Source: Vulcanimicrobiota bacterium
GTDB lineage: Bacteria; Vulcanimicrobiota; Vulcanimicrobiia; Vulcanimicrobiales; Vulcanimicrobiaceae
DNA: 31,250 nt
Direction: 5' to 3'
Assembly: GCA_003135555.1 (NCBI GenBank)
Contig: PLCF01000019.1
Coordinates: forward strand, 1 to 31,250
In this document: positions 1-31,250 of the stretch, piece after piece
How the letters are laid out: each line of letters begins with the position of its first letter
Position numbering within the stretch: the first letter of the stretch is position 1
Translations under genes and position numbers: made by a program
Notes under the pieces: generated by a model
Database searches by the model: none
Told to the model about the DNA's origin: nothing
Seen by the model: only the letters and a program-made list of their open reading frames with translations

Positions 1-734
1 ACCACCCCGTTGAAAAACCCGTGGTCGTGCGCGGTCAGGAACCGCACCGCGTCGGCGACGTCTTCCCACGACCCCGCATGACCGGTCGGGTTCTTCGCCG
101 CGATCGTTTGGGCCGCATTGCGCGAGGCCGTTTTATCGCGAATGTCGCCCGGCTCGACCACGTTGACCGTGATGCCGTTGGCGCCTTCCTCGAGTGCGAG
201 CGCGCGCGCAAAGGTGACCAGCCCGGCTTTCGCCGCACCGTAAAGCGCGAGCCCGCGCGCCGGGCGCGTCGCCGATGAACCGTTCATCCCGAAGAAGACG
301 AGCCGGCCGTAGCGCCGTGCGCGCATCCCGGGCAAAACCGCGAACGCCAATCCGACCGCTGAGCCGAGATTGCCCTCGATCATCGCGCGATAGTCGTCCG
401 GCGTGCAACGCGCGAAGCGCTTGAGCACCATCGGGCCGACGCCGTGCACGAGCACCTCGAGCGGCCCCAGCGCAGCTTCCGCGGCTTCCACGGCCTGTGC
501 GGCGGCGTCGGGCTGGTCGAAGTCGGCCGGGATCGCCACGGCCTCCGAACCGCCGGAACGCAGCAGCGCCAGCGTCGCATCGGGGGGTGTGCCGCCGGGC
601 CGGTACGTGAACGCGACCCGCTCGCCGGCGCTTGCGAAAGCCAGCGCGATCCCTTGGGCCAGCCCGGCAGCCGCCCCGGTGATCAGGACGGCCCGAGCAG
701 ACCGTCCGTCGTGACCGTCGACCGAAGGGGGCAC
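1..734 (-). CDS. SDR family oxidoreductase (3' end runs off the window)
   Basis: Not in the ORF track. Manual translation gives AVLITGAAAGLAQGIA (TGxxxGxA), LYGAAKAGL (YxxxK), GITVNVVEPG and EDVADAVRFL. Putative GTG start at 734. Confidence 0.88.
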   Translation of the reverse strand, partial: MPPSVDGHDGRSARAVLITGAAAGLAQGIALAFASAGERVAFTYRPGGTPPDATLALLRSGGSEAVAIPADFDQPDAAAQAVEAAEAALGPLEVLVHGVGPMVLKRFARCTPDDYRAMIEGNLGSAVGLAFAVLPGMRARRYGRLVFFGMNGSSATRPARGLALYGAAKAGLVTFARALALEEGANGITVNVVEPGDIRDKTASRNAAQTIAAKNPTGHAGSWEDVADAVRFLTAHDHGFFNGV

Positions 735-783
735 GGCGAATCCGTGAGACGCCGGATGCGCCGCGCCCTTCTCGGCAACCGCC

Positions 784-1911
784 CTATTGGATGGAGACTC
801 GCTCCTGGACCGGGACCGCGGTCGCGCCGGTCTGCGTGTCGGTCGCGTTGATGGCAATCGCGAGCTGGGTACCGGACGGCGCCTGGATGCTCACCTGCTG
901 GGCGAAGCCCCCGTTAGCGTTGGCAGTGACCACGTAGCTCGCGGTGTTCCCCTGGTTACCGCTGCCGCCCAGGATCGCGCCGATGAGCCCGCCGATCGTC
1001 GTCTGACCGCTGCTCGCGGCGCCGATCTGGATCGTCACCCGGGCGCCGGGCGTCGTGCGGCCCGAAACGGTGAACGTGCTGCCGACCGTCGCGCCGTCAG
1101 CCGGACGAACGTTGGTGATCTGCCCGACCGACGCCGTGGACGTCCCCGACGAGAAGCGCCAACTGCGGCTGAACGGGTTGCCGCTGGTGTCCGTGCCGCG
1201 CACCTGGACGGCGTGCTCGCCGGCTTGCAGCGGCGAGCGCGTAGCGTAGGAGAAAAAGCGCGGCGAGCGCGTCGACTCGGCGGTGACGTCGAGTCCGTCG
1301 AGGGAGACTCTGACGCTGTTCGGATCGGCGGTTCCGCCGGCGAACGTCGCCTCGATGGTCGGACGCCGCGTGCTCACCGAAGCACCGCGCGCGGGAACGA
1401 GGTTGACCAGCGTGATCGCGCCGTTTTGTCCGTTGGCGTTGGGCGCCGGCGTGATCGTTTGATTCGGCGGCGCGTTGACGCCGCTCGCCGAGATCGCGAC
1501 GATGTTGTTCGCGCCGTCGTAGTTGACGTTCGCGCCGAGCGCCTGCGAGACGAAGCGCAACGGAACGTACGTCGAAGCGCCGATGATGAACGGGGCGACG
1601 TCGATCGTCTGCGGCTGTCCGTCAACGGTCGCCTGCTGCGAGCCGATCCGCAACGAAATGTTGTGACCGCGGCCGGTCGCGTTGATCACGCCGCCGGCAT
1701 AGACGACTGACGCGCCGAGGTTTTCGAAGATGCCGCGCAGCGGCACGAACACCCGCCCCGCGCGCTCGGTCGGCGGCGGATTGAGACTCAACGTGGTGCC
1801 GTTGACTTGAACGGAAACCGGCCCCGCCGCCGTGGCCGGCACGACGAGCATCGTCGTCAGCAGAGCGGCCGCGGCGAGCGCCGACAGGCTTCGTGTGGTG
1901 AATGAAATCAT
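784..1911 (-). CDS. Secreted copper-amine-oxidase N-terminal (stalk) domain protein with C-terminal Ig-like beta domains
   Basis: Signal peptide followed by GRVFVPLRGIFENLGASV and APFIIGASTYVPLRFVSQALGANVNYD stalk motifs. GGAGG lies upstream of ATG 1911. Confidence 0.85.
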   Translation of the reverse strand: MISFTTRSLSALAAAALLTTMLVVPATAAGPVSVQVNGTTLSLNPPPTERAGRVFVPLRGIFENLGASVVYAGGVINATGRGHNISLRIGSQQATVDGQPQTIDVAPFIIGASTYVPLRFVSQALGANVNYDGANNIVAISASGVNAPPNQTITPAPNANGQNGAITLVNLVPARGASVSTRRPTIEATFAGGTADPNSVRVSLDGLDVTAESTRSPRFFSYATRSPLQAGEHAVQVRGTDTSGNPFSRSWRFSSGTSTASVGQITNVRPADGATVGSTFTVSGRTTPGARVTIQIGAASSGQTTIGGLIGAILGGSGNQGNTASYVVTANANGGFAQQVSIQAPSGTQLAIAINATDTQTGATAVPVQERVSIQ

Positions 1912-2039
1912 CGAGTACGAGGACCTCCGAGCTTGCATGTTGCCGAAGGTCCACTTACCCGTTCTCAGCGATTTCGCAGACGATCCCGTGCATTTCCCGT
2001 TCGAATCCGTCGCGGTACGTCCGAGATACTACCGAGCGA

Positions 2040-5000
2040 TCAGTCGCCCATGGCACCAGCCGGAATGTGCTCGGGTGTGCGCGATTCGTCGTCCGAGGGT
2101 TCGCGGCGCTCGGCCCGTGGCGCACGCCAATCCGCAAACCATCCGCCGACTCTATTGGCGGTCACGTACATCGCCGGAACGAGGAACAGCGTCAGGAACA
2201 GCGAGCTTAGCAGGCCGCCGATCAACACGATTCCCATCGACTGCCGAACTTCGGCACCTTCGGTGCGGCCCATCGCCAGTGGCAGCATGCCGAACACCAT
2301 CGCCGCGGTGGTCATCACGATCGGACGCAAACGCGTACCGCCGGCGGTGAGCATCGCTTCGATGTAGGTCAGGCCGCGTTTGCGCAGCGTGTTGGCGTAG
2401 TCGACGAGCAAGATCCCGTTCTTCGCGACGAGACCCAACAGCATCACCAGCCCGATTCCGGAGAAGAGGTTGATGGTTTGGTGTGTGATCGACAGCGCGA
2501 GAAATGCCCCGATCAGCGCCACGGGTATCGAGAACATGATGACGAACGGCGTGACGAACGATCCGTAGAGGATCACCATCAGGCAATAGATCAGCAAGAT
2601 CGAGGTGACCAGCGCAAACGCCATCGAGACCAGGAACTCCATGAAATACTTCGAGTCGCCCTCGGTGCCGAGCGTGACGCCGGAGGGCAGGAAGCCTGGG
2701 AGCGCGAGCTGGCGGTTCACCTTGCCGATCACTTCACCCAGCGTTGTCTTGGTGCGGTCGATGTCGCCGTTGACCCGCACGATGACCTGCTTGTCGAGGT
2801 GCTCGATCTTCGTCGGCGCGCGGTCCGAGGTGAATGATGCCACTCGTCCGAGCGGAACCAACGAACCATCGGTGGCGCGAACCGGGATGCGTTGGATCTC
2901 GTCGAGCGAGTTGCGGTTCGTAACCGGATACTCGAGCAGGACGTTCACCAGCCCGTTCCAGGTTCGCACTTTGGTCGCGATCGCGCCCCCGACTGCCGTG
3001 CGCGCTACGATCGCGGCCGCGCCGGGCGAGACGCCCAGCAGGGCGGCACGCTCGGGGTCGATCCGAATGCTGAGGTGCGGCGCCTCGTTCTCCGTGCCGG
3101 TCTGCACGTTGACCGTACCCGGGATCGTACGGATGAACGCGGCAAGCTTGCTAGCTGCCGATTGAATCACATCGCCGGGTCCGGAGAGGGTGTATGCGAC
3201 CGGGAGTCCGCTCCCGCCGCCGCCGCGCCCGGAGATCGTAACCTCGGCGCCCTTCGCCAGCGGCGGAAGCAGCGGGCGCAGCTTTGCGACGACGTCGTCC
3301 TGTTCGCGCCGGTACTCCTTCTGCAGCGTGATGTTGAATTGCCCGACGAAGCCGCCGTTGATCGAGCCGTATCCGTCCGGCTTGGAGCCGGCGTACGTGC
3401 GGACGGTGTCGATGTGCGGCAGCTTGAGAACTTCACGTTCGATGCGGACGAGCGTCGCTTCGGTGGTCGCGAGCGGCGTGCCGACCGGGAAGGTCAGGTT
3501 GCCGTGAATCTGGCCTCGCTTGACGTCGGGGACGAACTCGCTTTGGATGCCGCGATTCGTACCCGAAATGAGGAGCAGGCCGCCCGCGGCGGCGAGGCAC
3601 ACGAGCGCTGATCCCAACGTCGCCCCGGTATGCATCTCGCTAACCCGGATGCCGGCAACGAGGTCGATCTGGTTGAGCATGCGCCCGAAGACGAAACCCC
3701 ATGCCAGCACGACGACGGCGAAAACAGCATCCGCAATCGCCATGTAAACCATCATCTGCTCGCCCGCCGCCAGCATCAGCGCATTGAGTACAAGCAGGAG
3801 ACTCAGCCAGAACGTCATCCAGCGGTGCCGCAGGGCCAGCGGCAGCGCGGCGTCACGGTACCACACAGTCGTGCGTTCGAACGCGCGCTGGAACCACACC
3901 AGATACTTCGGCGGGGCGATGGAACGTTTCTTCACCGACCACCTTGCCGCGAGCACCGGCGTCAGCGTGAACGAGACGAACAGCGAGAAGAGCGTCGCCA
4001 CCGTAACGACGATCCCGAACTCCTTGAGGTACTGGCCCACGAAGCCGCTCAGGAATGCCAAGGGCAGGAAGACGACGACGTCGACGAGCGTGATGGCGAT
4101 TGCCGCGCCGCCGATCTCAGTGCGTCCGCTGATCGCGGCATCGTTGGGCGACTGGCCCAGATCACGATGCCTGGTGATGTTTTCGAGGATGACGATCGAA
4201 TCGTCGACCAGGATCCCGATGATGAGCGACAGCCCCATGAGCGACACGTTGTCCAGCGTCAGCCCCATCAGCCGCATAACAATGAAGCTCGCCAGCAACG
4301 ATGAGGGGATCGCGATCATGACGACCGCGGCGTTGCGCCAGGCATGCAGGAACAGCATCAGCACGACCGCGGTGAGCAGGATCCCTTCGAGCAGCGAGGT
4401 GTTGACGCCGTTGAGCGAGGCCGTCGTGTAGTCGGCGGGCGCAAACAGCTCGTGGAAACCGATCTGCGGGTACTTCTTCATAATCTGGACCATCTGCGCG
4501 CGCACGACCTTCGTGGTTCCGACTTCATCGGAAGTGATCGTGCGGTTGATGTCGAGAATGAGCCCCGGCGCACCGTTCATGTGTGAGATTACGCGCTGTT
4601 CTTGATGCGTATCGACGACCGACGCTACTTGACGGATCTGCAGCGTCTTCTGGGAGCCGCCGGGAACGGTGAGGGGCAGCAGACCCAGGTCACTCGCCGA
4701 GTTGATCTCAGCGTGTACCGAAACGGTCGTCTCGATCGTCGGACGATCGATCCGGCCGCCGGGCAGGTTCGCGTTGTTGGCCGCGATCGCGGAAAACACG
4801 TCGGTCAAGGTCGCGCCGGCCCCGGACAGCCGCAAGGGGTCGGCTTCGACGTTGAACTGCCGCACCGCCGCACCACTCAACGAAACGCCGTTGACGCCCG
4901 GGATGTGCTGGATGTCGGAGTTGACACGATCGTTCATCATGTCGGCGAGCGCGGGCGCGGTGAGCGTCTTCGAAGCGACGGCATACGTCAGCACCGGCGC

Positions 5001-5402
5001 GTCCGCGCCGTTCTTTTGCACCGTCGGTGGATCGAGGTCGGCCGGCATGAAGACGCGCGCGGTGTCGACCCGGCGCTGGACGTCGATCGCGGCGAAGTCG
5101 AGGTTCGTGCCGAGCTGGAACTGGACGACAACGATGGCCAGGCCTTCTTGTGCCGTTGCCGTCATGTTGTCGAGGTGCTCGATCCCGTCGATCTGGTCTT
5201 CGATCGGCTTGATGACGAGCCGTTCCATCTCGGCCGGCGACGCGCCGGGATACGACGCGACCGCGAAGACGATTGGGAAGTCGACGTTCGGCTGCGAGTT
5301 CTTGCCCAACGCAAAATATGAGGTGACGCCGTATGCCGCGAGCGCGATAAAAAACATCGCGACGATGATCGGGCGCTGGATCGAAAACCGCGTCAACCAC
5401 AT
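2040..5402 (-). CDS. RND efflux transporter permease (AcrB/AcrD/AcrF family)
   Basis: 1120 aa; YPGASPAEME, GILVDDSIVILEN (TM4 Asp pair), GLVAKNGIL (TM10 Lys) and RLRPIVMTT. Confidence 0.96.
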   Translation of the reverse strand: MWLTRFSIQRPIIVAMFFIALAAYGVTSYFALGKNSQPNVDFPIVFAVASYPGASPAEMERLVIKPIEDQIDGIEHLDNMTATAQEGLAIVVVQFQLGTNLDFAAIDVQRRVDTARVFMPADLDPPTVQKNGADAPVLTYAVASKTLTAPALADMMNDRVNSDIQHIPGVNGVSLSGAAVRQFNVEADPLRLSGAGATLTDVFSAIAANNANLPGGRIDRPTIETTVSVHAEINSASDLGLLPLTVPGGSQKTLQIRQVASVVDTHQEQRVISHMNGAPGLILDINRTITSDEVGTTKVVRAQMVQIMKKYPQIGFHELFAPADYTTASLNGVNTSLLEGILLTAVVLMLFLHAWRNAAVVMIAIPSSLLASFIVMRLMGLTLDNVSLMGLSLIIGILVDDSIVILENITRHRDLGQSPNDAAISGRTEIGGAAIAITLVDVVVFLPLAFLSGFVGQYLKEFGIVVTVATLFSLFVSFTLTPVLAARWSVKKRSIAPPKYLVWFQRAFERTTVWYRDAALPLALRHRWMTFWLSLLLVLNALMLAAGEQMMVYMAIADAVFAVVVLAWGFVFGRMLNQIDLVAGIRVSEMHTGATLGSALVCLAAAGGLLLISGTNRGIQSEFVPDVKRGQIHGNLTFPVGTPLATTEATLVRIEREVLKLPHIDTVRTYAGSKPDGYGSINGGFVGQFNITLQKEYRREQDDVVAKLRPLLPPLAKGAEVTISGRGGGGSGLPVAYTLSGPGDVIQSAASKLAAFIRTIPGTVNVQTGTENEAPHLSIRIDPERAALLGVSPGAAAIVARTAVGGAIATKVRTWNGLVNVLLEYPVTNRNSLDEIQRIPVRATDGSLVPLGRVASFTSDRAPTKIEHLDKQVIVRVNGDIDRTKTTLGEVIGKVNRQLALPGFLPSGVTLGTEGDSKYFMEFLVSMAFALVTSILLIYCLMVILYGSFVTPFVIMFSIPVALIGAFLALSITHQTINLFSGIGLVMLLGLVAKNGILLVDYANTLRKRGLTYIEAMLTAGGTRLRPIVMTTAAMVFGMLPLAMGRTEGAEVRQSMGIVLIGGLLSSLFLTLFLVPAMYVTANRVGGWFADWRAPRAERREPSDDESRTPEHIPAGAMGD

Positions 5403-5550
5403 AAAATGAGGACCGTCCTCTCGTCGGTCGCTCCGAGGTACAACCTCGGACGGCCCGATGTTTCGGCGGACCTACTAATTTTACCGTTGCTGGCAAACGG
5501 CTTGCTTGCCCACCCTTCAGACGACCCTTCCGGGGCTCGTCGAGGGGGCT

Positions 5551-5637
5551 TGGTGCGCGAGACTGGACTCGAACCAGCACGCCCTTGCGGGCGCTAGCCC
5601 CTCAAGCTAGTGCGTCTACCAATTCCGCCACTCGCGC
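5551..5637 (-). tRNA. tRNA-Leu(GAG)
   Basis: Reverse complement GCGCGAGTGGCGGAATTGGTAGACGCACTAGCTTGAGGGGCTAGCGCCCGCAAGGGCGTGCTGGTTCGAGTCCAGTCTCGCGCACCA: cloverleaf, GAG anticodon, long variable arm, encoded CCA. Confidence 0.97.
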
Positions 5638-5683
5638 ACAGGGCTGGCCCCCGCCGGCGAGAGCCGACAGGGACAACCACGAG

Positions 5684-5712
5684 AGTGTAGGCCATCGGCC
5701 CGGGCCACGCAA
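5684..5712 (-). promoter_or_regulatory. Putative sigma70 promoter of tRNA-Leu
   Basis: TTGCGT-N17-TACACT on the minus strand, 46 nt upstream of the mature tRNA 5' end. Confidence 0.65.
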
Positions 5713-5780
5713 TAGGGCCTCAGGCGACGCGGGTGGGACGCAGCTTCGATCCAGTCATGCCCGAAGGCCGTTTCTTGAGG

Positions 5781-8079
<2,299 letters not shown>

Positions 8080-8098
8080 GAGACTGAGAACCGATATC
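8080..8098. promoter_or_regulatory. Fur/PerR-family operator candidate
   Basis: GAGACTGAGAACCGATATC matches the classical Fur box GATAATGATAATCATTATC at 13/19 positions. It abuts the -10 element between divergent katG and the fur-like gene. Confidence 0.55.
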
Positions 8099-8132
8099 AC
8101 TCCGTACCGGAGGCTACCCCATCCCGAACGCC

Positions 8133-8594
8133 ATGTCAAGCACAGATTTCGGCCCCGCGACGGGCGCGGCTCGAGCGCTCCCGCCGAACTACCGCACGGT
8201 CCTCGACGTGGTCGAGACCGCCGGCCCGGGAAGCCATCTGACCGCTCAGGAGATCTGGGTGCGGGCCCGCGCGCTGCAGCCGCGGATAGGCTTCGCCACG
8301 GTGCATCGCGGGTTGATTCGCCTGCACGAGCTGGGCAGCGTCATGAAGATCGACGTCCCCGGCGAGGCCTCGGCGGTCTACGAACCCGCCGCCCATCCGC
8401 ACGCCCACTTCCGCTGCTCGGCCTGCGGCGCCATCGGCGACCTCGATTACGTCGTGCCGCGCGCGGCGCTGCGCCGGCTGGGCGAGCGCCACGGTATCGC
8501 GATCGAGCGCGAAGCGGTCACCTTCACCGGCCGCTGCGCGGCCTGCAACGCCGTGCCACCGGGGACCTCGGACGGGCGGTCTACACCAGCGTGA
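8133..8594 (+). CDS. Fur-family transcriptional regulator (PerR/FurA-like)
   Basis: [35 protein letters not shown] and C-terminal CAAC; divergent from katG. Confidence 0.92.
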
Positions 8595-8992
8595 ACAAGA
8601 TCGAGAAAACCGAGGCCCAGTGGCGCGCGGAGCTGCCGCCCGACAAGTACGCCGTGCTGCGTGAGGGCGCGACCGAACGGGCCTTCAGCGGCACCCTCTA
8701 TCACAACCACGCCGAGGGTGAGTATCAGTGCGCCGCCTGTCGGCACACGCTCTTCTCCTCGGCGACGAAGTTCGAGAGCGGGAGCGGTTGGCCGAGTTTC
8801 TGGGCGCCGGAGGACCGGGCCAACGTCGAGCTGGTCGAGGACCGCTCGCACGGGATGGTGCGGACCGAGGCGCGCTGCGCGCATTGCGGATCGCACCTGG
8901 GTCACGTCTTCGACGACGGCCCCAAGCCGACGGGGCAGCGGTACTGCATCAACTCGCTCGCGCTGGAGTTCGCGCCGAAAGCATCGGACTGA
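8591..8992 (+). CDS. msrB: Peptide-methionine (R)-S-oxide reductase
   Basis: [38 protein letters not shown] and RYCINS. The GTG start overlaps the fur stop (GTGA). Confidence 0.96.
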
Positions 8993-9015
8993 ACCTCGGC
9001 CGCCGGTCCGACGAC
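8990..9015 (+). promoter_or_regulatory. Putative ECF-sigma (autoregulatory) promoter
   Basis: TGAAC-N17-CGAC, 16 nt upstream of the ECF sigma ATG; resembles generic ECF -35 AAC / -10 CGT-CGA elements. Confidence 0.45.
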
Positions 9016-9031
9016 GCACCGGAAGAAGCTG

Positions 9032-9583
9032 ATGAGTGACGACGACGACCGACGCCTGCTGGAACGCATCGCCCAACGCGACCGGGTCGCGTTCGAGACG
9101 TTCTTCGGCACGCATGGGTCGGCGGTCCACCGATTCGTCCGCGATCTCGTGCGCGACGACGGTCTGGCTGAGGAGTTGACGAGCGACGTGATGGTCGAAG
9201 TTTGGCGGAGCGCCGGAAAGTACGGCGGCCGCTCGCGAGCGCGAACCTGGGTGTTCGGCATCGCGCACCACAAAGCGATCGATGCGCTGCGCAAGCGGCG
9301 CACGACGCTGGTCCCATTGGACGATCTGCTCGGTGCGGCCAGCGAGATCGAAGGTCCCGAAGCCGTGGCGTTGCGCGCCGACGACCGGCGCCGGCTCGAA
9401 GCCGCGCTGGCATCGTTGAGCGCCGAGCACCGCGCCGTCCTCGAGCTGACCTACATCGAGGGTTTTTCGCAGAAGGAGATCGCCGAGATCGTCGACTGTC
9501 CGATCCCCACCGTCAAGACACGCGCGTTTTACGCCAAGCAGCGCCTGCGCGAAGCGCTCACCACCGCGGAGCAGCAACGATGA
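9032..9583 (+). CDS. ECF RNA polymerase sigma factor
   Basis: Region 2 (AEELTSDVMVEVWR, TWVFGIAHHKAIDALR) and region 4 (LSAEHRAVLEL, SQKEIAEIVDCPIPTVKTR). Confidence 0.95.
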   Translation: MSDDDDRRLLERIAQRDRVAFETFFGTHGSAVHRFVRDLVRDDGLAEELTSDVMVEVWRSAGKYGGRSRARTWVFGIAHHKAIDALRKRRTTLVPLDDLLGAASEIEGPEAVALRADDRRRLEAALASLSAEHRAVLELTYIEGFSQKEIAEIVDCPIPTVKTRAFYAKQRLREALTTAEQQR

Positions 9584-10785
9584 CCGAGCACGCTATCGCC
9601 GAACTGCTCCCCTTCTACGCCAACGGCACCCTCGACGAAGCCGAGCGCGCGCGCGTCGACGCGGAGCTGGCGACGTGCGCGAGCTGCGCCGCCGAACTGC
9701 GCGAGTTGCAGGCGATCGCCGCGGCCCTCACCGCCCGCGCCGCCGATGCCCCGGCGCTGCCGCGGCACGTCCTCGACGGCGCCCTGGCTCGGATCGCGAA
9801 CGCGTCGGCCGGGGGCCGCGTGACGACGCTGCGCACCGCCTGGTGGGGGACTCCGGCACGCTATGCGACGGCTGCAGCGCTCGTCGTTGGATTCGGCGCC
9901 GTGGCCGCCGCCGCGTATCACGCGCACGAGGTGCAGGTCGCGACGGAAGGTCGTGGCGAGTCGCTGCAGGTCGCGAACGTCTACCGCGTCACGCCCGGGC
10001 CCGGTCAAGGCCAGCAGCACGTCGTGCACGGTGCGCCGTTGGCGATGAAGGTCGCTCCGCAACAGCGGGCCGCCGACGCCCCGACCACGGTCGCCAAGCA
10101 GCATCGCCTGGCCAAGAAGGCGCGCATCGAGCTGCTCGTGCGCGACGTCGAGGCATCGCTCAAGGCGGCGCAGTCGACCGTGCGCGACGCGGGCGGCGAC
10201 GTGACGGCGCTCAACGACGCCACCCCGAGCACGGCCGGCACCGTCCACGGCGCGACGATCGACGTCGAAGTTCCCGCCGATCGGCTCGACGGAACGCTCG
10301 ATGCGCTGGGACGGCTGGGCGCGGTACAGACGCGCGCGATCGACGCCGAGGACCTCGACGCGTCGATCGTCGACCAAGAGGCTCGACTGCGCAACCTGCG
10401 CCGGGCTGAGGTCGACTTGCGCGCGCTCATGGACAAGGGCGGCAAGGTCGACGACATCCTCAACGTGCAGCAGCGGCTCAGCGAGACGCGCGGTCAGATC
10501 GAGCAACTCGACGCGCAGCACCGCCACGATCTGCACCGCGTCGCGACGAGCACGATCCAAGTCACGCTCACCGAGGACCGTCCCAACACCGCGCCGGCCA
10601 AACCCGGTCCCACCGCGCGCATCGACGGCGCCTGGCACAGCGGTCTGGACACCCTCGCGGACACTGTCATCTCGCTGCTCGCCACGATCGCCTGGTGCGC
10701 AGCCTTCTCCCCGATCGCAATCGCGCTGGGCGGACTCGGCTACGCCGCCACGCGCCTGTTGCGGCGGCGCCCCGCCTCAGCCTAG
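9580..10785 (+). CDS. Membrane anti-sigma factor: zf-HC2/ZAS-like N-terminus, TM helix, DUF4349-like domain, C-terminal TM
   Basis: ATGA overlap with the sigma gene; ELLPFYANGTLDEAERARVDAELATCASC; TM ATAAALVVGFGAVAAA; DUF4349-like EDLDASIVDQEARLRNL and ILNVQQRLSETRGQIEQL. Confidence 0.82.
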   Translation: MTEHAIAELLPFYANGTLDEAERARVDAELATCASCAAELRELQAIAAALTARAADAPALPRHVLDGALARIANASAGGRVTTLRTAWWGTPARYATAAALVVGFGAVAAAAYHAHEVQVATEGRGESLQVANVYRVTPGPGQGQQHVVHGAPLAMKVAPQQRAADAPTTVAKQHRLAKKARIELLVRDVEASLKAAQSTVRDAGGDVTALNDATPSTAGTVHGATIDVEVPADRLDGTLDALGRLGAVQTRAIDAEDLDASIVDQEARLRNLRRAEVDLRALMDKGGKVDDILNVQQRLSETRGQIEQLDAQHRHDLHRVATSTIQVTLTEDRPNTAPAKPGPTARIDGAWHSGLDTLADTVISLLATIAWCAAFSPIAIALGGLGYAATRLLRRRPASA

Positions 10786-10829
10786 ACCGATCCACCCGAC
10801 CCCCGCCCAGCCTCGCGCTAGCCGCAATC

Positions 10830-11756
10830 CTACGGCATATTCGGGTCGAGCGCGTCGCGCAGACCGTCGCCGAGATAGTTGATGGAGAGCACGGTGACGA
10901 GGATGCACAGGCCGGGGAAGATCGCGACCCACGGACCTTGGGTCATGTTCGACTGCGCGTTGGCGAGCATGTTGCCCCACGACGCGGTCGGCGGCTGAAT
11001 CCCAAAGCCCAGAAACGACAGCGTCGATTCGAGGATGATGACGTTGGCGACTTCGAGCGTCGCCTGCACGATGATCGGCGCCATCGCGTTGGGCAGCAGG
11101 TGCCGGAAGATGATGCGCCCGTCACGGTTCCCCAGCGCCTTGGCGGCCTCGGCGAACTCGCGCTCGCGCAGCGAGAGGAACGACGCACGCACGAGCCGGG
11201 CGACCGCCGGCCACGACAAGCCGCCGATGATCAGCACGATCACGGCGAAGTTGAGCGACGCCCGGGTCGACGTGCCCGCGACGATCGCGGTGATCACCAG
11301 CAGCAGCGGCAGCAGCGGGATCGAGAGCACCACATCGGTGACCCGCATGATGACGAAGTCGACCCAGCCGCCGTAGTATCCGGAGATCGCGCCCAGGAAC
11401 GTCCCGATCGAGATCTCCATGATCACCGCGAACAGCGCGACGGTGAGCGAGATGCGCGCGCCGAACATCAACCGCGCCAAGAGGTCGCGTCCGTTCTCGT
11501 CGGTCCCCAGGATGTGCCCGCCGATCCCGGGCGCGACCGGATAGCCGTTCCAGTGGACCTGATCGATGAAGTCCGGGTTGGCCGGCGTGATGAAGTTGGC
11601 CAGGATCGCGATCAGCGCCATGATCGAGATGATGACGAGCCCGATCAGCGCGACCTTGTGGCGGCGGAAGCGGCGCCAGACGGTGTTGCGTGTCGGCGCC
11701 ATCTCTTCGACGTACGGGATGCCGGCGGGCGGGACGAGCGGGAGTGTCGCTGCCAT
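10830..11756 (-). CDS. Peptide/nickel ABC transporter permease (OppC/DppC-like)
   Basis: HILGTDENGRDLLARLMFGARISL, EAA loop REFAEAAKALG, and YLGDGLRDALDP. Confidence 0.95.
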   Translation of the reverse strand: MAATLPLVPPAGIPYVEEMAPTRNTVWRRFRRHKVALIGLVIISIMALIAILANFITPANPDFIDQVHWNGYPVAPGIGGHILGTDENGRDLLARLMFGARISLTVALFAVIMEISIGTFLGAISGYYGGWVDFVIMRVTDVVLSIPLLPLLLVITAIVAGTSTRASLNFAVIVLIIGGLSWPAVARLVRASFLSLREREFAEAAKALGNRDGRIIFRHLLPNAMAPIIVQATLEVANVIILESTLSFLGFGIQPPTASWGNMLANAQSNMTQGPWVAIFPGLCILVTVLSINYLGDGLRDALDPNMP

Positions 11757-11760
11757 GCGC

Positions 11761-12732
11761 TCAGGTGTACTTCACGCGCGGATCGAGCCACGCGTAGCAG
11801 ATGTCAGCCAACAAGTTACAGAACACCACCAGGAACGAGACCATGACGAGATAGCCCATGAGCACAGCGAAGTCGAACTGCCCCAGCGCGTTGATGAAGA
11901 GCCGGCCCATCCCCGGCCAGGCAAAGATCGTCTCGGTGATCACGGCGCCCGCAAACAGGCCGGGCAGGGTCAAGGCGATGACCGTCACGAGCGGGATCAG
12001 CGCGTTTTTGAGCCCGTGCTTGAGGATGACGGCGCGCTGCGAGACGCCCTTCGCGGCGGCGGTGCGCATGTAGTCGGTGCGGATCACCTCGAGCATCGAG
12101 CTGCGCATGAAGCGGCTGTACTGCGCGATGAACGCCAGCGAGAGCACGATCGTCGGCATGATGAGATGCTGAATGCGATCGCCCAGGTCGAAGTTGTCCT
12201 GCGTCGCTATCCCCGCCGACGGCAGCGCGAGGTGGTACCCGAACGCGGTGATCCCGACCACCGAGAACGCCAGCTGCAGCATCAGCGCGAACCAGAAGAC
12301 CGGCATCGACTGGCCGAAGAACGCGAACGTCGTGATGAGGTAGTCCAGCCACGAATATTGCCGTATCGCGCTGACGATCCCGAACAGGACGCCCATCCCG
12401 ATCGACAGGGTGAAGGCCGAGCCCATGAGCTCCAGCGTCGCCGGAAGCCGCTCGACGATCGCCTGGGTGACCGGCTCGGAGTTGGACATCGACCACCCGA
12501 AGTCGCCCTGAACGACCCGCCAGAGCCACTTGAAGTACTGCACGTACTTCGGCTGATCGAGCCCGAGATTGTGACTGAGCCGGTCGATGTCGGCTTGCGT
12601 GATGTGCGGGTTCTGCAAGTACGGGGTGAGCGGTCCACCCGGCGCCGCCTGGAGGATCGAGAAGATCACGACCGAGACGAGCAGCAGGAGCGGGATGTTC
12701 TGCAGCGACCGGCGGACGACGTAGGTGAGCAG
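11761..12732 (-). CDS. Peptide/nickel ABC transporter permease (OppB/DppB-like), probable CTG start
   Basis: LGLDQPKYVQY, RLPATLEL, DYMRTAAAKG and LDPRVKY. The family N-terminus (M)LTYVVRRSLQNIP extends to CTG 12732, preceded by GGAGGT-N7. Confidence 0.92.
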   Translation of the reverse strand: MLTYVVRRSLQNIPLLLLVSVVIFSILQAAPGGPLTPYLQNPHITQADIDRLSHNLGLDQPKYVQYFKWLWRVVQGDFGWSMSNSEPVTQAIVERLPATLELMGSAFTLSIGMGVLFGIVSAIRQYSWLDYLITTFAFFGQSMPVFWFALMLQLAFSVVGITAFGYHLALPSAGIATQDNFDLGDRIQHLIMPTIVLSLAFIAQYSRFMRSSMLEVIRTDYMRTAAAKGVSQRAVILKHGLKNALIPLVTVIALTLPGLFAGAVITETIFAWPGMGRLFINALGQFDFAVLMGYLVMVSFLVVFCNLLADICYAWLDPRVKYT

Positions 12733-12825
12733 CGGTGCGACCTCCCAGCAACGAACCGACGCGATTTCCGGCCGGGCCGCCTTTTCCCCTCGGCAAACCC
12801 TAGGAGCAACCCCGCAGCTCGATGT

Positions 12826-13647
12826 CTAGACGGCGGCCGTTCGCAGCTTGAGGATGCGCCGCGCCTCGTCGGGAGTCGCGACCGGACGGCCCAGCTCCGC
12901 CGCGATCCGCGCGACGCGGGCGACGAGCTCGTCGTTGCGCGCCAGCCGGCCTTTCTCGTAGTAGAGGTTGTCCTCGAGGCCGACCCGGACGTGACCGCCC
13001 ATCGCGATCGCCACCATCGCGAGCGGCAGTTGCATGCGCCCGATCCCCGCAACCGACCAGGTGCAGCCGGCGGGGAGCGCGCGCACGCAGTCGACGAGGT
13101 GCTCCACCGAGGCCTCGAGCCCGCCCGGGACGCCGAGCACGAAGTCGACGTGGGCCGGAAGCTCGATCGCGCCCTCTTTGGCCAGCAGCTTCGCGTTGGA
13201 GAGGTGGCCGAGATCGAAGATCTCCAACTCGACGGCGACGTCGTTCGCGCGCATCGCCGCGGCGATCCCGCGCATGATCGGAAAGCTGTTCTCGAAGATG
13301 TCGTCGCCGAAGTTCACCGTGCCGCAGGTGAGCGTCGCCATCTCGGGCCGCAGCGCCAACGGTCCGGCGCGCTGGTGCGGCGTCATCCCGATCGCGCCGC
13401 CGGTCGAGAACTGCACGATGAGGTCGCTCGCGGCGCGGATGGCGTCGTACGCCTGGCGGAAGCGCTCGACGGCGTGCGTGTTGGTCCCGTCGTCGTTGCG
13501 GCAGTGGACGTGCACGATGCTTGCGCCCGCGGCACGGCAGGCGCGCGCCGTCTCCCCGAGCTGCGCCGGCGTGACGGGCAGGTGCGGCGTCTGCTCGGGC
13601 ATGACTTCGGCGCCGACCGGCGCGACGGTGATGATCAGCGGGTCCAC
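12826..13647 (-). CDS. kce: 3-keto-5-aminohexanoate cleavage enzyme (BKACE/DUF849)
   Basis: PLIITVAPVGAE (Glu14), IVHVHCR (Zn HxH), STGGA, PEMATLTCGTVNFG and HVRVGLEDN. Confidence 0.9.
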   Translation of the reverse strand: MDPLIITVAPVGAEVMPEQTPHLPVTPAQLGETARACRAAGASIVHVHCRNDDGTNTHAVERFRQAYDAIRAASDLIVQFSTGGAIGMTPHQRAGPLALRPEMATLTCGTVNFGDDIFENSFPIMRGIAAAMRANDVAVELEIFDLGHLSNAKLLAKEGAIELPAHVDFVLGVPGGLEASVEHLVDCVRALPAGCTWSVAGIGRMQLPLAMVAIAMGGHVRVGLEDNLYYEKGRLARNDELVARVARIAAELGRPVATPDEARRILKLRTAAV

Positions 13648-13696
13648 GACCGGGACGGTTCGCCGGGCAAAACGCGCGTCCCGCGCTTCCCATCCG

Positions 13697-15991
13697 TCAA
13701 CCCTGACAGAAGAAGTCGGGAACCTCCTCCAAGCGTCGGATGAACTCCATCTCGTTGACGTGGATCCGTATCTGCTCGGAAGGCGCCAAACTCGATCGTT
13801 GAAAAATCGACCTTCCTGCGATCGAACTCATGCGCACAATGGCGTCCAGCGACCGCGCCGCGTAGCGATATTTCTCCACGGTCAAGAAAGCGTACACGAG
13901 CCCTGGATCGATGTTTATCTCCTCCACCAAGGCGTCATCGTGCGCGACGACCTGGAACAGATGGGCGCCCGAGTTCTTCAGTTGCGCGCTCAGCAACAGA
14001 GCACGGCGCAGAGCGATCGACGCGTCGATGTCCTCGATGCTGTAATTTGCCGGATGGTCCAGGCTCAAGACATCAACGTGCCCTTTGAGCCTGCTGAGGA
14101 AATCGGGTGCCTTTGCATCGGCTCCGAGCTTCGAGAGTGCTTGTTTCTCGAACTCGGCCATCGAGGAATTCGTGCCCCCCGCGAATACGAAGATCGCCGG
14201 ACCGACCGTGTGGGTAACGGGGCCCTCCTGAAATGTGCCGTCCTGCATTGGGGCCAGAAAATAGCGGAGCCAGCCGAGCCTTGCGTTCAGATTCGAATCG
14301 AACTCGTCCCAGAACACGACCGGCATCGCGCCTGCGACGCCTACGTCTCGAACTTGATGGAGCGCATCGTTAATCGCCTGTGCAGAGGAAAATTGTGACA
14401 GATTGAAGGTCAAGAGTCGGAGCGGTTGATCCTTCGCGACGTGATTCGCGACCTCGGTCACGCCGAAAGACTTGCCGGAGCCGGGCGCGCCGAAAACCGC
14501 GATGGAGAGCGGTTGACGCGTTTGCATCTCATTCTTCGGCATTCGGACGTCGAGGTAATTCTTGAAAAGCGATGCTATGATACTGTACGACTCGATCTCG
14601 GTTCGATCGGTCAGCACCAGCTCGCCGAACTTTCTGAGGGGATAGTCTGTCGTCGGCCCCACATCGGCGACGCCCTTCAATACGATGCGTTTCGCGTGCA
14701 GTAAGATCTCTTTGTAATCGGCGAGCGCTTCTCGCAAGATCTTCCACTTGAGCCTGTCCGTCTTCGCCGGTCTGCCGTCCAACTTCTGCGGGATCGCGCA
14801 ACTTGCGTATCTGATCGCCGTCGGATGCAGAAGCTCGGCGCCCTGATCGAACGACTTGACGATCGTATCCGCGATACTGTCGAGCGGAAAGTGCAGAGTC
14901 GGGACGGACACGTGGTCCCTGATCCTCTCTTTTCCCTCATGCGACGTGTTGGCGAACCCTTCCCGATGAAGCCTCAGCTGTGCCCGGAGCGCGGGGACAA
15001 TCGCCTTACCGAGGACGACAGGATCTCCACAATCGGCATTCCCGGCGTCAAGCATCCGAAGCAATTGCAAGAAGACAGCCGTCGTCAAACAGCGTGTATA
15101 TCCGAACATCGACCCGGGGTACTTCTCGGCCCAGGTCTCGCGGAGTTGGTGCGGATCGTAGTAGAGGTGGCCTTTGTAGTCACGACGCGTACGCGCATAG
15201 ACGGCTGCTCCGGCGCCGTAGAACGACACGACGACGTACGAACAGTCCCCGTACTCTGTCGGCCAGAGCCGGCGCAGTCCCATATCGAGATCCTCGATCG
15301 TGCGCTCCCACGTGAGGCCCCTGCTTATTCGCATCCGCCCGACGCGCAGATCGTCCGCACTGACGATGAGGACTATCCTGTTACCGAAATTTGCCTTGAC
15401 GTGAGCCCACAACGGGGATGGAGCGCCGCCCTCGGGTTTCGGTTTCCACCGCACGACTGCCCACGCGTCGTTGCGCGGAGTGAGAAGCGAAGGGGGCCAG
15501 GCCTCACGCTTTCCGCCGAAGCCGTAGGACGCGTCCTGCACGACCACGACATCGCCGCGAACCCCGTCGTCCCCATCCGCGTCCTCGACCAGTTTTCCGA
15601 GAAGCTCGTCGGGTTGGCGATCACTACCGACTCGGCGATAAACACGCCAGACGATGGCCTTCCCGCTTTGCGATTTCGCTTCGTCGTCTTCAAGCTCGTA
15701 CGGCGTACAGAGCATGTACGTGTGCCAATACGGCGGAGACCCTGGCAGAGTCGCGATCGAATCCATGTTCGGCCTCACGACGTACGCGTCGGCGCCACTG
15801 AGCTCGATCGTCTTTTCAATCAAACGCCCAAGTGCCGACGCGCATCCCTCTTCCGCAGTGCACTGCATGTAATGTCCCGTTTCCGGGCGCGTGCCGGTCG
15901 CGAGCAAGACCGTGCTCTGCGCAAAACGCCATTCGATCAGAATGTCGCCCGCCACGACGATCTTACGCCTTGCACCCGTCACGTTTTGCAC
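13697..15991 (-). CDS. Uncharacterised 764-aa protein: degenerate PfkB-like N-terminal domain plus AAA+ ATPase
   Basis: Walker A GAPGSGKS, Walker B VVFWDEFD, FVFAGGT, PDFLSRL and YAARSL; N-terminal KIVVAGDILIEW; lower GC than the flanks. Confidence 0.8.
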   Translation of the reverse strand: MQNVTGARRKIVVAGDILIEWRFAQSTVLLATGTRPETGHYMQCTAEEGCASALGRLIEKTIELSGADAYVVRPNMDSIATLPGSPPYWHTYMLCTPYELEDDEAKSQSGKAIVWRVYRRVGSDRQPDELLGKLVEDADGDDGVRGDVVVVQDASYGFGGKREAWPPSLLTPRNDAWAVVRWKPKPEGGAPSPLWAHVKANFGNRIVLIVSADDLRVGRMRISRGLTWERTIEDLDMGLRRLWPTEYGDCSYVVVSFYGAGAAVYARTRRDYKGHLYYDPHQLRETWAEKYPGSMFGYTRCLTTAVFLQLLRMLDAGNADCGDPVVLGKAIVPALRAQLRLHREGFANTSHEGKERIRDHVSVPTLHFPLDSIADTIVKSFDQGAELLHPTAIRYASCAIPQKLDGRPAKTDRLKWKILREALADYKEILLHAKRIVLKGVADVGPTTDYPLRKFGELVLTDRTEIESYSIIASLFKNYLDVRMPKNEMQTRQPLSIAVFGAPGSGKSFGVTEVANHVAKDQPLRLLTFNLSQFSSAQAINDALHQVRDVGVAGAMPVVFWDEFDSNLNARLGWLRYFLAPMQDGTFQEGPVTHTVGPAIFVFAGGTNSSMAEFEKQALSKLGADAKAPDFLSRLKGHVDVLSLDHPANYSIEDIDASIALRRALLLSAQLKNSGAHLFQVVAHDDALVEEINIDPGLVYAFLTVEKYRYAARSLDAIVRMSSIAGRSIFQRSSLAPSEQIRIHVNEMEFIRRLEEVPDFFCQG

Positions 15992-16054
15992 CCCGACTCA
16001 GGCAACCGGAAGGAGACTCGCCTCTCCTTTACGAGCTTATGCTCATGCCACCTC

Positions 16055-16960
16055 TTACGCGCGCATCTCGGGGTCGAGCGCGTCGCGCAGGCCGTCGCCG
16101 AGCAGGTTCACGCCCATCACGGCGATCATGATCGCCAGCCCCGGGAAGAGCGCCGTCCACCAGGCGGTGTCGAGATATTGCCGCCCGTCGGCGAGCATTC
16201 CGCCCCATGAGGGCGTCGTCGGCGGAACACCCAAACCCAGAAACGACAGCGACGACTCGAGCACGATCGCGCGCGCGATCTCGAAGGTGCCCAGCACGAT
16301 CGCTGCGCTCGCCACGTTGGGCAAGAGGTGGCGCGCCACGACGCGCCCCGGTGCGGCTCCCGCGGCTTCTGCGGCGACGATGAACTCGCGCTCGCGCAGG
16401 CTCATCGTCTCGGCCCGCACCACGCGCACGTACTGAACCCACGAGGTCAGGCCGATTGCGGCGATCACCGTCCACAGGCCGGGCCCCACGACGGCGACGA
16501 TCGCCACCGCCAGCAGCACCAGCGGAAAGGCCAGCTGCACGTCGGTGATGCGCGCGATCACCGCGTCGACGCGACCGCGACGGTAGCCGGCGACGAGCCC
16601 CGCGGTGACGCCGATCGTGCCGCCGATCGCGACCACGGAGAGGCCGACGATCGCCGAGACGCGCGAGCCCCAGATGATCCGCGCGAGCAGATCGCGGCCG
16701 AGGTTGTCGGTGCCCAGCGGGTGCTCGTGGACGCCGCCGGCGATCCAGGCCGGCGGCAGCAACGTTGCGGTCAGGTTCTGCGCGTTGGGGTCGACCCGCG
16801 CGATCAGCGGCGCGAACAGCGCGCACACCGCGACGACGACGACGATCGCGGCGCCGATCAACGCCGCGGGATCGCGCCGCAAGCGCCGCAGCGAGGCGGT
16901 CCGCGACGTGACCGAGACGACGTCGTCGGGCACGCCCGCCGCGGCAACGGCGGCGGTCAT
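16055..16960 (-). CDS. Peptide/nickel ABC transporter permease (DppC-like)
   Basis: HPLGTDNLGRDLLARIIWGSRVS, REFIVAAEAAG and LLGDGLRDALDP. ATG 16960 overlaps the upstream stop (ATGA). Confidence 0.95.
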   Translation of the reverse strand: MTAAVAAAGVPDDVVSVTSRTASLRRLRRDPAALIGAAIVVVVAVCALFAPLIARVDPNAQNLTATLLPPAWIAGGVHEHPLGTDNLGRDLLARIIWGSRVSAIVGLSVVAIGGTIGVTAGLVAGYRRGRVDAVIARITDVQLAFPLVLLAVAIVAVVGPGLWTVIAAIGLTSWVQYVRVVRAETMSLREREFIVAAEAAGAAPGRVVARHLLPNVASAAIVLGTFEIARAIVLESSLSFLGLGVPPTTPSWGGMLADGRQYLDTAWWTALFPGLAIMIAVMGVNLLGDGLRDALDPEMRA

Positions 16961-17874
16961 GCGTACCGGATGCGCGGGTCGAGCACCGCGTAGAGCAGGT
17001 CGACCGCGAGGTTGAGCACCACGAAGATCGTCGCGGCCAGCAGCACTACCGCCTCCACGACCGGGAAGTCGCGCTCGAACACGGCCTGCACCGCGAGCCG
17101 TCCGACCCCCGGCCACGCGAACACCGTCTCGGTGATGATCGCGCCCGAGAGCAGCGTGCCGAGCTCGACGCCCAATTGCGTCACGATCGGCAGCCAGGCG
17201 TTGCGCAGCCCGTGACCGAGCGCGACCCGCGTCCCGGTGAGCCCCTTGGCGCGCGCCGTGCGCAGGTAGTCGGCCTCCAAAATCTCCAGCATCGAGGCAC
17301 GTGTCAGGCGCATGATCTTCGCCGTCGAGAAGAATCCCAGCGTCGCCGCCGGCAGCACCAGGTTGCGCCAGTCGCCGATCCCGCTCGCCGGCACCCAGCC
17401 CAGCCGCACCGCGAAGAGCAGGATCAACATGAGGCCGATCCAGTACGTCGGCGCGCTCTGGCCGATGAGCGCAACGATGCGGGCGACGTAATCGATCCAG
17501 GTGCGCGGCCGCAACGCGGAGAGGACGCCCGCCGGAACCCCGATGAGTGCAACGATGAGAAACGCGGTGCCGGCAAGCTCGATCGTCGCCGGCAGGCGCT
17601 CGAGCGCAAGCGACATCGCCGGCTCTTGGTGGCGCAGCGACAGGCCCAGATCGCCGTGGGCGGCCGAAACCGCGAACCAGCCGAACTGCACGATCAGCGG
17701 ACGGTCGAACCCTTGCGCGTGCCGAAACGCATCGAGCTCGGCGCGGGTCGACTCGGGCGGCATCATCACGCTGGTCGGGTCACCGGTCAGGTGCAGAATG
17801 ATGAAGACGACGGTCGCGACGCCGATCAGCGCCCACAGCGCGCCCAGCGCGCGCCGCGCGAGGTACGCGACCAT
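16957..17874 (-). CDS. Peptide/nickel ABC transporter permease (DppB-like)
   Basis: MVAYLARR, RLPATIEL, DYLRTARAKG, ETVFAWPGVGRL and LDPRIRY. Confidence 0.95.
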   Translation of the reverse strand: MVAYLARRALGALWALIGVATVVFIILHLTGDPTSVMMPPESTRAELDAFRHAQGFDRPLIVQFGWFAVSAAHGDLGLSLRHQEPAMSLALERLPATIELAGTAFLIVALIGVPAGVLSALRPRTWIDYVARIVALIGQSAPTYWIGLMLILLFAVRLGWVPASGIGDWRNLVLPAATLGFFSTAKIMRLTRASMLEILEADYLRTARAKGLTGTRVALGHGLRNAWLPIVTQLGVELGTLLSGAIITETVFAWPGVGRLAVQAVFERDFPVVEAVVLLAATIFVVLNLAVDLLYAVLDPRIRYA

Positions 17875-17884
17875 CAGCCCGGCA

Positions 17885-19393
17885 CTACGTCAGCGACATC
17901 TCGTAGGCGCGAATGTTCTCGTCGCCGCGCGGCTGCCAGTGCAGCCGTTTCGAGGTGCCGTACAAATCCTCGTACTCGAACATCACGACCCAGGGCGCCT
18001 CTTCGTGGAGGATGGTCGCGATCTGCCGGTAGAGTGCCTTGCGCTTGACGACGTCGAGCTCGCCGCGCGCCGCATCGGTGAGCTTGTCGATCTCCGGGTT
18101 GCTGTAGCACGAGAGCGGCGCCGTGGTGGTGAACAGTGCCGTGATGACGCCGTCCGCGTCGGCCGACGGCTGGTTCCAGCCGAGCTCGTACATCGGCGTC
18201 AGCGCGCGGCGATTGAGCTGGTCGGAGTACGAAACCCACTCCTGCGCCCGCACCGTCGTTGCAATCCCGGCCGCCTGCAACTGCCCGGCGATCGCTTCGG
18301 CGATCTCGCGGTCGCGGTTATAGCGGCCAATCGGCGCGTTGAGGGTCAGCGCGAGGCCCTTGCCGTCGGGATAGCCGGCCTTGACGAGCAGGGCCTTGGC
18401 CTTGGCGAGGTCGTGCTTGTAGCCCGGCACCGACGCGTCGTAACCGAAGTAGTTCGGCGGGATCGGCGAGCTGATCTCGTAACCGCGTCCGCCGACCACG
18501 TTCTTGACGATCGCCGGCACGTCGACCGCGTAGTTGATCGCTTGGCGCACGAGCTTGTTCTGTTGCGGCCCCGGCTGCAGCGTGTTGAACGCGATGAACA
18601 GCTGGCGCAGGCTGCGCGTGCTCGCGAGCTTGGTGTTCTGTCCGCCGACGAGCTGAATCTGGTATTGCGGCGGGACGTTGGTGATCAGGTCGGTCGCCCC
18701 CGTGCGCAGCGCCGCGACGCGCGCGCCGGCTTCCGGGATCGGCTTGAACACGACGTGGTCGATTTTCGGGTGGCCGCCCCACCACTTGGGGTTCACGTCG
18801 AACGAGGTCTGGTCGTCGCGCTTCCATTCGTGCAGCACGTAGGGTCCGGTGCCGACCGGGTGCTCGGCGACGTACGCGTTGCCGCGCGCTTGAAAGTATT
18901 TCGCATCGACGATGAACAGCGGGTTCTGCAGCCCCGGCGGGATCGCCAGCGGCGTCTTCGAGATGAAGTGCACGGTGTACGGATCGGGCGTCTCGACCCG
19001 ATCGATGTCGCGCACGTACGGCGTTTGCTTGGAGTTGTTGGCCGGATTTTTGATCCAGTCGACCGTGAACTTCACGTCGGCGCTGGTAAAGGGGTCGCCG
19101 TTGGAGAACGTCACACCCCGGCGCAGCTTGTACTCCTCGGTCGTGGGATTGATGCGCTTCCACGAAACGGCGAGCTTGGGCTCGTAGTCGCCGGGCCGCG
19201 TACCGAAGTCCGCCAACCGCTCGTAGACGTGCTGCACGACGTTGAAGGTCGGCGTGATCGTCGTAGCGAGGGGGTTGAGCGTGTCGGCGTCGACGCCTTG
19301 CGAAATTGTGACCGTCGTGTCGGCCGCACGCACCGATCCGGCGGCGGCGAGCGCCAGGGCGGCACCCGCGACAAGGACGATCGCGCGTTTCAT
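17885..19393 (-). CDS. ABC transporter substrate-binding protein, family 5 (copy 1)
   Basis: Signal peptide MKRAIVLVAGAALALAAA; KLRRGVTFSNGDPFTSADVK, PVGTGPY and VRQAINYAVD. Confidence 0.94.
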   Translation of the reverse strand: MKRAIVLVAGAALALAAAGSVRAADTTVTISQGVDADTLNPLATTITPTFNVVQHVYERLADFGTRPGDYEPKLAVSWKRINPTTEEYKLRRGVTFSNGDPFTSADVKFTVDWIKNPANNSKQTPYVRDIDRVETPDPYTVHFISKTPLAIPPGLQNPLFIVDAKYFQARGNAYVAEHPVGTGPYVLHEWKRDDQTSFDVNPKWWGGHPKIDHVVFKPIPEAGARVAALRTGATDLITNVPPQYQIQLVGGQNTKLASTRSLRQLFIAFNTLQPGPQQNKLVRQAINYAVDVPAIVKNVVGGRGYEISSPIPPNYFGYDASVPGYKHDLAKAKALLVKAGYPDGKGLALTLNAPIGRYNRDREIAEAIAGQLQAAGIATTVRAQEWVSYSDQLNRRALTPMYELGWNQPSADADGVITALFTTTAPLSCYSNPEIDKLTDAARGELDVVKRKALYRQIATILHEEAPWVVMFEYEDLYGTSKRLHWQPRGDENIRAYEMSLT

Positions 19394-19429
19394 TTGCTCG
19401 CGCATACGGCCGTGGCGGGCGCAGCCCCT

Positions 19430-20002
19430 TCAGCCGTGCGTTACGACCTCGGCCCGGTCGCCGCCGAGCACGAGCTGCGGCCGTTGCGAGAAGGCATACT
19501 CGCCGGCGGGCTGCCGATCGAACACCCACACCAGGTCGAAGCGGTCGTCGGGCCACGCCTGCGGCGCCGTCGTGTCATTGCCGAGGATGGCGTTCGCGAT
19601 CTTGGGGATGCGATTGTGCTCCCAGGAGACCAAGACGACACCGCGCCGCCCGCGCAGCTCGGCGACCAACGCGTCCTCCTCGTCGAGCCCGTAGCGCGCG
19701 TCGATCTCCACACCAAGCCGCTCGGCCAACGGCATGACGGTTTGGTGCGGACGGCCGTGATCGCCGTCGTCGCCCTTGAGCGGCGGCGCAAAGATCGCGT
19801 CCGGTACGAGTATCGCCGCGTCTGCGGGGAGGCGAAAGAAGTGCGCTAGCGCGCCCGCGCGCTGCCAGCCCCGCACCACCAACGAATGATGGTCCTCGCG
19901 GCCGTCATCCTTGATCCCGGCGGGCGGGCCGGACGGCGGCGGCTTCTCCCCGTGGCGGATCAGCAGGATCTGTCGGGGCGGTGCCCCGGCGCTCGATTCC
20001 AA
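19430..20002 (-). CDS. Histidine phosphatase (phosphoglycerate-mutase-like) family protein
   Basis: LLIRHGEKP (RHG motif), RGWQRA, RPHQT and VLVSWEH; TTG start with GAGGAG RBS. Confidence 0.8.
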   Translation of the reverse strand: MESSAGAPPRQILLIRHGEKPPPSGPPAGIKDDGREDHHSLVVRGWQRAGALAHFFRLPADAAILVPDAIFAPPLKGDDGDHGRPHQTVMPLAERLGVEIDARYGLDEEDALVAELRGRRGVVLVSWEHNRIPKIANAILGNDTTAPQAWPDDRFDLVWVFDRQPAGEYAFSQRPQLVLGGDRAEVVTHG

Positions 20003-20086
20003 TGGACCTCTCCTCGTTCGGCATGGCCCCCTTCGGCACGGGGAGAACGATCCGTTCCCCCGTCACCCGCGCAAGGACCCTCCGGC

Positions 20087-21598
20087 ATGCGACGTTCCCC
20101 CCTCGCCGTCGCGGCGCTGCTCGCGTTCGCGTCCCCGTTCGTGCCGGCGTCTGCCGCCGATCCCGGAACCGTCACGATCACGCAAGGCGTCGACACCAGC
20201 ACCCTCGACCCGCTCAAAGCGTCGGTGACGCCCGACACCAACGTGCAGGCGCAGATCTTCGACACGCTGGCGCGGCGTTCGGCCGACGGCTCGTCGTTGG
20301 TACCGCAGCTCGCGACGTCGTGGAAGCGCATCGCGCCCACGGTGTGGGAGTTCAAGCTACGCCGCGGCGTCACGTTCTCCAACGGCGACCCGTTCACCAG
20401 CGCCGACGTGAAGTACAGCGTCGAGAAGGTCCTCGATCCGGCCTACAAGTCGCAGCAGCTGCCGCGCGTCGACACGGTCGCGCGCGTCGAGACGCCCGAT
20501 CCGCTGACGGTCCGCTTCATCACCAAGCGGCCGACGCCGCTCGCACCCACGATCACGCGGCCGATCTTCATCGCCGACGCGAAGTTCTGGCAGGAGCACG
20601 GCGACGCGTACGTGGCGGAGCACCCGATGGGCACCGGGCCCTACGTGCTCAAGTCATGGCACCGCGACGATGCGCTGGAGCTCGAGGCGAACCCGCGCTA
20701 CTGGGGCGGCCCGCCGCCCATCGCGCACGTCGTCTTCAAGCCGATGCCCGAGTCGGGGACGCGCGTCTCGGCGCTGCGCACCGGCGCGACCGACCTCATC
20801 ACCAACGTTCCGTTCCAGTACGCGACGCTGCTGGCGGGAGGAACCAATACCCGCATGGCCAGCGCGCGCAGCGTGCGCGTGCTCTACGTCGCGTTCAACA
20901 CACTGCAGCCGGGGCCGCAGCAGAACGTGCTGGTACGCCAGGCGCTCAACTACGCCATCGACGTCCCGGCGATCGTCAAAGCGGTGCTGGGTGGACGTGC
21001 GTACGAGCTGGGCGAGCCGATCCCGCCCAGCTTCTTCGGCTACGATCCGTCGCTGGCGCCGTATCACCACGATCTCGCCAAGGCCAAAGAGCTCTTGGCC
21101 AAAGCCGGCTATCCGGACGGAAAGGGGCTTTCGCTCACGCTCTACGCGCCGCAGGGGCGATACAACGGCGACAAGGAGGTCGCGCTGGCGATCGGCGGAC
21201 AGCTGCAGGCCGCCGGCGTGCACGTCGACGTGCGCACCCAAGAGTGGGTCAGCTACTACGCCCAGACGTTGCGGCGCGCGATCTCGCCGATGTACATGCT
21301 GGGCTGGGGAAACATCACCTACGACGCCGACAACACCCTGTCGTCACAGCTCGTCTCCGACGCGGTCTCGTCGACCTACGCCAACCCGGCCGTGGACAAG
21401 CTCGTCGATGCGGCGCGCTACGAGCTCGACACCACGAAGCGCAAGGCGCTCTACGCCAAGGCGCTGCGGATCATCCACGACGATGCGCCGTGGCTGTTCC
21501 TGTTTCAATACGAGGATCTCTACGCGACCTCGAAACGGCTGCAATGGCAGCCCCGCCCCGACGAAGCGATCTACTGCACCGAGATGCGGCTGAAGTGA
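20087..21598 (+). CDS. ABC transporter substrate-binding protein, family 5 (copy 2)
   Basis: Signal peptide MRRSPLAVAALLAFA; same family-5 motifs as copy 1 and collinear with it. Confidence 0.94.
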   Translation: MRRSPLAVAALLAFASPFVPASAADPGTVTITQGVDTSTLDPLKASVTPDTNVQAQIFDTLARRSADGSSLVPQLATSWKRIAPTVWEFKLRRGVTFSNGDPFTSADVKYSVEKVLDPAYKSQQLPRVDTVARVETPDPLTVRFITKRPTPLAPTITRPIFIADAKFWQEHGDAYVAEHPMGTGPYVLKSWHRDDALELEANPRYWGGPPPIAHVVFKPMPESGTRVSALRTGATDLITNVPFQYATLLAGGTNTRMASARSVRVLYVAFNTLQPGPQQNVLVRQALNYAIDVPAIVKAVLGGRAYELGEPIPPSFFGYDPSLAPYHHDLAKAKELLAKAGYPDGKGLSLTLYAPQGRYNGDKEVALAIGGQLQAAGVHVDVRTQEWVSYYAQTLRRAISPMYMLGWGNITYDADNTLSSQLVSDAVSSTYANPAVDKLVDAARYELDTTKRKALYAKALRIIHDDAPWLFLFQYEDLYATSKRLQWQPRPDEAIYCTEMRLK

Positions 21599-23235
21599 CC
21601 GTGATCGCCACGGCCGGCCTCTCCTGGCCCACCCGCGCGGTGGCGCGCTCGACGCGCGCGATGGTCGCGTCGCCGCACGCGCTCGCGACCGCCGCCGGCG
21701 TCGACGTGCTGCGCCGCGGCGGCAATGCGGTCGACGCGGCGATCGCGGCGAACGCCGTGCTGACGGTGGTCTATCCGGCGAGCTGCGGGATCGGCGGCGA
21801 CGCCTTCTGGATCGTCCACGACCCCAGCCGCGTCGTGCGCGACAGCCACGCACTCCGCACCGTCTCCTACAATGGCAGCGGCCGCACGCCGCTGGGCGCT
21901 TCGATCGACCGGCTCCCCAACGGGGAGCTGCCGCAGCGCGGCGCACTGAGCGTCACCGTCCCGGGCGCGGTGCGCTCGTGGGAAGACGTCGCGCGCGCCC
22001 ACGGCAGCTGCGGGCTCGACGAGCTACTCGCGCCGGCCGAACTCTACGCGCGCAACGGCTGCGCGATCACCGACGTCGTGGCCAACTATGCCGCGCTCAA
22101 CGCCGCGATGCTGCGTGCGGACGGCGACGCCGCCCGGATCTTCCTGCCCGACGGCGTGCCACCGCGTCCGGGCGACCTGCTGTGCAACCGCGAGCTCGGC
22201 GAGACGCTCAGCGCCATCCGGCGCCACGGTGCGGACGCCTTCTACACCGGAGCGATCGCGGAGAGCATCGTACGCACGCTCAACCGGGGCGGCAACCTCA
22301 TGACGCTCGACGACCTCGCCGGGCACCGCACCGAGACGACGGTGCCGCTGGCGATCGATTGGAACGGCGGCCAACTGCTGACGCACCCGCCCAACTCTCA
22401 AGGCGCGTGTCTGCTGCTCGGCGCCGGCATGCTGGCCGCGGACGGCGGCGCCGACGAACCGTTGTGGCACCATCTCGGCGTCGAAGCGATGAAGCGCGCC
22501 ATGGCGATCCGCGACGCGACCTTCCGCGATCCGGCGTTCGGGCCGACCGGGATCGAGCGGGAACTCACGCCCGAGCGGCTGCGCGAGCTGCGCGGCGCGA
22601 TCGATCCGAACCGTGCGAGCACCGCCACCCATCCGCCCGATCGCGGCGGCACGATCTTCCTGTGCGTGGTCGACGAAGACGGCATGGCCGTCTCGCTCAT
22701 CGAGAGCCTCTACATGAACTACGGCTCGGGCGTGGTCGCCGAAGGCACCGGGATCGTGCTGCAAAACCGCGGCGCCTACTTCTCGACCCAGCCCGGCCAC
22801 CCCAACGCGTACGAGGGCGGGAAGCGCCCGCTGCACACCCTTTCGCCGCCGATGTTCTTGCGCGACGGTTCGCCCGAGATCGTCTTCGGCACGATGGGCG
22901 GCGACGGCCAGCCGCAGATTCTGTTGCAGATCTTGCATCAGATGGTCGATCGCGGCCTCGACGTGCAACGCGCCCTCGATCACCCGCGCTGGGTGTACGG
23001 TCGCCATACCCTCACCGAGCGCCCCGATCTGGATCCGGCCGAGATGGTGCTGGTGGAGTCGCGGATCTCCGAGGAGATCGTCGCCGGCCTGGAACGGCGC
23101 GGCCACACGGTTGCAGCGCTCGGACCGTACGAGAACGCCATGGGGCACGCCCACGGGATCGTGATCGATCGCGAGCGTGGCACGCTGGCCGGCGGCTCCG
23201 ATCCACGCGCCGACTCGCTCGCGCTGGGGCTGTGA
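21595..23235 (+). CDS. Gamma-glutamyltransferase family Ntn-hydrolase
   Basis: GGNAVDAAIA, CGIGGDAF, SVTVPG, nucleophile Thr in GGTIFLCVVD, LQNRG, KRPLHT, GTMGGDGQPQ and GSDPR. GTGA overlap with the SBP stop. Confidence 0.93.
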   Translation: MTVIATAGLSWPTRAVARSTRAMVASPHALATAAGVDVLRRGGNAVDAAIAANAVLTVVYPASCGIGGDAFWIVHDPSRVVRDSHALRTVSYNGSGRTPLGASIDRLPNGELPQRGALSVTVPGAVRSWEDVARAHGSCGLDELLAPAELYARNGCAITDVVANYAALNAAMLRADGDAARIFLPDGVPPRPGDLLCNRELGETLSAIRRHGADAFYTGAIAESIVRTLNRGGNLMTLDDLAGHRTETTVPLAIDWNGGQLLTHPPNSQGACLLLGAGMLAADGGADEPLWHHLGVEAMKRAMAIRDATFRDPAFGPTGIERELTPERLRELRGAIDPNRASTATHPPDRGGTIFLCVVDEDGMAVSLIESLYMNYGSGVVAEGTGIVLQNRGAYFSTQPGHPNAYEGGKRPLHTLSPPMFLRDGSPEIVFGTMGGDGQPQILLQILHQMVDRGLDVQRALDHPRWVYGRHTLTERPDLDPAEMVLVESRISEEIVAGLERRGHTVAALGPYENAMGHAHGIVIDRERGTLAGGSDPRADSLALGL

Positions 23236-23254
23236 ACCGGCCCGCGCGGCGGCG

Positions 23255-24856
23255 CTAGTCGCGCGCTTCGTACAGCGCGCGGGCGCGGGCTATCACGTCG
23301 TTGTCGAGCCCCAGCAGCCGCGCCAGCTCGAGCGCGTCCGAGGCCGCATCGCCGTCGCGCGCGTCGACGATGCGGTAGTCCATCGCCGCGTTGATCGCGT
23401 CGAGCGCCGCGTCGAGGTCGTCGGCTGCGACCGCATCGAGCGCGTGCGCCCGGAGGCCTGCGATGCGCAGGTGTGGGACGCCGGCCGCCGCGGCGACGCC
23501 GTCGAAGTGGGTCGCGACGAGCGCGAACGCACCGCGCGCGCGCAACGCCTCGACGAACGCGACCAGCAGCGCCCGCCCTTCGCGAGGGCCGGTAGTGCGC
23601 GCGAACTCGTCGACGAGCACGAGCGCACGCGCCGAAGCCGCGGCCAAGGTTTCGCGCGCGCGGACCACTTCGGCGGCATACGCCGAGAGCAGCCGCGTGC
23701 GTTCGCCCGGCCCCTCGCCGCCGATCCACGTCAGCGAGTCGCAGAGCGGGAGCGCTGCCGAGCGCGCCGGCGGCGGGACGCCGAGCGCGACACAGGCGCA
23801 CAAGAAGCCCGTCGTCGCGAGCGCGGCGCTCTTGCCGCCCATGTTCGGACCGGTCAGCACCGCCACGCCGGGCAGCTCGATCGACAGCGGCGTATACCGG
23901 TGGCCGCGCGCCGCCAGGGCGCCGGCGAGCGGCGCGAACGTCGCGTCCTCGAACGCGAACCTGCCGAGGCTCAGCTCCGGAACGCAGCCGCCCCACCGCT
24001 GGGTAAAGGCGACGCGCGCGAGCGTGCGATCGAGCGCGCCCAATGCGCGCGTCGCCGCGCCGACCGCCTCAGCTTGGCGGGCCACGCTCTCGGCCAGCGC
24101 GCGCCGCGCGTCATCCTCGGCTACGGTCAAGCGCGCCAGCGCGGCGTCGCGTTGCGGTGCGACGACGCGCAACGCCGCCACGCGGTAGGTCGGCGTCTCG
24201 CGCACGAGCACCACACCGTCGGGCAGCGGCCCGTCGTAGACGTCGTGCAGCACGACGAACTCGTCACCGGCCGGATCGATGCCGATCGCGTCGCGGACGC
24301 GCGCGGCGATCGCCTCACGCCGTGCATCGTATTCCGCTTCGGCCTGGGCGAGCGCCGCGCGCGCCGCGTGCAATGGGGGCGCGAACGCGTCGGCCAGGTA
24401 GAACCCCGCGCCGTCGCGCCCGGGCGCGAGCAGCTCGCGCAGCGCGTCGACCGCCGGGACCGGCACATGATCCGGAGCTGCGCCGTTGTCACCCTGAGCC
24501 TGTCGAAGGACCGCAGCCTCCCAAGCGCGGGCGACGGCGTCGAGGCCGTCGACGAAGCGTCCCAATTCGTAGAAGTCGACGTCGCCGAGCGGATCGCCGG
24601 CGCGCGCGCGCGCAACGATCGGTTGCGGTTCGGGAACGGCGCGCAACGCCGCGCGCAGCCGCCCGACGCCGTCGTGGTCGAGTTGCTCGGCGAGCGCCAC
24701 GATTTGGGCCATCTCCGCGAGCGCGCGTGCCTCGTCGCCCGGAGCATAAGCCGGCGTCGCTTCGTCGTGCCGCCGGCCGAACGCGCCGCCGGGCACCAGG
24801 GCCGCGCGCAGCCAAGGCAGCCCGATGCGCTCGGCGCTGACCGCGTCGAGCTTCAC
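23255..24856 (-). CDS. kamC: MutS-domain-V ATPase, lysine 5,6-aminomutase reactivase KamC-like
   Basis: VLTGPNMGGKS, LSAYAAEV, LVLVDEFARTTGPREG and LVATHF; no MutS mismatch-binding or Smr domain seen; GTGA overlap with the kamB-like gene. Confidence 0.72.
   Translation of the reverse strand: MKLDAVSAERIGLPWLRAALVPGGAFGRRHDEATPAYAPGDEARALAEMAQIVALAEQLDHDGVGRLRAALRAVPEPQPIVARARAGDPLGDVDFYELGRFVDGLDAVARAWEAAVLRQAQGDNGAAPDHVPVPAVDALRELLAPGRDGAGFYLADAFAPPLHAARAALAQAEAEYDARREAIAARVRDAIGIDPAGDEFVVLHDVYDGPLPDGVVLVRETPTYRVAALRVVAPQRDAALARLTVAEDDARRALAESVARQAEAVGAATRALGALDRTLARVAFTQRWGGCVPELSLGRFAFEDATFAPLAGALAARGHRYTPLSIELPGVAVLTGPNMGGKSAALATTGFLCACVALGVPPPARSAALPLCDSLTWIGGEGPGERTRLLSAYAAEVVRARETLAAASARALVLVDEFARTTGPREGRALLVAFVEALRARGAFALVATHFDGVAAAAGVPHLRIAGLRAHALDAVAADDLDAALDAINAAMDYRIVDARDGDAASDALELARLLGLDNDVIARARALYEARD
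24487..24510 (+). repeat. REP-like short palindromic element embedded in a CDS
   Basis: TGTCACCCTGAGCCTGTCGAAGGA resembles the widespread GTCA(C/T)CCTGAGC..GTCGAAGG repeats; single copy in this window. Confidence 0.6.
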
Positions 24857-25767
24857 GCGACGAGATCCGCGAGCACGTCGAACGCCGGGAGCCCGGTCGC
24901 GCGCGCCACCGCCGCGACCAGCTCGCGCGGTGCGAGCGTCGTCGCGCGGCCGTGCGAGGAGGTCGTGCACGCCACCACGCGCAGCGGGCGTTCGCAGCGC
25001 AGGTCGACCGTCGCGCGCAACTGCGCGAAGAGCGCGCCGCGGACGGCGATCCGGGTCGGATCCTCGACGACGACCGTCGCCGCGCGCGCATCGCGCAGCA
25101 GCTCCTCGGCGTCGCGCGCGTCGAGCGCGCCGGTGACGATGACGACGCGACCTCGCTCCCGCGCCGGATCGCGCGCCGGAACCGTGAGCCGCGCGACGGT
25201 CTCCGCGGCGACCTCGGCGACCCGCGCGATCGTTGCGCCGCTCGCGGCGCCGGTCGCGACGATCACCGCGTCGTCCCCGCCGGCCAGCGGAGCGATGCGG
25301 TCGATCGCGCCGTCCACGATGACGGGACCCGGGCACAGCGCGTGCAGGCGGTCGATCGTGCGGCGCATCCCGCGCGCGGTCGGCGGACCGGCCAGCTCGC
25401 ACGTCGTGGTCAGCACGACGCGTGCGAACACCGTCGCGCCGAGCGCGCCGTCGTCGCCGGCGCCCACGATCGCGAACGCCGGGCTGCGCGGCACGAGCGC
25501 CGCCGCCAGCGCGACGAACGTCCCGGCCGGCAACCGGATGCGCGGCTTGACCGCGGCATCGAGGGCGTCGAACGCTTCGCCGTCACGCCCGATCGAGGTG
25601 ACCGCGATCGGCGTGCCGCTGCGGTGCGCGACGGCACGCAGCGCGTTGAAGGTCGTCGTTTTGCCGGCATTCTTCGCGGTGCCGACGACGATCACGCTGC
25701 GGCCGCGCGCGAGCGCGAGCGCGTACAGCGCTTCAGCTGCCGAGGTTGAAGAACTTGAGCGCGGCAA
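24853..25767 (-). CDS. kamB: P-loop protein, lysine 5,6-aminomutase reactivase KamB-like (start uncertain)
   Basis: VGTAKNAGKTTT, VTSIGRDGE, KPRI, ELAGP, VDGAIDR and IVATGAA, as recalled from the gene upstream of the MutS-like gene in lysine-fermentation clusters. Confidence 0.72.
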   Translation of the reverse strand: MPRSSSSTSAAEALYALALARGRSVIVVGTAKNAGKTTTFNALRAVAHRSGTPIAVTSIGRDGEAFDALDAAVKPRIRLPAGTFVALAAALVPRSPAFAIVGAGDDGALGATVFARVVLTTTCELAGPPTARGMRRTIDRLHALCPGPVIVDGAIDRIAPLAGGDDAVIVATGAASGATIARVAEVAAETVARLTVPARDPARERGRVVIVTGALDARDAEELLRDARAATVVVEDPTRIAVRGALFAQLRATVDLRCERPLRVVACTTSSHGRATTLAPRELVAAVARATGLPAFDVLADLVA

Positions 25768-26305
25768 AGGCTAGACCGGTGAGCACGAGCACGATGCCCG
25801 CCCACAGCGCCGCGGTTTCTTCGGCGACGATCCCCAAGCGCTTGCCCAGCGCGAGTCCCAGCGTCGTCGAGAGCAGCGACGCGACGCCGATGAAAACCAA
25901 GCTGACCCCCAGCGGCACGCCGATGTAGAGGATCGAGAACCCGATCCCCAGCGAGTCGAGGCTGATCGAAAGCGCGCCGAGCATGAGTCCCCAGCCGCGC
26001 GAGAGGTCGAAGCCGCCACCTTCTTCCGTTCCGTGCAGCGCCTCATAGATCATGTAGGCGCCCACGCCGGCGAGCGCGGCGAAGCCGAGGTAGCCCGCAG
26101 CGTCGCCGAGCAGCTTCCCCGCCGCCTGGCCCAGCAACACGCCGACGATCGTCATCGTGATCTCGGCGGCCGCGAAGGCGGCACCGATGCGCAGCTTCAC
26201 CGCTCGATCGGTCCCTTTCATCCCGACGCCGACCGACACGGCGAAGACATCGAGCCCCAGCGAGACCGAGACGAAGAGGATCTTGAAAAACGCGGCGATG
26301 CTCAC
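25733..26305 (-). CDS. mntP: Manganese efflux pump MntP family (DUF204)
   Basis: Hydrophobic 190 aa with duplicated SLGLDVFAVS and SISLDSLGIG motifs. Confidence 0.82.
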   Translation of the reverse strand: MSIAAFFKILFVSVSLGLDVFAVSVGVGMKGTDRAVKLRIGAAFAAAEITMTIVGVLLGQAAGKLLGDAAGYLGFAALAGVGAYMIYEALHGTEEGGGFDLSRGWGLMLGALSISLDSLGIGFSILYIGVPLGVSLVFIGVASLLSTTLGLALGKRLGIVAEETAALWAGIVLVLTGLAFAALKFFNLGS

Positions 26306-26339
26306 GCAGAGCCCGCGGCGAATCGATGGTTCGGGACCG

Positions 26340-26735
26340 CTATGCGCCCAGGACCCAATCCATCGGGTCGGTGAGCAGCTGGTGCACGGTCGTGCGCAAT
26401 TGCAGCAGCGTGAACGGCTTGTTGAGAAACGCGTTGGCGCCGGCCGTGCGGGCGCGCTCGTCCATCGCGTAGTTGTTGTGCCCGCTGATCATGACGATCG
26501 GCATCCGAGCGGTGGCCGCGTTCTGCCTGACCTGCGCGATCAGCTCGATCCCCGAGATCCCCGGCAGCATGAAGTCGCTGATGAGGATGTCGTACGGTTC
26601 GTCGCGCTGGATGTGGACGAGCGCGCTCTCCGCATCGCTGCACGCCGTGACGGCATACGGTCCTTTGCCGAGAATCGTAACGATCAAGGTGCAAATCTCG
26701 GGATCGTCGTCGGCAACGAGGACGCGCCACGCCAT
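26340..26735 (-). CDS. Single-domain response regulator (CheY-like receiver)
   Basis: VLVADDD, DILISDFMLPGISG (phospho-Asp), IVMISG and FLNKPF; no output domain. Confidence 0.93.
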   Translation of the reverse strand: MAWRVLVADDDPEICTLIVTILGKGPYAVTACSDAESALVHIQRDEPYDILISDFMLPGISGIELIAQVRQNAATARMPIVMISGHNNYAMDERARTAGANAFLNKPFTLLQLRTTVHQLLTDPMDWVLGA

Positions 26736-26864
26736 CCTCCTCGCTTCCGGGGTTCGCGATCCGTCGCCTACGGGTCGAGTGAAAAGAGCGTGAAAAGGCA
26801 ACGTCGGGCATTGGACGCGTGGTACCCCGAGGGCCGTGCCCGATCATGCCGAAGCCGCCGGTTC

Positions 26865-27752
26865 GTGGCAGTCCTCGACGTGATCCAGACCCCGGCGTTC
26901 CAGCAGCGGTTCTTCTTCCTCGCCAAACGCTTCATCGCCGGGGAGACCGTCGATCAGGCGATGGACGCCGTCGCCGGCATCAACGCGCAGGGAATGTCCG
27001 CGACGCTCGACTTCCTGGGCGAAGACGTCGCGACGCACGAGGAGGCGGCGCGCACGCGCGACGCCTACTTCGAGCTCCTCGCCGCGATCCGCGCCCGCAA
27101 CGTCGAGGCAAACGTCTCGGTGAAGCTGACCGCGATCGGGCTGCTGGTCGACGAGGACCTGGCGCTCGAGAACCTGCGTTCGATCCTCGGCGCCGCAGCG
27201 CGCAACCGCGATCCCTTCGTTCGCATCGACATGGAAGGCTCGGCGGTTACCGACGCCACGCTGCGCGTTTTCGAGCGCGCGTACGCCGAGACCAAAGACG
27301 TGGGGCCCGTCCTGCAAGCGTACCTGAAGCGCACGCCCGCCGACGTCGATCGCATCGTCGCCATCGGCGCCCGCGTGCGCCTGTGCAAAGGCGCCTACAG
27401 CGAACCGCCGTCGATCGCGTACGCGGACATGGCGACGATCCGCCGAGAGTACTTGCGCTGCGCCGAAACGTTGCTCGAACGCGGTTCCTACGCCGGTCTG
27501 GCCACGCACGACGCGCGCCTGATCGCCGGCGCGCAGACGTTTGCGACGGAGCGCGGCATCGCGCGCAGCCGCTTCGAGTTCCAGATGCTCTACGGCGTGC
27601 GCCCGGAGTTGCAGCGGCGCCTCGTCTCTGACGGCTACCGCGTGCGCATCTACGTCCCGTACGGAACGCATTGGGCCGGGTATTTCTACCGCCGCGTCAC
27701 CGAGCGCCGCGAGAACGCGCTCTTCGCCCTGCGCTCGCTGTTCGGGCGCTAG
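26865..27752 (+). CDS. Monofunctional proline dehydrogenase
   Basis: RFIAGET, TLDFLGE, SVKLT, RIDME, LQAYL, RLCKGAY, ATHD, EFQMLYG, YVPYG and RRVTER. Confidence 0.94.
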   Translation: MAVLDVIQTPAFQQRFFFLAKRFIAGETVDQAMDAVAGINAQGMSATLDFLGEDVATHEEAARTRDAYFELLAAIRARNVEANVSVKLTAIGLLVDEDLALENLRSILGAAARNRDPFVRIDMEGSAVTDATLRVFERAYAETKDVGPVLQAYLKRTPADVDRIVAIGARVRLCKGAYSEPPSIAYADMATIRREYLRCAETLLERGSYAGLATHDARLIAGAQTFATERGIARSRFEFQMLYGVRPELQRRLVSDGYRVRIYVPYGTHWAGYFYRRVTERRENALFALRSLFGR

Positions 27753-27753
27753 C

Positions 27754-29262
27754 TCAGTCGTCCGCCAGGCGCTCGACCCGGGTCATGCGATCCTTTTCGA
27801 TCAAGCGACCCAACGTCGAGAACCCGTTCTCGACCTCGCCGAACACCGTGAAGTCGCGACCGAGGTGCAGCTGCGGTGAGAGCGTGATGTAGAACTGCGT
27901 GCCCGCCGAGTCGCGGATCGCGTGCGCGTCAGGCGGATCGGTGTAGTTGAGGCCCATCGAGATGACGCCCGACCGCTGCTCGAGCGGGTTCTCCTCGGCC
28001 GGGATCGTGTATCCGGCGTCGCCCTCGCCGTTGTCGTGCGGATCGCCGGTCTGCACCACGAAGTCCGGCACGATGCGAAACCAGCGCAGGCCGTCGTAGT
28101 AGCCGCGGTCGACGAGGTTGAGAAAATTCGCGACGGTCAACGGCGCCCATTCGGGATAGAGACGCACCACCAGCGTCCCTTTGGTCGTACCGATGCGGAC
28201 GCGCGGATGCGGTCCCGGCATCGGGCCGTTCATCAGCGCACTCGTCGCCGGTTGCAGCGGTAGGTCGAGCCGCGCGTCGGCGGCGAGCGGTTTGCCGGGC
28301 GGCCCCAAGCCGGTCGGCCGCGGCAGCGGCGACTCGGTATTCGCCGGCGCGGGCGCCGGCGTCGCGACCCCGGCCGGGATCGCGGTAAGGTGCTCGGTAC
28401 GTTTGCCGCCGCGCAGCAGCGTGATGCTCTCGCGCACCTGCTCGCGCACGCGCCACGAGGGATCGTGCAGCAACTCCTGCAGCTGGCGCAGGGCCTGCGG
28501 CGTGGCCTTGCGCCGGCCGACGAGGTCGGCGAACGCAATCCGCACCAGTTCGTCGCGATCGTGGAGGCCGGCACGAATCGCGGCCGGCGCGGTGACTGTG
28601 GCGAACGCTCGCCGCAGCGTCCAGGCTTCGTGCCAACGCACGGCACGGTTGCGCTCCCGGGCGAGCGCCGCAGCGATGACCGCTGCGATGCCGGCCGGAC
28701 CGACGTCGTCTTTCCACGCCGAGAGCGCGGTGGCGGCTCGGGCGCGGACGATCGGATCCGTATCCGAGACCAGGCGAGCCAGCAGCGGCGTACCGAGTGC
28801 GGCGGCGCCCGGCCGCTTGGCCGCCATCGCCCGCCAGGCCGCGTCGACGGCGGCGACTCGCACCGCCGCCGCGGTATCGTCGAGCACCTTAGCAACCAAT
28901 GCCGGGTCGATTGGGTACTTAGCTGACAAGAGACCGTACCCGTACACCGCCAGCGCCCGAAGCGAAACGTCCTGGGCAGCGGTAGCGTTCTTTAGGGGCC
29001 CGGCCGCGCGTGGATCTTGGGTTCGCCCCAGCGCCAGCGCCGCTCGCCCCGCCACCCTTCCGTCACCCGACGCAAGCACCGCGGTCAGCTCGTCGGAAAA
29101 CGACCGGGTGCTCTCCAGCTCTACCAATCGCCGGTAACCCGGCTGCTCTCCGGGAGCAGCGGCGACCGGACAGAGGACGACGCCGGCCGCGGCCACGACC
29201 CCCGCGACGGCGATGAGCGCCCGAACCTTGACGTAGACGAAGCCTCGACCGACAACTTCCAT
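27754..29262 (-). CDS. Secreted HEAT-repeat / cyclophilin-type peptidyl-prolyl isomerase
   Basis: Signal peptide, HEAT-like repeats (DTDPIVRARAATAL, DPSWRVREQV), then APLTVANF, FRIVPDFVVQTGDP, GTQFYIT and FTVFG. Confidence 0.88.
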   Translation of the reverse strand: MEVVGRGFVYVKVRALIAVAGVVAAAGVVLCPVAAAPGEQPGYRRLVELESTRSFSDELTAVLASGDGRVAGRAALALGRTQDPRAAGPLKNATAAQDVSLRALAVYGYGLLSAKYPIDPALVAKVLDDTAAAVRVAAVDAAWRAMAAKRPGAAALGTPLLARLVSDTDPIVRARAATALSAWKDDVGPAGIAAVIAAALARERNRAVRWHEAWTLRRAFATVTAPAAIRAGLHDRDELVRIAFADLVGRRKATPQALRQLQELLHDPSWRVREQVRESITLLRGGKRTEHLTAIPAGVATPAPAPANTESPLPRPTGLGPPGKPLAADARLDLPLQPATSALMNGPMPGPHPRVRIGTTKGTLVVRLYPEWAPLTVANFLNLVDRGYYDGLRWFRIVPDFVVQTGDPHDNGEGDAGYTIPAEENPLEQRSGVISMGLNYTDPPDAHAIRDSAGTQFYITLSPQLHLGRDFTVFGEVENGFSTLGRLIEKDRMTRVERLADD

Positions 29263-29320
29263 GGGTTCGCTTACGTTACTGAGATAGGTCGATTTCCTTC
29301 CACGAGGTTCACCCCCACTC

Positions 29321-29659
29321 ATGTCAACCACTCCTGAACGCAAGCCCGGAAGCGGAATGTCCGTCCGCGAAGCCGGCCAAAAAGGCGGCGAGACCGTCAA
29401 GAAAAAATATGGGCCCGAGTTCTATGAGATGATCGGGCGCAAGGGCGGCCAAGCCACCAAGAAAGCCCACGGCCACGCCTTCTACGAAGCCATTGGCAAG
29501 AAGGGCGGCAAGAAGGGCGGCGAGGCGACGCGCGACCGCTACGGTCCCGAATTCTACGAGACGATCGGTCAGAAGGGCGGCCAAAAGGTCAAAGCTCTGA
29601 TCGAACAGGGCAAGAAGGCCGCGGCCGAAGCCGCCGAGGCAGAAAAGAAAGCAAGCTAG
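29321..29659 (+). CDS. General stress protein, GsiB/Em/KGG-repeat hydrophilin
   Basis: MSVREAGQKGGET followed by three G(P/H)(E/A)FYExIGxKGG repeats about 20 aa apart. Confidence 0.9.
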   Translation: MSTTPERKPGSGMSVREAGQKGGETVKKKYGPEFYEMIGRKGGQATKKAHGHAFYEAIGKKGGKKGGEATRDRYGPEFYETIGQKGGQKVKALIEQGKKAAAEAAEAEKKAS

Positions 29660-29663
29660 GAGG

Positions 29664-30275
29664 GTGCCCGGCGTTCGCCGGACGGTCGTCCTCGCGACGG
29701 CTATCCTCCTCTTGAGCAGTGCCTCGTTCGCGACCGCCGACTCCCCACGGCAGCAACACGTCTTGCCGTCGGGAACGGCGGTCGTTTTCGTGACCGATGC
29801 CCCGGTCGACCCCGGCCGGCGCGAGGGCGACGTGGTCGGCGTGCATCTGCGCGACGCCATCATGCTCGACGGTACGGTGCTGGCCGCCGCGGGGACCCGC
29901 GCCCACCTCCTCTACGGCGGCTACACGACGCCCGACGGAAAGCGCCATCCCGCGATCTCGCTCGACCACTTCAGCGTCAATGCGGGCCTGATGCCGGTGC
30001 GGACGGTGGCCCCGGTCGTGCCGCCGCTTCCTTCGGGTGCGCAGATCGATGCCGTCACACTGGCCGACGTCGACCACATCGGCGAGCGCTGGTCGATTCG
30101 CATCCCCTTCCCGTTTCGGCTGACCGGCGATCAGCCGGCCAGCGCGTATACGCCGACCCCGGCGCGCACCGCGCCGCCCAAAGCGCTTATGAAGCCCGAG
30201 CGGCCGACACCCACGCCGACCGCCTCGCCCACCGCGTCGCCGGACGCCGTGGCGACGAAGATACCGGGTTCCTGA
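29664..30275 (+). CDS. Hypothetical secreted protein with Pro/Thr-rich tail
   Basis: Signal-peptide-like N-terminus, beta-rich core and PTPTPTASPT tail; starts 4 nt after the previous stop. Confidence 0.65.
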   Translation: MPGVRRTVVLATAILLLSSASFATADSPRQQHVLPSGTAVVFVTDAPVDPGRREGDVVGVHLRDAIMLDGTVLAAAGTRAHLLYGGYTTPDGKRHPAISLDHFSVNAGLMPVRTVAPVVPPLPSGAQIDAVTLADVDHIGERWSIRIPFPFRLTGDQPASAYTPTPARTAPPKALMKPERPTPTPTASPTASPDAVATKIPGS

Positions 30276-30291
30276 CCGCGAACCGGGGCGC

Positions 30292-31047
30292 ATGATGCGT
30301 CGCCGATGGTCGCTGCTTTTCGCTTGCGCGTTCGCGCTGGCTCCCTTCGCTGCGCAAGCCGTCAGCGCTCAATCGATGCCGATGCCGATGGCCTCGACAG
30401 CCGCGACACCGGCTGCGGCGCCGACGCCGGCGCCGGCGCCCAATCCCGCCGAGGCAGCCTTCCTCAAGAAGGTGATGACCGATCTGCCCCAACGCTTCGC
30501 GACGACGCAAGCGGCCATCAAAGCGGGCTACGTTCGCTTCACCAACGAGGACGAGACGGGCGCGATCAGCTATGCGAACCCGGCACGCTTCAACACGACC
30601 GATCCCGATGCGCCCGCGCAACTCTGGTACGACGTGAACGGGCGGCTGATCGGCGCCGACTTCAGCTCGCGCCGCGACCCCGACGCGTCGCCGGCGCCGA
30701 GTGCGCCGGCGCTGTTCGGGATCGATCCCAAACGCTTCTTCAAGATCGGCGCACACGTGCACTACGTCACCTGCGACCAGGCGACGAAGCGCTGCGTCTA
30801 CGGCAAGGGCGTGGGCGGGAAGAAGTACGCCGACGTAGCCGGCGACCTCGAACATCCGACCGCTGCCGGATTGGTGAAGGTCGGCGCCGTGAAGGACGCG
30901 GCCTCGGTGACCACGGTCTTCTTGTTCCCCGCGATTTTCGACGTCACGGTTTGGCTCGTGCCCAACCCGCTCGGGCAATTCGCCGACAAGAACCCGGCCG
31001 TCAAGCCCAGCCCGCGCGCGGGCAAAGGTGAAGACGACCCGATGTAG
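30292..31047 (+). CDS. Hypothetical secreted protein
   Basis: Signal peptide, Ala/Pro linker, LWYDVNGRLIGADF and VWLVPNPLGQFADKNP; strong GC3 codon bias. Confidence 0.8.
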   Translation: MMRRRWSLLFACAFALAPFAAQAVSAQSMPMPMASTAATPAAAPTPAPAPNPAEAAFLKKVMTDLPQRFATTQAAIKAGYVRFTNEDETGAISYANPARFNTTDPDAPAQLWYDVNGRLIGADFSSRRDPDASPAPSAPALFGIDPKRFFKIGAHVHYVTCDQATKRCVYGKGVGGKKYADVAGDLEHPTAAGLVKVGAVKDAASVTTVFLFPAIFDVTVWLVPNPLGQFADKNPAVKPSPRAGKGEDDPM

Positions 31048-31250
31048 CGTGCCGCGCGCGCGATTCGGCGCCGCGCTGTGCGCGCTCGCCGTCTGCTCGG
31101 GCGCAGCGGCGGGCGCCGGGACCGCGGTCTGCCACGCCGACGGCGCTGCTGGGCCGGCGGGCTTGGGGTCTGGCATACGCGGCAGGGCGTCGTAGGACAC
31201 CGAGCTCGGCCGGGGGGTGTCTTCGGGCGGGGGGACGTACGAGCTCTGCG

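Follow-up and report, generated by a model that had tools for sequence, protein, structure and literature searches.

A predicted ribokinase-fold pseudokinase fused to an AAA+ ATPase without the aromatic pore loop, with likely repeated gains in one chromosomal region of its genus

What is a lone gene of lower GC content, encoding a kinase-like domain joined to an AAA+ ATPase, doing between a peptide permease gene and kce in a Vulcanimicrobiota genome? The open reading frame occupies positions 13697 to 15991 of the minus strand in the window (the whole 31,250-nt stretch that was analyzed), contains no internal stop, and has 764 codons counted from a GTG, which encode a PfkB-like domain, a linker and an AAA+ ATPase and lack the RyR tail discussed below. 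Translation probably begins at the GTG at 15982, giving 761 amino acids, with GGGGTG 6 nt ahead; in the homologues, a few residues precede VVxGD. All motifs quoted in the preliminary description of this DNA were found in the translation, both in the N-terminal half (IVVAGDILIE, EGCASAL, VVVVQD, IVSADDLR, VVVSFYGAGA, GSMFGYTRCL) and in the C-terminal half (GAPGSGKS, VVFWDEFD, FVFAGGT, PDFLSRL, YAARSLDAIV), and the ABC signature LSGGQ is absent from it, as had been stated. Domain matches bear out the described placement between co-oriented dppC and kce: downstream lies the conserved flank kce (BKACE; 12826 to 13647, minus strand; NCBIfam KCE, 379 bits versus a cut-off of 382), and upstream a dppC-type permease (16055 to 16960, minus strand; BPD_transp_1/OppC_N). 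No sigma-70-like promoter was found in 13500–16300, which makes read-through from the dpp genes plausible, and the 5’ leader of the pseudokinase–AAA+ gene folds no better than shuffled sequences (z −0.53).

The insert extends from 13699 to 16054 (no strand assigned); in runs X5 and X6, contigs connect position 13648 with 16055. At the right junction (13691 to 13699, minus strand) the stop TGA of the gene overlaps GACGGATG, and this octamer directly follows the dppC stop in the empty site of another genome (G007). Within the insert we noticed no integrase, transposase or flanking repeat. From another sample taken in the same study, a single 2,607-bp contig covers 13492–16098 with 0 differences; therefore, an assembly artefact is excluded for the gene and for both junctions. 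The lower GC content that had been reported from hand counts (26/60, 35/60 and 47/60, each of which proved exact) holds for the gene as a whole, at 59.3% compared to 67.9% for the genome (2.7th percentile among 1,596 long ORFs), and its GC3 is 0.73 against a median of 0.87 (13th percentile).

The N-terminal part (residues about 8–400; 14792 to 15970, minus strand) is predicted to be a ribokinase/PfkB-fold domain with lid strands. The earlier assignment to this fold, nearest to HldA/HldE, is supported by an AlphaFold2 model (pLDDT 90.9, pTM 0.92), whose best Foldseek match is HldA (4e84, E 2e-8) and which, as a predicted model, aligns with 6whj by VIA at Z 19.6 (rmsd 4.4, 293 residues aligned); PF00294 of Pfam did not match the query protein. 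The domain shares with HldA/HldE and the ribokinase/PfkB kinases (4e84, 6whj, PF00294) the lid-bearing fold and the order of elements throughout, together with the GDxxxD sugar pocket, the GG switch and an SDYxKG-like strand, here DDAxxGF. In contrast to these kinases, the family reads GYT(T/S/R) in place of GAGD and (T/S)xxD in place of NxxE, has LSWE and DPxxxE inserts of its own, and is fused to an ATPase. In a profile-profile alignment with 28 PfkB proteins, G297-Y-T-R300 (15092 to 15103, minus strand) falls in register with the anion hole G-A-G-D of the kinases, a register that rests, like that of the ATPase alignment below, on low profile-profile probabilities (13–21%) plus the fold. R300 occupies the position of the catalytic Asp, which is retained in 1 of 149 homologues, so that the loss of GAGD suspected earlier is supported across the family by the profile-profile alignment and the Asp column. 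Meanwhile, the sugar-pocket columns are kept (D16 in 142 and D/E20 in 136 of the 149), as are the two glycines of the GG switch (G49 in 131, G50 in 136), the query itself having G49-C50 with a Cys at the second glycine (1/149). R116, R216, E229, D279 and E284 are near-invariant polar residues of the domain. From these alignments, the domain is predicted to be non-catalytic as a kinase. A conserved linker (residues 412–481; 14549 to 14758, minus strand), consisting of a WxIL helix, a hairpin and a DRxEIE helix, connects it to the ATPase.

The C-terminal part (residues about 453–757; 13721 to 14635, minus strand) is an AAA+ module with a pre-sensor-1 hairpin and a deletion of pore loop 1. It carries Walker A GAPGSGKS (14468 to 14491, minus strand; K507 in 149/149 homologues), Walker B VVFWDE (14303 to 14320, minus strand; D562 and E563 in 149/149), R634 aligned with the arginine finger of the Clp PEFLNR motif (14090 to 14092, minus strand; 149/149), R713 aligned with the sensor-2 arginine of Clp GARPL (13853 to 13855, minus strand; 148/149), a helical lid and the hairpin, that is, the features of the pre-sensor-1 hairpin AAA+ group; PF00004 matched at 22.9 bits (cut-off 21.2). 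Profile-profile alignment upheld the motif order of the second Clp module that had been proposed: the protein shares with NBD2 of ClpA/ClpB/ClpC and with Skd3 the succession of Walker A, FNLSQF (corresponding to IDMSEY), Walker B, the MQDG hairpin, the PDFLSR finger and the ARS sensor 2. It differs from them in having a single AAA+ module, in reading AGG(T) at the sensor-1 Asn position, and in lacking the aromatic pore loop GYVG. The spacing from N530 to D562 is 32 residues in 147 of 149 homologues, 12 shorter than the 44 found in 30 of 30 Clp NBD2 sequences, and the alignment gap falls on GAPPGYVG. A ClpB-type unfoldase is therefore unlikely, and of the AAA+ remodeller described earlier the AAA+ part stands while the unfoldase sense is doubtful. 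Nor could the module be kept as specifically ClpB-like. The leading Foldseek matches of the ATPase model were Skd3, ClpC1 and ClpB, but in VIA the sigma-54 activators (Z 15.8–14.5) are level with ClpA (14.9), and the gene was not among the matches when its own genome was searched with PF07724. The GAFTGA loop is a motif of sigma-54 activators. With FleQ, NtrC and FlrC the protein shares the highest VIA scores and a sensor domain ahead of the AAA+ module, whereas GAFTGA and a C-terminal HTH are absent from its sequence and model, and Pfam Sigma54 did not match.

The protein belongs to a large family (1,762 representatives at E<1e-30; many homologues with 30–51% identity across 96–99% of the query) that comprises thousands of proteins, spread over many phyla of bacteria and found also in a fungus and one archaeal record; we found no description of the PfkB-AAA(-RyR) architecture in the literature searched. 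A PDB sequence search with the single protein gave nothing significant, and the family profile matched RyR repeats only, or generic AAA. Most family members terminate in an RyR domain (PF02026), which the domain search did not find in the query, in agreement with the preliminary description, nor in its own genome or the 41-sequence clade of the query, roughly 35 members of which are database proteins. The gene neighbourhoods of the family contain SLOG-like, TIR, DUF4062 or SLATT genes in 42 of 80 GTDB loci (the seed set) and in 58 of 80 held-out metagenome loci, compared to 60 of 2,453 windows (2.4%) of the own genome, a control from one genome that is not taxon-matched. Where a SLOG-like neighbour is present, its frame is at most 300 bp away in 55 of 62 loci; it is fused in 4 loci, and SLOG-like frames are fused to SLATT matches in two (L046 and L070). 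This ~190-aa neighbour of the RyR-bearing relatives had no Pfam match at 1e-4, and its alignment gave 0 matches in a PDB sequence search; it contains GxTGHR, AxGAD, WDG and GGT, which we take to be SLOG motifs, and an Atlas feature match to the YpsA SLOG (0.89) serves as a lead only. A 2015 paper on nucleotide-centric systems may bear on this SLOG/SLATT/TIR context. These partner families are absent from all 6 loci of the RyR-less clade with DNA available, and RyR-bearing copies are also mostly without them in Bacillota (partners at 3/25 loci) and Chlorobiota (0/4), which indicates that the family is not always inside conflict clusters. The suggestion of a conflict or anti-phage protein thus stands for the neighbours of the RyR-bearing relatives but not for the clade of this gene. 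Annotated phages gave 0 matches, viral contigs 4 loci with the gene (1 near full length) and plasmids 3 matching records, each with at most 80% coverage; on mobile elements, as far as these collections go, the gene is uncommon.

Among PADLOC and NCBIfam defence models, none was reached by the query. The IetA and IteA profiles gave E values of 0.026 and 0.004 (16 bits, cut-off 510); the protein shares with these anti-phage ATPases the AAA-type ATPase and this weak profile match across the Walker region, and differs in its architecture and in having no protease partner. With Thoeris, the TIR/SLOG systems and the RyDEP RyR proteins, the likeness lies in the operons of the RyR-bearing relatives, which hold TIR, SLOG-like and SLATT genes as well as DUF4062-STAND and TrkA_N-RyR genes; a complete operon of the L043 or L050 type comprises ATPase-RyR, SLOG-like, TrkA_N-RyR and TIR genes. 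The query, in contrast, is without any RyR, TIR or SLOG part or adjacent partner: its neighbours are dppC and kce, not a Thoeris-type operon of TIR enzyme and effector. The main text of the Thoeris survey mentions none of AAA, RyR, PfkB and TrkA. RyR domains bind ADPR-type signals, and in phage proteins they bind TIR-made cADPR or cleave it (PMC13232231).

The distribution within the genus argues for horizontal acquisition, as had been inferred from composition, by patchy presence, empty sites and trees that run against the host tree. The family gene is present in 8 of 44 congeners and missing in 36, while kce is present in 39. In six carriers it lies within the mutS-ggt-dpp-kce region, always oriented as kce, and at five loci, those of four congeners and L148, it is directly upstream of kce. 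The single-gene insert described earlier is indeed a lone gene here, but it is no one-off, since divergent members occupy the same region in six congeners. The congener copies are 35–55% identical, and their relationships disagree with the host tree: hosts that are sisters at 96% and 90% likeness have copies just 44% and 39% identical. An AU test, in which the groups were picked after the first tree was seen and quick trees were used, rejects the grouping of copies from sister hosts; for the three dppC-kce copies the test is weak, as the P-rows come without known hosts. Family copies in the genus have a GC3 of 0.49–0.84 versus 0.93–0.96 for kce. Divergent copies in one region that do not follow the host tree point to repeated gains at a hotspot, and the gene was likely gained repeatedly at this one chromosomal region of the genus. 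Unrelated genes use the slot as well, with a methyltransferase and DndB/DpdB cassette in two genomes (G211 and G263), and the other inserts there are mostly without a recognizable defence domain. A 1,449-aa ORF at locus L074 was considered as a true extension of the protein and rejected; its first half is antisense to ggt.

Taken together, we favour, with slightly less than even confidence, a ligand-gated oligomeric switch that likely derives from a TIR/SLOG/RyR nucleotide-signalling cluster and was likely retained as an accessory defence factor of one gene; the relatives lie mostly among nucleotide-signalling, immunity-type genes, which would make the present gene a defence switch without its former partners. 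In the alignment, the sugar-pocket residues (D16, D/E20, G49-G50) are conserved and the catalytic base is gone, and the pocket would bind a ribose- or heptose-phosphate or an ADP-ribose-like metabolite without phosphorylating it. Lid closure may then be transmitted via the conserved linker, upon which the ATPase would form a ring and hydrolyze ATP, as the invariant arginine finger and sensor 2 suggest. Since the pore loop is missing, the output would be surface remodelling of a bound partner or an ATP drain, rather than threading of a polypeptide. RyR-less copies appear to have entered one chromosomal region of the genus on several occasions, and most of the congeners searched do not carry them; such patchy, repeated gain, seen in trees and synteny, is the pattern of accessory conflict genes.

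The same observations can be read differently. The dead kinase might instead read a pathway metabolite while the ATPase adjusts Kce or the peptide transporter; the location of the gene in the mutS-ggt-dpp-kce region and in the direction of kce in six of the eight carriers, its position directly upstream of kce at five loci, and the plausible read-through from dpp speak for such a regulator. We nevertheless consider it improbable, as 36 of 44 congeners do without the gene although 39 have kce, the nearest relative (56% identity, in G008) lies beside suf genes, unrelated inserts occupy the same slot, and the neighbours scanned around GTDB loci in other phyla showed no link to kce. A shade less probable is that the protein is the detached part of an RyR/TIR/SLOG system and still cooperates in trans with TIR and SLOG genes at other places in the same genome. 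TIR_2 was matched 6 times in the own genome, which also has, on contig C11, a SLOG-like gene whose tail resembles SLATT and which adjoins a CHASE2-TIR gene and a TPR gene, and, on C52, a SLOG-like/patatin/TPR-S cluster; however, carriers showed no enrichment of SLOG-like genes (3/8 versus 9/36 non-carriers) or of RyR, the latter turning up in none of the 8 carriers and in 1 of the 44 genus genomes, in both cases among incomplete genomes (G000, 84%).

The Foldseek leaders and the alignment of PDFLSR and ARS with PEFLNR and GARPL would suit a disaggregase or unfoldase of the ClpB/Skd3 kind that works alone and selects substrates with its N-terminal domain, an idea that the family-wide deletion of the pore loop, the AGG(T) at sensor 1 and the equal or higher scores of sigma-54 activators render quite unlikely. 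Neutral passage or decay after loss of the RyR tail and operon would account for the absence of the gene from most congeners searched, for the copy in G010, a fragment with 2 in-frame TAG codons, and for the long branches in the tree. This we hold to be very unlikely, given that the ATPase motifs are kept across the clade of 41 RyR-less proteins, that open frames persist in 7 of 8 carriers, and that the comparison with the G008 copy indicates purifying selection (pN 0.30, pS 0.69). Least probable of all is that the kinase is active, either through a different catalytic base or with the AAA+ site donating the phosphate: the near-invariant polar residues of the N-terminal domain would fit this, but 148 of 149 homologues have other residues at the anion hole and catalytic Asp, and NxxE is altered.

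Beyond the favoured ligand-gated switch for this gene, a broader and more doubtful proposal is that the family forms a class of single-gene immune switch in which a ribokinase/HldA-derived pseudokinase, as receptor for an infection-linked metabolite of the ADP-ribose- or heptose-phosphate type, controls a pore-less AAA+ ring. Most bacteria might use this switch to set the threshold at the core of an undescribed TIR/SLOG/RyR/ion-channel system, and in this genus the RyR-less form might act alone, swapped in and out of a hotspot. A dead-kinase pocket would be a novel type of receptor for nucleotides or sugar phosphates, and through the family the newly recognized ADPR-binding RyR domain is tied to TIR/SLOG operons. 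The form without RyR and partners is the simplest test article, being a single gene with natural empty-site relatives and clear point-mutant controls (K507, E563, R634 and D16). With distant copies arriving repeatedly, the region also stands out as a hotspot, and its remaining unnamed inserts are candidate new defence genes.

The ORF at 13697-15991 on the minus strand is open over 764 codons, and its translation contains all of the motifs quoted in the preliminary description, whose three hand counts of GC were exact on recount. The claim of lower GC was borne out as well: GC is 59.3% in the gene and 67.9% in the genome, which puts the gene at the 2.7th percentile of 1,596 long ORFs, and its GC3 of 0.73, where the median is 0.87, is at the 13th percentile. 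The flanking genes are indeed dppC (upstream) and kce (downstream), both co-oriented with the gene, and a single contig from sequencing run X3, of another sample in the same study, spans 13492-16098 with 0 differences. The start codon is probably the GTG at 15982, which lies 6 nt behind GGGGTG and agrees with where the homologues begin. Ahead of the gene stands a perfect 7-bp hairpin, AAGGAGA/TCTCCTT (16029-16010, minus strand); the complete leader showed no stronger folding than its shuffled versions. Within 16010-16054 (minus strand), 3' of the dppC stop, GAGG is followed by a five-codon frame (16046-16029).

A Pfam search of the gene product returned a weak AAA domain and nothing else. An AlphaFold model built from 92 sequences (pLDDT 90.9, pTM 0.92) supports the ribokinase fold previously claimed for the N-terminus: residues 8-400 match 6whj by VIA (Z 19.6, rmsd 4.4, 293 residues aligned) and HldA (Z 17.6), and Foldseek with the N-terminal model placed HldA at all of ranks 1-7. 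In the ribokinase/PfkB family, conserved pocket columns bind the sugar and an Asp serves as catalytic base. Profile-profile comparison against 28 PfkB proteins sets DTxGAGD opposite GxMxGYTx, a register that leans also on the fold because the profile-profile support is low (probability 13%, E 0.002). By this alignment residue 300 is therefore the catalytic position; it is Asp in 1 of 149 homologues and Arg in the query, in line with the proposed loss of the catalytic GAGD. The sugar-pocket columns are retained in these homologues (D16 in 142, D/E20 in 136, G49 in 131 and G50 in 136), with Cys50 replacing G50 in the query. Several RyR-less copies (L024 6307-9063, L222 3687-6386, P0084, P0088, P0089) have insertions of variable size, up to ~180 residues, between the two domains.

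In the ATPase, K507, D562, E563 and R634 are invariant among the 149 homologues and R713 is present in 148; the sensor-1 position reads AGG(T). Modeled separately (pLDDT 88.8), this part had Skd3, ClpC1 and ClpB as its top Foldseek matches, and the Clp motif alignment upholds the motif order of the second AAA+ module of ClpA/B suggested earlier. By VIA, however, sigma-54 activators (Z 15.8-14.5) are level with ClpA (14.9), and since the two tie, we place the ATPase in the pre-sensor-1 hairpin group and not uniquely with ClpB.

The family comprises 1,762 representatives (50% identity) at E<1e-30, with hosts in many phyla, one archaeal record and one Fusarium protein (P0078, 1,080 aa, which has the ATPase part in common with the family). 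PF02026 is present in 63/77 matches of one homologue search, and a purpose-built RyR profile found the domain in 80/147 representatives. Pfam analysis of 189 proteins picked from the neighborhoods of 80 GTDB loci revealed TIR_2, DUF4062-STAND-TPR/WD40, TrkA_N-RyR, SLATT and free RyR genes, together with a protein of ~190 aa that recurs at these loci and has SLOG-like motifs (the SLOG label being a lead); it also occurs fused to SLATT and to the family ATPase itself. With partner profiles seeded from these loci, SLOG-like, TIR, DUF4062 or SLATT neighbors were found at 42/80 GTDB loci and 58/80 held-out metagenome loci, compared with 60/2,453 windows of 14 kb in a control from the query's own genome only. 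Of the 62 loci with a SLOG-like neighbor, 55 have its frame no more than 300 bp away, as measured from one stop-to-stop frame to the other. When all seven partner types are considered, partners are present at 3/25 Bacillota loci, 0/4 Chlorobiota loci and 42/51 remaining loci; the members lacking them at 22/25 Bacillota (L075-L115) and 4/4 Chlorobiota loci bear RyR. One family member (L135 5227-8178), from an IMG/VR contig, has ParB, ArdC and a DNA methylase nearby, and another is followed directly by a RelA/SpoT-TPR gene (L040 8704-10770), with WD40/NACHT-type genes upstream. According to PMC13232231, phage RyR-domain proteins bind or cleave TIR-made cADPR; on that basis the RyR/TIR/SLOG cluster of RyR-bearing relatives reads coherently as a probable nucleotide-signal immunity system.

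A tree of 322 ATPase domains places the query in a clade of 41 without any RyR; the clade has support 0.87, and its inner 39 members have 0.96. Further RyR-less tips are dispersed across the tree, although some of these database entries may have been truncated by the end of a contig. No partner families were found at the six loci of this clade represented by DNA (L023, L024, L032, L033, L074, L148), and RyR was found in 1/44 congeners and in none of the carriers. The query's own genome has a conflict-type cluster elsewhere (L219 1981-8187, contig C11), in which a SLOG-like gene with a SLATT-like tail overlaps a CHASE2-TIR frame, followed by a TPR gene and one of the papain family; on contig C52 (L220 6319-10938), SLOG-like, patatin and MAP3K_TRAF_bd/TPR-S genes are consecutive.

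Across the genus, the family is carried by 8/44 congeners (one copy, in G010, is a broken fragment) and absent from 36; in the phylum outside the genus it occurs in 1/368 genomes. All tallies over the 44 genomes take in the unpublished G264, a second unpublished genome, G030, entered one other step of the analysis, and nothing else claimed here depends on either. In the empty site of G007 the dppC stop is followed by the octamer GACGGATG, which in the window stands at the far end of the insert, overlapped by the gene's TGA; kce is joined to dppC also on contigs of runs X5 and X6. Upstream of kce, at 32 loci (31 congeners and L148), we found dppC directly in 7, ggt in 6, a MutS-like gene in 1, the family in 5 and other DNA in 13. 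Six carriers have their copy in the mutS-ggt-dpp-kce region, at differing gaps but in a single orientation: between dppC and kce (G000, the query's genome; G265; also L148), before kce (G231, where the sequence covers the kce side only), between ggt and kce (G269), between mutS and ggt (G014) and between ggt and SBP (G209), while the G008 copy is at a different site beside suf genes. The slot upstream of kce is occupied in other genomes by an HTH, adenine methyltransferase and DndB/DpdB cassette (G211, G263) or a DUF2442 gene (G013), and also by a TonB receptor/aldolase pair (G031) and many unnamed ORFs. The cassette (L266 943-3965 in G211, L267 983-3937 in G263) is low in GC, has four genes (HTH, adenine methyltransferase, unknown, DndB/DpdB-like) and lies directly upstream of kce, preceded by ggt in one genome and by dppC in the other. 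Upstream of kce in the related genomes G010 (L014 3573-5933) and G016 (L030 3474-5627) is a 720-790-aa protein, 72% identical between the two, with no Pfam match; dppC-kce inserts of 1.2-2.0 kb in G087, G048, G272, G240, G018 and G005 (L268-L271, L015, L016) had no Pfam or PADLOC match.

The low GC, the empty site and the patchy carriers agree with the single-gene horizontal insert proposed in the preliminary description, but divergent copies recur at this hotspot in congeners. Family copies there are 35-55% identical, with GC3 of 0.49-0.84 against 0.93-0.96 for kce. G209 and L148 are 96% alike in the kce region with family copies 44% identical, and G014 and G265 are 90% alike with copies 39% identical; AU tests reject the grouping of either sister pair (p 1e-24 and 1e-47, on a quick tree with groups chosen after a first tree). 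The nearest placed relative of the query is the G008 copy (56%), from the different site. Together with the scattering of carriers in the kce tree, these results argue for several gains or exchanges; ancient duplicates with differential loss are a less likely account of the divergent copies.

We tentatively prefer to read the gene product as a ligand-gated switch with a likely accessory role in defence. A nucleotide or sugar-phosphate would bind in the non-catalytic ribokinase pocket, the conserved linker would relay this binding, the ATPase would assemble into a ring, and the output may be partner remodelling or a drain on ATP. Regulation of the kce/dpp genes is unlikely. A partnership in trans with distant TIR/SLOG genes is quite unlikely, with SLOG-like genes in 3/8 carriers versus 9/36 non-carriers. 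As for a Clp-like unfoldase, which we consider improbable, an alignment with 30 Clp NBD2 sequences pairs PDFLSR with PEFLNR and ARS with GARPL; the GAPPGYVG of Clp NBD2 falls opposite a gap, and Walker B comes 32 residues after FNLSQ/IDMSE in 147/149 family members but 44 residues after it in 30/30 Clps. Judged from sequence and model, the ATPase probably forms a ring without threading polypeptide. A relic is very improbable, a pN of 0.30 against a pS of 0.69 weighing against it, and an active kinase, with Arg in place of the catalytic base, is the least probable of all.

The gene product reached the cut-off of no PADLOC or NCBIfam model, and our literature searches found no paper describing this PfkB-AAA(-RyR) architecture. 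The main text of a Thoeris survey (10.64898/2025.12.03.692087) contains no AAA, RyR, PfkB or TrkA, and its supplementary tables may list such operons; a term search of PMC8195603, PMC9503650 and PMC7159879 turned up neither RyR nor ribokinase domains. We regard the gene as a real and well-supported new variant within the nucleotide-sensing NTPase conflict proteins, with the switch that we favor as its predicted function.
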